A stretch of 64,000 bases of DNA, taken from positions 1,505-65,504 of the forward strand of contig DASYXS010000097.1 of assembly GCA_035934535.1 (NCBI GenBank), written 5' to 3'. Each line of letters opens with the position of its first letter. Position 1 is the first letter of the stretch. Source of the DNA: a bacterium. Lineage in GTDB: Bacteria; Sysuimicrobiota; Sysuimicrobiia; Sysuimicrobiales; Segetimicrobiaceae. Below the pieces are notes generated by a model. The model had not been told where the DNA came from and made no database searches. It was given only the letters and a program-made list of their open reading frames with translations. Positions 1-64,000 of the stretch are shown in pieces. The position numbers and the translations under genes are program-made.

Positions 1-610
1 GCTCGGCGGGGCCCCGGTCGAGACCGACGCCTGGGGACTCGCCGCGGTGTCCACCGCGTCGCAGAAGTGTCTCGAGACCCCGCCCGGGCTCGCGCCGGTC
101 GCGATCACCAAGGCCGGCTGGGAGGTCATCGACCGGCAGCCCGCCTCGCACGGATGGTATCTGAACCTCCGCACGTGGCGCCGCTTTGAACGCGAGTGGG
201 GCGCGCACCATCCATATCCGGTAACCATCCCGAGCAACCTGATCCTGGCGCTCGACCGGGCCCTGCAGCTCATTCTCGACGAAGGGCTCGAGACGCGGTT
301 CGAACGGCACCGCCGCGCCCAGGCGGCGCTCCGCGAGGGGCTCGAGCGCATCGGCTTCCGGCTGTTCGTCGACGCGCGGTGGGCCTCGCCGACGGTGACC
401 GTCGCCTACCCGCCCGAGGGCGTCGACGCGAACGTGCTGATCCGCAACATGCGCACGCGCGGCCTTGCGATCGCCGGCGGCCTCGAGCAGCTGGCCGGCA
501 AGGTCATCCGGATCGGGCACCTCGGCACGCAGGCGCATCCCGAGCTGATGCGCCGGGTGGTGGACGCGCTCGAGGCGTGCCTGCGGGAAGGCGCGGCCGC
601 GAGGCGCTAG
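1..610 (+). CDS. Class V aminotransferase (serine-pyruvate / alanine-glyoxylate type), C-terminal portion; 5' end outside the window
   Basis: The frame is open from base 2, with no stop before the GTG at 47, so the ORF-track start is a window-edge artefact. The translation ...VSTASQKCLETPPGLAPV...VIRIGHLG... looks like the end of the large domain plus the small C-terminal domain of AGXT-family PLP enzymes. Stop TAG at 608-610. Confidence 0.8.
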   Translation, partial: LGGAPVETDAWGLAAVSTASQKCLETPPGLAPVAITKAGWEVIDRQPASHGWYLNLRTWRRFEREWGAHHPYPVTIPSNLILALDRALQLILDEGLETRFERHRRAQAALREGLERIGFRLFVDARWASPTVTVAYPPEGVDANVLIRNMRTRGLAIAGGLEQLAGKVIRIGHLGTQAHPELMRRVVDALEACLREGAAARR

Positions 611-727
611 CCCGCGCGGCTTCGCGACCTCAACTCCACGTGTCGCGCCGCGTCCATCTCCTGCATCCACTCCGCGACGAGAATCCGCGGCATGGGCGTG
701 GCACCTCGCTCGGCGGCGGGTCGACGC

Positions 728-1702
728 CTACTTGATGTGGTACGGGTCCACGGCGTCCCGCAGGCCGTCCCCGACGTAGTTGATGGCGATCACCGTCAGG
801 AAGATCATGAGCCCCGGATAGATCGCCGTCCACGGGGCGCTCGTCATCTGGTCCTGCGCGGCGTTCAGCATGTTGCCCCACGTCGGCGTCGGCGGCTGCA
901 CTCCGAACCCGAGAAAGCTCAACCCCGACTCCGTGATGATGGAGCTCGCCACCCGCAGCGTCGCCGCGACGATGATCGGGCCGAGGCTGTTCGGCAGCAC
1001 GTGGCGCGCGATGATCCGGGCGTTCCGGACCCCCAGCCCGCGCGCCGCCTCCACGAAGGTCGCCTCGCGCAGCGACAGAAAGGTGGCGCGCACGAGCCGC
1101 GCCACCGGCATCCACGAGGTGACCGCGATCACGAGCACGATCGGCAGCACGCTGCCCGCGCCGCCGCGCAGCATCGGGAGCGCCAGATTGCGCAGCACCA
1201 GCGCGAGCACGATCAGCACGAACAGCTGCGGGAACGACAGCACGAGGTCGGTGAACCGCATCAGCACGTTGTCGACCCACCCGCGGTAAAATCCGGCGAA
1301 CGCCCCGACCGCGGTCCCCAGCGTGACCGCGAGCGCCATCGCCGCCACGCCGATCGTCAGCGAGACCCGGCCGCCGTACAGGACGCGGGTGAGCAGGTCC
1401 CGGCCGAGGTCGTCCGTGCCCATCGGGTGCGCCCAGGTGGGCGCCGCCAGCCGGTGATCCAGGTCGGAGGACTGCGGGTCATACGGCGAGGCCAGGCGCG
1501 GCGCCGCCGACGCGAGCGCAAAGACGGCGAGGATCGCGAGCCCCGCGAGCGCCATCCGGTGTCGCCGGAAGCTGTCCCATGCCAGGCGCGCCGCGGTGCG
1601 GTGGCGGCGCCGGTCCCCCGCCCCGCCGGTCCGTGCCGCTGCCGGGTCCAGCGCGACGGCCGGATTTGATTTCATGGTGGCCGGCGGCGGGTCCGTCGGC
1701 AC
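728..1702 (-). CDS. ABC peptide/opine-type transporter permease (DppC/OppC family)
   Basis: Polytopic hydrophobic protein with the binding-protein-dependent EAA loop (FVEAARGLGVRNARIIARHVLPN). The track start is a GTG at 1702, 10 nt after the upstream stop. An in-frame ATG at 1675 (MKSNPAV) is an alternative start. Confidence 0.88.
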   Translation of the reverse strand: MPTDPPPATMKSNPAVALDPAAARTGGAGDRRRHRTAARLAWDSFRRHRMALAGLAILAVFALASAAPRLASPYDPQSSDLDHRLAAPTWAHPMGTDDLGRDLLTRVLYGGRVSLTIGVAAMALAVTLGTAVGAFAGFYRGWVDNVLMRFTDLVLSFPQLFVLIVLALVLRNLALPMLRGGAGSVLPIVLVIAVTSWMPVARLVRATFLSLREATFVEAARGLGVRNARIIARHVLPNSLGPIIVAATLRVASSIITESGLSFLGFGVQPPTPTWGNMLNAAQDQMTSAPWTAIYPGLMIFLTVIAINYVGDGLRDAVDPYHIK

Positions 1703-1712
1703 GGCCGGCTCA

Positions 1713-2687
1713 TCAGCCGTACCTGATCCGGGGATCGAGGTAGGCGTAGCCGACGTCCGCGGCCAGGTTCGAGAGCACGATGAGCATCGCCGTGATCATC
1801 ACGATGCTCATCAAGAGCGCGTAGTCGAACCGCAGCGCGGAATCGTAGAACAGCCGGCCCATCCCCGGCCAGCTGAAGATCGTCTCGGTGAACAGCGCCC
1901 CGCCGAACAAGACCGGCAGATCGAGCGCGATAATGGTGACGACGGGCAGCGCCGCGTTCTTCAGCGCGTGGCCCCAGACCACGCGCCGGCCGCTCGCCCC
2001 CTTCGAGCGCGCGGTCCGGATGTAGTCCGCGTGCAGCACCTCGATCATGCTGGCGCGCACGTACCGGACGATCGCCGCGCAGTTGGCGAGCGTCAGCATC
2101 GCGACCGGCAGGATGAGGTGCTGGATCCGATCGCCGAGCGAAAACGGCTCGCCGATCGTGTACATGCCGCCCGCCGGCAGGAGCGGCAGCCCGCTCAGCG
2201 GGTTGCGGAGGGTGACGTGGAACGCGATGATCAGGATCAGCCCGAACCAGAAGATCGGGATCGACTGGCCCATGAACGCGACCGTCGTGGTCGCGTGGTC
2301 GAACACCGAGTACTGCCGCACCGCCGACAGCGTGCCGGCCGGGATCGCGATCGCCAGCGTGACCAGGTACTGGATGCCGATCAGGTACAGCGTGTTGGGA
2401 AACCGCTCGCCGATCTCCACCAGCACCGGCCGCTTGGTGACGAGGGAATAGCCCCAGTCGCCGTGGGCGACGGCCCCCAGCCACCGCAGGTAGCGGACGT
2501 GAATCGGCTGGTTGAGGCCGAGCTCCGCCTCGATCCGCGCGATATCCTCGGACGAGAGCCGCGGGTTGTTCTCATAGGCGGCGGTCGGGCCGCCCGGCAC
2601 GATGTTGATCAGAAAGAACACCGCGACGCTCACGAGGAGCAGCAGCGGCACCGCCTGCAGCAGGCGCCGGGCCAGGTAGCGGATCAT
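1713..2687 (-). CDS. ABC peptide/opine-type transporter permease (DppB/OppB family)
   Basis: The track ORF runs to 2888, but its first 67 aa are Arg/Thr/Ser-rich and overlap the SBP gene. The family-typical N-terminus MIRYLARRLLQAVPLLLL starts at ATG 2685-2687. It contains YIRTARSKGASGRRVVWGHALKNAALPVVT. Confidence 0.9.
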   Translation of the reverse strand: MIRYLARRLLQAVPLLLLVSVAVFFLINIVPGGPTAAYENNPRLSSEDIARIEAELGLNQPIHVRYLRWLGAVAHGDWGYSLVTKRPVLVEIGERFPNTLYLIGIQYLVTLAIAIPAGTLSAVRQYSVFDHATTTVAFMGQSIPIFWFGLILIIAFHVTLRNPLSGLPLLPAGGMYTIGEPFSLGDRIQHLILPVAMLTLANCAAIVRYVRASMIEVLHADYIRTARSKGASGRRVVWGHALKNAALPVVTIIALDLPVLFGGALFTETIFSWPGMGRLFYDSALRFDYALLMSIVMITAMLIVLSNLAADVGYAYLDPRIRYG

Positions 2688-2709
2688 GCAATCGGCGCCG
2701 GACGCGGCC

Positions 2710-4407
2710 CTATCGCGCCACCGACCAGGCCTGCGCGTTCCAGGCGAGGTTTTCCCAGACGTTCGTGACCCAGCCCTGCAGCCGGTCGCGGTACGCGCTG
2801 ATCGTGCTGCGGCTGTAGAGGTAGACGTGCGGCCGGTCCGCGACGATCTGATGCATCGCGTCGCAGTAGGCCGCGCGCCGGACCCCAAGATCCGCCGACG
2901 AAGCGGCCTTCTTCACGTCCGCGTCCAGCTGCGGGCTCGCATAGCGTGCGTAGTTGAAGCCGTCGCCGGCGTTCTGCGCCGTCGGCATCTTCCACGAGGC
3001 GAAGTAGCCCTCCACCTGCGACTGCGGGTCCACGTCGGGGTTCGTCGTGTACATCACGACGTCGAAATGCCCGTGCTTGCGGAACGCGCCGCTCGCCCAC
3101 GACCCGAACAGCACCGGCGACGGGACGTTCTCGATGTAGAACTCGAGGCCGATCGCCCGCATGTACTCGATGATCAGCTGCTCGGCCTCTTCGCGGAGCT
3201 TGTTGCCGGTCGTCGTCTGCAGCTTCAGGCGGAGCCGCGTGCCGTCCTTCGCGTAGCGCGCGCCCTTCGCGACGCGGATGCCGTCCGGACCCGGGATCCA
3301 GCCGGCCTCTTGTAGCAGCGCCCGCGCCCGCGCCGGATTGTACGTGCTGATCGGCGTGTCGCACTCCGCCCAGCCGAGGTGCAGCTCGTTGGTCCCGACG
3401 GTCGCGAGCCCGTAGAGCAGCTTGCTCGTGATCTCACGCTTGTTGATGCCGAGCTCGATCGCCTCGCGCACGCGCGGGTCGCCGAGGATCGGGTGCGGAT
3501 GCTGCTTCACCGCGGCGGCGTCCGGGCCGTCGAGGGACGGGTCGGCGAAATTGAGCACCAGACGCTCGGCGCCGGGGCCGGGCGCAGAACTGATCTTCAC
3601 GCCCGCGGCACTTTTGAGCTCCGGGACGTCCGATTCGATCAGGTCCCAGACGACGTCGACGTCGCCCGTCTTGATCAACTGCTTGCCGACTTCCCGGCTC
3701 GGCACGACGCGAATGATCACGCGGTCGAGGTAGGGCTGGTCTTTGACGCGATAATTCGGGTTGCGGACCAGCGTGATGTGGTCTCCGGACGCCCACTCCG
3801 TGACCATGAACGGCCCGGTGCCGACCGGCTTGCGGTTGTACGGCCACTTCGTCATGTTGGCGGGGTCGCCGGTGGCGTGCCGCGGCAGAATGCCGCCGAA
3901 GCGCGAGAGAAACGGCGCGTACAGCTGCTTGTACCGCACGACCACGGTCTGCGGATTGGGACAGTCGACGCTCTGGATCTGGTCGTAGCCGCTGGTGTAG
4001 ATCGCGCCGCTCTTCGGGGTGGTGAGCACCTGCCACGTGAACTTGACGTCGTCGCAGGTCATCGGCTGCCCGTCGGACCACAGGACGCCGGGCCGCAGAT
4101 GGTAGGTGATCGTCTTCCCGTCCGGCGAGACGCCGCCGTTCTTCTGGTCCGGGACTTCGGCGGCGAGCTGCGGAATATACTTGCCGTCTGGCCCGACCCG
4201 CAGCAGCCCCTCGACCGTGAGGATCGTCACCTCGAAGGCGGCGGTCTGCGACGCGATCAGCGGGTTGAGGAGCTCCGGCTCCTGATAGAGCGCGATCGTA
4301 ACCGACCCGCCCCGCCGCGGCTGCTGCGATACGGCCGGCTGCGCGAGCAGCGCCACGACCCCCGCGAGGACCGGCCATGCAAGAACTGAGATGCTCCAGC
4401 GTCTCAT
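2710..4407 (-). CDS. ABC transporter substrate-binding protein, family 5 (DppA/OppA-like)
   Basis: 565 aa with an ATG start preceded by GGGGGGGGTGA and an N-terminal signal peptide MRRWSISVLAWPVLAGVVALLAQPAVS. Length and composition are typical of family-5 SBPs. It sits directly upstream of the two permease genes. Confidence 0.9.
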   Translation of the reverse strand: MRRWSISVLAWPVLAGVVALLAQPAVSQQPRRGGSVTIALYQEPELLNPLIASQTAAFEVTILTVEGLLRVGPDGKYIPQLAAEVPDQKNGGVSPDGKTITYHLRPGVLWSDGQPMTCDDVKFTWQVLTTPKSGAIYTSGYDQIQSVDCPNPQTVVVRYKQLYAPFLSRFGGILPRHATGDPANMTKWPYNRKPVGTGPFMVTEWASGDHITLVRNPNYRVKDQPYLDRVIIRVVPSREVGKQLIKTGDVDVVWDLIESDVPELKSAAGVKISSAPGPGAERLVLNFADPSLDGPDAAAVKQHPHPILGDPRVREAIELGINKREITSKLLYGLATVGTNELHLGWAECDTPISTYNPARARALLQEAGWIPGPDGIRVAKGARYAKDGTRLRLKLQTTTGNKLREEAEQLIIEYMRAIGLEFYIENVPSPVLFGSWASGAFRKHGHFDVVMYTTNPDVDPQSQVEGYFASWKMPTAQNAGDGFNYARYASPQLDADVKKAASSADLGVRRAAYCDAMHQIVADRPHVYLYSRSTISAYRDRLQGWVTNVWENLAWNAQAWSVAR

Positions 4408-4506
4408 CCGAACGTCACCCCCCCCGAAAAGTGGAGGTTCGCGTTCGGTGCGGCGGGGGTGTTTCCTTCAGATCGGCCGCGGCGGCGGCACCGGTGTCCC
4501 GGCACC

Positions 4507-5475
4507 TTACGGAATGAGCAGCACCTTCCCGGCGGTGCCGCGGCTCGAGAGCGCCTTGTGCGCCTCGGCCGCCTTGGCCAAGGGGAACGTTCGGTCGATC
4601 CGGACTTTGAGCCGGCCTCCGGCGATCCACCCCAGCACGTCGCCCGCGCGCTTTGCGTACTCTTCACGCGTTAGGATGTAGTCGCGCATCGTCGGCCGTG
4701 TCAGGAACAGCGAGCCCTTCTGGTTGAGCGTCTGAATGTCGACCGGCGCGACGGACCCGCTCGACTGGCCGAACGCGACGAGGTAGCCGCGGGGAGCGAG
4801 ACAGTTCATGCTCTTGTCGAACGTGGTCCTGCCGACGGAATCGTAGACGACCTGCACGCCGCGCCCGCCCGTGATGCGCTTCGTCTCCGCCTCGAAGTCC
4901 TGCTGCTCATAGAGGATCACGTGGTCCGCGCCGGCGCCGCGCGCGAGCGCCGCCTTTGCCTCGGTCGAGACGGTACCGATGATCTTGGCCCCGCGCATCT
5001 TCGCCATCTGCGTGAGCAGCAGGCCGACGCCCCCGGCCGCGGCATGAAGCAGCGCGGTGTCCGCCGGTCCCAGGGGGTACGTCGAATGCGTCAGGTAGTG
5101 CGCCGTGATGCCCTGAAGCATCGCCGCGGCCCCGGTCTTCGTGTCGACACCGGCGGGCAGCTTCACCAGGCGCGCCGCCGGCACCACCGCGTGCGTCGCG
5201 TACGAACCGAGCACGCCGGTGTAGGCCACGCGGTCGCCGGGCTTCACGTCCGCGACCTCGCGGCCGACCGACTCGACCACTCCGGCGCCCTCGCTCCCGG
5301 CCGTGAACGGCAGCGCCATCTTGTAGACGCCTTCGCGCTGATAGATGTCGACAAAGTTGACGCCGGCCGCCTCGATCCGGATGAGGGCGTCCGCCGGACC
5401 GGGCGCCGGCGCCGGCAATTCCTCGAACCGGAGGACCTCCGGCCCTCCGGACTGGTGCACGCGGACGGCGTTCAT
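4507..5475 (-). CDS. NADPH:quinone oxidoreductase / zinc-type alcohol dehydrogenase family (Qor-like)
   Basis: 322 aa with an MDR fold: PGDRVAY..., the nucleotide-binding motif AAAGGVGLLLTQMAKMRGAKIIGT, and a C-terminal ...AHKALSSRGTAGKVLLIP typical of zeta-crystallin-like quinone reductases. Confidence 0.88.
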   Translation of the reverse strand: MNAVRVHQSGGPEVLRFEELPAPAPGPADALIRIEAAGVNFVDIYQREGVYKMALPFTAGSEGAGVVESVGREVADVKPGDRVAYTGVLGSYATHAVVPAARLVKLPAGVDTKTGAAAMLQGITAHYLTHSTYPLGPADTALLHAAAGGVGLLLTQMAKMRGAKIIGTVSTEAKAALARGAGADHVILYEQQDFEAETKRITGGRGVQVVYDSVGRTTFDKSMNCLAPRGYLVAFGQSSGSVAPVDIQTLNQKGSLFLTRPTMRDYILTREEYAKRAGDVLGWIAGGRLKVRIDRTFPLAKAAEAHKALSSRGTAGKVLLIP

Positions 5476-5511
5476 GGGCGTCGCTCCTCGCTCACGTCGT
5501 CGCCGTATCCG

Positions 5512-6933
5512 CTACGACAGGTGGAACACGACCATCTTGAGCTCGGTCATCTCCTGGACCGCGTACTTGGGACCTTCCTTCCCGAAGCCGCTTTCCTTGA
5601 GGCCGCCGTACGGCATGAGATCGACCCGCCACTGCGGGCCCCAGTTGATGTGGATGTTGCCGGACTCGACCTCGCGGGCGAACTTCATGGCCCAATTGAC
5701 GTTCTGCGTGAACACGCCCGCCGAGAGCCCGTAGTTGCTGTCGTTCGCCAGCGCGATCGCGTCGTCGATGGTGTCGGCCGGCGTCACACCGACCGCGGGA
5801 CCGAACAGCTCGCTGCGGGAGACGCGCATCTCGGGCTTCACGTCGGCGAGAATCGTCGGCGCGTACACGGCGCCCTGCCGTTCGCCGCCCGTCACAAGGC
5901 GCGCGCCTCCGGCGACCGCCTCGTTAACCCATGATTCGACGCGCTTCGCGTCGGACTCGCGGACCATCGGCCCCATCTTCACGCCTTCCGAGAGCGGGTT
6001 GCCGGTGCTGATCGCCGACACCTTCGCCTTGAGCGCGTTGAGGAAGTCGCCGTAGATCGCCTTGTGCGAAATCACGCGCTGCGTGCTGATGCAGACCTGG
6101 CCGGCGTTGGCGTACCCGGTCGCGGCGATCGCCGCGGCCACCTTGTCGAGGTCGGCGTCGGGCATGACGATCGCCGGGGCGTTGCTGCCGAGCTCCATCG
6201 TCACCTTCTTGAGCCCGGCGGTCTTGCAGATCCGCTCGCCGACGTCGCGGCTGCCGGTGAAGGTAATCTTGCGCACGCGCGGATCGGCGACGAGCGTGTC
6301 GCCGATCTCGCCGCCGCTGCCGGTGAGGCACTGGATCCCCTCCGCCGGGACGCCTGCGTCGAGCAGCACCTGCGTCAGCTTGAGCGCGGAGAGCGGCGTG
6401 TCGGTCGCGGGCTTCAAGATGACGGCGTTGCCGCCGGCGAGCGCGGGTCCCACCTTGTGCGTGACCAGGTGCAGCGGGAAATTGAACGGGCTGATGCCGA
6501 CGACCACGCCGCACGGCACGCGCAGCGTGAAGCCCATCTGCGAGGCGGAGGTCACGCCGGGCGCGCCGTCGAGCGGCACCACTTCGCCGCCGAGCCGCTT
6601 CGCCTCTTCCGCGGAGAGCACGAGGATCTCCGTCGCACGCGCGACCTCGATCCGCGACTCGGCGAGAATCTTCCCTTCCTCGAGGGTGATCGTCTTGGCG
6701 AAGTCTTCGGTGCGCGCCGCCAGGAGCTCCGCGGCTTTCTTGAGGATCTGCGCCCGCTGGTAGCCGCTGAGCGCCCGCATCGCCTTGGCCCCGCGCACCG
6801 CGGTCTGCAGGGCGCGCTCGACGTCGTCGGCGTCGCCCTTCGGGACGGTATCGACCGTCGAGCCGTCAAACGGGTTGGTGACGGGGATCGTCTGCCGCTT
6901 GTCGATCCATTCCGTGCCGACGTACATCTTCAT
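5512..6933 (-). CDS. NAD(P)-dependent aldehyde dehydrogenase
   Basis: 473 aa with an ATG start preceded by GGAGGA. ALDH hallmarks are FTGSRDVG, ELGSNAPAIV and the catalytic Cys context NAGQVCISTQRV. Confidence 0.92.
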   Translation of the reverse strand: MKMYVGTEWIDKRQTIPVTNPFDGSTVDTVPKGDADDVERALQTAVRGAKAMRALSGYQRAQILKKAAELLAARTEDFAKTITLEEGKILAESRIEVARATEILVLSAEEAKRLGGEVVPLDGAPGVTSASQMGFTLRVPCGVVVGISPFNFPLHLVTHKVGPALAGGNAVILKPATDTPLSALKLTQVLLDAGVPAEGIQCLTGSGGEIGDTLVADPRVRKITFTGSRDVGERICKTAGLKKVTMELGSNAPAIVMPDADLDKVAAAIAATGYANAGQVCISTQRVISHKAIYGDFLNALKAKVSAISTGNPLSEGVKMGPMVRESDAKRVESWVNEAVAGGARLVTGGERQGAVYAPTILADVKPEMRVSRSELFGPAVGVTPADTIDDAIALANDSNYGLSAGVFTQNVNWAMKFAREVESGNIHINWGPQWRVDLMPYGGLKESGFGKEGPKYAVQEMTELKMVVFHLS

Positions 6934-6967
6934 GGCCGTCCTCCTGAGACTCGTCGGTAACTGCCCG

Positions 6968-7642
6968 CTACGGGATGTCTTCCCGGCCGTGATCCACGTG
7001 TTCCTTGTAGAACAGGAGCACGGTCGCCCGGTCGTACGAGTCCATCTGCAGCCGCCGGTCCCACGCCAGTACGGCGTAGGGATGCGGCATGTCGGGATAG
7101 GACACGATCAAGAGCTTGACGTTGCCGTACTTGCTCTTCGGAAATTCTTTCAGCATCCGGTCGAACTCCGCGAGGCGCTCCGCCGCCGCGGGCGGCTTGT
7201 AGAGCAGGACGATGTAGCCGTGCTCGAGGCTGTGCACCCAAAAGCCGGTCTGCAGGCCGTTCGGGTAGACTCCGGCCGGCGCGGGAAACGGATAGTGCGG
7301 GCCTGACGCCGGCGGGTTGGCCTTGTAGTGGATCTGCGAACCCACCGCGACGTGCTCGAAGCCCTCGTCGGGAAGGAGCTGGCCGAGCATCGCGCCGGCC
7401 GGTGCCTGCGCGCGAGACGGCTGCGACGCCGCGTACCACACGCCGCCCGCGGCGACGATCAGCACCACCACGCCCGCGATCCACCACGCGGACGACCGCC
7501 GCGGCGGCGCGGGACTCGTGGCGCCGGCTTCCGGCTGGCCGGCGGAGCGCCGGCCGGCGCGGGAGGCTTCGGCGATGGCGGCGCGGCGCTCGGCGCGCGA
7601 GAGATGCGTCGGATTCTGCGACAGATTCGTCACTCTCCTCAT
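6968..7642 (-). CDS. DUF3105 domain protein, membrane-anchored
   Basis: 224 aa with one N-terminal TM helix (WWIAGVVVLIVAAGGVWYAA). It then has the DUF3105-like block YKANPPASGPHY...WVHSLEHGYIVLLYKP. Confidence 0.7.
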   Translation of the reverse strand: MRRVTNLSQNPTHLSRAERRAAIAEASRAGRRSAGQPEAGATSPAPPRRSSAWWIAGVVVLIVAAGGVWYAASQPSRAQAPAGAMLGQLLPDEGFEHVAVGSQIHYKANPPASGPHYPFPAPAGVYPNGLQTGFWVHSLEHGYIVLLYKPPAAAERLAEFDRMLKEFPKSKYGNVKLLIVSYPDMPHPYAVLAWDRRLQMDSYDRATVLLFYKEHVDHGREDIP

Positions 7643-7697
7643 AGAAAGCGGCGTCGGTGAGAAGCGGTGCCCCTCAATCTTACTACGCGGCGGCCGT

Positions 7698-8420
7698 CTA
7701 CGGCGCGGCGGCGCCGCGTTCGATGCCGAGATAAATCCGTTCGACCTGGGGATCGTGCCGGAGGTCCGCGGCGCGGCCCTCCAGCACCGTCCGGCCCGTC
7801 TGCAGCACGTATGCGTAGTCGGCGATCTCGAGCGCGAGCGGCACCGACTGCTCGGCCAGCAGCAGCGTGAGGCCCTCGCCGTGGAGGCGCCGCAGCGTCT
7901 CGTACAGGGCTTCGACCACCGTCGGCGCGAGCCCGAGGCTGGGCTCGTCGAGCAGGAGCAGCTTGGGATCGCTCATCAGCGCGCGGCCGAGCGCCAGCAT
8001 CTGCCGCTCGCCGCCGCTCAGCGTGCCGGCGCGCTGCCGGGCGCGCTCGCGCAGCCGCGGGAACAGCGTGTAGACGCGGTCGAGGAGCGCCGGCACCCGC
8101 GCGCGGGGGAGCGGAACCGCGCCGAGTTTCAAGTTCTGCTCGACGGTCTGCTTCGTGAACAGCCGCCAGCCCTCGGGGGAGAGAGCGAGCCCGCGGCGCA
8201 CGATCGCCGTGGCGCCGAGCCGCTCGATGCGCGCGCCGTTCCAGGTGATCGTTCCGCGGCTCGGCGCCACGAGCCCCGTCACCGCGTTGAGCGTCGAGGT
8301 CTTGCCGGCGCCGTTCGAGCCGAGCAGCGCGACGACCGATCCCTCCGGCACCTGAAACGAGACGTCGACGACGCCCGCGAGATCCCCGTAGCGCACCTCG
8401 AGGTGCTCGACGGTCAGCAT
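7698..8420 (-). CDS. livF: Branched-chain amino acid ABC transporter ATP-binding protein LivF
   Basis: 240 aa with Walker A GSNGAGKTS, signature LSGGERQML and Walker B LLLLDEPS. It is the last gene of the liv-type operon and overlaps livG by 7 nt. Confidence 0.9.
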   Translation of the reverse strand: MLTVEHLEVRYGDLAGVVDVSFQVPEGSVVALLGSNGAGKTSTLNAVTGLVAPSRGTITWNGARIERLGATAIVRRGLALSPEGWRLFTKQTVEQNLKLGAVPLPRARVPALLDRVYTLFPRLRERARQRAGTLSGGERQMLALGRALMSDPKLLLLDEPSLGLAPTVVEALYETLRRLHGEGLTLLLAEQSVPLALEIADYAYVLQTGRTVLEGRAADLRHDPQVERIYLGIERGAAAP

Positions 8421-9160
8421 GCCCCGGCGCCGGCCGGCCCGCGGGGCGTGAGGCTGCGGCCGAGGTAGGCTTCGACGACCTCGGGCAGGTCGACCACCGC
8501 GTCCGGGGCGCCGGAGGCGATGACCTCGCCGTGGTTCAGCACGATGATCCGCTGCGCGAGCGCCAGGATCACTTCCATCACATGTTCGACGATCACGAGC
8601 GTCACCCCGCGCCGGTGAATCTCGCGGACCAGCTCAATCGCCCGCTGAATCTCGGCGGGCGTGAGCCCGGCGAGGGCCTCGTCGAGGAGCAGGAGCCGCG
8701 GCTCGGTGGCGAGGGCCCGCGCGATCTCGAGGCGCTTGCGGCCCGGCGTGCCGAGCGTCGCCGCCCGCAGATGGGCCACGCCGGCCAGCCCCGCGAAGTC
8801 GAGCACGCGCGTCGCGGCGGCGCGCGCCTCGGCCGCGTGGGGGTGGCGGAGGAACGCGCCGACCATGACGTTGTCGAGTATCGTCACATCGGTGAACGTG
8901 GCCGGGATCTGGAACGTGCGGGCCATGCCCATCCGCGCGTGGGCCTCGGGTGTCGCCGTGGTGACGTCGGCGCCGTCGAACCGGACCCGTCCCGCGGTCG
9001 GGCTCGCCTCCCCCGCCAGGCAGTTGAACAGCGTCGACTTGCCCGCGCCGTTCGGGCCGATGATCCCGACGATCTCGCCCGCGGCGACTTCGAAATTGAC
9101 GCCGCGCACGGCCAGGAAGCCGTCGAACGCCTTGGAGACGGCTTGGGCCTCAAGCAGCAT
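8414..9160 (-). CDS. livG: Branched-chain amino acid ABC transporter ATP-binding protein LivG
   Basis: 248 aa with Walker A GPNGAGKST, a LivG-type N-terminus (MLLEAQAVSKAFDGFLAVRGVNFEV) and the C-terminal branched-chain-type extension. Confidence 0.9.
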   Translation of the reverse strand: MLLEAQAVSKAFDGFLAVRGVNFEVAAGEIVGIIGPNGAGKSTLFNCLAGEASPTAGRVRFDGADVTTATPEAHARMGMARTFQIPATFTDVTILDNVMVGAFLRHPHAAEARAAATRVLDFAGLAGVAHLRAATLGTPGRKRLEIARALATEPRLLLLDEALAGLTPAEIQRAIELVREIHRRGVTLVIVEHVMEVILALAQRIIVLNHGEVIASGAPDAVVDLPEVVEAYLGRSLTPRGPAGAGAC

Positions 9161-10196
9161 GCCGCACCGCCGACGCGGACCGCCGCCGGAACGCCGGCGC
9201 CACGCGATCGTGCCAGATCGCGAGCAGGCCGCCCGGCTCGAACCGGCACAGCAAGACGATGACGCCGCCGTAAAAAATGTAGGTGAAACCCGTGCCGCCG
9301 CCGCCGAACAGCGCGTTGGCCGTCTGCTGAAGCGGAATCAGGATGGCCGCCCCGAGCAGCGGTCCGAAGAGCGTGCCCGCGCCCCCGAGCGCCGTGACGA
9401 TCACCATCTCCACCGAGATGAGGATGCCGAGGCCGCTGTCCGGATCGATGAACCCGATCATCACGACGTAGAGCGACCCCGCCACCGCCGTGAACGCGGC
9501 GCTGAGCATCAAGGCGTGGAGCTTGTACCGCCGCGCCGGCACGCCCAGGCTCCGCGCGGCGCGCTCGCCGGCCCGGATGGCGCGCAGATAGTAGCCCATC
9601 CGGCTCCGTTCCATCCAGGCGGTAACGCCGAGCAGCACGGCGAGGACGGCGAGGAAGAGATAGTAGTACGTGACCGATCCGCGGAAGGTGAGATCCCAGA
9701 CCGTCCGCGCGGTCGCCGGTCCCTGCAGGCCCACGGCCGCGCCGAGCAGCGGCCAGTTGCTGACGAGAATGCGAATCAGCTCCGCGACGGCGATCGTCGC
9801 CATCGAGAAGTAGTGGCCCTGGAGGCGGAACGTCGGCACGCCGACCACGGCGGCGATGGCCAGGCTGAGGGCGACGCCGAGCGGCAGGCCGAGGGCGGGC
9901 GCGGCGTGCCAGTGCGTGTAGACGAAGGCCGGCATGTAGGCGCCGGCTCCGAAGAACATCGCGTGGCCGAACGAAATCTGCCCGGCGTAGCCGCCGAGGA
10001 TGTTCCACGCGGACGCCGAGATCGCGGCGAGCACCACGAGCGCGAGCACGCGATGGTAGAACGCTCCCTGGAGGAGCAGCGGCGCGGCGAGCGCCGCCGC
10101 CGCGAGGATCGTCCAGCGCCAGCCGCTCCGGCGCAGGCCTACGGCGTGAGCCAAAGCGTCCCGGCTGGCGGGGCCCGCGCCGGCGGGGCGCGTCAC
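9150..10196 (-). CDS. livM: Branched-chain amino acid ABC transporter permease LivM
   Basis: Polytopic LivM-like permease. The track start is 10232. I prefer the GTG at 10194-10196, which overlaps the livH stop as GTGA, the coupling pattern used throughout this window. Confidence 0.85.
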   Translation of the reverse strand: MTRPAGAGPASRDALAHAVGLRRSGWRWTILAAAALAAPLLLQGAFYHRVLALVVLAAISASAWNILGGYAGQISFGHAMFFGAGAYMPAFVYTHWHAAPALGLPLGVALSLAIAAVVGVPTFRLQGHYFSMATIAVAELIRILVSNWPLLGAAVGLQGPATARTVWDLTFRGSVTYYYLFLAVLAVLLGVTAWMERSRMGYYLRAIRAGERAARSLGVPARRYKLHALMLSAAFTAVAGSLYVVMIGFIDPDSGLGILISVEMVIVTALGGAGTLFGPLLGAAILIPLQQTANALFGGGGTGFTYIFYGGVIVLLCRFEPGGLLAIWHDRVAPAFRRRSASAVRHAA

Positions 10197-11056
10197 ACCC
10201 GCTCCCCCATCAGGCCCTGCGGCCGGACCCACAGGATGGCCACGAACAGGGCGTACACGACGACATCCTTATAGACCGGCCCGATGTAGAACGCGGAGGT
10301 CGCCTCGATCAGGCCGACCAGGATCCCGGCGACCATGGCGCCCGGCACGCTGCCGAAGCCGCCGAACGCGACCACCACGAAGGCGATGATCGCGAGCGAC
10401 TCGCCCACCGTCGGCGAGATGTAATAGAACGTGGCGATCAGGGCGCCCGCGACGCCGGCCGCCGCGGCGGCCAGCCCCCACGCCAGCGCCTGCATCCGGT
10501 CCGGCCGGATGCCCATCAGCATCGCGGCCTGGCGATCTTCGGCCACCGCCAGGATCTGGCTCCCGAGCGCGGTGCCGGTGAGCAGCCGGTGCATGCCGGC
10601 GGTCAGCAGCAGGGCGACGCCGCCGGCGACCAGCTGGGCGGCGCCCACGAAAATCGGTCCGACGCGCAGCGTGCCGGTGAGCGCGGTGGTCGGAAGTGTG
10701 ACGAAGTTCGCGCTGAAGATCCAAAAGGCGGTGTAGCGGAGCAGCAGCGCGAGGCCGAACGTCGAGAGCAACTGCGCGAAGATCGGCCCGCGCATGACGC
10801 GGCGGATCAGGGCGTAGTAGACGCCCACGCCGAACAGGAACAACAGCGCGGCGGCGATCAGGGTGAACAGCGCCGGGCCGGCGTGGAGCCACACGACCGC
10901 GAGAAACGCGAGATACATGCCGGCCATGACGAAGTCGCCGTGCGCGAAGTTGACGACGTTCATCATGCCCCAGATCAGGGTGAGGCCCGAGGAGAACAAC
11001 GCGTAGACGGCCCCGAGGAGCAGGCCGCCGACGAGGACCTGGACGGCGGTGATCAC
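10193..11056 (-). CDS. livH: Branched-chain amino acid ABC transporter permease LivH
   Basis: 287 aa with a GTG start and a LivH-typical N-terminus (ITAVQVLVGGLLLGAVYALFSSGLTLIWGMMNVVNFAHGDF). Confidence 0.9.
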   Translation of the reverse strand: MITAVQVLVGGLLLGAVYALFSSGLTLIWGMMNVVNFAHGDFVMAGMYLAFLAVVWLHAGPALFTLIAAALLFLFGVGVYYALIRRVMRGPIFAQLLSTFGLALLLRYTAFWIFSANFVTLPTTALTGTLRVGPIFVGAAQLVAGGVALLLTAGMHRLLTGTALGSQILAVAEDRQAAMLMGIRPDRMQALAWGLAAAAAGVAGALIATFYYISPTVGESLAIIAFVVVAFGGFGSVPGAMVAGILVGLIEATSAFYIGPVYKDVVVYALFVAILWVRPQGLMGERV

Positions 11057-11084
11057 CGCGCGCGCACCACGAGGTTGGCGTGAC

Positions 11085-11116
11085 GCGCGCGCCGGGGCCG
11101 TCGCCCCGGCGCGCGC
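11085..11116 (-). other. Intercistronic G/C-only stem-loop between the liv SBP gene and livH (possible attenuator or mRNA stabiliser)
   Basis: GCGCGCGCCGGGGC-cgtc-GCCCCGGCGCGCGC is a perfect 14-bp stem with a 4-nt loop. It lies in the 90-nt gap after the SBP stop (11147) and before the livH start (11056). There is no U-tract. Confidence 0.5.
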
Positions 11117-11146
11117 CCGACGGTACTCGTCAGCCGAGCGGGGCCG

Positions 11147-12406
11147 CTAGGGCTGCCAGCCCTGGAAGGGCCAGGCGAGCTTCGTCTGCGCCGCCGACTT
11201 CGGCCAGACTGTTACCCACTCTGTTCCCGACAGCTGCGTGACGTAGGTGTACGCGAGCAGGTTCTGGCCCGTTTTGTCGAACCGGACGCCCTTGTAGCCC
11301 ATCATCAGCTGCTTGGCCGTCAAGTTCGTCGCGGCCAGCGCGGCCCGGATCGCCTCGGGGTTCGTCGACCCGGCCCTGTTGATCGCGTCCGCCAGCACGA
11401 GGAAGCCCTGCATGTTCCGGCCGCTCGTGTCGTCGAGGTCGCGGCCGGTCTTGGCCTTGTACAGCTGATTGATCACGTACGTCGCGCTGCCGGGCTTGCC
11501 CACGCTCCACGCGCTCCGGTTGATCGCCCCCTGCGCGAGCGTGCCGACCGTGGTGACGAACGACGGATCCGAGAATCCGGAGTCGTCGCCGATCACGACC
11601 CTGGGCTTGTACGAGAGGTTCTTGAACGTCTTCATGAAGAGGATCGAATCGGACGTGTAGCTCACGAAGATGACGGCGTCCGGGTTCTTCTCCTTCAGTT
11701 GCAGCACCTGAGCCGACACGTCCGTGCCGTTGGCCGCGTACGGAATCTGCGCCACGACGTCGTAGCGGTCCGCGGTCAGCCGCTCCTTGATGACGCCGCC
11801 GACGGACGTGCCGTACTCGGTGTTCTCGTTGACGATGGCGACGGTCTTGACCGGATGGCCCATCGCGCCGAGGTCCTTGAAGAAGCCGGAGTACGCCGCC
11901 GCGAAGTCCGGGCCGATCGGCGTCGTGCGGAACACCCACTTGAAGCCGCGTCCGGTGATGTTGGACGACGACGAATCGCCGACCATCCACGGTACGCCGT
12001 TCCGCTCGGCCACGGTGGTCGCGGCAAAGGTCACCGACGATTGGTACGCGCCGATCAGCGCGGTCACGTGCTCCTGCGTGATCAGCCGGAGCGCCTCGCT
12101 CTGCCCGAGCGACGGGTTCCCCTGATGGTCGGCGGCGATCAGGTCGATCTTCGCGCCGCCGAGCTTCGGCAGCCCGTGTCCTTCCCCGAGCGGAAGGCTC
12201 GACAGACCGGCGTGGGGCTCGTTCACAATCTGTGCGCCTACTTCGATGGCGGCCTTCGACGCTTGACCGGCGGCGCCGGAGTTGCCGCTGAGCGGCATCA
12301 GCACGCCGATCTTGACGGCGGCCGGGGCGCCGAGACCGGGCATCGGACCGGAGACCGCCAGGGCAATGACGCCCACGACCGCAGCAACCGCGAGCCACGT
12401 ACGCAT
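11147..12406 (-). CDS. Branched-chain amino acid ABC transporter substrate-binding protein (type 1 periplasmic binding fold)
   Basis: The track ORF starts at 12589, but the first 61 aa are non-protein-like. ATG 12404-12406 is preceded by GAGGAGGGCGATCGA. It gives a signal peptide MRTWLAVAAVVGVIALAVSG followed by the KIGVLMPLSG block typical of LivJ/K-like proteins. Confidence 0.88.
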   Translation of the reverse strand: MRTWLAVAAVVGVIALAVSGPMPGLGAPAAVKIGVLMPLSGNSGAAGQASKAAIEVGAQIVNEPHAGLSSLPLGEGHGLPKLGGAKIDLIAADHQGNPSLGQSEALRLITQEHVTALIGAYQSSVTFAATTVAERNGVPWMVGDSSSSNITGRGFKWVFRTTPIGPDFAAAYSGFFKDLGAMGHPVKTVAIVNENTEYGTSVGGVIKERLTADRYDVVAQIPYAANGTDVSAQVLQLKEKNPDAVIFVSYTSDSILFMKTFKNLSYKPRVVIGDDSGFSDPSFVTTVGTLAQGAINRSAWSVGKPGSATYVINQLYKAKTGRDLDDTSGRNMQGFLVLADAINRAGSTNPEAIRAALAATNLTAKQLMMGYKGVRFDKTGQNLLAYTYVTQLSGTEWVTVWPKSAAQTKLAWPFQGWQP

Positions 12407-12450
12407 TCGATCGCCCTCCTCGTACCGGACGGCGTTCCGCCGCGCCGGCA

Positions 12451-12456
12451 ATTGTG
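12451..12456 (-). promoter_or_regulatory. Putative -10 element (CACAAT on the minus strand) for the liv operon
   Basis: CACAAT lies about 45 nt upstream of the SBP ATG. The same hexamer recurs upstream of several other operons in this window (36279, 56418, 12585, 12528). Confidence 0.3.
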
Positions 12457-12584
12457 AGTGGCTCGCCGTTCGATGGATCAAAGAGACAGTCCTGCCCGGA
12501 CGCCGCGCCGCACCGCCGCGGCGCCGGATTGTGAAGGTGACGAGGTTCATGAGGTTTCCAGGCACGGACGGGGTAAATACCCGG

Positions 12585-12590
12585 CACAAT
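12585..12590 (+). promoter_or_regulatory. Putative -10 element (CACAAT) for the 12625 gene
   Basis: CACAATATT lies 35 nt upstream of ATG 12625 in an AT-richer divergent intergenic region. It is embedded in the 8-bp inverted repeat GGCACGGA...TCCGTGCC. Confidence 0.3.
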
Positions 12591-12624
12591 ATTCCGTGCC
12601 AATCGCATAAGGGGGTAAGGGAAA

Positions 12625-13140
12625 ATGCGTCGCCTCACGGGCTGCGTGCTCGCGCTGGTCGGGGTGCTCGCGCTGACCACGGCCGGGGCGGCTCAGGGCT
12701 CGGCCGTCGTTCCGGGGAAGGGGGTCGGCGACTACCAGCTCGGACAGGCGCTCGACCCGCTGGTGTCCTCGCTCGGACCGCTGCACTCATCGAGCGATTT
12801 TCCGTCGGGCACCATGACCGGTTACTACTGGCCGCTTAAGCGGATCGGCGCCATCGCTCAGAACGACTCCAAGCGGATCGTCGCGCTGGTCGTCTCGCTC
12901 GACGACACGTACAGAACCGACCGGGGCGTCGCGATCGGGTCGGAGATCGGCGCCTTCCGCAGCGCCTACGGCAAGGAAGACCGCGTCGACGAGCATCAGG
13001 ACGACAGCACCTATGTCTACGATAAGATCGGCATCGCGTTCGTGGTGGACAACGGCGGCGCGCTGGACCAGCGGGTCTCGCTGATGTACATCTTCGCGCC
13101 CGGCCAGTACGGCAGCATCTTCACCGCGCAGGGCAACTAG
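12625..13140 (+). CDS. Hypothetical secreted protein
   Basis: 171 aa with ATG preceded by AAGGGGGTAAGGGAAA and a clear signal peptide MRRLTGCVLALVGVLALTTAGAAQG. The composition is protein-like. I recognise no family. Confidence 0.65.
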   Translation: MRRLTGCVLALVGVLALTTAGAAQGSAVVPGKGVGDYQLGQALDPLVSSLGPLHSSSDFPSGTMTGYYWPLKRIGAIAQNDSKRIVALVVSLDDTYRTDRGVAIGSEIGAFRSAYGKEDRVDEHQDDSTYVYDKIGIAFVVDNGGALDQRVSLMYIFAPGQYGSIFTAQGN

Positions 13141-13174
13141 CGGTCCGCGGGACGCCGGAACCTTCCGGCCGGCG

Positions 13175-13210
13175 CGGGAAGCCGCCGATGTGGGGGCTTC
13201 CCGTGTTTGG
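13175..13210 (+). terminator. Putative intrinsic terminator of the 12625 gene
   Basis: CGGGAAGCC-(11 nt)-GGCTTCCCG is a 9-bp stem followed by TGTTTGG. It starts 35 nt after the stop codon. Confidence 0.5.
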
Positions 13211-13215
13211 CGCCC

Positions 13216-13956
13216 TCAGTACAGCCCGCCGTTGACGTCCAGAATCGCGCCGTGAACGTGCCGGGCGCGCGGCGAGGCGGCAAAGACGATCACGTCCGCG
13301 ATATCCTCGGGCCGCGCCAGCCGGCGCAGCGGTGTCCGCTCCACCATGGCACGGCGCTCCGCCTCGTTCGTGTACCGGTCGAGCAGATCCGTTTCGGTGG
13401 GCCCCGGGCAGACGCAGTTGACCCGGACGCCGGTGCCGGCCAGCTCCGTGGCGAGGTGCCGCGTCAATCCGACGAGCCCGTACTTGGAGCAGGTGTACTG
13501 CGCGCCGTTGACGAGGCTCAGGCGCCGCCCGGCGATCGACGACACGAAGACGAGCGCGCCGTCCCGCCGCGCCAGCATCGCCGGCAGCAGCGCCTGCGCG
13601 CAGAAGAGCGCGCCTCTGAGGTTGACGTTGAGCACCCGGTCCCAGCGCTCTTCCGTGATCTCGAGCACCGGATCCGGAAATCCGATGCCGGCGTTCGAGA
13701 CGAGCACGTCCACGGTCTTGAATTCGCGCGCGGCCGCCTCGGCCATCGTCCGCACGGCCGCCTGATCCGCCACGTCGACCGCCAGCGCGAGCGCGCGCCC
13801 GCCCGCCGCCGTCACCGCGGCGGCCGTCTCCTCCGGCGGCGCGAGATCGGCGGCGACGACCGCGGCGCCTTCGGCCGCGCACCGCACCGCCACGGCGCGG
13901 CCGATGCCCCGCCCGGCGCCGGTCACGAGCACCGTCTTCCCGGAGAGATCAGCCAC
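13216..13956 (-). CDS. SDR family oxidoreductase (FabG-like)
   Basis: 246 aa with a GTG start after GGAGTG. It has the Rossmann motif TGAGRGIGRA and the catalytic YTCSKYGLVG (YxxxK). It overlaps the upstream gene by 8 nt. Confidence 0.9.
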   Translation of the reverse strand: MADLSGKTVLVTGAGRGIGRAVAVRCAAEGAAVVAADLAPPEETAAAVTAAGGRALALAVDVADQAAVRTMAEAAAREFKTVDVLVSNAGIGFPDPVLEITEERWDRVLNVNLRGALFCAQALLPAMLARRDGALVFVSSIAGRRLSLVNGAQYTCSKYGLVGLTRHLATELAGTGVRVNCVCPGPTETDLLDRYTNEAERRAMVERTPLRRLARPEDIADVIVFAASPRARHVHGAILDVNGGLY

Positions 13957-15055
13957 GGCGCACTCCGGCGCGCCACCGCGCGAGCGCGTCCCAGTTGAAC
14001 CGGACGCCGTGGCCGGGACGGGCCGGCGGCGTGAAGTAGCCGTCCGCGGTGCGAATCGGCTCGTCGAGTGCTTCGAGTTCGGTCAGGTTGCCGCCGTCCA
14101 GGTCCTCGATCATCGAAGCGAGCCGGATCGCGCAGCAGAGCTGCCCCGACAGTTCCAGCACGAGATGCGGCGCCGTCGGAATGCCGTAGCCCTCCGCGAG
14201 GTGCGCGATCTTGAGGAACGGCGTGATGCCGCCGACGCGCACGACGTCCGGCTGCACGACGTCGACGGCGTCGTGGCGGAGAAACTCGTTGAACGCGGCG
14301 GCGGAAAACAGGTTCTCGCCGAGCGCGATCGGGCAGCGGACCTGCGCGCGCAGCCAGGCGTGCCCGGCAACGTCCTCCGCGGGCAGCGGCTCCTCGATCC
14401 AGTACGGATCGTACGGCTCGAAGCCGCGGATCCGCCGGGCCGCCTCGCCCGCCGTCCACTTCTGGTTGGCGTCGAGCATGAGGATCGTGTCCTGTCCGAT
14501 CTCCTCCCGCACCGCGCGGACGCGCTCGAGGTCGACGCGCGGATCGTCGGATCCCACCTTCATCTTGAACGCCCGGAACCCGCGCGCGCGCCACCGGCGA
14601 AACTGCGCGAGCAACTCCGGGATCGGGAGGTTCAGGTTGATGCCGCTCCCGTACGCCTCCGTCCGGTCCCGGCTCGCGCCGAGCAGACGGTAGAGCGGCT
14701 CGCCGGCCGCCTGGGCCTTGAGATCCCACAGCGCGATGTCGACCGCGGACAGGCCGAGCAGCGCGAGCCCGCCCGGCGCCGCGTCGCGCACCGTGCCGTG
14801 GAGGATGTGCCACGTGCGCTCGACCAGCGCCGGGTCGAGTCCGGCGACGACCGGGAGGAGATCGTCCGTCAGGAACGCGGCGATCGCCGTCCCGCCCGCG
14901 CCGACGGTATACGCCCACCCCACCCCTTCCTGCCCCGTCTCCGTGCGCAGGCGGGCCGTGATCAACTCGAACACGCTGATCGTGTGGCCGGAGCTCTGCC
15001 ACGGCTCCCGCAGCCGGATCCGATAGCACGCCGCCTCGCCGCCGGTGACCTTCAT
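13949..15055 (-). CDS. Enolase-superfamily enzyme (mandelate racemase / muconate lactonizing family, probable acid-sugar dehydratase)
   Basis: The track ORF extends to 15709, antisense to nothing real. The true start is ATG 15053-15055 (MKVTGGEAACYRIRL), overlapping the upstream stop as ATGA. Motifs are FKMKVG, MLDANQKW, WIEEP and ALGEN. Confidence 0.88.
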   Translation of the reverse strand: MKVTGGEAACYRIRLREPWQSSGHTISVFELITARLRTETGQEGVGWAYTVGAGGTAIAAFLTDDLLPVVAGLDPALVERTWHILHGTVRDAAPGGLALLGLSAVDIALWDLKAQAAGEPLYRLLGASRDRTEAYGSGINLNLPIPELLAQFRRWRARGFRAFKMKVGSDDPRVDLERVRAVREEIGQDTILMLDANQKWTAGEAARRIRGFEPYDPYWIEEPLPAEDVAGHAWLRAQVRCPIALGENLFSAAAFNEFLRHDAVDVVQPDVVRVGGITPFLKIAHLAEGYGIPTAPHLVLELSGQLCCAIRLASMIEDLDGGNLTELEALDEPIRTADGYFTPPARPGHGVRFNWDALARWRAGVRRG

Positions 15056-15912
15056 CGCGGCGCCCCCGGCACGCCGGCCGCGCCGCGATCGCGCGAGGCG
15101 AATTCGGCCGCCGCCTCGTCCATCCGCAGAAAAGCCGCGCCGAGGTCGCGCGTGGCGTCGATGAGGCGCTCCAGCGTCAGCATGCGGTGGCCCCGGCCCG
15201 TGACCTGGGGGTGGAAGGTATAGGTCAGCACGCCCCAGTCGGCCGCGCGCGCCATGTACCGGAAGTCGTCGACCCAGTTGTCGAGCACCCCGGCGGCGTG
15301 CATGAGCCCCGGCTGCAGACCGTTCGGGCCGGATGCCCGCTCGAAGTGCGGGTAGTCGTCGAGCGACCATGACACCGGCATCTCGATGAGCGGCGTCGTG
15401 TCCCCCCAGCGCGCCGCGCCGTCCGGGCCGACCTCGTCGCCCTGCCGGGCGCGGTACGGCAGATGATCGTGCGCCATCATGCTGGAGTCGTAGACGAAGC
15501 CGTGCGCGAGCAGCAGCGGAACCGTGTGCGGGCTCAGGTCCCACGACGGCGACCGGTAGCCGCGCGGGGCGCCGCCCGTGACCCGGGCGATCGCTTCCAG
15601 GCCGCGGACCAGCACGCGCTCCTCGTCGTCGCGCGACAGCGTGGCGGGCGGCTCGTGCAGGTAGCCGTGGTGGGCGATCTCGTGACCTTCCGCGTGGATG
15701 CGCCGGCACGTCTCCGGGTACGTGTCGAGCGTGTGGCCCGGGATGAACCAGGTCGCGGCGATGCGGCGGTCCCGCAGCAGATCGAGAATACGTTCCGCGC
15801 CGACGACACCGAACTCACCGCGCGAGAGCGCGGTCGGTGTCGTCTGGCCGCGCCGGACCCAGATCGAGATCGCGTCGAAGTCGAACGTCAGGCAGACCAG
15901 ATGCCGTGCCAT
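15052..15912 (-). CDS. Polysaccharide deacetylase (NodB/CE4) family protein
   Basis: 286 aa with the motifs CLTFDFDAISIW..., WFIPGHT and HEIAHHGYLHE. Confidence 0.85.
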   Translation of the reverse strand: MARHLVCLTFDFDAISIWVRRGQTTPTALSRGEFGVVGAERILDLLRDRRIAATWFIPGHTLDTYPETCRRIHAEGHEIAHHGYLHEPPATLSRDDEERVLVRGLEAIARVTGGAPRGYRSPSWDLSPHTVPLLLAHGFVYDSSMMAHDHLPYRARQGDEVGPDGAARWGDTTPLIEMPVSWSLDDYPHFERASGPNGLQPGLMHAAGVLDNWVDDFRYMARAADWGVLTYTFHPQVTGRGHRMLTLERLIDATRDLGAAFLRMDEAAAEFASRDRGAAGVPGAPR

Positions 15913-15954
15913 CGCTGCGCCCCCTTGAATCAGCCGCGTCGCGAAGCAACGCCT

Positions 15955-15993
15955 CCCCCAAGACTTCGCTGAGGAGACGCGAAGTCTTGGGGG
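15955..15993 (-). terminator. Perfect 15-bp inverted repeat; candidate terminator or processing hairpin between the oxidoreductase and deacetylase genes
   Basis: CCCCCAAGACTTCGC-(9 nt)-GCGAAGTCTTGGGGG lies in the 126-nt gap 15913-16038. It is by far the longest perfect stem I found. On the minus strand only a weak T-containing tail follows (AGGCGTTGCTT). Confidence 0.45.
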
Positions 15994-16038
15994 CCCCCGG
16001 GGCGGCGCCGTCGTCCGCCCTGCCGGGAGCGCCGCGCC

Positions 16039-17430
16039 CTACTGGTCGAAGAGGTTGTTCAGGGACTCCGCGACCGTGGGATGCGCGATCGCCGCGTCCC
16101 GCAGCGCCGTGTACGGCAGCCGGCCCATCATCGCCGCCTGGACGACGGTCATCACCTCGCCGCCCATCACGCCGAGGATCGCGCAGCCGAGGATCTGCCC
16201 TGACTCTTCGTCGACGACGGCCTTCATGAGCCCGCGCGTCTCGTCCATCTCGATCGCCCGGGCCGCGCTCTTCATCAGCATCGTGAACACCCGGACCGGC
16301 CGGCCGCGCGTGCGCGCTTCGGCTTCGGTGAGCCCGACCCGGCCGAGCTCGGGGTCCATGAACACGCAGAACGGAACGAGCCGGTTCGCGATGCTCGCCC
16401 CCCCGCCGTTGAGCAGGTTCCGCTGCACCACGCGGAAGTCGTCGTAGGAGATATGCGTGAACGCCGGCCCGCCCTTCGCGTCGCCGAGGCAGTAGACGCC
16501 CTTCACGTTGGTTTCCAGACGGTCGTTGACCCGGATGAACCCGCGCGGGTCGGTCTCGATGCCGGCCGCCTGGAGATTCAGGCGGTCGGTGTTCGGCGTG
16601 CGCCCCACGGCCACCAAGAGGTGCGACCCGGTCAGCGTCCGTTCGACGCCGCCGCTCTCCCGGACCGTCAGCCGGATGGCGCCGTCTGCGCCGCGCTCGA
16701 CCCGGCGCGCCTCGGCGCCCAGCACGATGTCGATCCCGTCGTCGCGCAGGATGCCCTCCACCGCCTGCGCCACGTCCGGATCTTCCCGCGCGCACAGCTG
16801 CCTGGCGCGCTGCACGAGCGACACACGGGCGCCGAAGCGCCGGAACATCTGGCCGAATTCGATGCCGATATACCCCCCGCCCAGCACGAGCAGGTGATCC
16901 GGCACCGCGTCGAGCTCCATGATCGAGGTCGAGTCGAGCGCCGGCACGCCGTCCAGTCCGGGCAGCGACGGCCGCGACGGCCGCGCGCCGGGGTTCAGGA
17001 AGATCAAGTCGCTCGAGAGCGCGCGGCTTCCGCCGTCGCCGAGGGTCACAGCGACCTCGTGGGGCCCGCCGAACTGCGCCTCGCCCCGGATGAGATCCAG
17101 GCCGGCCAGCTTCGCCAGTCCGCGTTCGCTACCGCCGCGAAACCTCTCCACGATCCCGCGCTTGCGTTCGCGGACCTTCGTCATATCCACGGCGACCGGC
17201 CCGGTGCGCACGCCGTAGTCGGCGGCCCGGCGCGCCAGATACGCGACGCGCGCGCTCGCGACCATCGTCTTCGTGGGCGTGCAGCCCTCGTTGACGCAGG
17301 TGCCGCCGACGTGCTCGCGTTCAACGAGCGCCGTGCGGCGCCCGGCCTCGGCAAGCGCCCGCGCGAGCGGGGTACCGGCCTGACCGGATCCGATCACGAT
17401 TGCGTCGTAGCGTGCCGCGGCCGGTGCCAT
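16039..17430 (-). CDS. Class I pyridine nucleotide-disulfide oxidoreductase (dihydrolipoamide dehydrogenase / mercuric reductase-like)
   Basis: The start is moved to ATG 17428-17430, preceded by GAGGAGG, giving [23 protein letters not shown] (FAD-binding GxGxxG). The redox-active disulfide motif is [15 protein letters not shown]-terminal dimerisation domain is present. Confidence 0.88.
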
Positions 17431-17493
17431 ACCGGACCTCCTCGTGCCGGCCCAGGTGGCGGCCGGCCGCCATGACATTGAGGCCGGCGGGCC

Positions 17494-18645
17494 GTGCCGT
17501 CCGGCGCCATGGCTTCTTTCTCCCGGGAACGCGCCGTCCTGCCGTTGAACCACCCGCCCGTGGCTCCCAGCTCAACCGCGCACACAATCGCGCTCATGGA
17601 GGGCGACGGCATCGGCCCGGAGATCGTCGCGGCGGCCCTTCCGGTGCTCGAAGCCGCGGCCGAGCCGGGCGGGGCGCGCCTCGAATGGCGGCGCCTCGAC
17701 GCCGGCACGCGCGCCTATGCCCGAGCCGGGAGCAGCGTTCCTCCCGACGTGCTGGAGGCGTGCCGCGGAGTGCGCGCGATGCTGAAAGGCCCCGCCGGAT
17801 TGCCCGGCGTGCGGCACGCGGACGGCACCGAGGCCGGAACCGTGGCGGGCCCGCTGCGTGAGGCGTTCACGCTGTTCGCCAACGTCCGGCCGGTGCGGCG
17901 CGTCCCCGGCGTTCCGGCGATCGCGCCCGACGGCACGGATTACGTGATCGTGCGGGAGAACACCGAGGGCGCGTACGCGACCCGGGGCGGTGGCGAGGTC
18001 ACCGGCGACGGCGTCGAGGACCGCATTCGAATCACGCGCGAGGGGACGGAGCGGGTCGCCCGCCTCGCGTTCGACCTTGCGCGGCGGCGGGCCGCGGCAC
18101 GGGGCGCGTCACCCGCGGGAACCGGCGGCACCGCGGCGCGGGTCACGTGCTGCGACAAGGCCAACGTGCTGCGGTCGTTCGCGTTCTTCCGGCGCGTCAC
18201 CGGCGAGGTCGCGGAGCGGTATCCCGATGTGGCGTTCGATGCCGTGTACGCCGACGCCGCCGCGGCGGCGATCGTCGATCAATCGCGGCGGTTCGACGTG
18301 CTGCTGGCGGAGAATTTGATCGGCGACATCCTCAGCGACGCCGCGGCCGCCACGATCGGCGGCCTCGGCTTCTGCCCCGCGGCCAACCTCGGCGAGCGCC
18401 ACGGCCTGTTCGAGCCGGTCCACGGATCGGCGCCCGACATCGCCGGCACCGACCGCGCCAATCCCACGGCGATGATCCTCGCGGGCGCGTTGATGCTGGA
18501 GTGGCTGGACCTGCCGGCGGCCGCGGATCGGGTGCGGCGCGCGGTGGACCGCGCCGCCGCCACCGGCGCGCTCGGACTCCAGCCCGCGGGACGGGTCGCG
18601 TCGACGCGCGGCGCGGGACGGGCGGTGCTCGACGCGCTCCGCTAG
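17494..18645 (+). CDS. Isocitrate/isopropylmalate dehydrogenase family protein (3-IPM or tartrate dehydrogenase-like)
   Basis: Motifs are [26 protein letters not shown] and [13 protein letters not shown]. The start is uncertain: the conserved core begins about 30 aa in, so the in-frame GTG at 17560 is an alternative to 17494. Confidence 0.85.
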
Positions 18646-18766
18646 CTTCAGTCGGTCCGGGGAACCGGCTGGAAACCGACCTCGCTCACGTCCCGCATCG
18701 CTGCCAAAACCGTGATGCCGATCATCAAACCTCCAGCGCCGCGGAACTGCTGGGGCGCGCGTCCGA

Positions 18767-20509
18767 TCAACGCCCCAATACCTCCGCGGCCTCGGCGGCC
18801 AGCGCCGCCCCGTCCCGGAGCGCCGCCCGCACGCGATTGCTCTCCCGCAGCAACTGCGCTTTCAGGAATCCGTAGTCGCGGCCGCCGGCGAGCGACGCGA
18901 GCGCGCCCGCCGCACTGAGACCCGGCAGCACGTACCGGCCGCTCGCCCGCATGATCGGCGACCACTCGGCCGGGTCGTGGAAGAACCGGCCGCGGCGGCT
19001 GTACACGACCGGGTTCATGATGCGGCTGAGGCGCAAGAGCGCGGCGTTGAGACGGCGCGCCGCCGCGGGATCGGCGGCGCGGGCCCGCCTCTCGTCGAGG
19101 CTTCGCGAGGCCGCGATGAACGCGTCGGCGTCCGCGACGAGCGGACCCAGATCGAGATGCGAGCCGAGTGACGGCTGGAGGTCCGCGGCGGTCTTCCGGA
19201 TCTCCGCGCCGGTGTCGCCGGGCGCAAGCGGCAGGACGCGAGCGTTCGCGAGCTCTCCCACCGCGGTCACGCCGATGCGCGTGTCGGTCGCCAGAATCGC
19301 GGTGTCGGCCTTGTCGAGCGTGTCGAAGTCCGTGTGCCACCACCACGCGTTCGCCGCGCCGCCCGTCCACGGCCGGAAGTCGGCGTGGTCCTCCGGCAGG
19401 AACGGATAGATCGAAAACGACGACACCCCGTTCGGCAGAAACGACTGGTCGGCCGCGCGCGCCGGCCGGTGCGCCGGCGGGTCCGCAAGGCCCGTGGTGC
19501 GCGTGATGATCTGCTTCGCGAACCGTTCGAGGTCCGCGGTGGTGTTGCGGGCGACGTACCGCGTCGCGCCGCGCACGCCGGGCGAATCGACGTTGTAGTA
19601 GGCGAGACACCGCTCGGCCAGATCGAAGAAGCGCGTGTCGGCGTACCACGTCGACCCGCTGTACCGGCCGTGCGAGTGGCCCGGCCACCAGCAGACGCGG
19701 ACCCCGCGCGCGAGACCGGCGCGTTGCTCCCACAGGACCTGCGCCATTTCGAGGAGGCACGCGTCCCCGGTCGCGTTGTCGGTGATGCCCGCGTTCCACG
19801 AGCAGTAGTGCGCGCCGACGAGCGCAAACTGCTCGGCGTCGACGCCGCCCGCGCCGGTCCCCGGAATCGTCGCCTCCGGCAGCAGCGAGCGCAGCCACTC
19901 CGTCCTGACCTCGGCGACGACCCGCACCCGGACCGGCCCGCCGCGCCCGAGGAGCCCGCGCAGCGTCCGCCCTCCCTCGACGTCGACGGAGATCGCGGGA
20001 CATTGCGGCAGCCGGTCGGCCTGATCGAGATCGGGCGTGCCCCAGATCGTCGTCCCGATCATGTTGTGGATGACGCGGTCCTGGTTGGTGAACACGACCG
20101 CCGCGCACCCGGCCCGGCTCGCCCTCAGCACGGTCACCGGCGTGGCAAGCCCGCCGACGAGAGCGGCCCGCCCCGCGCCCCGCTCGACCTGACCGTCCAC
20201 GATGTCGGTCAACTCCGCGACGAGGCCGTCCGGCCCCGTGGACCTGGCAAACGAGTGCGTCAGGCACGGCAGCGTAAGCCGCTCCGGCTCGAGCACCTCA
20301 AGGGTCGCGCGGATCGGATAACTGAGGAACGCGTCGAACTCGTGGACCTGGACCGGCACGCCCGCATCGCGCAGCCGGCCGGCGATGTACTCGGCGGCCT
20401 GCCGCTCGCCGGGTCCGGCCGTGTCCCGGCGCACGCCTGCAAACCACTCGAGGTGACCGGCCAACCGCTCGGGCCGGACCGCCGCCGCTGCTTCCGCGAA
20501 ACTCGCCAC
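18767..20509 (-). CDS. M28-family peptidase-like protein with PA domain and C-terminal helical domain (GCPII / transferrin-receptor-like), paralog 1
   Basis: The track ORF of 1054 aa runs to 21931, but its N-terminal 474 aa are antisense to the divergent paralog. The start is set at GTG 20507-20509, preceded by GGAGGTGACGGTCCG ([11 protein letters not shown]...). Motifs are [39 protein letters not shown] and [12 protein letters not shown]. Confidence 0.8.
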
Positions 20510-20659
20510 CGGACCGTCACCTCCGCTGTTGCGTGGGCAATCCCCTCTGCAATTCGAACCCTGCGGGATGCGCCCCTGGCAGACGCGAGGGCCGCGCCCG
20601 GCGCGGGTCGAAGAGCCTTCCCCTAGGACCCACCGGACGCGCGCGCAAGGAGGGGTGCC

Positions 20660-22330
20660 GTGACTCCGTTCGATGCTGTGTCGCAGGACCACCTGACCGA
20701 GTTCAACCGCACGATCGCCAAATGGACGCGGCTGTCGGGCTCCCGGGACGAGCGGGAGGCGGCCGCGTATGTGGAAGACCGGCTGCGGTCGTTCGGATAT
20801 GCCGCGCAGACGATCGTCCACGACGCCTACATCAGCCTGCCCCGCGCCGCGTCGCTGCGAATCACCAATCCGGAGCCGCGCGACCTTCCGTGCATCACCC
20901 ACTCTATGGGCATTCCTACCGACGGGCGCGCCGTGCCCGCCGAGCTCGTCTACGCGGGCAAAGGCACGCCGGAGGAGTACGCGGAGGCGGGCGCCGCCGG
21001 CAAGATCGCGCTGGTGGAAGGCCGGGCGACGCCGGCGCACGCGGTCAACGCCACCCGGGCCGGCGTGCTCGGCATCATCTGCATCAGCGGCCGGCACCCC
21101 CACGAGATGTGCTGTTCGCCGATCTGGGGCAATCCGGCCGAGAGCACCAAGAGCGCCCTGCCGCGCGTGCACCTCCTGTCGGTGCAGAAGGCGGACGGCG
21201 AAGCCCTGCGCGCCTTGTGCGCGCGCGGCCGCGTGGACGTGGAGTTCACCGCGGAGGTCGAGACCGGGTGGACCAAGACGCCGATCGTGATCGGCGATCT
21301 CGCCGCGGGCCATCCGGACGCGGACGGCACGTTCGTCTTGTTCTCCGGCCACCTCGACGGCTGGTACCTCGGCGCGATGGACAACGGCAGCGCGAACGCC
21401 GCCATGCTCGAGGTCGCGCGGGTGCTCGCGCCGCGCAAGGAGTCGTTCCGGCGGGGCTTGCGGCTCGCGTTCTGGTCCGGACACTCGCACGGCCGCTACT
21501 CGTCGTCGGCGTGGTACGCCGACGCCAACTGGTCCGAACTCGCCGAGCGCTGCGTCTGCCACGTCAACGTCGATTCGCTCGGTGGCATCGACGCCGACGC
21601 CTTCGCGACCAACTCGATGCCGGAGACGGCGCCCCTCGGCATCTGGGCGGTGCGGGAGGCCGCGGGCGGGACGCTCGACGCCAGGCGCGTCGGCCGCAAC
21701 TCCGACCAGTCGTTCCTCGGCGCCGGGATCCCGTCGCTGCTCGGCTCGGTGTCGCACCAGGCGGACGGCAGCCTGGGGTGGTGGTGGCACACGCCGCACG
21801 ACACGCTCGACAAGATCGACCCGGCGCGGCTCGTCCGGGACACCAGGATCTTCGTGCTGGCGATCTCCCGGCTGCTGCAGGATCCGGTGGTGCCTCTCGA
21901 CTACGGCGCCGCGGCCCGCGATCTGAAGCAAAGCCTCGATGAGCTGCAGGCGGCGGGACGCGATTTCGATCTCGGACCGGCGCGGTCGGCCGCGGGCCGG
22001 CTCGACGAACTGTGCGCCCGCCTCGCCCGCGCGGCGGCCGGCGTCACCGGCGGCGCATCAGCCCGGCACATCAACGCGTGCCTGCGCCGGGTGGGCCGCG
22101 CGCTGATCCCGGCGACCTACACGTCGACCGGGCCGTACGCGCACGACCCCGCCCTCGAAACGGCGTTCCTGCCGCGTCTGGCCGCGGTCCGGCGGCTGGC
22201 GGGGCTGCCCGCGGACGGCGACGAGGCGAAATTCCTGCGCGTCGACCTCGTGCGCGGCCGCAACGCGGTCACGGCCGCGATCGAGGAGGCGTGCCGGCAC
22301 GTCGAGACCTGTCTCGAACGGTTAGGATAA
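20660..22330 (+). CDS. M28-family peptidase-like protein with PA domain (GCPII / transferrin-receptor-like), paralog 2
   Basis: 556 aa with a GTG start preceded by AAGGAGGGG. It has a PA-domain block GKIALVEGRATPAHAVNATRAGVLGIICIS. M28 motifs are [51 protein letters not shown] and WWWHTPHDTLDKID. Confidence 0.85.
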   Translation: MTPFDAVSQDHLTEFNRTIAKWTRLSGSRDEREAAAYVEDRLRSFGYAAQTIVHDAYISLPRAASLRITNPEPRDLPCITHSMGIPTDGRAVPAELVYAGKGTPEEYAEAGAAGKIALVEGRATPAHAVNATRAGVLGIICISGRHPHEMCCSPIWGNPAESTKSALPRVHLLSVQKADGEALRALCARGRVDVEFTAEVETGWTKTPIVIGDLAAGHPDADGTFVLFSGHLDGWYLGAMDNGSANAAMLEVARVLAPRKESFRRGLRLAFWSGHSHGRYSSSAWYADANWSELAERCVCHVNVDSLGGIDADAFATNSMPETAPLGIWAVREAAGGTLDARRVGRNSDQSFLGAGIPSLLGSVSHQADGSLGWWWHTPHDTLDKIDPARLVRDTRIFVLAISRLLQDPVVPLDYGAAARDLKQSLDELQAAGRDFDLGPARSAAGRLDELCARLARAAAGVTGGASARHINACLRRVGRALIPATYTSTGPYAHDPALETAFLPRLAAVRRLAGLPADGDEAKFLRVDLVRGRNAVTAAIEEACRHVETCLERLG

Positions 22331-22368
22331 CGCCCAGCGTCGCACGGCGACGCGCCGGACCGCCGGCG

Positions 22369-23565
22369 CTATCGTCCGGCCGGCCCGCGGGCGTTGAGCG
22401 CCGCCAATGGCTTTCGCTCGAGCACGGCCGACGCGGCCGTGCCGATCGCGAGCGACCAGAAGAGCGGACCGATCCCGAAATACGAGAGATGCGACACCGC
22501 CACCGCGAATGCGAACAGCGGCCCCAACACGAGCGGTCCCCGCAGCGCTTCCTGCAGCGTTGAGCTGAGCGCGCCGATCAGCGCGAGGCCCGCGAGCGCG
22601 AGCAGCACCGGGAGCGGCACGATGCGCAATAGATCCGCGGCGACCCCGGCGAGGGCGGCGATGACGAGGAAGCCCGCACCCGAAAAGTACACCGACCAGT
22701 GCCGCACGTCGTGGTCGCCGGCGTCCGGTCCCGCGGTCGGCGCGGCGAGAAACGACGCCATGCAAAACGGCGTGAACCCGAAGAACGAACCGGCGACCGA
22801 GGCCGCGCCCGTGATCACGTCGATCGCGCGCAGCGACGCCGGGTAGCGCTGACTTCTGATGTAGACGACCGACGCGAGGTTGGCCGAGGTGCTCATCAGG
22901 ACGGCCAGCACCGGCGCAAACGCGACCACGGCCGTCCAGGAGAACGCGGGCGGCGCCGCGTGGAGCGCCGGCGCCAGCCACCGGAACCGGCTGAGGCTGA
23001 GCGTGCCGGTGAGGCCCGCCGCCGTCACCCCGACGACGACGGCGGGCAGGATGGCCGGAATCCGCGGCGGCAGGAACCGGCGGCCGAGGACGTAGGCGAG
23101 GAACGCGCTCCCAACGACGGCGGGGGCGGTCCCCGCCTCGGTGAACATGCCCGCCACGTACGGCAGGATCGCCCCGGCCACCATGGCCATGACGATCGGG
23201 GCCGGCACCCATCGTGCGACACGCTCACTGAGCCCGACCGCGCCGAGCAGGAAGATGAGACACCCCGCGACCAGCGAAGCCCCGCGCAGCTCGGCGTAGG
23301 CGGCATGCCCGACGAGCGTCGCGGCCGCCACGGTTCCGAGCGTGCTGTAGGCGGCCAGCAGCGGCTGCCGGTACCACCATGTCAGGACGAGACTCAGCGC
23401 GCCGGGCACGCCGTACAGCACCGCGATCCACGTCGTGGTCGCCGGTCCGGAGACGGCGAACAGCCGCGCCACGGTCAGCGGAAAGCTCAGCGCCGCGATG
23501 GCGAAGGTGGTCACGGGCAGCGCCATCGCGAGCGGCGGGATCAGGCGCGACAGCGGCCGCGGCAA
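22369..23565 (-). CDS. Benzoate/H+ symporter (BenE) family transporter
   Basis: 398-aa polytopic membrane protein with BenE-like sequence throughout. The track start is a TTG at 23565, 1 nt after the upstream stop. ATG at 23526 (MALPVTTF) is an alternative start. Confidence 0.75.
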   Translation of the reverse strand: MPRPLSRLIPPLAMALPVTTFAIAALSFPLTVARLFAVSGPATTTWIAVLYGVPGALSLVLTWWYRQPLLAAYSTLGTVAAATLVGHAAYAELRGASLVAGCLIFLLGAVGLSERVARWVPAPIVMAMVAGAILPYVAGMFTEAGTAPAVVGSAFLAYVLGRRFLPPRIPAILPAVVVGVTAAGLTGTLSLSRFRWLAPALHAAPPAFSWTAVVAFAPVLAVLMSTSANLASVVYIRSQRYPASLRAIDVITGAASVAGSFFGFTPFCMASFLAAPTAGPDAGDHDVRHWSVYFSGAGFLVIAALAGVAADLLRIVPLPVLLALAGLALIGALSSTLQEALRGPLVLGPLFAFAVAVSHLSYFGIGPLFWSLAIGTAASAVLERKPLAALNARGPAGR

Positions 23566-23566
23566 C

Positions 23567-24469
23567 CTACAGCTCTCTCGGGTCGAGGGCGTCCCGCACG
23601 GCGTCCCCGACGATGTTGAACGCGAGCGTCACGACAAGAATCGCCATCCCGGGAATCACGACCAGCTGCGGGCTGCTGGTGATGTAGTTGCGGCCGACGC
23701 TCAGCATCGCGCCCCACTCTGCGGCCGGCGGCTGCACGCCGAGTCCCAGAAAGCTGAGGCCGGAGGCGGTGAGGATCGCGGTGGCGAGGCGCAGCGTCGA
23801 TTGGACGACGAGCGGCGAGAGGATGTTCGGAAAGATGTGCCGCGCCATGATCGTCCGCTCCGCGGCCCCAAGCGCCTGCGCCGCCTGCACGTACACCTCC
23901 CGCCGCGCCAGCAGCGTCGAGCCGCGCGCGATCCGCGCGAACGGCGGAATCGAGTTGATGCCGATCGCGAGGATCACGTTGCCCATGCCGACGCCGAGCG
24001 CCGCGATCACGGCCACCGCGAGCAGAAACCCGGGGATCGCCAGCAGGACGTCCATCGCGCGCATGATCACCGCGCCGCCGGCGCCGCCGTAGTATCCGGC
24101 GACGATGCCGAGCGCGGAGCCGGCGGCGAAGGCGAGCGCCACGGCGCCGAGCGTGATGAGCAGCGTGTTGCGTCCGCCCCACAAGAGGCGGCTTGTGATG
24201 TCGCGGCCGAGCTCGTCGGTGCCGAGGGGATGCGTCCAGGAGGGCGGCGCGTCGGGGTTGGCGACGTCGACGAGGTTGGGCGGATGCGGCGAGAGCCAGG
24301 GCGCGGCCGCGGACACGCCCACCGCGAGGAGCAGCACGGCGAAGGCGGCCACCGCGACCCGCCGGCGCGCGAACTGCTTCGCGGCGCGCCTCCACGGGCT
24401 CGCCGGAGCCGCGGCCGCCGGCGAGGCGGCCGCGCGCGGGACGGTTCCGCGGGCCGCCTGCTCAGTCAA
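23567..24469 (-). CDS. ABC peptide/opine-type transporter permease (DppC/OppC family)
   Basis: 300 aa with a TTG start that overlaps the upstream gene by 8 nt. It has the EAA loop YVQAAQALGAAERTIMARHIFPN and a C-terminal ...NIVGDAVRDALDPR. Confidence 0.88.
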   Translation of the reverse strand: MTEQAARGTVPRAAASPAAAAPASPWRRAAKQFARRRVAVAAFAVLLLAVGVSAAAPWLSPHPPNLVDVANPDAPPSWTHPLGTDELGRDITSRLLWGGRNTLLITLGAVALAFAAGSALGIVAGYYGGAGGAVIMRAMDVLLAIPGFLLAVAVIAALGVGMGNVILAIGINSIPPFARIARGSTLLARREVYVQAAQALGAAERTIMARHIFPNILSPLVVQSTLRLATAILTASGLSFLGLGVQPPAAEWGAMLSVGRNYITSSPQLVVIPGMAILVVTLAFNIVGDAVRDALDPREL

Positions 24470-25382
24470 AGCGGATCCTCGGGTCGAGGTACGCGTAGAG
24501 GAGATCGACCGCGAGGTTCACGGCGATGAAGGTGACCGAGAACAGCATGACGGTGGCCTGCACGACGGCGATGTCGCGTGCGCGAATCGCGTCCACGACG
24601 AGGCGGCCGAGGCCCGGGCGCGCAAACACCGTCTCGGTCAGCACGGTGCCGGCGAGGAGGTAGCCGAGCTGCAGGCCGAGCACGGTGACGATCGGGATCA
24701 CCGCGTTGCGGAACGCGTGCCGCATCACGAGGGTGCCGCGGGCGACGCCTTTGGCCAGCGCGGTGCGCAGGTAGTCTTGCCGCAGCACGTCCAGCATCGC
24801 CGCGCGGGCCTGGCGGGCGACCGTCGCGGCGGAGGCGGCGCCCAGGGTGAGCGCGGGCAGGATCAGCTGCGCCGCCGTGCCGGCCCCGGTGCTCGGCAGC
24901 CACCGCAGCGACACCGAGAACAGCATCATCAGCATGAGGCCGAGCCAGAAGATCGGGACGGAGATCCCGAGCGCCGTGGCGAGCGACGTCACGGCATCCC
25001 ACGTCGAGCGCTGGTGGGTGGCGGCCGTGATGCCCGCGGCGAGCCCGACCGCCACCGCGAACGCCATCGCGGCGGCGGCGAGTTCAGCGGTCGGCCGGAC
25101 GCGGCTCGCGATCTCGTAGGTGACCGGCCGCCGGGTGACCGCGGACCGGCCGAGATCGAACCGGGCGAAGCGTTCCAGCCACCGCGCGTACTGGACGTAG
25201 ACGGGCTGATCCAGGCCGAGTGCCTGGCGAATCGCCTGGATGTCCGCGGCGGTCGCGTCCGGCCCGGCCATCACCAGCGCCGCGTCGCCCGGGATCGCCT
25301 TCAGGATGCCGAAGACGATGAGCGAGACGCCCAGCAGCACCGGGACGGCCCACAAGAGACGCTCCGCGATGTGGCGGAGCAT
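24462..25382 (-). CDS. ABC peptide/opine-type transporter permease (DppB/OppB family)
   Basis: 306 aa with an ATG start, N-terminus MLRHIAERLLWAVPVLLGVSLIVF, and the motif YLRTALAKGVARGTLVMRHAFRNAVIPIVT. Confidence 0.9.
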   Translation of the reverse strand: MLRHIAERLLWAVPVLLGVSLIVFGILKAIPGDAALVMAGPDATAADIQAIRQALGLDQPVYVQYARWLERFARFDLGRSAVTRRPVTYEIASRVRPTAELAAAAMAFAVAVGLAAGITAATHQRSTWDAVTSLATALGISVPIFWLGLMLMMLFSVSLRWLPSTGAGTAAQLILPALTLGAASAATVARQARAAMLDVLRQDYLRTALAKGVARGTLVMRHAFRNAVIPIVTVLGLQLGYLLAGTVLTETVFARPGLGRLVVDAIRARDIAVVQATVMLFSVTFIAVNLAVDLLYAYLDPRIRFD

Positions 25383-25400
25383 CGTTCCCGGCGGCGACCC

Positions 25401-26987
25401 TCAGCGCTGCAGCCGGCCGGGCACGAAGTCGCCGGTCGGCAGCACGGTAAAGCCGGACACCCCGCTGCGCGCACCCCAGATGTTGACCAGCTGCAGCAGA
25501 AAGATGATCGGCTGGTCCTCCCAGACGAGACGCTGGGCTTCCTTCAGGATCGGCAGGCGCGCCGCGGGATCGAACGTACGCCGCTCCGCCGCGATCAGCG
25601 CGTCGACCTTCGGGTTCGCGTAGCCGGTCCGCTGCTGCGTCGCGGGGACGTTCGTCGCCGCGGAGTCGTACATCCGGTAGAGATGGTAGTCGATGTAGGG
25701 GCTGCCCTTGAGGAGGCACGTCGCCGTCCCGGGGCGCGCGTCCGGATCGGACGAGCTGAACGCGAGCAGGTCCGCGAACGCCATTTCGCGGATCGTCATC
25801 TGCACGCCGATGTTCGCCCAGTAGCCCTGGACCGCCTGGACCACCTGCGTATCGCCCGCCCACCGGCCGCTCGTCAGGTTGACGGTGACGCGCATCCCCG
25901 ACCCGTATCCGGCCTCGGCGAGCATCCGTTTCGCGCGCTCGGGATCGTAGCGGAACGGCGCAAAATCAAAGCTGCCCCACAGCCCGGGCACCCCGGGACT
26001 GTTGAGCGGCCGGGCGAAGCCCTTCATGATCCCCTTGATGATCGCGTCCTTGTCGATCGCCATGTTGAGCGCCTGACGGACGCGCACGTCGGAGAACGGC
26101 GGCTTGGTGTCGGCGGTTTCGAGCTCCGCGATGGTTTGGCTGGGTGTGGCGCGCACGGTGAGCCCGGACGTCTGCCGGAGCCCCGGCACGTCGGCGGGCG
26201 GCAGGTTCAGCACCACGTCCGCCTCGCCCGTCTTCAGCACGACGACCCGCGCGGCCGGCTCGGGAATCGGCCGGTAGACGAAGCGCCGGACGCGCGGCTT
26301 GGGCCCCCAGTAGTCGGGATTGACCGCGGCGGACACGTGGTCGTTCGGCACCCACTCCTCGAACTTGAAGGGACCGGTCCCGACCGGATGGCGTCCGAAA
26401 TCCTGCCCGTACTGCCGGACGGCCGCCGGGCTGATGATCTTCGCGGAGACGTCGGCCATCAAGAGCGGAAAGTCCGGGTTGGGCGGATCGGTGGTGAAGC
26501 GTACGGTGCGGCCGTCGACCGCGGCAACGTCCTTGATCAACAGATAGTTGCCCCGTCGCGTCGCGGGCACGCTCTTGTCGAAGATCCGGTCGAAGGTGGC
26601 GCGGACCGCGTCGGCGGTGAACGGCGTCCCGTCGTGGAACTTGACGCCGGGCCGCAGCGTAAACGTCCACGTCCGCCCGTCCGCGCCCGGCTTCCACGCC
26701 GTCGCGAGCGCCGGCACGACCTGGCCCTTGTCGTTCCAGGTCACCAGGCCGTCGTACATCGCGTTCATGATGGCCTGAAACGGCCCGGTGCCGACGGCCG
26801 GCTCGAGGCTGTTGGGCTCGGTGCCGTCGACGGCCACAAACGTCTGCTCGCGTGGTACCGCGGCCGCCGCGGACGCCGGCCCCGGCGACCGTAGGATCGC
26901 GAACGACCCGGCGCCGGCGGCAAGGACGACCGCCGCCGAGCGCACCGCGCCCTGCCTCAGTAACTCGCGACGCCGCAAGCGCTTCAT
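25401..26987 (-). CDS. ABC transporter substrate-binding protein, family 5, with Tat-like signal
   Basis: 528 aa with ATG preceded by GGGGAGG. The N-terminus MKRLRRRELLRQGAVRSAAVVLAAGAGSFA resembles a twin-arginine signal. The remainder looks like a family-5 SBP. Confidence 0.9.
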   Translation of the reverse strand: MKRLRRRELLRQGAVRSAAVVLAAGAGSFAILRSPGPASAAAAVPREQTFVAVDGTEPNSLEPAVGTGPFQAIMNAMYDGLVTWNDKGQVVPALATAWKPGADGRTWTFTLRPGVKFHDGTPFTADAVRATFDRIFDKSVPATRRGNYLLIKDVAAVDGRTVRFTTDPPNPDFPLLMADVSAKIISPAAVRQYGQDFGRHPVGTGPFKFEEWVPNDHVSAAVNPDYWGPKPRVRRFVYRPIPEPAARVVVLKTGEADVVLNLPPADVPGLRQTSGLTVRATPSQTIAELETADTKPPFSDVRVRQALNMAIDKDAIIKGIMKGFARPLNSPGVPGLWGSFDFAPFRYDPERAKRMLAEAGYGSGMRVTVNLTSGRWAGDTQVVQAVQGYWANIGVQMTIREMAFADLLAFSSSDPDARPGTATCLLKGSPYIDYHLYRMYDSAATNVPATQQRTGYANPKVDALIAAERRTFDPAARLPILKEAQRLVWEDQPIIFLLQLVNIWGARSGVSGFTVLPTGDFVPGRLQR

Positions 26988-27006
26988 CGTCGCCTCCCCG
27001 TCCGCA

Positions 27007-28605
27007 TCAGCAGTACGCCTCGTACTCCCGGCCGTCGACCGGGACCGTGATGACCGCGGGGCGCCCGGACCCGAGGGCCGTCCCGGCCGCGCGGCGCAGG
27101 GCGTCCGGCGAATCGGCGCGGACGCCCTCGATCCCGAAGCCGCGGGCGATCGTCTCGAACTGCGGCGGCGGAAAGTCGACGCCGTAGGGCTCGAAGCCGC
27201 GCCGGCGCTGGCCGACGCGGATCAGGCTGAGGCTCGCGTCCACGAAGCACACGATCGTCACCGGCACCTCGTACTGCCGTAAAAACGTGAGGTTGTGGAG
27301 CATCATCAGAAGCCCGCCGTCCCCCACCACGGAGAGCACCGGCCGGTCACGAAACTCCAGCTTCGCGGCGATCGCGGCCGGCACCCCGTAGCCCATGCCG
27401 GACAGGCCGTTGGACATGAAAAACGTGCGCGGCTCATAACTCTCCCAAAATTGGCCGCAGTAATACTTGTGCGAGCCGACGTCGCAGGTCAACACCGTGT
27501 CTCGCGGCGCGACATCACGCAGCGCGCGCAGCGCCGCGAGGGGGCTCATCCCGCCGTCGCCGGACGGTACCTGCGGCTCGGGGCGGATCCGCGCGCGGGC
27601 GGCCGCCAGCATCTGCGCGGGCCAGCGGCGGGGACGGAGCGCGCCCAGGGCGGCGAGCGACGCTGTGATGTCCCCGAGCGGCTCGACCGGGCGGTAGCTA
27701 CCCTCCGCGGTCGAGGCGCGCGACAGGTTCACGATACGGCGGCGCACGTACCAATCTTTGTCGCACTCCACCGGATCGAAGCCCACGCCGAGCAGCGCGT
27801 CGGCCTGCTCGACCGTCTCCATCACCGCGCCGTCCACGGCCATGCCGCCCACCACGCCGAGGAACCCCGGCGCGTCCTCGGGGAGCATCCCCTTCGCCTT
27901 CGGCGTCGCAATGAACGGCCACCCGGTGCGGTCGATGAACGCCCGCACGGCCGGCGCGTCGTGCGGCGCGCAGCCGACGCCCACGACGACGAGCGGGCGC
28001 TCGGCGCCGTCGAGCAGATCCCGCGCCTCGGCGAGCGCGGCCGCCGGGCCGCCGGAGGCGGGGAGTGGCGCCGGCGGCTCGAGATCCACCGGCGAGGCGC
28101 CGGGGCCGGCATCCGCGGCTGCGAGGTTGCTCGGGAGCGCCAGATGGACCGGCCCGGGCGGCGGGCTCACGGCAAGCCCGACCGCGCGGCGCACGAGATC
28201 CGCCGTCCCCCGCCCGTCCACCGTCGCGCTCGCTTTGGTGATCGCGCCGAACAGCCGGCCGAGCGGGAGCCGTTGATGCGGAAAGTGCGGCGCGAGCGCG
28301 GTCGAGAGGTCCGCGGTGATCGCCAGCACCGGAGACCGGTCGAGCAGCGCGTTCGACACGCCGAGCCCGAGGTTCATCGCCCCCGGGCCGAGCGTCGCCA
28401 TGCACACGCCCGGGCGGCCGGTGATCTGCCCGGTCACGTCGGCCATGAACGCCGCGCTGGCCTCGTGACCGGTGAGGTAGAATCGGATCCCCGCGCGGCG
28501 GCACGCCTCGATGAGGACGGTAATCTCGCCCCCGGGCAGGCCGAAAGCGTGGTCGATGCCGGCGTCCGCGAGCGCCGCGGCGATTGCCTGCGCGTTCGTG
28601 GCCAT
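27007..28605 (-). CDS. Thiamine-diphosphate-dependent enzyme (acetolactate synthase large subunit-like family)
   Basis: The start is moved to ATG 28603-28605, preceded by GGAGGAACCA (MATNAQAIAAALADAGIDHAFGLPGGEI). The ThDP motif is VVGDGGLLMMLHNL. All three domains (Pyr, middle, PP) are apparent. No small-subunit gene is adjacent. Confidence 0.85.
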   Translation of the reverse strand: MATNAQAIAAALADAGIDHAFGLPGGEITVLIEACRRAGIRFYLTGHEASAAFMADVTGQITGRPGVCMATLGPGAMNLGLGVSNALLDRSPVLAITADLSTALAPHFPHQRLPLGRLFGAITKASATVDGRGTADLVRRAVGLAVSPPPGPVHLALPSNLAAADAGPGASPVDLEPPAPLPASGGPAAALAEARDLLDGAERPLVVVGVGCAPHDAPAVRAFIDRTGWPFIATPKAKGMLPEDAPGFLGVVGGMAVDGAVMETVEQADALLGVGFDPVECDKDWYVRRRIVNLSRASTAEGSYRPVEPLGDITASLAALGALRPRRWPAQMLAAARARIRPEPQVPSGDGGMSPLAALRALRDVAPRDTVLTCDVGSHKYYCGQFWESYEPRTFFMSNGLSGMGYGVPAAIAAKLEFRDRPVLSVVGDGGLLMMLHNLTFLRQYEVPVTIVCFVDASLSLIRVGQRRRGFEPYGVDFPPPQFETIARGFGIEGVRADSPDALRRAAGTALGSGRPAVITVPVDGREYEAYC

Positions 28606-28715
28606 TGGTTCCTCCGCTGCCGCGGTCAGGGATACCGTCGCGGCGGTGGTAATGGTAGCAATCGAAGATTCTCGGCCGCAACGATTCGCCCCCTCGCCCC
28701 GCCGGCCCAAACGGA

Positions 28716-28742
28716 ACGTCCGCCGGGTGTCCCGGCGGACGT
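28716..28742 (-). terminator. Putative intrinsic terminator of the efflux operon
   Basis: ACGTCCGCCGGG-tgt-CCCGGCGGACGT is a perfect 12-bp stem with a 3-nt loop. It lies 45 nt downstream of the permease stop (28787). On the minus strand it is followed by TTCCGTTT. Confidence 0.6.
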
Positions 28743-28786
28743 CGTTCGCCGATCGCGGCGGAGGGCCGCGCCGTTTGGTGCGCCCG

Positions 28787-30004
28787 TTATTCGTACCGCA
28801 GCGCGACGATCGGGTCGAGGGCCGCGGCGCGCAGCGCCGGATAGTATCCGAAGACCACGCCCACCGCGAGCGACGACACGAAACCCAGAACGATCGACAT
28901 CGGCGAGATGAGCGTCGGCCAGTGCGCCATCACCGAGGCCCCCTGCGCCGTCGCGACCCCCATCACGATGCCGATGATACCGCCGAGACAGGCGAGGGTC
29001 AGCGCTTCGACCAGGAACTGCATCAGGATGTCGTGCCCGCGTGCGCCGACCGCCATGCGGAGGCCGATCTCGCGCGTCCGCTCGGTGACCGAGACCAGCA
29101 TGATGTTCATGATGCCGATGCCGCCGACGACAAGCGAGACGACCGCGATGCCGGCGAGGAGCAGCGCCTGGGTCTGCGAGGTGGCGAGCCGGACCTGCTG
29201 GATGTCGGCGATGTTCCGGACCGAGAAATCGTCGGGCTGAGCCGCCGTGAGATGGTGGCGCAGCCGCAGCAGCCGCTCGGTCGCGTCGATGACCCCCGGC
29301 ACGTCCTCCGGGGTGCTCGCCGACACGAGGATCGATCCGACCCAGGCCTGGCCGGTCAGCCGGTCGAGCAGCGTCGTGATCGGCACCATCACGAAGTCGT
29401 CCTGGTCCCGGCCGAAACCGGACTGTCCCTTCGAGGTCATGACGCCGAGCACGCGGAACGGCACGTTCTTGATGACGATCGTCGAGCCGACCGGCGAGCC
29501 GGTCGGAAAGAGGTTCTGCGCGACGGTCGAGCCGAGCACCGCGACCTTGGCCTCCTGGTCGACCTCCGCCTGCGTGAAGAACCGCCCCGAGGCGACGGAC
29601 CAGTTGCGGACATCGGTCCAAGAGGGCGTACTGCCCTGAATCGACGTGAACCAGTTGCTGCCGCTCGCGACGACCTGCGCGTTCGTCTGGGACGACGGAG
29701 CCGCCGCGGCCACCGACGGCACCTCGGTCGCGATCGCCGTCGCGTCGCCCAGCTTCAGGGTCGTCCGGCTGCCGCCGCCGAGGTTGACGCCGCCCTGGCT
29801 GACGGCGCCGGGAATCACGACCACGAGGTTGGCCCCGAGGCTCTCGATCTGCGCGAGCACCGCGGCCTGCGCGCCGGAGCCGATCGCCATCGAGGTGATC
29901 ACGGCGCCGACGCCGATGATGATGCCGAGCATCGTCAGGAGCGACCGGGTCGCGTTGCGCCGGAGCGCCTGCCACGCGACGCGGAGCAGCAGTCCGAGAC
30001 TCAT
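28787..30004 (-). CDS. ABC efflux transporter permease (MacB-type, FtsX domain)
   Basis: The start is set at ATG 30002-30004 ([35 protein letters not shown]), overlapping the ATPase stop as ATGA. It has a large periplasmic domain between TM1 and TM2 and a C-terminal FtsX block (...ERTREIGLRMAVGARGHDILMQFLVEA...). Confidence 0.9.
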   Translation of the reverse strand: MSLGLLLRVAWQALRRNATRSLLTMLGIIIGVGAVITSMAIGSGAQAAVLAQIESLGANLVVVIPGAVSQGGVNLGGGSRTTLKLGDATAIATEVPSVAAAAPSSQTNAQVVASGSNWFTSIQGSTPSWTDVRNWSVASGRFFTQAEVDQEAKVAVLGSTVAQNLFPTGSPVGSTIVIKNVPFRVLGVMTSKGQSGFGRDQDDFVMVPITTLLDRLTGQAWVGSILVSASTPEDVPGVIDATERLLRLRHHLTAAQPDDFSVRNIADIQQVRLATSQTQALLLAGIAVVSLVVGGIGIMNIMLVSVTERTREIGLRMAVGARGHDILMQFLVEALTLACLGGIIGIVMGVATAQGASVMAHWPTLISPMSIVLGFVSSLAVGVVFGYYPALRAAALDPIVALRYE

Positions 30005-30792
30005 ACGCGGGCCTCCTGTCCGACCGCCGGGTGGGCCTGGTCGACGACCGCGCGGACCGCGTCCGGCACCGCCTCGGCCGCCGGCTGGTCGGAGAGAATG
30101 CGGCCGTCGCGGAACGTCACCACCCGCTTGGACCACGCCGCGGTGTTCGGGTCGTGCGTCACGACCAGCACCGTCAGGCCCTGCTGATCGTTGAGCCGCC
30201 GGAACAGCGTCATGATCTCGGCGCTGCTCTTGCTGTCGAGGTTTCCCGTCGGCTCGTCCGCCATCAGAAGCGGCGCGCCGTTGGCGAGCGCGCGCGCGAT
30301 CGCCACGCGCTGCTGCTGCCCGCCGGAGAGCTCGCTCGGCCGGTGGTCGAGGCGGTCGCCCAGGCCGACACTCTCCAGCAGTTCCTTGGCCCGCGCGACG
30401 CGCGCCTCGCGGGGCATCCCGGCATAGAGCATCGGCAGCTCGACGTTCTCGAGCGCGGTCGTCCGCGCGAGCAGGTTGAAGCTCTGAAAGACGAAGCCGA
30501 TCTGACGGCTGCGCACGATCGCGAGCTCGTCGGCCGAGAGGCGCGAGACCTCTTGGTCGGACAGGCGATAGGAGCCCGACGTCGGGCGGTCGAGGCACCC
30601 CAACAGATGCATGAACGTGGACTTGCCGGAGCCCGACGGGCCCATGATCGCGACGAACTCACCCCGGCGCACGTCGAGGCTCACGCCCCGCAATGCGTGC
30701 ACGGCCATGTCGCCGACGCCGTACACCTTCGTCAGGTCCCGGACTTCGATGAGCAGGTCCGACTTGGTTTCCGGCGTCCGACGGATCGCCAT
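30001..30792 (-). CDS. ABC efflux transporter ATP-binding protein (MacB/LolD type)
   Basis: 263 aa with Walker [10 protein letters not shown], signature [15 protein letters not shown] and Walker [13 protein letters not shown]. Confidence 0.92.
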
Positions 30793-32363
30793 TATGGGGT
30801 GCCGCTGGGGGTCGCGCCTCGGCCGCCGCCGCCCTGGCCACCGCCCCCCTGACCGCCGCCTTGCCCGCCACCGGCGCCACCCTGGCCGGACCGGCGCGCG
30901 CCGCGCACGGCCGCAACGATCACCTGCTGGCCTTCCTGGAGTCCGGATCGAATCTCGACGTTCCGGCTGTCGGACACGCCGATGACCACGCGGACCGGCG
31001 CCGGCTGCTTGTTGCGCAGTACCCAGACCGTCACGGTCGATCCCGGAGCGCCCGCCACCGGCGCGTTGGCCGCGCCGCCCCCCGGGCCCCCGCCGCCGGG
31101 ACCCACGAACACCGCCCCGCCGAGCGGGCCGCCCGAAGGCGTGCTGCCGCCCGACGAAGTCGGCCGCGCGCCCTGCTGGAGGGGACGGAACAGGAGCGCC
31201 TGCAGCGGCACCGCGAGCACGTGGGTGCGTGTGGAGGTACTGATGACCACCTGCGCCGTCATGCCGGGGAAGAGCCGGCCTGAGTCATCGTGAACGGCCA
31301 CCACCGCATCGTACGTCACGACGTTGGAGACGATTGTCGGGTTCACGCGGACCTGCTGGACCGTGCCGTTGAAGGTCACGTTGGGGTAGGCGGTCACCGT
31401 GATCACCGCGGTCTCGCCCTGCCGCACGCTGCCGACGTCCGCCTCGTCGACCGAAGTATCGACCTGCATGTCCTTCAAGTTCGAGGCGATCGTAAAGAGC
31501 GTCGGCGTCGACAGGGACGCGGCCACGGTCTGGCCTACGCTGACGTTGCGGGCCATCACGATGCCGTCGACGGGGCTGGTGATGATCGTGCGAGAGAGGT
31601 TGTACTGCGCCTGTTGAAGCTGCGCCGACGCCGAGCTGACCTGATGCCCGGACGCGGCGGCCTGCGCGGCCGCGGTCTGCACGGCCTGCTGGGCGCTGCG
31701 GACCTGGGAGAGGTTCGAGGCCACCTGCGCCTGTGCCACGCCGATCGCGGCCTGCGCGGCGGCGTAGTCATCCTGGGCCGCCTGCGCCGCCGTCTGATCG
31801 GTGTCCATTTGGCTCTGCGCGATGTACCCCTGCGCGAGCAGCGACGAGTCCCGCTTCACCGTCGTCTGGGCGAGCGCGAGTTGGCTCCGCGCCTTCGTCG
31901 CGTTCGCCTGCGCGTTGCGGAGGTTGGCGAGCTGCTGTTGATAGTTGGCCTGCGCGGTGCGCACGGCGACTTGGGACTGCGCCAGGCCGCTCGCCGACGC
32001 GGCCGCGGTCGACTGGGCGGCCGCCAGCGAGGCGCTCTGCTGTTCCATCGCGGCCTGGAAGGACGTCGGATCGAGGGTCGCCAGCACCTGCCCCTTCTTG
32101 ACACGCGAGTTGTAGTCGGCGCCGAGTGTGGCGATGGTCCCGGACACCTGCGTGCCGACCTGGATCTGGTCCACCGGGTTCACGGTGCCGGTCTCGGTCA
32201 CGGTCGAGGAAATGTCCGTGTACTGGACGGGCCGCGTGATGTAGCGGACCCCGTTCCGCCGCTGTCCGAGACGCTGCACCGTCACGACGCCGCCCACGGC
32301 GAGCGCCGCGACCACGACCAGCGCGATCGTCCGCCGGACGGTGAACCATCCCAGGAATTTCAT
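30792..32363 (-). CDS. Efflux transporter periplasmic adaptor (membrane fusion protein, HlyD/MacA family) with Gly/Gln-rich C-terminal tail
   Basis: 523 aa with an N-terminal TM anchor and a long Ala/Gln-rich coiled-coil hairpin. Beta-barrel and MP domains are present. The tail is ...SGQGGAGGGQGGGQGGGGQGGGGRGATPSGTP. The stop overlaps the ATPase start (TAATG). Confidence 0.88.
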   Translation of the reverse strand: MKFLGWFTVRRTIALVVVAALAVGGVVTVQRLGQRRNGVRYITRPVQYTDISSTVTETGTVNPVDQIQVGTQVSGTIATLGADYNSRVKKGQVLATLDPTSFQAAMEQQSASLAAAQSTAAASASGLAQSQVAVRTAQANYQQQLANLRNAQANATKARSQLALAQTTVKRDSSLLAQGYIAQSQMDTDQTAAQAAQDDYAAAQAAIGVAQAQVASNLSQVRSAQQAVQTAAAQAAASGHQVSSASAQLQQAQYNLSRTIITSPVDGIVMARNVSVGQTVAASLSTPTLFTIASNLKDMQVDTSVDEADVGSVRQGETAVITVTAYPNVTFNGTVQQVRVNPTIVSNVVTYDAVVAVHDDSGRLFPGMTAQVVISTSTRTHVLAVPLQALLFRPLQQGARPTSSGGSTPSGGPLGGAVFVGPGGGGPGGGAANAPVAGAPGSTVTVWVLRNKQPAPVRVVIGVSDSRNVEIRSGLQEGQQVIVAAVRGARRSGQGGAGGGQGGGQGGGGQGGGGRGATPSGTP

Positions 32364-33760
32364 GGAGTGCCTCCCCCGGCGCTTGCCGCGATGGGCGCGC
32401 CCTCCGCGTGCTGCAGCGTCGCCAGCGCGGATTCATACGTGTATTCCGCGGACGCGGCGGTGACGTCGGCCTGCGCCGCCGTCGTCTGCGCCTGGATGAC
32501 CGCGATGATCGTTCCGACTCCGGCGCGATACTGGCCCTGCGCCACGGCGAGCGCCTGGTCGGCCGCCGCCTTGGCGGCCTGCGTCGCCGTCACGTTCGCG
32601 GCCGCCTGGACCGCCGCGAGGTAGGCCTGGTACGCGTCCTGGCGAATCGCGAGAATCTGGGAGGCGAGCGACGCCTGCGCGCTCTTCAGGGTCGCCTGCG
32701 CGCTCGCGATCTCCGCGTGGCCCCGGCCGGCGTCGAAGAGCGGCAGGCTGATCGTGCCGGTCAGACCGTACGACGAGGTGTTGTTGAGCGCCGGCGCGGT
32801 GCTGTACGGCGTGTAGCCCGCGCCGAGCCCGATGTTGACTTGGGGACCGGCGTTCACGTACGCGGTGTCGAGTCCGGCCTGGGCGGACTGCACCGCCGCG
32901 TTCGCCTTCGCGATCTCCGGCCGGTTCGCGAGCGCCGCGGCGATGACCTGATCCGACGGCACGGCCACTTGGGGCGCCGGCGCCGCGGGGCTCGACACCT
33001 CGAGCGGCGTCGTGGTGTCGATGCCCATCGTGCTGGCCAGGTTGGCCTTGGCGGTCAGGATCTGCGCGTCCGCGTTGAGCGCCGCGACCTGTGCCTGGGC
33101 GACCTGCGCCTGGGCCTGAATCACGTCGGCCTGCGGCGCCACGCCGGCGCGCACCTGTGCTTCGACCAGCGCCAGCTGCGCCTGCTGCTGCGCCAGCACC
33201 TGCCGGTTCGCGGCCGCGACCCCCTCATTGCCGAGGACCGTGAAAAACTGCGTGGCCGCCTGGAGGGCGAGGTCCTGCTGCGTCTGGCGCAGGGCCGCCT
33301 CGGCCGACGCGACGCCGGCCTGCGCCGATTCGACGAGCGCCTTGGTGCGGCCGTTGTCGAACACCGTGACGGTGCCGGCGACCGTGGCGGTCCCGGTCGC
33401 GGTCGGGCTTCCGAGCGGCGCCGACGCGAAGTTGGCGTTCGATGAGTTGGTCGTGCCGAGCGCGCCATTCCCGTTGAGCGAGACGGTCGGCGCGTAGCCC
33501 GCCCGCGCCAGGAGCAGGCTCTGCTGCGCAGCCTCGAGCGTCTGCTGCGAGGCCGTCACCTGCGGGTTATGAGTCAGCGCCGTCTGCACGGCCTGCGCCA
33601 GGGTGAACGTCTGGACCGTTGCCCCCGGCTGCCCGGTCGACGGCGCGGGCGCCGGCGGAGCCTGCGCGAACGCCGCGTCGGGCCGAGGCGCCACAAACGT
33701 CGCCGCGCTCAACGACAGCGCGACGACGATCACGGCGACCTGACGGACCAGTCCGCTCAT
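32360..33760 (-). CDS. TolC-family outer-membrane efflux protein
   Basis: 466 aa with a signal peptide (MSGLVRQVAVIVVALSLSAATFVAP). It shows a two-fold internal repeat of Ala/Gln-rich helices and beta segments typical of OEP/TolC. ATGA overlaps are present at both ends. Confidence 0.85.
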   Translation of the reverse strand: MSGLVRQVAVIVVALSLSAATFVAPRPDAAFAQAPPAPAPSTGQPGATVQTFTLAQAVQTALTHNPQVTASQQTLEAAQQSLLLARAGYAPTVSLNGNGALGTTNSSNANFASAPLGSPTATGTATVAGTVTVFDNGRTKALVESAQAGVASAEAALRQTQQDLALQAATQFFTVLGNEGVAAANRQVLAQQQAQLALVEAQVRAGVAPQADVIQAQAQVAQAQVAALNADAQILTAKANLASTMGIDTTTPLEVSSPAAPAPQVAVPSDQVIAAALANRPEIAKANAAVQSAQAGLDTAYVNAGPQVNIGLGAGYTPYSTAPALNNTSSYGLTGTISLPLFDAGRGHAEIASAQATLKSAQASLASQILAIRQDAYQAYLAAVQAAANVTATQAAKAAADQALAVAQGQYRAGVGTIIAVIQAQTTAAQADVTAASAEYTYESALATLQHAEGAPIAASAGGGTP

Positions 33761-34932
33761 ACCATCGCCTCCTGAACCTTCGCGGCGTCCTGCCGCCGGG
33801 GGAACGTGACCGTGAACGTGCTGCCCCGGCCGGCGGCGCTCTCGACGGCTACGCGGCCGCCGTGCGCCTCGACGAGCGACTTGACGATGGCGAGCCCGAG
33901 TCCGGTCCCGCCGCTGCTCCGCGCGCGGGACTGGTCCGCGCGGTAGAAGTGCCGGAAGATGTGCGGCAGGTCCGCCGCGTCGATCCCGACGCCCGTATCC
34001 GAGACGGCCAGCCGCACCCCGTCCGCGTCGTCCGCGGCCATCGTCACGTGAACGGTGCCGCCCGCCGGCGTGAACCGCACGGCGTTCTCGACGAGGTTCT
34101 GCACGATCTGGCGGAGGCGGTCCGGGTCCGCGTCGATCCGCGGCAGCCCGCGGGGGACGTCGACGCGCAGCACGACGCCGCGCTCCTCCGCGAGCGGCGC
34201 CAGGGCTTCGAGCGTCTCCCGCACGACGGGCCCGGCGTCGATCGCCTGGAAGTTGAGCCGCAGCTGCCCCGCCTGCGCCAGCGAGAGATCGCGCAGGTCG
34301 GTGATTAGGCGCGCGAGCAGCAGCGACTGGCTGTGCAGCGTGGCGATCCGCTCCGGCGTCGCTTCCAGCACCCGGTCCAGCATGCCTTCGAGGGTGCCCT
34401 GAATCACCGAGAGCGGCGTGCGCAGCTCGTGCGCCACCCCGGCGAACAGCCGGCGCCGCTGTTCCTCGTCGGCCGCGAGCCGCTCCGTCATTCTATTGAA
34501 GGCGCGCGCCAATTCCGTGATCTCGTCCTGTCCCCGGACGGGCACCGGCGGCGGCGTTCCGCCGCGGGCGATCACCCGCGCGGCGGCCGTCAGGTCGGCG
34601 ACCGGGCGCACCATCCGGTGCGCGAGCCCGAGCGCCAGCAGCACCCCGAGCAGGGCCGCGACTCCGGTCCCCGCCCAGATGCCGTCGCGAATGCGGCTTT
34701 GGAACAGCAGTTCGCGCGCCCCGAGCGGAGGACGCCGCTGCTCCCGCGGCTCGGGCGGCTGTTGGGGCGCGAGCCGTCCGCCGGGCGCGGTGACCGCGGG
34801 GATTTCGCGCCGCTCGACGTACTGCCGGAACGTCCGCCGGGCCTGGTAGCTGGCGAACGTCGCCGAGAACACGGTCGTCAGCACGGCGATCCCGATGAAC
34901 GCGACGCTGAGTCGCGTTCTCAGGCTACGCAT
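33757..34932 (-). CDS. Sensor histidine kinase (TM-HAMP-HisKA-HATPase_c)
   Basis: 391 aa with an H-box FAGVAHELRTPLSVIQG and an N-box/G-boxes ...LVENAVRFTP...DTGVGI...GGTGLGLAIVKSLVEAHGG. Confidence 0.92.
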   Translation of the reverse strand: MRSLRTRLSVAFIGIAVLTTVFSATFASYQARRTFRQYVERREIPAVTAPGGRLAPQQPPEPREQRRPPLGARELLFQSRIRDGIWAGTGVAALLGVLLALGLAHRMVRPVADLTAAARVIARGGTPPPVPVRGQDEITELARAFNRMTERLAADEEQRRRLFAGVAHELRTPLSVIQGTLEGMLDRVLEATPERIATLHSQSLLLARLITDLRDLSLAQAGQLRLNFQAIDAGPVVRETLEALAPLAEERGVVLRVDVPRGLPRIDADPDRLRQIVQNLVENAVRFTPAGGTVHVTMAADDADGVRLAVSDTGVGIDAADLPHIFRHFYRADQSRARSSGGTGLGLAIVKSLVEAHGGRVAVESAAGRGSTFTVTFPRRQDAAKVQEAMV

Positions 34933-35668
34933 GCGCGGCCTGCTGGCGCCGATCGTCCTCCGGACGCTGGAACTTGTAGCCGACCCCGTACACGGTGAGG
35001 ATAAACCGCGGGTTGCGCGGGTCGTGCTCGATCTTGCTTCGGAGGTTCTTGATGTGCGCGTCCACCGTGCGCTCGTAGCCCTCGAAGGCGTGGCCGTGCA
35101 CGCGGTCGATCAGCTGCATGCGCGTGAACACCTGGTTCGGATGGCTCGCCAGCGTCTCGAGCATTCGGAACTCGGTGGGCGTGAGGTCGACCGGCCGTCC
35201 GGCCAGGGTGACCTGATGGCCGCGCAGATCGATGATCATCTCCCCGAGGCGGAGGACCTCGGGGGTCTCCTGGCTGCCCCTTCGAAGCACGGCGCGCACG
35301 CGCGCCACGACCTCGCGGGGACTGAACGGCTTGGTGATGTAGTCGTCGGCGCCCAGTTCCAGGCCGAGCAGTTTGTCCGACTCTTCGTCCCGCGCCGTCA
35401 GCATGATGATCGGTGTGCGGGCGCGCTCGCGGATCCGCCGGCAGACCTCGCGGCCGTCGAGCTTCGGCAGCATGAGGTCCAGGATCACGATGTCCGGGCG
35501 CACGCGCTCGTGCTCTTTGAGCGCGGCCTCCCCGTCGGCGGCCACCGCCACGCCGAAGCCCTCGCGCTCAAGGTAGGTCCGCAGGAGCTCGACGATCTGC
35601 GGCTCGTCATCGACGACCAGCACGGTCGGCACGGCCTTCAGTCCCCTCGCATTGGCGGCGGCGCTCAT
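34925..35668 (-). CDS. OmpR-family response regulator
   Basis: The start is set at ATG 35666-35668, an ATGA overlap with the SHOCT gene stop. The receiver domain reads VLVVDDEPQIVELL...DLMLPKLDG. The winged-helix domain reads ...LTPTEFRMLETLASHPNQVFTR...VYGVGYKF. Confidence 0.92.
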   Translation of the reverse strand: MSAAANARGLKAVPTVLVVDDEPQIVELLRTYLEREGFGVAVAADGEAALKEHERVRPDIVILDLMLPKLDGREVCRRIRERARTPIIMLTARDEESDKLLGLELGADDYITKPFSPREVVARVRAVLRRGSQETPEVLRLGEMIIDLRGHQVTLAGRPVDLTPTEFRMLETLASHPNQVFTRMQLIDRVHGHAFEGYERTVDAHIKNLRSKIEHDPRNPRFILTVYGVGYKFQRPEDDRRQQAAHA

Positions 35669-36195
35669 GACAGGGCCGCCAGCCGCTTCCGATATTCTTC
35701 CTCGTTGATCTCGCCGCGCGCAAACCGCTCCCGGACGACCTGGACGGCGCCGTCCGGACGGCCCCACAGCGACCGGAGCGTGATGACCTTCCACGCGATC
35801 ACGAGGAGCGCAGTCACGAGCAGGAATCTCAAGAGGGCCCCGAGCGCGAACACGCCCGCGGCGATGCCGGGGCGCCGGCCGAATCCGCGCCCGCCGCGAT
35901 ACATCCGTCCGGGACCAAATCCCGGACCGTAACCGGGACCAAACCGGGGCCCGTACCCCGGCATGCCGGGCCCGTAGCCCGGGGTCCCGGGGTTCCCAGG
36001 GGGCCCCGGCGCCGGGGACCCCTGGGCGCCCACCTGGGTGGCCTGCTGGGCCAGTGCGGTCCGACCAGCGGCCGGCCACGATGAAACTAAAGCCGGAGTA
36101 GTTGATATACCGGGCACGGCCCCGCCGCCAAGTACGCCGACGAGCGCCACAACGCCTGCCACCGCCACGAGCGCCGCGAACCGCCGGTTTCGCAT
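35665..36195 (-). CDS. SHOCT-domain membrane protein with Gly/Pro/Tyr-rich repeat region
   Basis: 176 aa with ATG preceded by GGGAGGCAGCAG. It has an N-terminal TM segment and the repeats PGYGPGMPGYGPRFGPGYGPGFGPG. A second TM follows, then a C-terminal SHOCT-like RERFARGEINEEEYRKRLAAL. Confidence 0.8.
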   Translation of the reverse strand: MRNRRFAALVAVAGVVALVGVLGGGAVPGISTTPALVSSWPAAGRTALAQQATQVGAQGSPAPGPPGNPGTPGYGPGMPGYGPRFGPGYGPGFGPGRMYRGGRGFGRRPGIAAGVFALGALLRFLLVTALLVIAWKVITLRSLWGRPDGAVQVVRERFARGEINEEEYRKRLAALS

Positions 36196-36278
36196 CTGCT
36201 GCCTCCCTGGTATTCCCTCTATTGAATGGTCAACTTAGCGAATCTGACGTTCTCACTGTAGCCGGGCCGGATATGTGA

Positions 36279-36308
36279 ATTGTGAAGGTCCCATAGAATG
36301 ATTGTGAA
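36279..36308 (-). promoter_or_regulatory. Putative sigma70-type promoter of the SHOCT-TCS-efflux operon
   Basis: On the minus strand the arrangement is TTCACA (36308-36303), 18 nt of spacer, then CACAAT (36284-36279). It lies about 85-110 nt upstream of ATG 36195 in the AT-richest part of the intergenic region. Confidence 0.4.
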
Positions 36309-38081
36309 CCCTGTCCCGGCCGGTCCCGGGCGGCGGCCCTCCCCGGGGGACCGCCCGGCGGCCGCAGCGAACTGTGGGGGCGTGTCGGAAGCCGCCCACC
36401 GCGCCCCGGACCGCATCACCGTCTCCGTCGTCCAGCACCGGCTCACGGCCATCGTCGCCGAGATGGGCGAGGCGATGCTGCGGACCGCGTACTCCCAGAT
36501 CCTCAACTCCAGCCGCGACTTCTCGACGGCCCTCTGCGACGCCGAGGGCCGGCTCCTTGCACAGGCGGAGCACGTGCCGATTCACGTCGGCGCCCTGCCC
36601 TGGTCGGTCCGGTCGGTACTCGAGTTCTTCCGCGGCCGGATTCGCGCCGGCGACCTCTACCTCGTGAACGACCCGTACCACGGCGGAAGCCACCTGCCCG
36701 ATCTGACCGTCGTCCTGCCCGTCTTCGCGGACGGGCGGCTCGTCTGCTGGGCGATCAACCGCGCCCACCAAAGCGACATCGGCGGCGCGACACACGGCAG
36801 CTATAACGCGGCGGCCACCGAGATCTGGCAGGAAGGCCTGCGGGTCCCCCCGCTCAAGCTGTACGACGCCGGTGTCGAGCGGGACGACGTGCTCGCGATG
36901 GTGGCGACGAACGTCCGCCACTCGCGCGATTTCCTCGGGGACCTCCGCGCGTCGATGGGCTCCGCGCGGCTCGGCGAGCGGCGTCTCCTGCGCCTGGCCG
37001 AAGAGTACGGCACCGAGATGCTGCTCGACGCGGTGCGTGAGGTCCTCGACGGCACGGAGCGGCGGACGCGCGCGTGCATCCGGCCCTGGCGCGACGGCGT
37101 CTACCGGGGCGAGGCCGTCCTCGACGACGACGGCCACGGCGCGACCGACATCGCGGTGCGCGCGACCGTGACGAAGCGCGGCGACGCGCTCACGGTTGAT
37201 CTGCGGCGCAGCCACCCCCAGGTCACGGGCTTCGTCAATTCCTCGCTGCCCAACACGATGTCCGCGGTGCACATGGCGGTCGCGTACCTGCTCGACGCGG
37301 ACATCCCGAAGAACGACGGGGCCTTCCGGCCGGTCACCGTGCTGACGGCGGAAGGCACGATCGTCCACCCGCGTCCGCCCGCGCCGGTCACGCTCTGCAC
37401 CAACCACTGCGGTCAGGAGATCGCCGAGTCGGTGCTCAAGGCGCTCGCGCCGGCCTGCCCGGACCGCGCCGTCGCCGGATGGGGCCGGCGATTCCGTATC
37501 GCGATTCGCGGCACGGACCCGCGCAGCGGGCGCCCCTTTATCTGGCACATGTTTCACGCGCGCCCCGGCGGAGGCGCGTCGGCGGCGGGGGACGGCTGGG
37601 CCACCGCGGGCGAAGGCCAGGCCGCCGGCGGCCTCAAGTTCGGCAGCGTCGAGGTCACCGAAGTCCGGTTTCCCCTGTTCATGGAACGGCACGAGTTCCG
37701 CGCGGACTCGGCCGGCGACGGACGGTTTCGCGGCGGGGTGGGCGCGCATCTCGTCATGCGCGCCGAGATCGAGGAACCCGCCGTGGCCAACACCGCGGGC
37801 GACGGCGTCCGGCACGCGCCCTACGGGCTGCTCGGCGGCCGGGACGGCGCCGTGCACCGGTACCGGCTGGTCTCGCGCGGCCGGACCCGCATTCTGCGCA
37901 CGAAGGAAGTCGGCATTCCCGTCCGGCCCCACGACGTGTTTCTGATCGACTCGTCGGGCGGGGGCGGCTACGGTCCGCCCGCGAAACGCGATCCCGATGC
38001 CCGGGCCGCCGATCGCGAGAACGGTTTCGTGACGTCGCGCGCGCCCGGGCCGCGCCGGAGACGCCCGGTGAAGGGGCGGCG

Positions 38082-38085
<4 letters not shown>
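36298..38085 (+). CDS. Hydantoinase B / oxoprolinase family protein
   Basis: 595 aa with a conserved core from ...DRITVSVVQHRLTAIVAEMGEAMLRTAYSQILNSSRDFSTALCDAEG. The start is uncertain. ATG 36298 has GAAGG 9 nt upstream but would add a Pro/Gly-rich leader of about 28 aa. GTG 36382 is an alternative. Confidence 0.85.
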
Positions 38086-40249
<2,164 letters not shown>

Positions 40250-40253
<4 letters not shown>

Positions 40254-41116
40254 CCCGTTTCCACCTTCGCCTTCGCAATCGCGGCGATCTTGTCGATGAA
40301 CACCGTCTGGCTGTCGTCCTCTGGGACGTAGCCGAGCTTGTCGCGCGCGTTCGCGATGCTCCAGAACCGGTGGGTGTTCCCGCTGATCCCGTAGACGATC
40401 AGGAACGGCACCCCGTGCTCGTCGGCGATGTGCTCGGTCTCGACCATGCGGATCGCCTGCTGCACCTGGTCGCGCCGGGAGAGATAGGCGCCGAGCGCGC
40501 GGTGCATCGTCGCGAGGTCGCCCGGGCCGACGTGGTCGATGTCGGTCTCGCGCGGGCCGCCGATGCGCCACTGCACGACCTCGAGGTGCCGGTCGTCCAC
40601 CCGGCCGGTCGCGAAGACGAACCCCAGGAGCTCGTACGCGGCCTTGGCCCAGCCGTAGAAATTGTCGGACCGCGGCGGCATCTCCGGGGTCACCATCTCC
40701 ATGCGGTGCTTCCAGATCAGCCGCTCGTAGTAGTCCGCCGCGTGGTTGGAGCTCGCGACGACGACCCGGCGCACGCCCTCTTCCAGCGCCGTCCGGTAGA
40801 CGTTGTAGGCGAGGGCGATATTCTGGTGCTCGGCCCAGAACTTCGCATCGCTGGTGTTGTGCCACGCATCGGGGAGGCCGGCGGCGCGGACGAAACCGCA
40901 GTGGATCACGGCGTCGGCGCCACGGAAGTGCGCGCGGTACCCGTCGCGATCGGGTTTGGTCAGGTCACAAACGACGATCCCGGGAACGGATCTGCCGTCC
41001 CGCGTCGTCGACGAGACGTCGAGCGGCACAAGGTCCCACCGCTCCGCCAGCTCCGGCAGCATCCGCTGCGCGATGTAACCCGCGGCCCCGATCAACACCA
41101 CCCGGCGCTTCGCCAT
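40250..41116 (-). CDS. NAD-dependent epimerase/dehydratase family protein
   Basis: The start is moved to ATG 41114-41116, preceded by AAGGAGCTGTTCGC (MAKRRVVLIGAAGYIAQRMLPEL), giving a Rossmann GxxGxxG. The protein is 288 aa. Its stop overlaps the hyuA-like stop region convergently. Confidence 0.8.
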
Positions 41117-41313
41117 GCGAACAGCTCCTTCGTGAGAGGATGCATTGCGGTGGACGCGGCACATTCTTCTCGGCCGCGCGGGCCGAACTCCTCGGGTGCC
41201 CGTTCGCGATCATCCCGAGTGCGCGAGGATCGCGATTCTATGGTTGGCGCGGCGCGGAACAGGGAAAATAGACGTTGACCTCCAGTAGCAGCTCCACGAG
41301 GAGGTGGATGAGT

Positions 41314-41391
41314 ATGCCGCTGTGGCTCGTTGCGTTCTTGTCCGGCGTTGCGTTTACCGTCGTCGTCACTTCGGTGGCCGGCGGCAAGTAG
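41314..41391 (+). CDS. Mini-ORF 1: 25-aa hydrophobic peptide MPLWLVAFLSGVAFTVVVTSVAGGK (unannotated, below the ORF-track cutoff)
   Basis: The start context is GGAGGTG with 9 nt between GGAGG and the ATG. It has a single predicted TM helix and is a paralog of mini-ORF 2 (12 of 25 aligned positions identical). Third-codon positions are mostly G/C, as in bona fide genes here. Stop TAG at 41389-41391. Confidence 0.55.
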   Translation: MPLWLVAFLSGVAFTVVVTSVAGGK

Positions 41392-41426
41392 CACGTAGCG
41401 GGCAAACCGAATAGCACGCCAACGGT

Positions 41427-41455
41427 GAGGGGCCGGGGCGCATGCTCGGCCCCTC
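41427..41455 (+). other. GC-rich hairpin downstream of mini-ORF 1
   Basis: GAGGGGCCG-(11 nt)-CGGCCCCTC is a 9-bp stem. There is no U-tract. A second 6-bp hairpin TATGCG-(8 nt)-CGCATA follows at 41461-41480. Confidence 0.4.
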
Positions 41456-41534
41456 GCGCTTATGCGGACGTTTGCGCATAGGCGAGCGGGGAAGAACAGT
41501 TCTGAGCCCGCCACTCTATAGGAGGTGAGCCGCA

Positions 41535-41609
41535 ATGCCAGAATGGCTCGTTTGGGTGCTGGCCGGCATCGTCGTTACCGCCGCGGTCATTAACTCGGGC
41601 GGTAAGTAG
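41535..41609 (+). CDS. Mini-ORF 2: 24-aa hydrophobic peptide MPEWLVWVLAGIVVTAAVINSGGK (unannotated, below the ORF-track cutoff)
   Basis: The start context is GGAGGTG with exactly the same 9-nt spacing to the ATG as mini-ORF 1. It has a single TM helix and ends GGK-TAG like mini-ORF 1. A canonical terminator follows. Confidence 0.6.
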   Translation: MPEWLVWVLAGIVVTAAVINSGGK

Positions 41610-41632
41610 CCGGATATAACAGCCTGTACGGA

Positions 41633-41670
41633 GGGGAGCCAGGTCACAACGACTGGCTCCTCGTCTTTTT
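41633..41670 (+). terminator. Rho-independent terminator after mini-ORF 2
   Basis: GGAGCCAG-(10 nt)-CTGGCTCC is followed by TCGTCTTTTT. The U-tract is oriented for plus-strand transcripts, which supports transcription of the mini-ORF region. Confidence 0.7.
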
Positions 41671-41672
41671 GG

Positions 41673-42490
41673 CTACACGCCGCTGAACACGCTGAACCCG
41701 CCGTCGACGGGCACGACCACGCCGTTGACGAACCGGCTGCCCGGCCCGCACAGCCAGAGCACCGTCCCGATGAGGTCGTCCGGCTCGCCGAACCGGCCGG
41801 CCGGCGTGTGCTCGATGATCCGGCTGCCCCGCGGAGTGAGGCTTCCGTCCTCGTTGGTGAGCAGCCGCCGGTTCTGATCACCGATAAAGAAGCCCGGCGC
41901 GACGGCGTTGACCCTGAGGCCCTCGCCGTGCCTGCGCGCCAGGTCCACCGCGAGCCACCGCGTCAGATTCTCGATCGCGGCCTTGGCCGCCGAATACGCC
42001 GGCACGCGCGTCAGCACGCGCTGGGACGCCATCGACGAGATGTTCACGATGCTCCCCTGCCGCGCCGCGGCCATCGTGGGCCCGAAGACCTGGATCGGGA
42101 GCAGCGTGCCGGTGAGGTTCAGGTCGACCGCGGTGCGCCACGCCTCGACCGGCAGATCGAACACCGACCCGCCGTTTGCCAGCGTCGCCTGCGGCAGGTT
42201 GCCGCCGGCCGCGTTCACCAGAATATCGACGCGCCCCCACCGCCCGACGATCGCGTCCCGCGCGCGCGCGAGCGCCGCCGCGTCGAGCACGTCGGATGCG
42301 ACCGGCATCGCCTCGCCGCCGGACGCGGCGAGCTGCGCCGCCACCGCCTGCGCGCGCTCGAGCCGCCGCCCGAGGATGGCGATCCGCGCGCCGGCCGCCG
42401 CGAGCCCGCGCGCCATCGCGGACCCCAGCGCACCGCTCCCGCCGGTGACGACCGCGACCCGGCCGCGCAGATCGAAGAGCTCCGCGGGCT

Positions 42491-42494
<4 letters not shown>
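41673..42494 (-). CDS. SDR family oxidoreductase (mannonate / 5-keto-gluconate / KduD-like class)
   Basis: The start is ATG 42492-42494 (MKPAELFDLRGRVAVVTGGSGALGSAM), an ATGA overlap with the upstream stop. The catalytic motif is YSAAKAAIENLT. It is the last gene of the 9-gene operon. Confidence 0.88.
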
Positions 42495-44004
<1,510 letters not shown>

Positions 44005-44005
<1 letters not shown>

Positions 44006-45405
44006 CAGAAGTTACCCGGGTCCGGCCGCCCGGCGGCCTGTCCCATCCGGCGGGCGGGCGCCGGACCGAGCGGCGGGCGCAGCGTCCCGTCGTCGGTGAA
44101 GGACAGCGCCATGGGCGACGCGCCCTTCACGACGGCCGCGTGCGGCAGCAGGTCCGGCACGAGCGCCTCGGAAACCGCGACCTCGCGGACCGCGAGCGTG
44201 TTGCGAATGTAGACGAGGCGTGCTTCGCCGCCGTCGATCCGCGGCGCCGTGAGCACCGCCGCGTCCAGCACGTCGCGGTCGGTCGCAAGGACCATCGGCA
44301 GGCGGACGGAGTCGATGACGGTGGACGTGAGCGCGTTCATGTAGGTCGCGCCGAGATCCACCTTCCGCAGCACCCGCTGCGCGATCAGGTCCGCCATGCC
44401 GACCCCGTTGGCGTTGCCCTGCGTCTCGTCGGTCAGATCCAGCACGGCGATCTTCCGGATCACGGGGCCGCCGGACGCGAACGGCGTGGGGTAGCGGCCG
44501 GTGAGGTTCGGATCCATGCCGTCGCCGCTGATGTTCTTGCCGATCTCCTGCACGACCAGCACGTCGGCCGCGTTCACGGGCAGGCGGGCCATGAGGCCGC
44601 GGGCCCGGTCCAGCAGCGCGGGTTCGCGCGCGAGAAACTCCTCCGGAGCCACCACCGCCACCTGCACCGGCACGTCGTACGCGTCTTCGACCGTCGCGAC
44701 GCCGAAGAGCAGCGGCGCGCGCCGCGCGACGATCCCGTACCCCTCGACGAGCCGGCCGGCGAACCCGCCGAACCCGGGCGCGTGCATCGACTGCGCGCCG
44801 CGCTGCTTGCCGATGCCGATCACGGCCATTTTCACGAGGCCGCTTTCGATCGTGCCGCGGAACGCCGTGTGCGGCTTCACGCGGCCGACCGCCACCGCCG
44901 CGCCGGCCTCGAAGGCCTCCCGGTCCCAGAAGACCCCCGAGCCGTCGGCCAGCCGCCCAAGCTCGACGACGTCCATCGACGACACGATCGGCGCGCCGAC
45001 CGCCGCTTCGGTCACGCCCAGGCCGGCGAGCACCTCCCGCTGGCCCTCGGCGGTCGCGCCGCCGTGGCTGCCCATCGCCGGCACGACGAACGGCTCCGCA
45101 CCGCAGCGGCGCAGGGCGTCGACCACGGCCTTCGTGATGAGCGGAATCTCGGCGACGCCGCGGCTCCCGACGGCGACCGCGACCCGGCCGCGCGGAACGC
45201 GGCGGGCGATGTCGGGTACCTCGATCTGGCGGTGGATCTCCGCCTCGACGTCACAGCGGCCGGGTGTCGGGAATTCCTGGTGCACGCGGACGACTCGGGG
45301 CAGCGCGACCGTCGCCGGCGCCCGGATGCCTTCCACCGCGACCGACGCGCCCCGGCCGCCGCCCGTGCGGGCGCCGTCTCCCCGATCGTTGTCCGTGCCG
45401 ATCAC
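44005..45405 (-). CDS. LarA-family (DUF2088, nickel-pincer-nucleotide-dependent racemase/epimerase-like) protein
   Basis: About 466 aa. The start is tentatively GTG 45403-45405 (GTGA overlap with the iolB stop); a downstream GTG (VAVEGI...) is possible. It contains VVPAMGSHGGATAEGQ and GRVKPHTAFRGTIESGLVKMAVIGIGKQRGAQSMH. That is a His...PH...K...(16 residues)...H pattern reminiscent of LarA His108/His174/Lys184/His200, recalled from memory. larE, larB and larC lie about 6 kb upstream on the same strand. Confidence 0.55.
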
Positions 45406-46199
45406 CCCTTCCGGCTCACCCACGCGTGCGCGGGATCCTCGCTCGCCATCAGGCGCCGTCCCTCGCCGGCGAGCGCCCAGAGATAGTACAGCCGGTACCC
45501 GGGCGCGGCGACGACGGGATGGTAGCCCCACGGAATGAGCACGGTGTCTCCGTCCTCCACCACAAACGTGGAATCGACGTGCCGCTCCGGCGAGTAGAGG
45601 CGCTGGAACCCGAAGCCCTCTTTGGGTTTGACGCGGAAGTAGTAGACTTCCTGGAACACGGCTTCCCGCGGCGGGTCGTGACGGTCGTGCTTGTGGGGCG
45701 GGTAGCTCGACCAAGCTCCCGGCTCGTTGAACGTCTCCCCGGCCACGAGGCGCTGCGCGTGCTTGGACTCGTCGAGGATCGTGTGCACGGTCCGGCGCGA
45801 TGGGCCTTCGCCGCGGACCGCGACCGTGACGTCGGGGGGCCGGATCACGTACGCCTCACCGCCGGCCGGCGCCGGCGCCCGCAGCGCGGCGATCTCCGCC
45901 GGTCCGGCCGCGGAGATGCGATAGGCAATCCCGGACGGCACGTACACCGAGGTCGGGACTCCGTCGAAAACGTCGCTGCGTCCGCCGAGATTGCCCCAGG
46001 CGTCCATACCCGCGACGGCGATCGAGCACGTGCCGCCGAGAATCACGAGCAGCGACTCCCGCCCCGGCGAGACGGCGTCCATCGGCAGCCCGGGCTGCGG
46101 GTGGAGGATCGCGAGCTCGAGGCCGTCCGAGTCAGAGTTCTTGGGGTTCACGATCTCCGAGACGCCGTCTCCGGCGCTGCCCTTGAAGAACACCTTCAT
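45402..46199 (-). CDS. iolB: 5-deoxy-glucuronate isomerase (IolB family cupin)
   Basis: The start is ATG 46197-46199, preceded by GGAGGTGTCGCG (MKVFFKGSAGDG). Strong IolB blocks are AWSSYPPHKHD, FQEVYYFRVKPKEGFGFQRLY, IPWGYHPVVAAPGYRLYYLWALAGE and DPAHAWV. Confidence 0.85.
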   Translation of the reverse strand: MKVFFKGSAGDGVSEIVNPKNSDSDGLELAILHPQPGLPMDAVSPGRESLLVILGGTCSIAVAGMDAWGNLGGRSDVFDGVPTSVYVPSGIAYRISAAGPAEIAALRAPAPAGGEAYVIRPPDVTVAVRGEGPSRRTVHTILDESKHAQRLVAGETFNEPGAWSSYPPHKHDRHDPPREAVFQEVYYFRVKPKEGFGFQRLYSPERHVDSTFVVEDGDTVLIPWGYHPVVAAPGYRLYYLWALAGEGRRLMASEDPAHAWVSRKG

Positions 46200-46249
46200 C
46201 GCGACACCTCCGATGCATGCCTGCTGCTCCGCGGGCCCGCTGCCAGGGG

Positions 46250-47503
46250 TCAGAGGCGATCTTTGAGCGAGACCGAGACCGCGGGATCGGCCCAGCGGGT
46301 GTTGGGGATCAGCGGATACCAGTCCGGCCGCCCGGGATCCCGGTCGTAGGCGTAGCCGCCGAGCCGCCGGTACAGGTCGGCGTAGCGGCCGACTTTGTCG
46401 CGGTCGAGCCGGACCCCGAGCCCCGGTGCCGTGGGCACCGCGACGCGCCCGTTGCGGTAGGCGAGCCTGCCCCCTTCGATCACGTCGTCGGCGAGATGGT
46501 GGTAGTGGGCGTCGGCCGCGAACGTGAGGTTCGGGATCGCGGCGCCGAGGTGCAGCATCGTCGCGAGCTGGATGCCCAGCTCGCCCGACGAATGGACGGC
46601 CACGCCGAGCTGGAACGTCTCGCAGACCGCGGCGGCCTTGACGCACGCGCGGATGCCGCCCCAGAACGTCGTGTCGAGCAGCACCACGTCCACGGCCGGC
46701 CGGAGCACGTTGGCGGCCAGCTCCTCGAAGTTGATCACGACCGTGTTGGTCGCGAGCGGCACGCGCACGCGCTCCCTGAGGCGCCGCAGACCCTCGAGCC
46801 CCCAAGTGGGATCCTCGAGGTAGTCGTTCCGGAGGTCCTCGATGGCCCGGCCGAACCGGATGCCCTCTTCCACGCTCAGCACCGCGTTCGGGTCGTAGCG
46901 CAGCGCGTCGCCCGGAAAGGCCTGCGCGAGGGCGCGGTAGCACTCGAGCTCGTAGTCCGGCGGGAAGACCCCGCCCTTCAGCTTGTGGGTGCGGAAGCCG
47001 TGCGCGCCGCGCAGCGCCCGCGCGTGCGCGACGAGCTGCTCGACCGTCCGGACCTCGCCCGCCCCCGTCGCCGGGTCGGCGTAGCGGAAGAACAGGTAAC
47101 TCGCGAACGGCACCTCCTCGCGCAGCGCGCCCCCGAGCAGATCGTAGACGGGCACCCCAAGCGCCTGTCCGACGATGTCGAGGCAGGCGAACTCGATCGC
47201 GGCGTGCAGCTGCGTGCGGTTGTTGTAGAGGCTCGCGGTGGGGTTGCAGATCTTGAAGCGCAGCGCCTCGAGATCGAAGGCGTCGTGCCCGACCACGTAG
47301 GACTTGAGGCCGGCGAGCGCGGCTTCGGCGGCCTCGCCGCCTCCGCCCATCTCCCCCAGCCCGACGAGCCCGTCCGCCGTCTCGAGCTCCACGATCGTGC
47401 GCACGAACCGTCCCCAGTGCGCGCCGTTGCTGTGCCGGAGCGGTGCTTGGAGCGGCACCGTCACCGTGGTCGCGCGGAGGTCCGCGATCGGAAGGCGCTT
47501 CAC
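46250..47503 (-). CDS. Enolase-superfamily acid-sugar dehydratase (glucarate dehydratase-like)
   Basis: The start is GTG 47501-47503 ([14 protein letters not shown]), a GTGA overlap with the permease stop. The rest of the track ORF to 48292 is spurious. Blocks are [32 protein letters not shown] and LATNTVV. Confidence 0.8.
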
Positions 47504-48342
47504 CGGCGCACGCGGATGACCATGTTCACCGGGTTGACGAACCGCAGCGCCGCGATGAGCAGGATGAGGCCGGTGACCATGTACACGACCGCCATCGCGT
47601 CGATCGCTTGAGCGGGCCGGATGCCCGCCGCGAACGCGGTGTAATAGAGCGCGACGACGAGCGTCTGGCTCTTCGCCCCCGACACGAGGAACGTCAGCTC
47701 GAACAGCGCGATCGCCCGCACAAGGATGAGGAGCCCCGCCGCGAGCACGCCGGGCAGGACGATCGGCAGCAGGACGCGCGCGAACATCCGAAGCGGCGGC
47801 GCGCCGAGCGTCCGCGCCGCGCGTTCCAGGTTCGGATCGATCTGCTCGAAGAACGGCGTCATGATCAGCACGACAAACGGCATCGCCGGGACGATGTTCG
47901 CCACGATGACGCCGGCGAGTTTGCCGCCGAGCCGGAGCTTGTAGAGCATCGCGGCGAGCGGGATGCCGTAGGTGATCGGCGGCACCAGCATCGGGAGCAC
48001 GAGGAGCATCAGGAGCGCCGCGCGCCCGGGAAAGGCGCGCCGGGCCAGCATGTACGCCGCCGGCACGCCGAGGGCGAGGCTGATCAGCGTCACGGTCAGC
48101 CCGACGACGATCGTGACCCCGAGTAGGTAGCCGAGATCGAATTCGGCGAGCGCGAACCGGTACCACTTCGTGGTGTACGCGTCGGGCAGCCACCCGCCGA
48201 ACCATGTCGATGCGATCGAATTCAGGAACGCCGACAGGAAGATGCCGGCCACCAGCAGCGCGAACAGCCCGACGATCGCGTAGACCCACCACGCCGGGCC
48301 CTCGCCCGTCGCCGGGCGGCCTCCTGCGATCGCCCGGCTCAT
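47500..48342 (-). CDS. ABC importer permease (PotC/CysW-like, binding-protein-dependent family)
   Basis: The start is ATG 48340-48342 ([30 protein letters not shown]), an ATGA overlap. The EAA loop is [27 protein letters not shown]. Confidence 0.88.
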
Positions 48343-49256
48343 CCGCGGCCGCCGATCGTCGGACCGCGGTAGGCGCGGTTCCGCGCCGTGAGCACCAGGG
48401 CGACGAAGACGAGTTCGATCGCCCCCATCACCATCGCGATCGCCGACGCGCGCGGGTAGTCGAACTGTTCGTAGGCGGCCTGCCACGCGGCGAGCGCGAT
48501 CACCCGCGTGGAGCCGGCCGGCTCGCCGACGAGCACCGCCGACGGAAACACCGAGAACGTGGCGACGAACGACAGCGCCGCCGCCGCGGCGATCCCCGGG
48601 GCCAGCAGCGGCAGCGTGACCCGCCGGAGGCGCTGCCACCAGCCCGCGCCGAGGGTCCGCGCGGCCTGCTCGAGGCGCGGATCCAGCCCCGACGCGTACC
48701 CGAGCAGGACGAGGAAGACCGCCGGAAAGTCCGAAATCGTGAGCGAGAGAAAAACGCCGGTATAGTTGTGAACGAACTGCACCGGAAACTTGACGAGATG
48801 CATCGCGAGCAGCGTCTTGTTCACCCATCCCCCCGGCCCGAAGAACTCGATCATGCCCTCCGCGAGCAGCACCGTGCCGAGCGTCATCGGGATCACCAAG
48901 AGACCGGTGATCACGCGCTGGCCTGGCAGCGGCCGCCGCAGCCGGTAGGCCAGCGGGAGCGCGAGGCAGAGGTCGAGCAGCGTGACCGGGACGGCGAGCC
49001 GCAGCGTGTTCCAGATCGACAGCCGCTCGCGCGGATCGCCGAAGAAGGCGGCGTAGTTGGCGAGCGGGCCGCCCTTGGCCAGGGCGCCGAGCGGCGAGAC
49101 CGACAGCTGCAGGCCGTAGATGAAGGGGTAGACGAAGAGCGCCAGGACCACGAAGAGCGCGGGGGCGAGCGGCACGAGCGGCCCCCACTGGAAGCCCGCC
49201 CGCCCCATGACGGGGGGTGTGCCCCCACCCGCGCGCATGCCGGCGGCCCGCTGCAT
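48339..49256 (-). CDS. ABC importer permease (PotB/CysT-like)
   Basis: 305 aa with EAA loop [27 protein letters not shown]. The start is uncertain: ATG 49256, or internal ATGs at 49238 and 49208. Confidence 0.85.
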
Positions 49257-49262
49257 CCCGGC

Positions 49263-50387
49263 CTACTCGGGCGGAAACACGAGGAGCCGTTCCGGATCGG
49301 CCCGCAAGATCACGGACGCGCCGCGCTCGAGGCGCGACGGGGTGCGGACGACGAGCGGGTCGCCCGCGTCCGCGACCACGCTGCACTCGAAGGCGTCGCC
49401 GATAAACTCCGCAAACTCCACCTTCGCCGGGACCCCGGGCCCGCTTCCCGCGGGCAGCACCTCGACGTCTTCCGGCCGCACCGCGGCCACCGCCTCGGCC
49501 CCCGCGGTCACGCCGTCGCGCACGGTCCCGGCGAGCCGCAGTCCCCCGGAGGTCGTCACCTCCGCACGGGTTCCCTGCACGCTTGCGACCTTCACCCGGA
49601 ACAGGTTGCGGTAGCCGAAGAAGTTGGCGACGAAGGCCGACCGCGGACGGAGGTATACCTCCTCGGGCGTACCGACCTGCTGAATCATGCCGTCTTTCAT
49701 GAGCGCGATGCGGTCGGAGAGCGACAGCGCCTCTTCCTGGTCGTGCGTCACATAGAAGGTCGTGAGGCCGAGGCTCTGGTGGAGCCGGCGGATCTCCACC
49801 CGCATCTCGAGCCGCAGCTTGGCGTCGAGGTTGCTGAGCGGCTCGTCCATCAGGAGGAGGCGGGGCTCGATGACGAGCGCGCGGGCGAGCGCGACGCGCT
49901 GCTGCTGCCCGCCGCTCAGCTGCGCCGGATACCGGTCGGCCGTCTCCTCGAGATGCACGAGCCCGAGCGCCCCCCGGACGCGGCGCGCCACCTCCTCCGG
50001 CGGCGTGCCCATCATCTCGAGGCCGAAGGCGACGTTCCGTCCGACCGTAAGGTGCGGGAACAGCGCGTAGCTCTGGAAGACGACGCCGAAGCCCCGTTGC
50101 TCCGGCGGGACCGGCGCGAGGTCCTCGCCGTCGAGCAGGATCTGCCCGGCGTCGGGATCGATGAGGCCGGCGAGCAGATTGAGCGCCGTGCTCTTGCCGC
50201 AGCCGGATGGGCCGAGCAGGCTCACGAACTCGCCGCCGTGCACGTCGAGGTCGAAGTCCCTGAGCGCGGCGACGTCGCCGAAGCGCTTGCCGAGGCCGCG
50301 GAGCTCGACGCGGCCGATGGTGTGCCGCCGGCTGAGAGGGCCCGCGCCGTCCTCGCCGCGGGCCCGAACTCGGGTCTCCGCGCTCAC
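49263..50387 (-). CDS. ABC importer ATP-binding protein (PotA/MalK-like with C-terminal TOBE-type domain)
   Basis: The start is GTG 50385-50387 (VSAETRV...), a GTGA overlap with the SBP stop. It has Walker A GPSGCGKST and signature [15 protein letters not shown]. Confidence 0.9.
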   Translation of the reverse strand: MSAETRVRARGEDGAGPLSRRHTIGRVELRGLGKRFGDVAALRDFDLDVHGGEFVSLLGPSGCGKSTALNLLAGLIDPDAGQILLDGEDLAPVPPEQRGFGVVFQSYALFPHLTVGRNVAFGLEMMGTPPEEVARRVRGALGLVHLEETADRYPAQLSGGQQQRVALARALVIEPRLLLMDEPLSNLDAKLRLEMRVEIRRLHQSLGLTTFYVTHDQEEALSLSDRIALMKDGMIQQVGTPEEVYLRPRSAFVANFFGYRNLFRVKVASVQGTRAEVTTSGGLRLAGTVRDGVTAGAEAVAAVRPEDVEVLPAGSGPGVPAKVEFAEFIGDAFECSVVADAGDPLVVRTPSRLERGASVILRADPERLLVFPPE

Positions 50388-51595
50388 TTGAGCTTGTTCG
50401 CGCCGACCTTCTGGTCCCAGAGTGTAAACGCCTGCACCAGCTTGTCCGGATCGAGCGGAATCTCGATCGGCCGCGTCTTGATCAGATCGTCGAACGACGC
50501 GCGCCGCACCGGCCCGACCTTGTCCTGGCTGTCCTTCGGCGCCATGCTGAGCGCGACGCCCTTGACGGCCGGTCCGGGATAGAAGTAGCCGGTGTCGTAG
50601 GTTTTCGCCTGCTGGTCGGGCCGGAGCACCCACGCGATCAGGTCGAGCACGAGGCCGAGCATCTCCGGCGAGTTGCCCTTCGGCACGCAGATGTACTGCG
50701 TATCCGCGATCAGATGCTCGTTCGCGAACGCGAACGCGCCGAAGTTCGTCGGCACCACACCGAGCGCGCGGACGTTGAGGTCCCAGCCCATCGTCGAGGC
50801 CGCGATCGTGCGCGCGCCCTGACCCAGTTCCTGGAACGTGCCGGCCGTGCCGGTCGGGTAGTACTGGATGTATTGGCCGAGCTGCTGATAGTACGGCCAC
50901 ACCTTCGTCCAGGACTGCGGGTCGCGCGGATTCGCCTCGCCGAGCAGATACGGCAGTCCCATCAAGAAGCTGCGGCCCGGACCGGAGTTGGCCGGCCGCG
51001 CGTAGATCAGCTGGCCGGGGTTGCTCTTCGCCCACGCCAGCAGGTCTTGGGGTGTCTTCGGCGGGTTCGGCAGCTTGGCCGGGTTGTACGTGAACGTCGG
51101 ACCGTAGTTGCCGAAGACGTCGAGGATGCCGTAGCCCTGGGCGAGCCCCTGGGCCTTGGGCTGAATGTAGTTCCCGATCAGGTTGGGCCACTTCGTCTGG
51201 AAGTCAGGGAGCAGCGGCTGCCAGATCTTTTGCACGATGCCCGCGGACAAGGCGTCCGACCCCGTGAGCACCATGTTGATCTGCAGCTGGTTCGCCTGCT
51301 GCTGCGCCAGGATCTTCGACGGCAGCTCGGGCGCCGTCGCCTGCTGGTAGCTCACACCGCTGACGTACTGGTGGTGCGACCCGACGTAGTCTTCGATGAT
51401 GGCCTTGGTCAGCTGCAGCTGACCGGCGACGTCGATGATGGTCAATTGCAGTGGACGCGACGGCATCGGCGGCAGCGCCATTCCCGCCGCGCGTGCGATG
51501 CCGGGACGGCCGGCCAGGAGCCCCGACCCCGCCGCCGCGGCGGCCCCGGCCCCAATGAGGAACGTCCTGCGGTCAAGAGAATGCAAATTGCTCAC
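50384..51595 (-). CDS. ABC importer substrate-binding protein (family 1) with Tat-type signal
   Basis: The start is set at GTG 51593-51595, preceded by GGGGGGTGG (VSNLHSLDRRTFLIGAGAAAAAGSGLLAGRPGIARA, a twin-arginine motif). It is the first gene of the 9-gene operon. Confidence 0.8.
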   Translation of the reverse strand: MSNLHSLDRRTFLIGAGAAAAAGSGLLAGRPGIARAAGMALPPMPSRPLQLTIIDVAGQLQLTKAIIEDYVGSHHQYVSGVSYQQATAPELPSKILAQQQANQLQINMVLTGSDALSAGIVQKIWQPLLPDFQTKWPNLIGNYIQPKAQGLAQGYGILDVFGNYGPTFTYNPAKLPNPPKTPQDLLAWAKSNPGQLIYARPANSGPGRSFLMGLPYLLGEANPRDPQSWTKVWPYYQQLGQYIQYYPTGTAGTFQELGQGARTIAASTMGWDLNVRALGVVPTNFGAFAFANEHLIADTQYICVPKGNSPEMLGLVLDLIAWVLRPDQQAKTYDTGYFYPGPAVKGVALSMAPKDSQDKVGPVRRASFDDLIKTRPIEIPLDPDKLVQAFTLWDQKVGANKLK

Positions 51596-51694
51596 GTGCC
51601 ACCCCCCAATTTTGGCAATCTGGACACTTCCTGCATTCCATACATCATCCCACGTTATGATGACCGTCCAGGGTTCCACCTGTACATCCGACCC

Positions 51695-51718
51695 GCATCC
51701 GATTCGCGGATCGGGTGC
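51695..51718. promoter_or_regulatory. Imperfect inverted repeat in the leader/promoter region of the sugar-acid operon (candidate operator)
   Basis: GCATCCGAT-tcgcgg-ATCGGGTGC matches at 8 of 9 arm positions. It lies in the 159-nt AT-richer gap between the larC stop (51755) and the SBP start (51595). Confidence 0.3.
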
Positions 51719-51754
51719 CCTCTCCTCGTCGCGGCCGGGCGGGAGGGCGGGCGG

Positions 51755-53014
51755 CTACGTGGACCGCGCCCGCCCCGGTCGCTTCGGCGAAGGCTCCGCG
51801 GCCAGGGGCGCGGCCGCGCGCTCCGCGGCGGCGATGACGTGCTTGAGCGGCACGCCGAGGCGTTCGGCGATGGCGCGGCAGGCCTCGAACTCGGGCGCCG
51901 CGTTCAAGACGTCGGCGCCGTCCTCGGCGATTTTCACCGGAATCGTCCCGTACTCCGTTTCCACATCTACGGTCCGCCGCGACGCGGCCAGACGCGCGAC
52001 CTCGTACGCGCGCACGCCGAGCGTCGTCGTCTCCGCGAGCAAGATGCCGGTCAATTCCCGCGCCCGGTCCGGGGACACGAGCACGCGCAGCACGTGGCCG
52101 GGCCGGCCCTTTTTCATCACCGCCGGTACGGCGGCGACGTCGAGCGCGCCCGCCTGGAAGAGACGCGCCGTGACGTGCGGGTACAGCTGCGGATTCATAT
52201 CGTCGATCGACGTCTCCAGCATCACGAGCCGCTCGGTCCGCGCCCCGCCGCCAAACGGGTCCGCGCCGTCGCCGTTCGCGCCCGCGCGGCCCTCCGGCGT
52301 CTGCAGCGCCTCGCCGACGAACAAACGCAGGACGTTCGCCCGCTCGGGATCGTCGCGGCCGGCGCCGGTGCCGATCCGCTCCACGCGCATCAGCGGCAGC
52401 GGGCCCCAGGCGGACACGATCTCTTGCAGCAGCGCGGCGCCCGTGGGCGTCAACCACTCGCCCTCGATCTCACCGCCTGACACCGGCATGCCTTCGAGCA
52501 GCGCCTGCGTCGCGGGGGCCGGCACCGGTACCAGGCCGTGCCGGATGCGTACCCAGCCGCGCCCGATGGTGACGGGAGACGCGACGATGCGGTGGAGTTT
52601 GAGGGCCTCCACCCCGGCGAGCACTCCCACCACGTCGACGAGGGTATCGAGGCCGCCCAATTCGTGCAGATGAACATGCTCGACCGGCACGCCGTGTACT
52701 TGGGATTCGACCTCGGCCAGGCGTCGCAGCACACCCGCGGCGCGCCGGCGGATCGGCGCCGCCACCCGGCAGCCGTCCACGGTCGCGGCGAGCTCCGGAT
52801 AGAGGCGCTCGTGGGCCGGATCGTCCTCGATAACCTCGACGCGCAGGGCGGGGACTCCGCGGCGCTCACCCGGCGTAACCGAGAGGCGGACCGGCACGCC
52901 GAGGTCGGCGACCACCCCATGCAGCGCCGCCTCCGGCCACCCCGCGCCGACGAGCGCGCCGAGCAGCATGTCCCCGCTCGCGCCGCTCCCGCAGTCAAGG
53001 TACCCGAGACGCAT
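51755..53014 (-). CDS. larC: Nickel-pincer cofactor biosynthesis protein LarC (nickel insertion, DUF111)
   Basis: 419 aa in a single unbroken ORF. The N-terminus MRLGYLDCGSGASGDMLLGALVGAGWP is characteristic of LarC/DUF111. Confidence 0.88.
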   Translation of the reverse strand: MRLGYLDCGSGASGDMLLGALVGAGWPEAALHGVVADLGVPVRLSVTPGERRGVPALRVEVIEDDPAHERLYPELAATVDGCRVAAPIRRRAAGVLRRLAEVESQVHGVPVEHVHLHELGGLDTLVDVVGVLAGVEALKLHRIVASPVTIGRGWVRIRHGLVPVPAPATQALLEGMPVSGGEIEGEWLTPTGAALLQEIVSAWGPLPLMRVERIGTGAGRDDPERANVLRLFVGEALQTPEGRAGANGDGADPFGGGARTERLVMLETSIDDMNPQLYPHVTARLFQAGALDVAAVPAVMKKGRPGHVLRVLVSPDRARELTGILLAETTTLGVRAYEVARLAASRRTVDVETEYGTIPVKIAEDGADVLNAAPEFEACRAIAERLGVPLKHVIAAAERAAAPLAAEPSPKRPGRARST

Positions 53015-53789
53015 GCGCCTCCCCGGAAACCTCCGTCACGCCGGTCGCGCTGCCGTTGATGCACGCGGCGAGGTAGCCCGCGCCGAAGCCGTTGTCGATG
53101 TTCACGACCGCGACGCCGGGAGCGCACGCGTTGAGCATCGTGAGCAGCGGCGCAAGCCCGCCGAGATGCGCCCCATAGCCAATGCTGGTCGGCACGCCGA
53201 TGACCGGCGCCCGCGTGAGGCCCGCCACAACCGCCGGCAGCGCGCCGTCCATGCCGGCGGCCACGACCAGCGCCCGCGCCCGCTCGAGCAGGTCGCGGTG
53301 CGGGACGAGACGGTGCAGCCCGCTCACGCCGACGTCGTAGGCGCGCACAACCTCGGCCCCCATCACCTCCGCCGTCCACGCCGCCTCCTCGGCGACGGGC
53401 AGATCGCCGGTGCCCCCGGTCAGCACGCCGACGCAGCCGGTGCGGTGACGCGGCGCCTCACCGAGCACGATGAGGCGCGCATCCGCGACGTACGTCGCAC
53501 CGGGCAGCGCTTCGGCGACCGCGGCCGCGACGTCCGCGGGCGCGCGGGTCAGCAGCACAGGACCGCCGGCCCGGCGCAGCGCGGAGGCGATCTCGACGAT
53601 CTGCGCGACGGACTTTCCGGGGCAGTAGACCGCTTCCGGCGCGCCGCGCCGCAGCGGCCGGTGGGTGTCCGCCTTGGCGAAGCCGAGGTCCGCGAACGGC
53701 AGCCAGCGCAGCGCCGAGAGGGCGTCCGCCACGGAAACCCGGCCGGACCGGACGTCACCCAGCAGGCGGGTGAGCGTGTCTTCGTTCAC
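52995..53789 (-). CDS. larB: Nickel-pincer cofactor biosynthesis protein LarB (NaAD carboxylase/hydrolase, PurE-like)
   Basis: The start is GTG 53787-53789 (VNEDTLTRLLGDVRSGRVSV), a GTGA overlap with the larE stop. The AIR-carboxylase-like C-terminal half reads VLTGGTGDLPVAEEA...VAAGMDGALPAVVAGL...VIGVPTS. Confidence 0.85.
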   Translation of the reverse strand: MNEDTLTRLLGDVRSGRVSVADALSALRWLPFADLGFAKADTHRPLRRGAPEAVYCPGKSVAQIVEIASALRRAGGPVLLTRAPADVAAAVAEALPGATYVADARLIVLGEAPRHRTGCVGVLTGGTGDLPVAEEAAWTAEVMGAEVVRAYDVGVSGLHRLVPHRDLLERARALVVAAGMDGALPAVVAGLTRAPVIGVPTSIGYGAHLGGLAPLLTMLNACAPGVAVVNIDNGFGAGYLAACINGSATGVTEVSGEAHASRVP

Positions 53790-54661
53790 GCGCGTCGCCC
53801 GTCCGCCGGCGCGACGAGCCCGGTGGTTTGCCGGCGGGCGGTACCGGCCGCGGCCAGTTCCGCCGAAAACCGCCCCGATCGCAGCCCGTCCGGCGCGATC
53901 CGCACGCTCGCAAAGCCGATCGCGCGCAGCGCGTCCGCGAGCCGGTCCGACATCGCCGTCAGGCGCCCGACCTCCGGCGACGGCACCTCGACGCTCGCGG
54001 CGGCGCCGTGGTGGCGGACCCGCACGTCGCGGAACCCGAGGCTCCGAACGATGCGCTCCGCCGCTTCGATCTGGCCGAGCGCGGCGACGGTCACCGGCGA
54101 TCCGAACGGCAGGCGCGATGCGAGGCACGGCGCGGCGGGCTTGTCCCACACCTCGAGCCCGCGCCGGCGCGCCAGAGCGCGGATCTCCGCCTTGCCGAGG
54201 CCCGCGTCGAGCAGCGGTGCGTGCACCGCGAACTCCCCGGCCGCGCGCATCCCCGGCCGGTCATCGCCCACGTCGTCGGCGTTGGCGCCGTAGACGAGGG
54301 CCGGGAGGCCGAGTTCGGCGGCGAGCCGGGTGAGCTCGGTAAACAGCGCGTGCTTGCAGAAATAGCAGCGGTTCGCGTCGTTGCGGAGGTAGCGGGCGTC
54401 CTCGAACTCGCGCGTCTCGACGTGCAGGTGCCGCACGCCGAGCGATGCGGCGATCCGCTCCGCGGCGGCCAGCTCGTCCTGCGCAAGCGACGGAGAGACC
54501 GCGGTCGCCGCGACGCACCGGTCGCCGAGCACGTCAAAGGCAGCCGCGAGCAGATACGCGCTGTCGACGCCGCCCGAAAACGCGACCACGACGCCGCCGA
54601 GCGTCCGGAGACCGGCCTCGAGCCGCGCCTGCTTACCGTCGAGCGTGTTCACGCCGCGCAT
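53786..54661 (-). CDS. larE: Nickel-pincer cofactor biosynthesis protein LarE (ATP-dependent sulfur transferase, PP-loop)
   Basis: 291 aa with the PP-loop VAFSGGVDSAYL. It also has RCYFCK (CxxC) and a downstream PCLASRLP cysteine. Confidence 0.88.
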   Translation of the reverse strand: MRGVNTLDGKQARLEAGLRTLGGVVVAFSGGVDSAYLLAAAFDVLGDRCVAATAVSPSLAQDELAAAERIAASLGVRHLHVETREFEDARYLRNDANRCYFCKHALFTELTRLAAELGLPALVYGANADDVGDDRPGMRAAGEFAVHAPLLDAGLGKAEIRALARRRGLEVWDKPAAPCLASRLPFGSPVTVAALGQIEAAERIVRSLGFRDVRVRHHGAAASVEVPSPEVGRLTAMSDRLADALRAIGFASVRIAPDGLRSGRFSAELAAAGTARRQTTGLVAPADGRRA

Positions 54662-55628
54662 CCCCTCCGCGTCCTTCGACCCGTCCTTCGACCGGCGGCC
54701 GCACTACGCCTCCGTGGCCACCCGCGAGCCGCACGCCCGCGAGGGTGAGGAGCGCCCCCGCCGCCTGCACGGGACTCAGCGACTCGCCGAGGACTGCGGC
54801 GGCGATTACCACCGCGGAGACCGGCTCGAGGTACACGTACACCATCGTCTGCCGCTGTCCGAACCGGTGCAGCGACCGGCCCCAGAGCGCCATCGCCACG
54901 ACCATCCCAGCGGTGCCGCCGTAGACGAGCCCGCCCCACGCCGGCCACGACACCGCGCCCCACGCGTAATGGGCCACGTCCGGCAGCGCAAGCGGCGCGA
55001 AAAGGAACATCGCGATCCCCATCGCCCACCCGGTCGCCTGCCACGTCCCGGCCGCCGCCACGACGGGGCTCACCGCGAAGCTGTACCAGCTCCACGCGGC
55101 GGCCGCGCCGAGCGCGAGCACATCGCCGATCAACCGCGACGCGCCGAGCCCGCCCGCCGCTCCCCAGACTAAGAACGCCACGCCCGCGATGCCGGCCGCG
55201 AGTCCAATCCACCGGCGGCTGTCCAGGGTCTCGCCGCCGCGCACGGCCAGCCACGCTGCGGTTAGGATCGGGGACGCCGCAAGCAAGATCGCGCTTTGTC
55301 CGGCCGTCGTCCAGCGGAGGCTGCCCACGAGCAGGATCTGAAACGCCGCCTGGGCGATCCCCGCGACCAAGACGGCCCACCGGAGTCCGCGCGGCACCGC
55401 TCGGCGCCGCGGCAACCAGATCGCCGCCAGCACGGCAGTGGCCAGGGCGAGGCGCAGAAACGTGAAGTCGACGACCGGGATCTCGCGCAGCGCAAGCCGT
55501 GCGCCGGGGTAAATGCCACCCCACAGCACCACCGCCAGCAGCGGTTCGACGAGAATCCACCCGCCCGCGCGGCGGCCCGCCGCTCCGGGCACGGCCGGGG
55601 CCCCGCCGGCGGCCGAAGCCCCGCTCAT
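54633..55628 (-). CDS. DMT-superfamily transporter (EamA family)
   Basis: The start is ATG 55626-55628, an ATGA overlap with the SDR stop. It has ten hydrophobic spans arranged as two EamA repeats. It overlaps the larE start by 29 nt. Confidence 0.85.
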   Translation of the reverse strand: MSGASAAGGAPAVPGAAGRRAGGWILVEPLLAVVLWGGIYPGARLALREIPVVDFTFLRLALATAVLAAIWLPRRRAVPRGLRWAVLVAGIAQAAFQILLVGSLRWTTAGQSAILLAASPILTAAWLAVRGGETLDSRRWIGLAAGIAGVAFLVWGAAGGLGASRLIGDVLALGAAAAWSWYSFAVSPVVAAAGTWQATGWAMGIAMFLFAPLALPDVAHYAWGAVSWPAWGGLVYGGTAGMVVAMALWGRSLHRFGQRQTMVYVYLEPVSAVVIAAAVLGESLSPVQAAGALLTLAGVRLAGGHGGVVRPPVEGRVEGRGGDARREHARR

Positions 55629-56377
55629 ACCATTACGGAACCGCCGTTCACATCGAGGCACTGGCCGGTCATGAACCGGCCGTCGTCCGAGGCGAGGTAC
55701 AGCGCGGCCTTGGCGATGTCGTCAGGATCGCCCATGCGGCGCAGCGGCAGCTCCGCGGCCCGCGCGCGCTGGCGCTCGGGCGGGTAGATCGCGCGGTTCA
55801 TGTCGGTGACGATCGCGCCGGGACAGATCGCGTTCACCGTGATGCTGTACTCGCCGACCTCGCGCGCCAGCGACCGCGTGAACGCCAGGACGAAGCCTTT
55901 GGTCCCGGAGTAGACGGCGAAGTCGGCCGATCCGACGTGGCCGAGCTGGGACGAAAGGTTGATGATCCGTCCGCCACGCCGGTCGATCATCGACGGCAGG
56001 AGCGCCCGCGTCAGCGTGAGCGTCCCGTATATGTTCACGCCGATCATCGCGGTCCACGTCGACGGATCCTGCGTCGCGAACGGCACGACGTCCATAATGC
56101 CCGCGTTGTTGACGAGCACGTCGACGCGCCCGAACTCGCGCAGCGCCCGCTCCGCGAGCGCGCCCGTATCAGCGCTCCTCGCCACATCGGCCCGGACCGC
56201 GATCCCCCGCCGTCCGGTCCGTTCAATCTGCTCGACGACGAATGCCGCCTCGGCTTCCGCGGCTCGGTAGGCGATCACGATGTCGGCGCCTTCTTGCGCG
56301 AAGCACAGCGCGGTCGCGCGGCCGAAGCCGCGGCTGCCGCCGGTGATGAGCGCGACCCGATCGGTAAGCCTGCCCAT
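55625..56377 (-). CDS. SDR family oxidoreductase (FabG-like)
   Basis: ATG 56375-56377 is preceded by GGTGGAGGGGGCC. Motifs are ITGGSRGFGRA and YSGTKGFVLAFT (YxxxK). It is the first gene of the SDR-EamA-larEBC operon. Confidence 0.9.
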   Translation of the reverse strand: MGRLTDRVALITGGSRGFGRATALCFAQEGADIVIAYRAAEAEAAFVVEQIERTGRRGIAVRADVARSADTGALAERALREFGRVDVLVNNAGIMDVVPFATQDPSTWTAMIGVNIYGTLTLTRALLPSMIDRRGGRIINLSSQLGHVGSADFAVYSGTKGFVLAFTRSLAREVGEYSITVNAICPGAIVTDMNRAIYPPERQRARAAELPLRRMGDPDDIAKAALYLASDDGRFMTGQCLDVNGGSVMV

Positions 56378-56417
56378 GGCCCCCTCCACCGCACCGAACT
56401 AGGCCACGATAGCGTGG

Positions 56418-56423
56418 ATTGTG
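56418..56423 (-). promoter_or_regulatory. Putative -10 element (CACAAT) of the SDR-EamA-lar operon
   Basis: CACAAT on the minus strand lies about 41 nt upstream of ATG 56377. It sits within the 7-bp inverted repeat GGCCACG...CGTGGCC. Confidence 0.3.
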
Positions 56424-56543
56424 CGTGGCCCCGGGAGGTTCGGCGAGCCGGACCGCGCGACCTACGGGAGGAGACGCTGAGCGCCACAGCCAACGGCAGA
56501 GCGTCTCAACCAGCACCACCCCCGCGGGGAGGTCCGGCCCGCC

Positions 56544-57386
56544 ATGCCGACGATCGCCGAGAAGCGCCGCACGTTCCGGCAGCTCCACGAATCCGGCTGC
56601 TTCATCATTCCAAACCCGTGGGACGCCGGCACCGCGCGCTATCTGCAGCACCTCGGCTTCAAGGCGATCGCGACGACCAGCTCCGGCGCGGCGTGGTCGA
56701 TGGCGCTGCCCGATGAGGACTGGGCGCTCACCCGCGATCCGATGCTGGCGCACATCCGCATGATCGTCGAGGCGTCCGATCTGCCCGTGAACGCCGATTA
56801 CGAATCGGGCTATGCGGACGATCCCGCGGGCGTCGGCGAAAGCGTGCGGCTGTGCATCGAGACGGGCGTGGCCGGCCTGTCGATCGAGGATTCGACCGGC
56901 GACGCGTCCCGGCCGCTCTATGACTTCGACCTGGCCGTCGCCCGCATCCGCGCCGCCCGGGTTGCGATCGACCGCGCCGGCGGCGACGTGCTCCTCGTCG
57001 GGCGTTCGGAAGGGTTCATCCGCGGAGCACCCGACCTCGACGAGACGATCGGCCGGCTCCGGGCCTACGCGTCGGCCGGTGCCGACTGTCTCTACGCGCC
57101 GGGGATCCGGACGCGCGAGCAGATCGGCGCGGTCGTCGACGCCGTGGCGCCGAAGCCGGTCAACCTCCTGATCGGCGCGCCGATCGGGCTCACCCTCGCG
57201 GACGCAGCCGCCCTCGGCGTGCGCCGGATCAGCGTCGGCGGCGCGCTCGCGCGCGCCGCCTGGGGCGGATTCATCCGCGCGGCGACAGGCCTCGTCGCGG
57301 GGACCTTCGACGCCTTCGCGGACGCGGCGCCCGGCGGTGACCTGAACGCGTTGTTCACCGGGGACTTCAAGCGGAGGCAGCGGTGA
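56544..57386 (+). CDS. Isocitrate lyase / PEP mutase superfamily protein (2-methylisocitrate lyase / carboxy-PEP mutase-like)
   Basis: 280 aa with ATG after GGGGAGG. Blocks are FIIPNPWDAGTARYL, ATTSSGAAWS and GLSIEDSTGD. Confidence 0.85.
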   Translation: MPTIAEKRRTFRQLHESGCFIIPNPWDAGTARYLQHLGFKAIATTSSGAAWSMALPDEDWALTRDPMLAHIRMIVEASDLPVNADYESGYADDPAGVGESVRLCIETGVAGLSIEDSTGDASRPLYDFDLAVARIRAARVAIDRAGGDVLLVGRSEGFIRGAPDLDETIGRLRAYASAGADCLYAPGIRTREQIGAVVDAVAPKPVNLLIGAPIGLTLADAAALGVRRISVGGALARAAWGGFIRAATGLVAGTFDAFADAAPGGDLNALFTGDFKRRQR

Positions 57387-57982
57387 TGCCGGCGGACGTC
57401 CGGTATGCGCGTCTTGCGACACCGGTCGGACCCATGCTCGTCGCGGAGACCGACGGAGGCGTGCTGGCCATCTACTTTGAGGAAGGACGCAGGCGCCGCC
57501 GCGTCGACCGGGCGTGGCGCCTCGTCGATGCGCGCGAGATCCGCGTCGCCGCCCAACTCGCGGAGTACTTCGCCGGCACCCGCCGGACGTTCGAGGTTCG
57601 CCTCGCGCCGCAGGGCACACCGTTTCAGCGGCGCGTCTGGGAGGCGGTGGCGGCGATCCCGTACGGGAAGACTCGCTCCTACGGAGCGATCGCATCCGAG
57701 ATCGGCGCGCCCATTGCCGTGCGCGCCGTCGGCGCGGCGAACGGCCGGAATCCATGGCCGATCGTCGTGCCCTGCCACCGCGTAATCGGGAGCGACGGGT
57801 CGCTGACGGGGTACGGCGGCGGGCTTCCGATCAAGCGCGCGCTGCTCGACTTCGAGCGCGGCGCCGGCCGGCTCTTTACGGGTCCCGGAGATTCGTGGCT
57901 GGCGTCGCCCCGCGGGGGCGGGACTAGCCCTCGGGATGCGAGGGCGTCGGAATCCACCACTCCTCGCCGCGCGGTGTCGTAA
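57386..57982 (+). CDS. ogt: Methylated-DNA-protein-cysteine methyltransferase
   Basis: The active site is IVVPCHRVIGSDGSLTGYGGGLPIKRALLDFE. The start is ATG 57386 (or GTG 57383), overlapping the upstream TGA, with GGAGG 8 nt upstream. A low-complexity C-terminal tail of about 40 aa runs into the convergent gene. Confidence 0.88.
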   Translation: MPADVRYARLATPVGPMLVAETDGGVLAIYFEEGRRRRRVDRAWRLVDAREIRVAAQLAEYFAGTRRTFEVRLAPQGTPFQRRVWEAVAAIPYGKTRSYGAIASEIGAPIAVRAVGAANGRNPWPIVVPCHRVIGSDGSLTGYGGGLPIKRALLDFERGAGRLFTGPGDSWLASPRGGGTSPRDARASESTTPRRAVS

Positions 57983-59507
57983 CGTACTCGGGCCAGCGCA
58001 GATCGACCGGCGGCGCGAAGTCGCGCGGCAGGAGCGGCGCGACCCACCGGGCGCCGCCGACGCCGCCGCCGGTCCGCTCCTCGAATTCGGCCCGCGCGGC
58101 CGCGAGCTCGCCGGGAGACACCAGCAGGTCGACGAGGCTCGCCGCGATCGTCTTGCCCGCGGTGAACGTCATCGGATCGATGCAGGCCGGCACGCCGCCG
58201 ATCGCGTTTGACGTCCACGCCGGATACTCGTAGCCCGGCTGCGCCGGCCGGAGCCGAGGCCGCCCGGTGAACAGCCGCGCCGTCGGCGCGTGCCACGTGT
58301 AGTCGACGTAGTCGTCCGACGTGAAGCTCTGCTGCCAGGCGGGCAGCGCCTCCCGCAGGCGCGCCTCGTTCTCGGCCGGCGGCACGAGCCGGCTGCACGA
58401 CGCGATGAACGGGTCCTCCATCGGCGTGATGCCGAGGGTTTGCTGGATCTCCCGGCCGAACCGGCGCGCCTCTTCGCCGAAGACCGGGGGCCCGACCAGT
58501 TCCAGATTGCGGTACACGAGCTCGGCGAGGGCACGGTTCGGCAGGCCGGTGCGCGTCTTCGTGATCCACCGAACGCCGTGCCGGCAGTGCGCGATCGCGG
58601 CCGCGTGGGCCGCGTTCCGCTCGAGCACCTTGGCGATCTGCTCCTGGATGCCGAGGCTCGGCGAGCGCCACGCGTACTGGATCGCGGCGTAGCGCGGCGG
58701 CAGGTTGTCGGACGTGCACTGCCCGCCCACCATCATGAACTCGTTGAGCGTCCACGTGCCGGTGTGCGGGAACATCGCTTCCTTCAAATACTTGCTGCTC
58801 GTGTACATCAGGCAGACCGCGTCGAGCGCCCCGGGGCACCGCGCCGTCGCGTGCGAGTGGCGGACCGGCATCAGCGAGTGGTCGATCCACGTTTCCGGCT
58901 CGTCGCACTCGAACGCGTACTGCGCGCTCCAATAGGCGCCGCACTGCGTATCCCAGGCGACGGTGTTGTTGGGATTCGGATGGAACGCGATGTAGGCGTC
59001 CGCGCCGTCGTAGTAGCCTTTGGCCGCGTGGACCGGCTTGGAGCCGCAGACCTTCTCCGCGGGCTCGCCGAAGAAGCGGAGTGTGCCCCGCAGGCCGTGC
59101 CGCTGCATCGCGGCCTTGGCCGCGAGCACGCCGGTCAGCGCGGCGACGCCGAGCGCGGAGTGCGGATCGGTGTGGCCGGCCGCGTACGGATGAAGGCCGT
59201 CGCGCGGCGCCCGCCGGGGCGCCGGCTGCTGCGAGTTCTCCGGCACCGCATCGTACTCGCCGTAGGAGCCCAGCACCGGCCGGCCCTCGCCGAACGTGGC
59301 GAGAAACGCCGTCGGCATCCCGCCCGTGCCTTCCTCGACGTGGAAGCCTTCCGCCCGCAGCAGGTCGCGGTAGGCGCGCGCGGACTTGTACTCGCGCCAC
59401 GCCGGCTCGGCGTACCGCCAGATCTCCTCGCAGAAGCGCGAGAGCCGCGGTCGGTTCTCCTCCACCCACGCGAGCGTGGTCTGCTTCTCCGCGGACAAGT
59501 GCGCCAT
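57924..59507 (-). CDS. M20-family amidohydrolase (aminobenzoyl-glutamate utilisation protein B, AbgB-like)
   Basis: The start is ATG 59505-59507, preceded by GAGGGAGGGCGCC (MAHLSAEKQTT...). The upstream part of the 1369-aa track ORF is spurious. The N-terminal half (EEIWRYAEPAWREYKSARAYRDLLRAEGFHV...MPTAFLATFGEGRPVLGSYGEYDAVPENSQQ) resembles AbgB as I remember it. Confidence 0.6.
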   Translation of the reverse strand: MAHLSAEKQTTLAWVEENRPRLSRFCEEIWRYAEPAWREYKSARAYRDLLRAEGFHVEEGTGGMPTAFLATFGEGRPVLGSYGEYDAVPENSQQPAPRRAPRDGLHPYAAGHTDPHSALGVAALTGVLAAKAAMQRHGLRGTLRFFGEPAEKVCGSKPVHAAKGYYDGADAYIAFHPNPNNTVAWDTQCGAYWSAQYAFECDEPETWIDHSLMPVRHSHATARCPGALDAVCLMYTSSKYLKEAMFPHTGTWTLNEFMMVGGQCTSDNLPPRYAAIQYAWRSPSLGIQEQIAKVLERNAAHAAAIAHCRHGVRWITKTRTGLPNRALAELVYRNLELVGPPVFGEEARRFGREIQQTLGITPMEDPFIASCSRLVPPAENEARLREALPAWQQSFTSDDYVDYTWHAPTARLFTGRPRLRPAQPGYEYPAWTSNAIGGVPACIDPMTFTAGKTIAASLVDLLVSPGELAAARAEFEERTGGGVGGARWVAPLLPRDFAPPVDLRWPEYVTTPRGEEWWIPTPSHPEG

Positions 59508-59518
59508 GGCGCCCTCCC

Positions 59519-61315
59519 TCACGCGTCCCGGCCCAGCGTCTCGAGCGTCCCGCGGACCAACTCGCCCGCCTCCCGCAGCGCATCGGCCACACGGTTGCGC
59601 GCGCGGATCGTCGCCACCCACCAGACCTGGAACGCCTCGGAATCCCGCGGGTAGGCCGCCAGCGCCGGGTACGGCACGAGGGACGGGATCATCTGCGTCT
59701 GCCAGGCGTGCCCGTACCGGTCCTGTCCGTAGGCGCCCACCGCGGTGGACGCCACGGGCACGAGCAGGCGCGACAGCCGCAGCATCGTGCCGTTGAGGAG
59801 ATCGGCCGCCGCACCGTCCCCGTCCGAGGCGGTCTGCGCGCGCACCCGGCCGCAGGTCTCGTCGAGCCGCGCCGCGAGGCCGGCGAACTCGCGCGCGCGG
59901 TCCGCGGCGCCGCGCATGTCGATGTCGGGCACGTCGAGCGCGGCCAACTGGTCCAGGCGCTCGGCGAAGCGAGCCGCGATCGGCCGGAACTCGTACGGGA
60001 GCACCGGCTCGGTGAGCAGACCCCACATCCAGCGCGCGTACACCCGGAGGTGCAGCGCCAGCCGGTCCTTGTCGACCTTGTCGAGGGTGTTCTCGATCGA
60101 GTGGTGCCACCACCCGAGGTTGGCGAGGGCGGTCCGCTCGATCTCCTCGTCCGTGAACGACATCTCGCCCGCGAGCGACGGAAGGCCCACGCCGAAGAAT
60201 GAGGAATCGCCGTTTTTCTGCTGGCGCCGCCAGTGGACCGGCATCTCGCCGGCGATCTCGCGGGTCGCGGCGGCGACGTAGTTCTGGATATCGTCGGTCG
60301 AGTGGAGGTGCCACACGGACGAGCCGGCCATCGCCGGCTGGTCGATCTGCAGATAGGCGACGCACGAGCGGCGCAAACGATCCCACTGCACGTCGGCGAA
60401 GCGGGACGAGGAGATCATCGTCCCGGTCTCGTGGCCCATCCACAGACCCGTGACCAGACCGCGTCGCAACGCGTCGCGCACGCGGTGGAATACCCGCGAG
60501 AGCTCCATCATGCAGGCGTCGCCGGCCGCGTTGTCGGTGGCCTGCGGACCGGGCCAGGAGTCCATGTGGCCGCCGAGGAGCAGGAACTGCCGGTCCGCGG
60601 AGGTTCCCGATTCCGCGGTGGTCATCGTCAGACGCTTCCAGACGTTCTCGGCGCGGGCGCGCACCCGCACGCGCACCTGACCCGTCTCGCACAGCCGCCG
60701 GAGGCGCAGCCCCTCGGTGCGCGCGATCCCGACGCACGGCAGGTCCGGCATCTCGGAGGCGAGCGTCTCGGGCGTGGGGTTGCCCCACGCGGACTTCATG
60801 GAACCGAACGGCAGCACGGCGTTCGTCTCGTCGCCCCAGTTCATCATGATCTGCGCGGCAGAGCCGCGCTTCCAGGCGATGTACGCCTTCTCGTGCCGGG
60901 CGGGCGAGTACGACAGCTCGGAGAGCGTGATCTTCCCGCGCACGTCCTTGCCCTCGTACTCCGATTCCGCGCCCGAGCCGACGTAGACCAATTCGCCCTC
61001 CAGGCCGTCGGTCGAGGCCGAGTGCCCCAGCGTGTTGGCGCCGATCGTCCGCGCTTCGGGCGCGAGCACGCACACCTCGCCCGCCTCCGGAAACGAGACG
61101 AGCCCCGGAAACTCGTGCATCCGGCTCTCGAGCCCCGCGCCCGTGAAGGCCTCGTGCGCGTACTCGGCCATCCGCCGCGAGTTGGCCGACCCGGCCAGCC
61201 GCGAGGGGATCTGAGTCGTGATGTGGACGATGTGCGCGTAGGCGTTGTCCACCGAGAGCTCGCGCAGCACGTCGTCGAGCGCGATCTGCGTCTTCCGGAT
61301 CCCCGCCACGCCCAC
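59519..61315 (-). CDS. M28-family peptidase-like protein with PA domain (GCPII / transferrin-receptor-like), paralog 3
   Basis: 598 aa with a GTG start at 61315, or a better-spaced GTG at 61309 after AAGGGGGG. Motifs are GGHMDSWPGPQATDNAAGDACMMELSRVF, LWMGHETGTMISSSRF, GDSSFFGVGLPS and GWWHHSIENTLDKVD. The C-terminal helical domain resembles that of paralogs 1 and 2. Confidence 0.8.
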   Translation of the reverse strand: MGVAGIRKTQIALDDVLRELSVDNAYAHIVHITTQIPSRLAGSANSRRMAEYAHEAFTGAGLESRMHEFPGLVSFPEAGEVCVLAPEARTIGANTLGHSASTDGLEGELVYVGSGAESEYEGKDVRGKITLSELSYSPARHEKAYIAWKRGSAAQIMMNWGDETNAVLPFGSMKSAWGNPTPETLASEMPDLPCVGIARTEGLRLRRLCETGQVRVRVRARAENVWKRLTMTTAESGTSADRQFLLLGGHMDSWPGPQATDNAAGDACMMELSRVFHRVRDALRRGLVTGLWMGHETGTMISSSRFADVQWDRLRRSCVAYLQIDQPAMAGSSVWHLHSTDDIQNYVAAATREIAGEMPVHWRRQQKNGDSSFFGVGLPSLAGEMSFTDEEIERTALANLGWWHHSIENTLDKVDKDRLALHLRVYARWMWGLLTEPVLPYEFRPIAARFAERLDQLAALDVPDIDMRGAADRAREFAGLAARLDETCGRVRAQTASDGDGAAADLLNGTMLRLSRLLVPVASTAVGAYGQDRYGHAWQTQMIPSLVPYPALAAYPRDSEAFQVWWVATIRARNRVADALREAGELVRGTLETLGRDA

Positions 61316-61408
61316 AGCCCCCCTTTAGTCCACCGTCGACCGCTGCCGGGTCACCGCCGGCCGCGTACCCGTGCCATATTCGATCCGGCCGCGACACGGC
61401 CCCGCGGG

Positions 61409-62260
61409 TCAGCCGAGACGCGCCGCCGCCGGGTCGAGGCTCTCGGACAGGCCGTCGCCGGCCACATTGAACCCGAGCACGACCAGCATCAGCGCGATCC
61501 CCGGGATGACCGTGGCGTGCGGTGCCACGCGGATGTAGGCCACCGACGATGCGATCATGGCGCCCCATTCCGGCTCGGGCGGCTGCACCCCAAGGCCGAG
61601 AAAGCTCAGCGTGGCCGCGGTCAGCACGGCGGTGGCGAGGCGCAGCGTCCCCTGCACGATGATCGGGGTCAGGATGTTCGGCAGAATGTGCCGCAGCATG
61701 ATCCGGCGGTTCCGGCCGCCCATCGCGCGGCTCGCGTCCACGTACTCCATGTGCGCGACGTCGAGCGTGCTCCCGCGGGCGAGCCACGCCATCGTCGGCA
61801 CAGAGTAGACGCCGATTGCGAGGATCAGCCGGAAGACCCCGAAGCCGAAGATCGCCACGACGGCGAGGGCGAGCAGGATGCCGGGAAACGCCATCAAGAC
61901 CTCGACTGTGCCGCTGATCAGGGCGTCGAGCCGGCCGCCGTAGTATCCTGCAGCCAGTCCCAGCGGCACCCCCACGGCCGCGGCAAACGCAACCGCCCCG
62001 ACAGAGATCGCGAGCGACGTGCGGGCGCCCCACAGCAGGCGGCTCGCGATGTCGCGGCCCAGCTCGTCGTTGCCGAGCAGGTGGTGGAGCGACGGCGGGC
62101 GCAGCCGGAGGGCGAGGTCGTTCTGGCTGGGATCGTACGCGGCCAACCAGGGCGCCGCGACCGCCAGCGCGACGTACACCCCGATGACCACCAGGCCCGC
62201 CAGCGCGGCACGGTTTCGCAGCAGCCGGTGCAGCGGTGTGGCGCGGGTCCGCTCAGCCAT
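61409..62260 (-). CDS. ABC peptide/opine-type transporter permease (DppC/OppC family)
   Basis: 283 aa with an ATG start. It has the EAA loop YVDASRAMGGRNRRIMLRHILPN and overlaps the upstream permease by 8 nt. Confidence 0.88.
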   Translation of the reverse strand: MAERTRATPLHRLLRNRAALAGLVVIGVYVALAVAAPWLAAYDPSQNDLALRLRPPSLHHLLGNDELGRDIASRLLWGARTSLAISVGAVAFAAAVGVPLGLAAGYYGGRLDALISGTVEVLMAFPGILLALAVVAIFGFGVFRLILAIGVYSVPTMAWLARGSTLDVAHMEYVDASRAMGGRNRRIMLRHILPNILTPIIVQGTLRLATAVLTAATLSFLGLGVQPPEPEWGAMIASSVAYIRVAPHATVIPGIALMLVVLGFNVAGDGLSESLDPAAARLG

Positions 62261-63173
62261 ACGTAATTCGAGGGTTGGCGAGCGCGTACGCGAGATCCAT
62301 CAGGAGATTCACGACGAGGAACGAGATCGCGAACAGAAACAGGCTCGCCTGAACCGCTGGATAATCCCGCGCCAGGATCGCGTCGACGATATGCCGCCCA
62401 AGACCCGGCCACGCGAAGACGGTCTCCGTCGCGACGGCCCCGCCGAGCGCGTAGCCGAAGCTGAGACTGGTCACCGTGATGACGGGGATCAGCGCGTTGC
62501 GCAGCGCGTGCCGGAAGACGACCGCGCGCTCGGACGTGCCCTTCGCGCGGGCCGTCCGCACGTAATCGGCGTGCATCACCTCCGCGACGCCGGCCCGCGT
62601 GATGCGCGCGATGACCCCGAGCGAGAACGATCCGAGAGTAATCGTCGGCAGCACGAGCGCCTGCCAGGAGCCGGCGCCGCCGGCCGGCAGCAGGTCCAAT
62701 TTGAGCGCGAAGACGATGATGAGCAGGAGGCCGAGCCAGAAGGTAGGCACGGACACGCCGAGGAGCGCCAGCACCATCACGAGGGTGCTCATCGGCGACC
62801 GGGGCCGCGCCCCCGCGAGCACCCCGATCCCGATGCCGGCGAGCCCGGCGAACACCACGCTCGCCGCCGCGAGCTCGACGGTGTGCTGGAACGACGGCCA
62901 CGCGTCGGCGAGCGCCGAGCGCCCCGTCTTGAAGGACGTGCCCATGCTGCCGCGTACGAGGCGGCCGAGAAACTCCGCGTACTGCCTGCCGAGCGGCTGG
63001 TCCAGGTCGAGTTGGTGGCGCAGCGCCGCGACCTCCTGCCGGGTGGCCGACGGGTCGAGCATCAACTGGGCGGGATCGCCGGGGATCAGGTGCAGCATCA
63101 GGAACACCAGGGTCACCACGACCAGCGCGACGGGGACCATGTGTAGGAGACGGCGGACGACGTAGGCTGCCAC
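62253..63173 (-). CDS. ABC peptide/opine-type transporter permease (DppB/OppB family)
   Basis: The start is moved to GTG 63171-63173 (VAAYVVRRLLHMVPVALVVV), the family-typical N-terminus. The track extension to 63335 overlaps the upstream gene. It contains YVRTARAKGTSERAVVFRHALRNALIPVIT. Confidence 0.88.
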   Translation of the reverse strand: MAAYVVRRLLHMVPVALVVVTLVFLMLHLIPGDPAQLMLDPSATRQEVAALRHQLDLDQPLGRQYAEFLGRLVRGSMGTSFKTGRSALADAWPSFQHTVELAAASVVFAGLAGIGIGVLAGARPRSPMSTLVMVLALLGVSVPTFWLGLLLIIVFALKLDLLPAGGAGSWQALVLPTITLGSFSLGVIARITRAGVAEVMHADYVRTARAKGTSERAVVFRHALRNALIPVITVTSLSFGYALGGAVATETVFAWPGLGRHIVDAILARDYPAVQASLFLFAISFLVVNLLMDLAYALANPRITYG

Positions 63174-63184
63174 GGCGCGCGTCC

Positions 63185-64000
63185 CTACCGCGGCGCGAAC
63201 AACTCGATCAGCCGGGCCGTCTGACGGCGGGCGGCGGGCCGGAGGATCGGCAGCGTGACCCCGGCCTCGCGGTAGCGCGCGACCCGGCGGACGACCTCGT
63301 CCGGGGTCCCGCTCGCCGTCAGCCCCTCGATCCACGACGTGGGAAATACCCGCGTCACGCCCTCGAGGCCGCCCCGATCGTACGCCTCGCGAAGCAGCGG
63401 CAGGTCTTCCTCGTGGATATGCGGTTCGCCGACCCGCGTGCGCGGCCCGAGCTGCGACGACGGCTTCCCGGGATGGAACTTGCTCGCGACCTCCCAGCGG
63501 ATCGCGTCGATCGCGGCCCCGTGGTCGTCCTCAACCGAGCAGTTCACGATCTGCGCGATTTCGAAGCCGTCCCACGACCGTCCGGAGGCCCGCACCGCCT
63601 CGCGAAGGATTGCGACCGCGTTCGCAGTGTACTCGGGCGACGACACGGCGTTGAGCAGCACGCCGTCCCCGATCCGGCCGGCCAGCCGCAGGCCGGTCCG
63701 GCTCATCGCGGCGATCCAGATCGGCACACGCCGGCGCACCGGCGTCCACCCGAGGCGGACGCCATCGAGGCGCACCGCCTCGCCCCGATAGGTTACCGCA
63801 TCGCCCGTCAGCAGCAAACGGATCGCCTCGACCCACTCCGCGAGCGCGCGCGGCGGATCGAGCTCGGGAAGGCCGTGGTGGACCGCCTGGCCGCGCGTGC
63901 ACGCGCCCGCGCACAGGACGATCCGTCCGCCGGTGAGCTCGTCGAGGGTCGCCGCGGACTGCGCCATCACCACGGGACTGCGCAGCCGGACGATCTGCGT
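63185..64000 (-). CDS. LLM-class (luciferase-like) flavin/F420-dependent oxidoreductase; N-terminus outside the window
   Basis: The frame stays open to base 64000 (...TQIVRLRSPVVMAQSAATLDELTGGRIVLCAGAG...). The sequence is typical of the central and C-terminal part of the LLM TIM barrel. Stop TAG at 63185-63187. Confidence 0.8.
   Translation of the reverse strand, partial: TQIVRLRSPVVMAQSAATLDELTGGRIVLCAGACTRGQAVHHGLPELDPPRALAEWVEAIRLLLTGDAVTYRGEAVRLDGVRLGWTPVRRRVPIWIAAMSRTGLRLAGRIGDGVLLNAVSSPEYTANAVAILREAVRASGRSWDGFEIAQIVNCSVEDDHGAAIDAIRWEVASKFHPGKPSSQLGPRTRVGEPHIHEEDLPLLREAYDRGGLEGVTRVFPTSWIEGLTASGTPDEVVRRVARYREAGVTLPILRPAARRQTARLIELFAPR

Follow-up and report, generated by a model that had tools for sequence, protein, structure and literature searches.

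Two tandem 24- to 25-codon genes in a high-GC soil lineage: a candidate family of small membrane proteins

Within a 64-kb stretch of bacterial DNA (64,000 nucleotides, the window), the gap between an epimerase-family gene and an SDR gene holds two tandem open reading frames, ORF1 and ORF2, which encode hydrophobic peptides of 25 and 24 amino acids. Judged by comparison with related loci, both are real protein-coding genes under purifying selection. The reading favored here, with a probability of roughly one half, is that they represent a family of small membrane proteins that is new and confined to one lineage, and whose two members would act as a stress-induced modulator pair rather than as classical antisense-controlled toxins.

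Two paralogous mini-genes and their relatives

The genes, their ribosome-binding sites (RBS), and their neighbors are placed as follows.

40250-41116, minus strand: epimerase-family gene, one flank of the cassette
41300-41306, plus strand: ORF1 RBS, GGAGGTG, 7 nt 5' of the ATG
41314-41391, plus strand: ORF1, ATG at 41314 and TAG at 41389-41391 (stop included), 25 aa, MPLWLVAFLSGVAFTVVVTSVAGGK
41521-41527, plus strand: ORF2 RBS, GGAGGTG, 7 nt 5' of the ATG
41535-41609, plus strand: ORF2, ATG at 41535 and TAG at 41607-41609 (stop included), 24 aa, MPEWLVWVLAGIVVTAAVINSGGK
41673-42494, minus strand: SDR gene, the other flank of the cassette

The initial annotation had described these ORFs as paralogous hydrophobic mini-genes with an identical distance from GGAGG to the start codon, and this description agrees with the coordinates, with the 12 aligned identities between the peptides, and with a shuffle test. 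The peptide alignment scores 56, a value reached by 0 of 20,000 shuffles (mean -2, sd 8), and on this measure ORF1 and ORF2 are significant paralogues. Their starts lie 221 bp apart, and both have 9 nt between GGAGG and the ATG (7 nt when counted from GGAGGTG); the arrangement GGAGGTG-N7-ATG is found at only two sites in the whole 64 kb, namely ORF1 and ORF2, against 0.10 expected. The GGAGGTG of ORF1 is invariant in 22/22 units. No further ORF of the form MP.W...GGK was found in the window. An in-frame TGA lies two codons 5' of the ORF2 Met. A longer, 38-aa version of ORF1 starting at TTG was ruled out as the gene because in one relative, L001, a stop codon stands in frame two codons before the ORF1 Met. 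In public protein sets, ORF1 is present mostly as a "hypothetical protein" carrying a spurious N-terminal extension of 13-49 residues, while ORF2 is present only as a few unnamed 24-aa entries.

Relatives were sought with DNA patterns, with a profile of the unit, and with concatenated or extended protein alignments. Both ORFs, always in tandem, are present at 13 further loci, on related soil metagenome contigs of ~66-72% GC and in one MAG; the nearest named relatives of the carrier lineage are Methylomirabilota/Rokubacteria MAGs. In L001, L087, L090, L100, L110-L112, L114, L115, and L120, both lie at the syntenic position, and in L091 and L119 both are retained at a rearranged one. The number of copies is 2 or 3 among the loci, with three units in one relative (L117/L118), and a copy of the ORF1 type and one of the ORF2 type are both found wherever the contig is long enough. 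A strict DNA pattern returned 23 loci from the metagenome collection, 4 of them real, and no matches in viral contigs, where a loose pattern gave chance matches only. The unit profile detected no extra copies in the window or in unrelated loci. Likewise, no mini-ORFs were found beside the more distant epimerase relatives (L002-L080), the twelve closest of which (L002-L012 and L030) gave no synteny. As sampled by these searches, the comparison shows a small, lineage-restricted family in related high-GC uncultured soil bacteria.

The pattern of change among these relatives carries the case for translation. Among 11 distinct orthologous sequences of ORF1, the variable sites fall 4/4/15 by codon position, with a pN/pS of 0.18; among 7 of ORF2, they fall 7/4/18, with a pN/pS of 0.22. 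For both ORFs combined, the distribution is 11/8/33, that is, mostly at the third position. When the relatives are compared with the window, the ORFs have the same pS and pN/pS as the epimerase and SDR genes on either side (0.15-0.24). Conservation of the two frames in syntenic relatives, on which the initial annotation had staked its reading beforehand, is strong. In addition, the start codon alternates between ATG and GTG from locus to locus with the peptide unchanged, and Ser10 is encoded by TCC, TCT, or AGC, some loci having ACC (Thr), a likely intermediate between the two types of serine codon. Given the third-position bias and a pN/pS of ~0.2 like that of the neighboring enzyme genes, ORF1 and ORF2 are therefore taken to be real protein-coding genes.

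All 19 distinct peptides end in (S/A/G)-G-G-K, with a single Lys and without an aromatic or charged cluster, and the family pattern can be written M-P-x-W-(L/V/A/F)-(V/I/A)-x-x-(L/A)-x-G...(G/A)-G-K-stop. Each peptide has about 20 consecutive hydrophobic or small residues. Peptides of the ORF1 and ORF2 types share ~50% identity, and a small-residue face, S/A-G-x-x-x-T, is common to both. A tandem array of leaderless 24-25-aa peptides, with two diverged types always together and a glycine/small-residue helix face that could pair them, brings to mind exported membrane-active peptides, i.e., a multi-peptide bacteriocin or a surfactant like the phenol-soluble modulins (PSMs), made from tandem mini-genes and acting on other cells or surfaces. 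However, the peptides are uniformly hydrophobic (GRAVY 1.0-1.6, 1-2 charged residues each) and neither amphipathic nor cationic, genes for an exporter, for immunity, or for modification are not conserved beside the cassette, whose flanks vary, and the units do not form one operon, each carrying a separate promoter-like motif and hairpin. Export of this kind is consequently regarded as improbable.

Neither peptide gave a significant match in Pfam, NCBIfam, PADLOC, PHROGs, PDB sequences, or Rfam, or by tblastn against plasmids, in line with the earlier statement that no known family could be recognized. The nearest resemblance is to PsbJ (PF01788 / NF002722), which shares an N-terminal P-L-W-(L/I)-V-A-x-x-(A/S)-G at 15.9-20.8 bits (PDB PsbJ chains, E 0.07-0.5). 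These scores fall well short of the curated cut-offs (15.9 bits versus 30, and 17.1-20.8 bits versus 57), and the N-terminal 18-24 residues alone align; PsbJ is 38-42 aa long with a conserved C-terminal part that the mini-ORF peptides do not have. No photosynthesis genes were seen among the 30 window ORFs scanned. The resemblance is most likely a chance or convergent likeness of transmembrane helices. An identity with PEP-CTERM, CydX, or KdpF-like proteins was also considered and dropped, as it finds no support in NCBIfam.

The duplicated unit and its transcription signals

Each ORF lies within a larger unit, which has the following additional features.

41241-41672, plus strand: whole autonomous cassette, in which unit 1 (about 41241-41467) is followed head to tail by unit 2 (about 41468-41672), each of ~220 bp
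41243-41267, plus strand: unit 1 promoter-like motif, GTTGGC-N13-GGGAAA, a match to the SigB-type consensus
41425-41457, plus strand: GC-rich hairpin 3' of ORF1 (extended stem; 9-bp core 41427-41435 / 41447-41455), homologous by alignment to the unit 2 terminator
41470-41494, plus strand: unit 2 promoter-like motif, GTTTGC-N13-GGGAAG, a match to the SigB-type consensus
41633-41670, plus strand: intrinsic terminator of unit 2, a bulged 13+2-bp stem at 41633-41662 followed by TTTTT at 41666-41670

A profile made from 22 units gives head-to-tail matches at 41241-41473 and 41468-41696, and units 1 and 2 can be aligned over their full length (~220 bp) with a score of 125.5, versus 58.7 +/- 7.2 for shuffles. 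The duplication is thereby shown to extend beyond the ORF and to cover the whole ~220-bp unit, including the promoter-like motif, RBS, and terminator hairpin. The spacer before the unit 2 promoter-like motif varies in length, with indels between loci, as would be expected because it lies between a terminator and the next promoter. The borders of the cassette are defined by two loci in which the flanks differ: in L091, where both are different, homology begins near 41243 and stops near 41670, and L119 defines them as well. These comparisons show a ~430-bp cassette that behaves as an autonomous element, remaining intact where one or both flanks differ. As the initial annotation had noticed, the gap is AT-richer than its surroundings; of all 400-nt stretches in the window, 41251-41650 has the lowest GC content (0.618 versus 0.715 overall).

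The 9-bp GC hairpin and the plus-strand terminator that had been described after ORF1 and ORF2, respectively, are both present, the stem of the latter being bulged, which is why a simple terminator scan did not call it. In the unit 2 terminator, 98% of cells are paired over 9 sequences, 4 pairs have compensatory changes, and three positions have G·U pairs whose minus-strand counterparts would be A·C mismatches. In the ORF1 hairpin, 95% of cells are paired over 9 sequences, with one compensatory pair and with G·U pairs that are viable on the plus strand only. A clear T-tract follows the hairpin of unit 2 only; the ORF1 hairpin is followed by just a short T-poor tail and is probably a weak or leaky terminator. 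In 17/17 sliding windows, the plus strand has the lower energy of consensus folding. Together, the terminator covariation, the G·U pairs, and the consensus folding point to transcription from the plus strand.

Conserved hairpins with covariation, a sub-threshold Rfam match to the sRNA family BjrC68 (41385-41462, 25 bits versus a gathering score of 39), and the position of the cassette between two catabolic gene groups might instead be read as signs of a functional RNA, either a structured sRNA or a transcript that regulates the neighboring epimerase or sugar-acid genes in cis, with ORFs that are incidental or translated only as part of the regulation. Yet the covarying hairpins are ordinary terminator-type stems, the sub-threshold BjrC68 match covers just such a hairpin, and the cassette is retained after replacement of one or both flanking genes. 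Furthermore, constraint on an RNA fails to explain the third-position pattern, the pN/pS near 0.2, the conserved start, stop, and RBS, or the ATG/GTG and Ser-codon switches. A functional RNA is thus the least credible of the explanations considered and would be a considerable surprise. A leader peptide or attenuator for a neighboring gene was rejected because neither neighbor is on the strand of the cassette, and because the cassette ends in a terminator of its own.

Most units carry the promoter-like motif GTT(T/G)NN-N12-13-GGGAA; it occurs at the same position in 17/22 units, and the remaining 5/22 match only loosely. In the window, GTT[TG]-N14-15-GGGAA[ACG] is found at two sites, exactly those of the two units, where 0.44 would be expected. 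The SigB-type consensus is GTTTAA-N12-14-GGG(A/T)A(A/T), with an invariant GGG and an A at position 5 of the -10 element (PMC8346170, PMC9847131). The motif agrees with this consensus, which is that of group 3 sigma factors, and from this agreement we infer a promoter function; stress induction of the peptides is possible on the same grounds. No sigma or anti-sigma genes are present among the 30 window ORFs scanned. On the minus strand of the 22 units, there is no conserved promoter of the sigma-70-like, extended -10, or SigB-like kind. A candidate antisense promoter picked out by eye 3' of ORF1, TGCTAT, was discarded, since the extended -10 pattern (TGnTAnnnT) is found in 2/22 units.

Toxin peptides or membrane modulators

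It had been proposed from the sequence that the locus encodes either a type I toxin or small membrane regulators. In a type I toxin-antitoxin array of the Ibs/Sib, Ldr/Rdl, or Zor/Orz style, each unit would produce a membrane-depolarizing peptide, and its translation would be repressed by an antisense sRNA encoded in cis or in trans. The criteria used in searching for such toxins are a small (<70 aa) protein, a predicted transmembrane helix, and tandem repeats within one intergenic region whose similarity extends past the ORF (Fozo et al. 2010, PMC2887945). Tandem duplication of whole units with intergenic hydrophobic mini-ORFs is statistically associated with type I toxins and has uncovered new toxin families (PMC2887945). 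Tandem repetition is frequent, though not universal, among type I toxin loci. In keeping with this picture, the peptides are under 30 aa, with one hydrophobic helix and a basic terminal residue; the whole unit is in tandem in one intergenic region, with its own RBS and hairpin; the copy number is 2 or 3 between lineages; the cassette is intact despite rearranged flanks; and the phylogenetic distribution is narrow.

Two candidate RNA elements bear on whether translation could be controlled by RNA pairing. The first is a sequence complementary to the ORF1 RBS, a possible anti-Shine-Dalgarno element (anti-SD).

41279-41287, plus strand: ACCTCCAGT, complementary to the ORF1 RBS, invariant in 9 close sequences

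This invariance 5' of ORF1 in close relatives would suit a type I toxin. However, the element is missing from L117 and L120 and lies outside the minimum-energy fold, and its role as an anti-SD is doubtful. A hairpin of ACCTCC with GGAGGT that would occlude the ORF1 RBS was given less weight for the same reasons; because this pairing never varies in close relatives, it gives no covariation information, and the folding z-scores of the RBS region are ~0, with no convincing RBS occlusion. The second candidate, a stem within ORF2 together with a conserved TAGCCGGA past its stop, was also set aside, being invariant in the close set only and not kept in L117 or L119.

Several other findings are at odds with a type I toxin. 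The minus strand has no conserved promoter in the 22 units, folding and G·U pairs favor the plus strand, and the predicted 5' UTR is short (~35 nt). The C-terminus has just GGK and no cluster of polar, charged, or bulky aromatic residues, a cluster that is usual in such toxins. The two diverged types are each conserved as orthologues, with a housekeeping-like pN/pS, rather than being near-identical redundant copies. Finally, the described toxin families (Ldr/Fst, Ibs, Hok, TisB, and others) give no match in Pfam, NCBIfam, or PADLOC; at a limit as loose as E <= 10, PsbJ and FixP_N appeared as noise and nothing else did. Thus, the general part of the proposal stands with respect to size, hydrophobicity, tandem duplication, and the RBS and hairpin of each unit, but the identification of a toxin does not: minus-strand promoter motifs and folding gave no sign of an antisense sRNA, although this does not by itself disprove one, and there is no polar or aromatic C-terminus and no toxin family. 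The resemblance is generic, and our analysis does not support the specific identification as a type I toxin locus. A type I array is accordingly judged possible but unlikely, a small membrane regulator being no less likely.

The favored model of a stress-induced modulator pair may be set out as follows. Each unit would be transcribed separately, as an mRNA of ~190 nt, from a SigB/general-stress-type promoter, and efficient translation would yield a peptide made up of little more than a single transmembrane helix. Its N-terminus would face out, Pro2 and Trp4 lying at the outer interface, while its C-terminus would face in, as suggested by the single C-terminal Lys and the positive-inside rule. 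Peptides of the ORF1 and ORF2 types would then pack against each other or against some larger membrane protein and serve as a modulator pair under stress. Such packing is considered most likely because the two types co-occur, are diverged yet each conserved, and share the small-residue face; the co-occurrence and the small-xxx-small-like motif suggest that a hetero-oligomer may form. A specific partner cannot be named because the flanks differ from locus to locus, with no conserved gene next to the cassette.

A bolder interpretation, which is entertained only tentatively, would make this a membrane-active two-peptide system unknown till now, in a Methylomirabilota/Rokubacteria-like soil lineage. 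It might be a type I toxin-like array, the first from that lineage, whose antitoxin is unconventional or absent; or it might be a mini-pore or modulator of heteromeric make-up, induced by a general-stress sigma factor. In either case it would spread by tandem duplication of whole units and survive rearrangement as a selfish or addictive unit.

Significance and comparison with known systems

Proteins of <30 aa are systematically missed or mis-called, and this locus, from an uncultured lineage, provides a clean example. Translation-level selection on two genes of 24-25 codons is shown here by comparative genomics alone, which has also delimited the full gene unit, from promoter-like motif to terminator. 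An annotation signature, MPxW...GGK preceded by GGAGGTG, is gained as well, along with a regulatory prediction, the SigB-type promoter. If the peptides are toxic or pore-forming, both a phylum and a sequence class would be new for type I-like systems; if they are not, a growing set of stress-linked small membrane proteins would have an addition.

Like the Ibs/Sib, Ldr/Rdl, and Zor/Orz loci, the cassette has unannotated ORFs of <30-35 aa with one hydrophobic helix, head-to-tail copies of the whole unit, its own terminators, and a narrow range. It differs from them in its short, apparently unstructured leader, its exposed strong RBS, its diverged and individually conserved paralogues, and its lack of similarity to any toxin family. 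Leaderless two- or multi-peptide bacteriocins and the PSM-alpha operon consist of tandem leaderless peptides of 20-30 aa with complementary paralogues, and to this extent the arrays are alike; those peptides, however, are amphipathic, charged, co-transcribed, and linked to exporter or immunity genes, whereas the peptides considered here are uniformly hydrophobic and come with separate promoter and terminator signals.

The small single-pass bacterial membrane proteins (AcrZ, MgtS, KdpF, CydX, and the YohP/YnhF type) are similar in having <50 aa, about one transmembrane helix, and a strong RBS, and in being missed by annotation. In E. coli, these proteins are often stress-regulated and bind larger membrane proteins; they are usually present as a single copy, several of them in the operon of their partner. 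The present family, by contrast, has neither a conserved neighbor nor sequence similarity to them, and it is built of two or three paralogous, stand-alone units in tandem.

Mini-ORFs between the epimerase and dehydrogenase genes

The initial annotation described two plus-strand mini-ORFs, each followed by a hairpin, and inspection of the window sequence found both ORFs and both hairpins exactly as claimed, between an epimerase-family gene and a short-chain dehydrogenase (SDR) gene.

Features of the gap and its borders
40250-41116, minus strand: epimerase-family gene, left border of the gap
41314-41391, plus strand: ORF1, encoding MPLWLVAFLSGVAFTVVVTSVAGGK
41427-41455, plus strand: core of the GC hairpin 3' of ORF1
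41535-41609, plus strand: ORF2, encoding MPEWLVWVLAGIVVTAAVINSGGK
41633-41662, plus strand: bulged hairpin 3' of ORF2, then TTTTT
41673-42494, minus strand: SDR gene, right border of the gap

Both ORFs are preceded by GGAGGTG, 7 nt and the ATG, an arrangement expected 0.10 times and present at no other site in the 64 kb. The proposed kinship of the peptides also holds, with 12 identities between ORF1 and ORF2 and an alignment score matched by none of 20,000 shuffles; no further ORF of this type was found in the window. The 400-nt stretch with the lowest GC in the window (71.5% G+C overall) is 41251-41650. No tRNA genes, and no Rfam families at gathering score, were found in window positions 1-64000. 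In a Pfam scan of 30 ORFs, all were ordinary genes of metabolism and transport (Opp/Dpp- and Liv-type ABC systems, dehydrogenases, hydantoinase B, a histidine kinase, an HlyD-type protein); mobile-element genes were not seen. The minus-strand cluster at 41673-48292, like that at positions 6538-12219 of the related locus L110, looks like a uronate/sugar-acid pathway, comprising an SDR, the tagaturonate epimerase UxaE, a LarA-N-like protein (a faint match, from L110), KduI and an enolase-superfamily dehydratase, followed by an ABC permease.

Related loci came from three sources. A single genome scan with the epimerase as query gave L001, whose epimerase protein is 86% identical to that of the window. 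L087, L090, L091 and L100 came from a scan of metagenomes with a degenerate pattern for MPxWLV...GGK-stop, whose remaining 19 loci were chance matches. Protein databases, queried with alignments that had been concatenated or extended, together with contig look-ups, added L110-L120. At every locus with a long enough contig, an ORF1-type and an ORF2-type gene stand in tandem.

Variable sites fall at the three codon positions as 4/4/15 in ORF1 (11 distinct sequences) and 7/4/18 in ORF2 (7 distinct sequences), and pooled pN/pS is 0.18 and 0.22, respectively. Measured against the window, pS and pN/pS of both ORFs are those of the adjacent epimerase and SDR genes (pN/pS 0.15-0.24). The Ser10 codon of ORF1 is TCC/TCT at some loci and AGC at others; ACC (Thr) was probably the step between them. 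In addition, some copies in L117 and L119 replace ATG with a GTG start and leave the peptide unchanged. ORF1 and ORF2 are therefore protein-coding genes under purifying selection, and the codon-level evidence contradicts the alternative that the locus functions by RNA only. Frame conservation in relatives had been named by the initial annotation as one test of its reading, and the frames proved to be conserved. The 38-aa TTG-started ORF of a mechanical ORF list is ruled out as the gene because in L001 a stop codon lies two codons 5' of the ORF1 Met.

A modular unit, probably read from the plus strand

The two units are homologous over their full ~220 bp, beyond the ORFs, and share an upstream motif, RBS, ORF, stop context, the hairpin AACGG.GAGGGGCC...GGC.CCTCG and a T-run. 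Searched with a profile of 22 units, the window gives two head-to-tail matches (41241-41473 and 41468-41696); no additional copies were found in it or in unrelated loci. In a more distant relative, L117/L118 (78.7% nucleotide identity across the flanks), three tandem units lie in the epimerase-SDR gap (L117 5985-6643; L118 1892-2550) and encode MPLWAIWFLGGVVFTALVVNAGGK, MPVWVAWALLGAAVTAIIIANSGGK (GTG start in both) and MPAWVAWWALGLLAAAVVLHNAGGK; copy number thus changes by duplication of whole units. At two other loci, the cassette of both units is intact in different surroundings. It has the epimerase on its left in L119 (122-573) and an ABC permease in L091 (1750-2204), and on the right both carry the same membrane protein (211 aa in L119) and an EamA transporter. 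Since homology to the window starts at ~41243 and stops at ~41670 in both despite these differing flanks, the cassette is a self-contained module, kept through rearrangement of its left or right flank. The uronate/sugar-acid-like cluster is not beside the cassette in L119 and L091. An EamA homologue lies 13 kb off in the window (54723-55585), which has no homologue of the 214-aa membrane protein.

Across nine aligned sequences, 98% of cells in the terminator after ORF2 are paired and compensatory changes occur at four of its pairs; the hairpin after ORF1 shows a single such pair. G·U pairs of both hairpins become A·C mismatches if read on the minus strand, and consensus folding energy is lower on the plus strand in 17 of 17 sliding windows. 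Because of these strand-specific pairs, the covariation and the folding energies, the plus strand is taken to be the transcribed, structured strand. A sub-threshold Rfam match to the Bradyrhizobiaceae sRNA BjrC68 (41385-41462, plus strand; 25 bits versus a gathering score of 39, E 5e-4 in a 1-kb search) spans the GC hairpin after ORF1 and most likely reflects a likeness between terminator-like hairpins. A stem-loop is also possible in the 3' half of ORF2 (41563-41613, plus strand; CCGGC/GCCGG plus TTACCGCC/GGCGGTAA), taking in the invariant GCCGGA directly 3' of the stop codon; its pairs never change among the close sequences and L117 and L119 do not keep it, which leaves it uninformative.

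The block (A)CG(T/G)TTG...GGGAA...CTGA(A/G)CC occurs in all 22 units, ~35-70 nt 5' of the start codon. The motif GTT(T/G)NN-N12-13-GGGAA(A/C/G) is found in the window at the two units only (0.44 expected) and at the matching position in 17 of the 22. SigB-type promoters of Bacillus and nine Streptomyces SigB homologues have the consensus GTTTAA-N12-14-GGG(A/T)A(A/T), in which GGG and the A at position 5 are invariant (PMC8346170, PMC9847131). The unit motif fits this consensus and is a putative SigB-type promoter; a sigma-70 promoter scanner found nothing. The spacer from hairpin 1 to the unit 2 motif varies in length, with indels between loci, which would fit two separate transcription units. 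Read-through past the T-poor hairpin 1 is possible.

A narrow family of predicted membrane peptides

The nearest named relatives, judged by the flanking epimerase, are MAGs labelled Methylomirabilota/Rokubacteria or plain "bacterium," not actinomycetes. About 15 protein clusters of the mini-proteins were found in 5.8 billion sequences; more distant epimerase relatives yielded no family members, and the closest of them lack synteny. In these searches the family is confined to a narrow clade. In public protein sets, ORF1 mostly carries a spurious N-terminal extension translated across the RBS ("EEV" = GAGGAGGTG), and gene callers entered P0001-P0006, P0011, P0014 and P0015 as "hypothetical proteins" of 38-74 aa, their spurious N-termini being read from the promoter-RBS stretch. 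The length is right (24-25 aa) in a few entries; none has an informative name, and no Pfam domain was found in the public entries.

The 19 distinct peptides follow the pattern M-P-x-W-(L/V/A/F)-(V/I/A)-x-x-(L/A)-x-G...(G/A)-G-K, with GRAVY values of 1.0-1.6. Apart from the C-terminal Lys, charge is limited to Glu3, present in most ORF2-type copies, and to one His in a single copy. By the positive-inside rule, each is predicted to form one transmembrane helix, N-terminus out and C-terminus in, which would place Pro2 and Trp4 at the outer interface. The (S/A)-G-x-x-x-T face is conserved; such small-residue surfaces serve helix-helix packing. Identity within each type is 60-80%, even at the most distant loci, versus ~50% between types. 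Each type is thus kept as a lineage of its own, and their roles may be non-redundant.

The cassette could be read as a type I toxin locus, since it has the small size, the transmembrane helix and the tandem repeats with similarity beyond the ORF that are the generic features of the candidates of Fozo et al. 2010 (PMC2887945). However, the C-terminal polar/aromatic cluster is lacking, the peptides resemble no toxin family, and sequence signals gave no sign of the antisense RNA that defines such loci: a conserved promoter of sigma-70, extended -10 or SigB type is absent from the minus strand of the 22 units, and folding is nowhere better on that strand. An antisense RNA made in cis from an unrecognised type of promoter would still be compatible with this. 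One feature does resemble toxin-style translational control: ACCTCCAGT (41279-41287, plus strand) is the complement of the ORF1 RBS and does not vary among nine close sequences, in contrast to the neighbouring positions. It lies, however, outside the predicted minimum-energy fold, lacks z-score support and is missing from L117 and L120. On balance, a toxin locus is doubtful. Export as leaderless peptides is also unlikely, given uniformly hydrophobic products and no exporter or immunity gene travelling with the cassette. Strand and a terminator of its own rule out a leader-peptide role for the cassette.

Taken together, the window and its relatives bear out the initial observation. Of its interpretation, the genes stand, the mini-proteins are a new family (with no entry in Pfam or NCBIfam) and probably act as membrane peptides; that they are toxins is unproven. 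Among known systems, the PLW(L/I)VA..(A/S)G stretch bears a weak likeness to PsbJ (16-21 bits versus cut-offs of 30 and 57), and membership was rejected on that score and for want of supporting context. By sequence, the products would be small single-pass membrane mini-proteins encoded in tandem, which are a kind already known.
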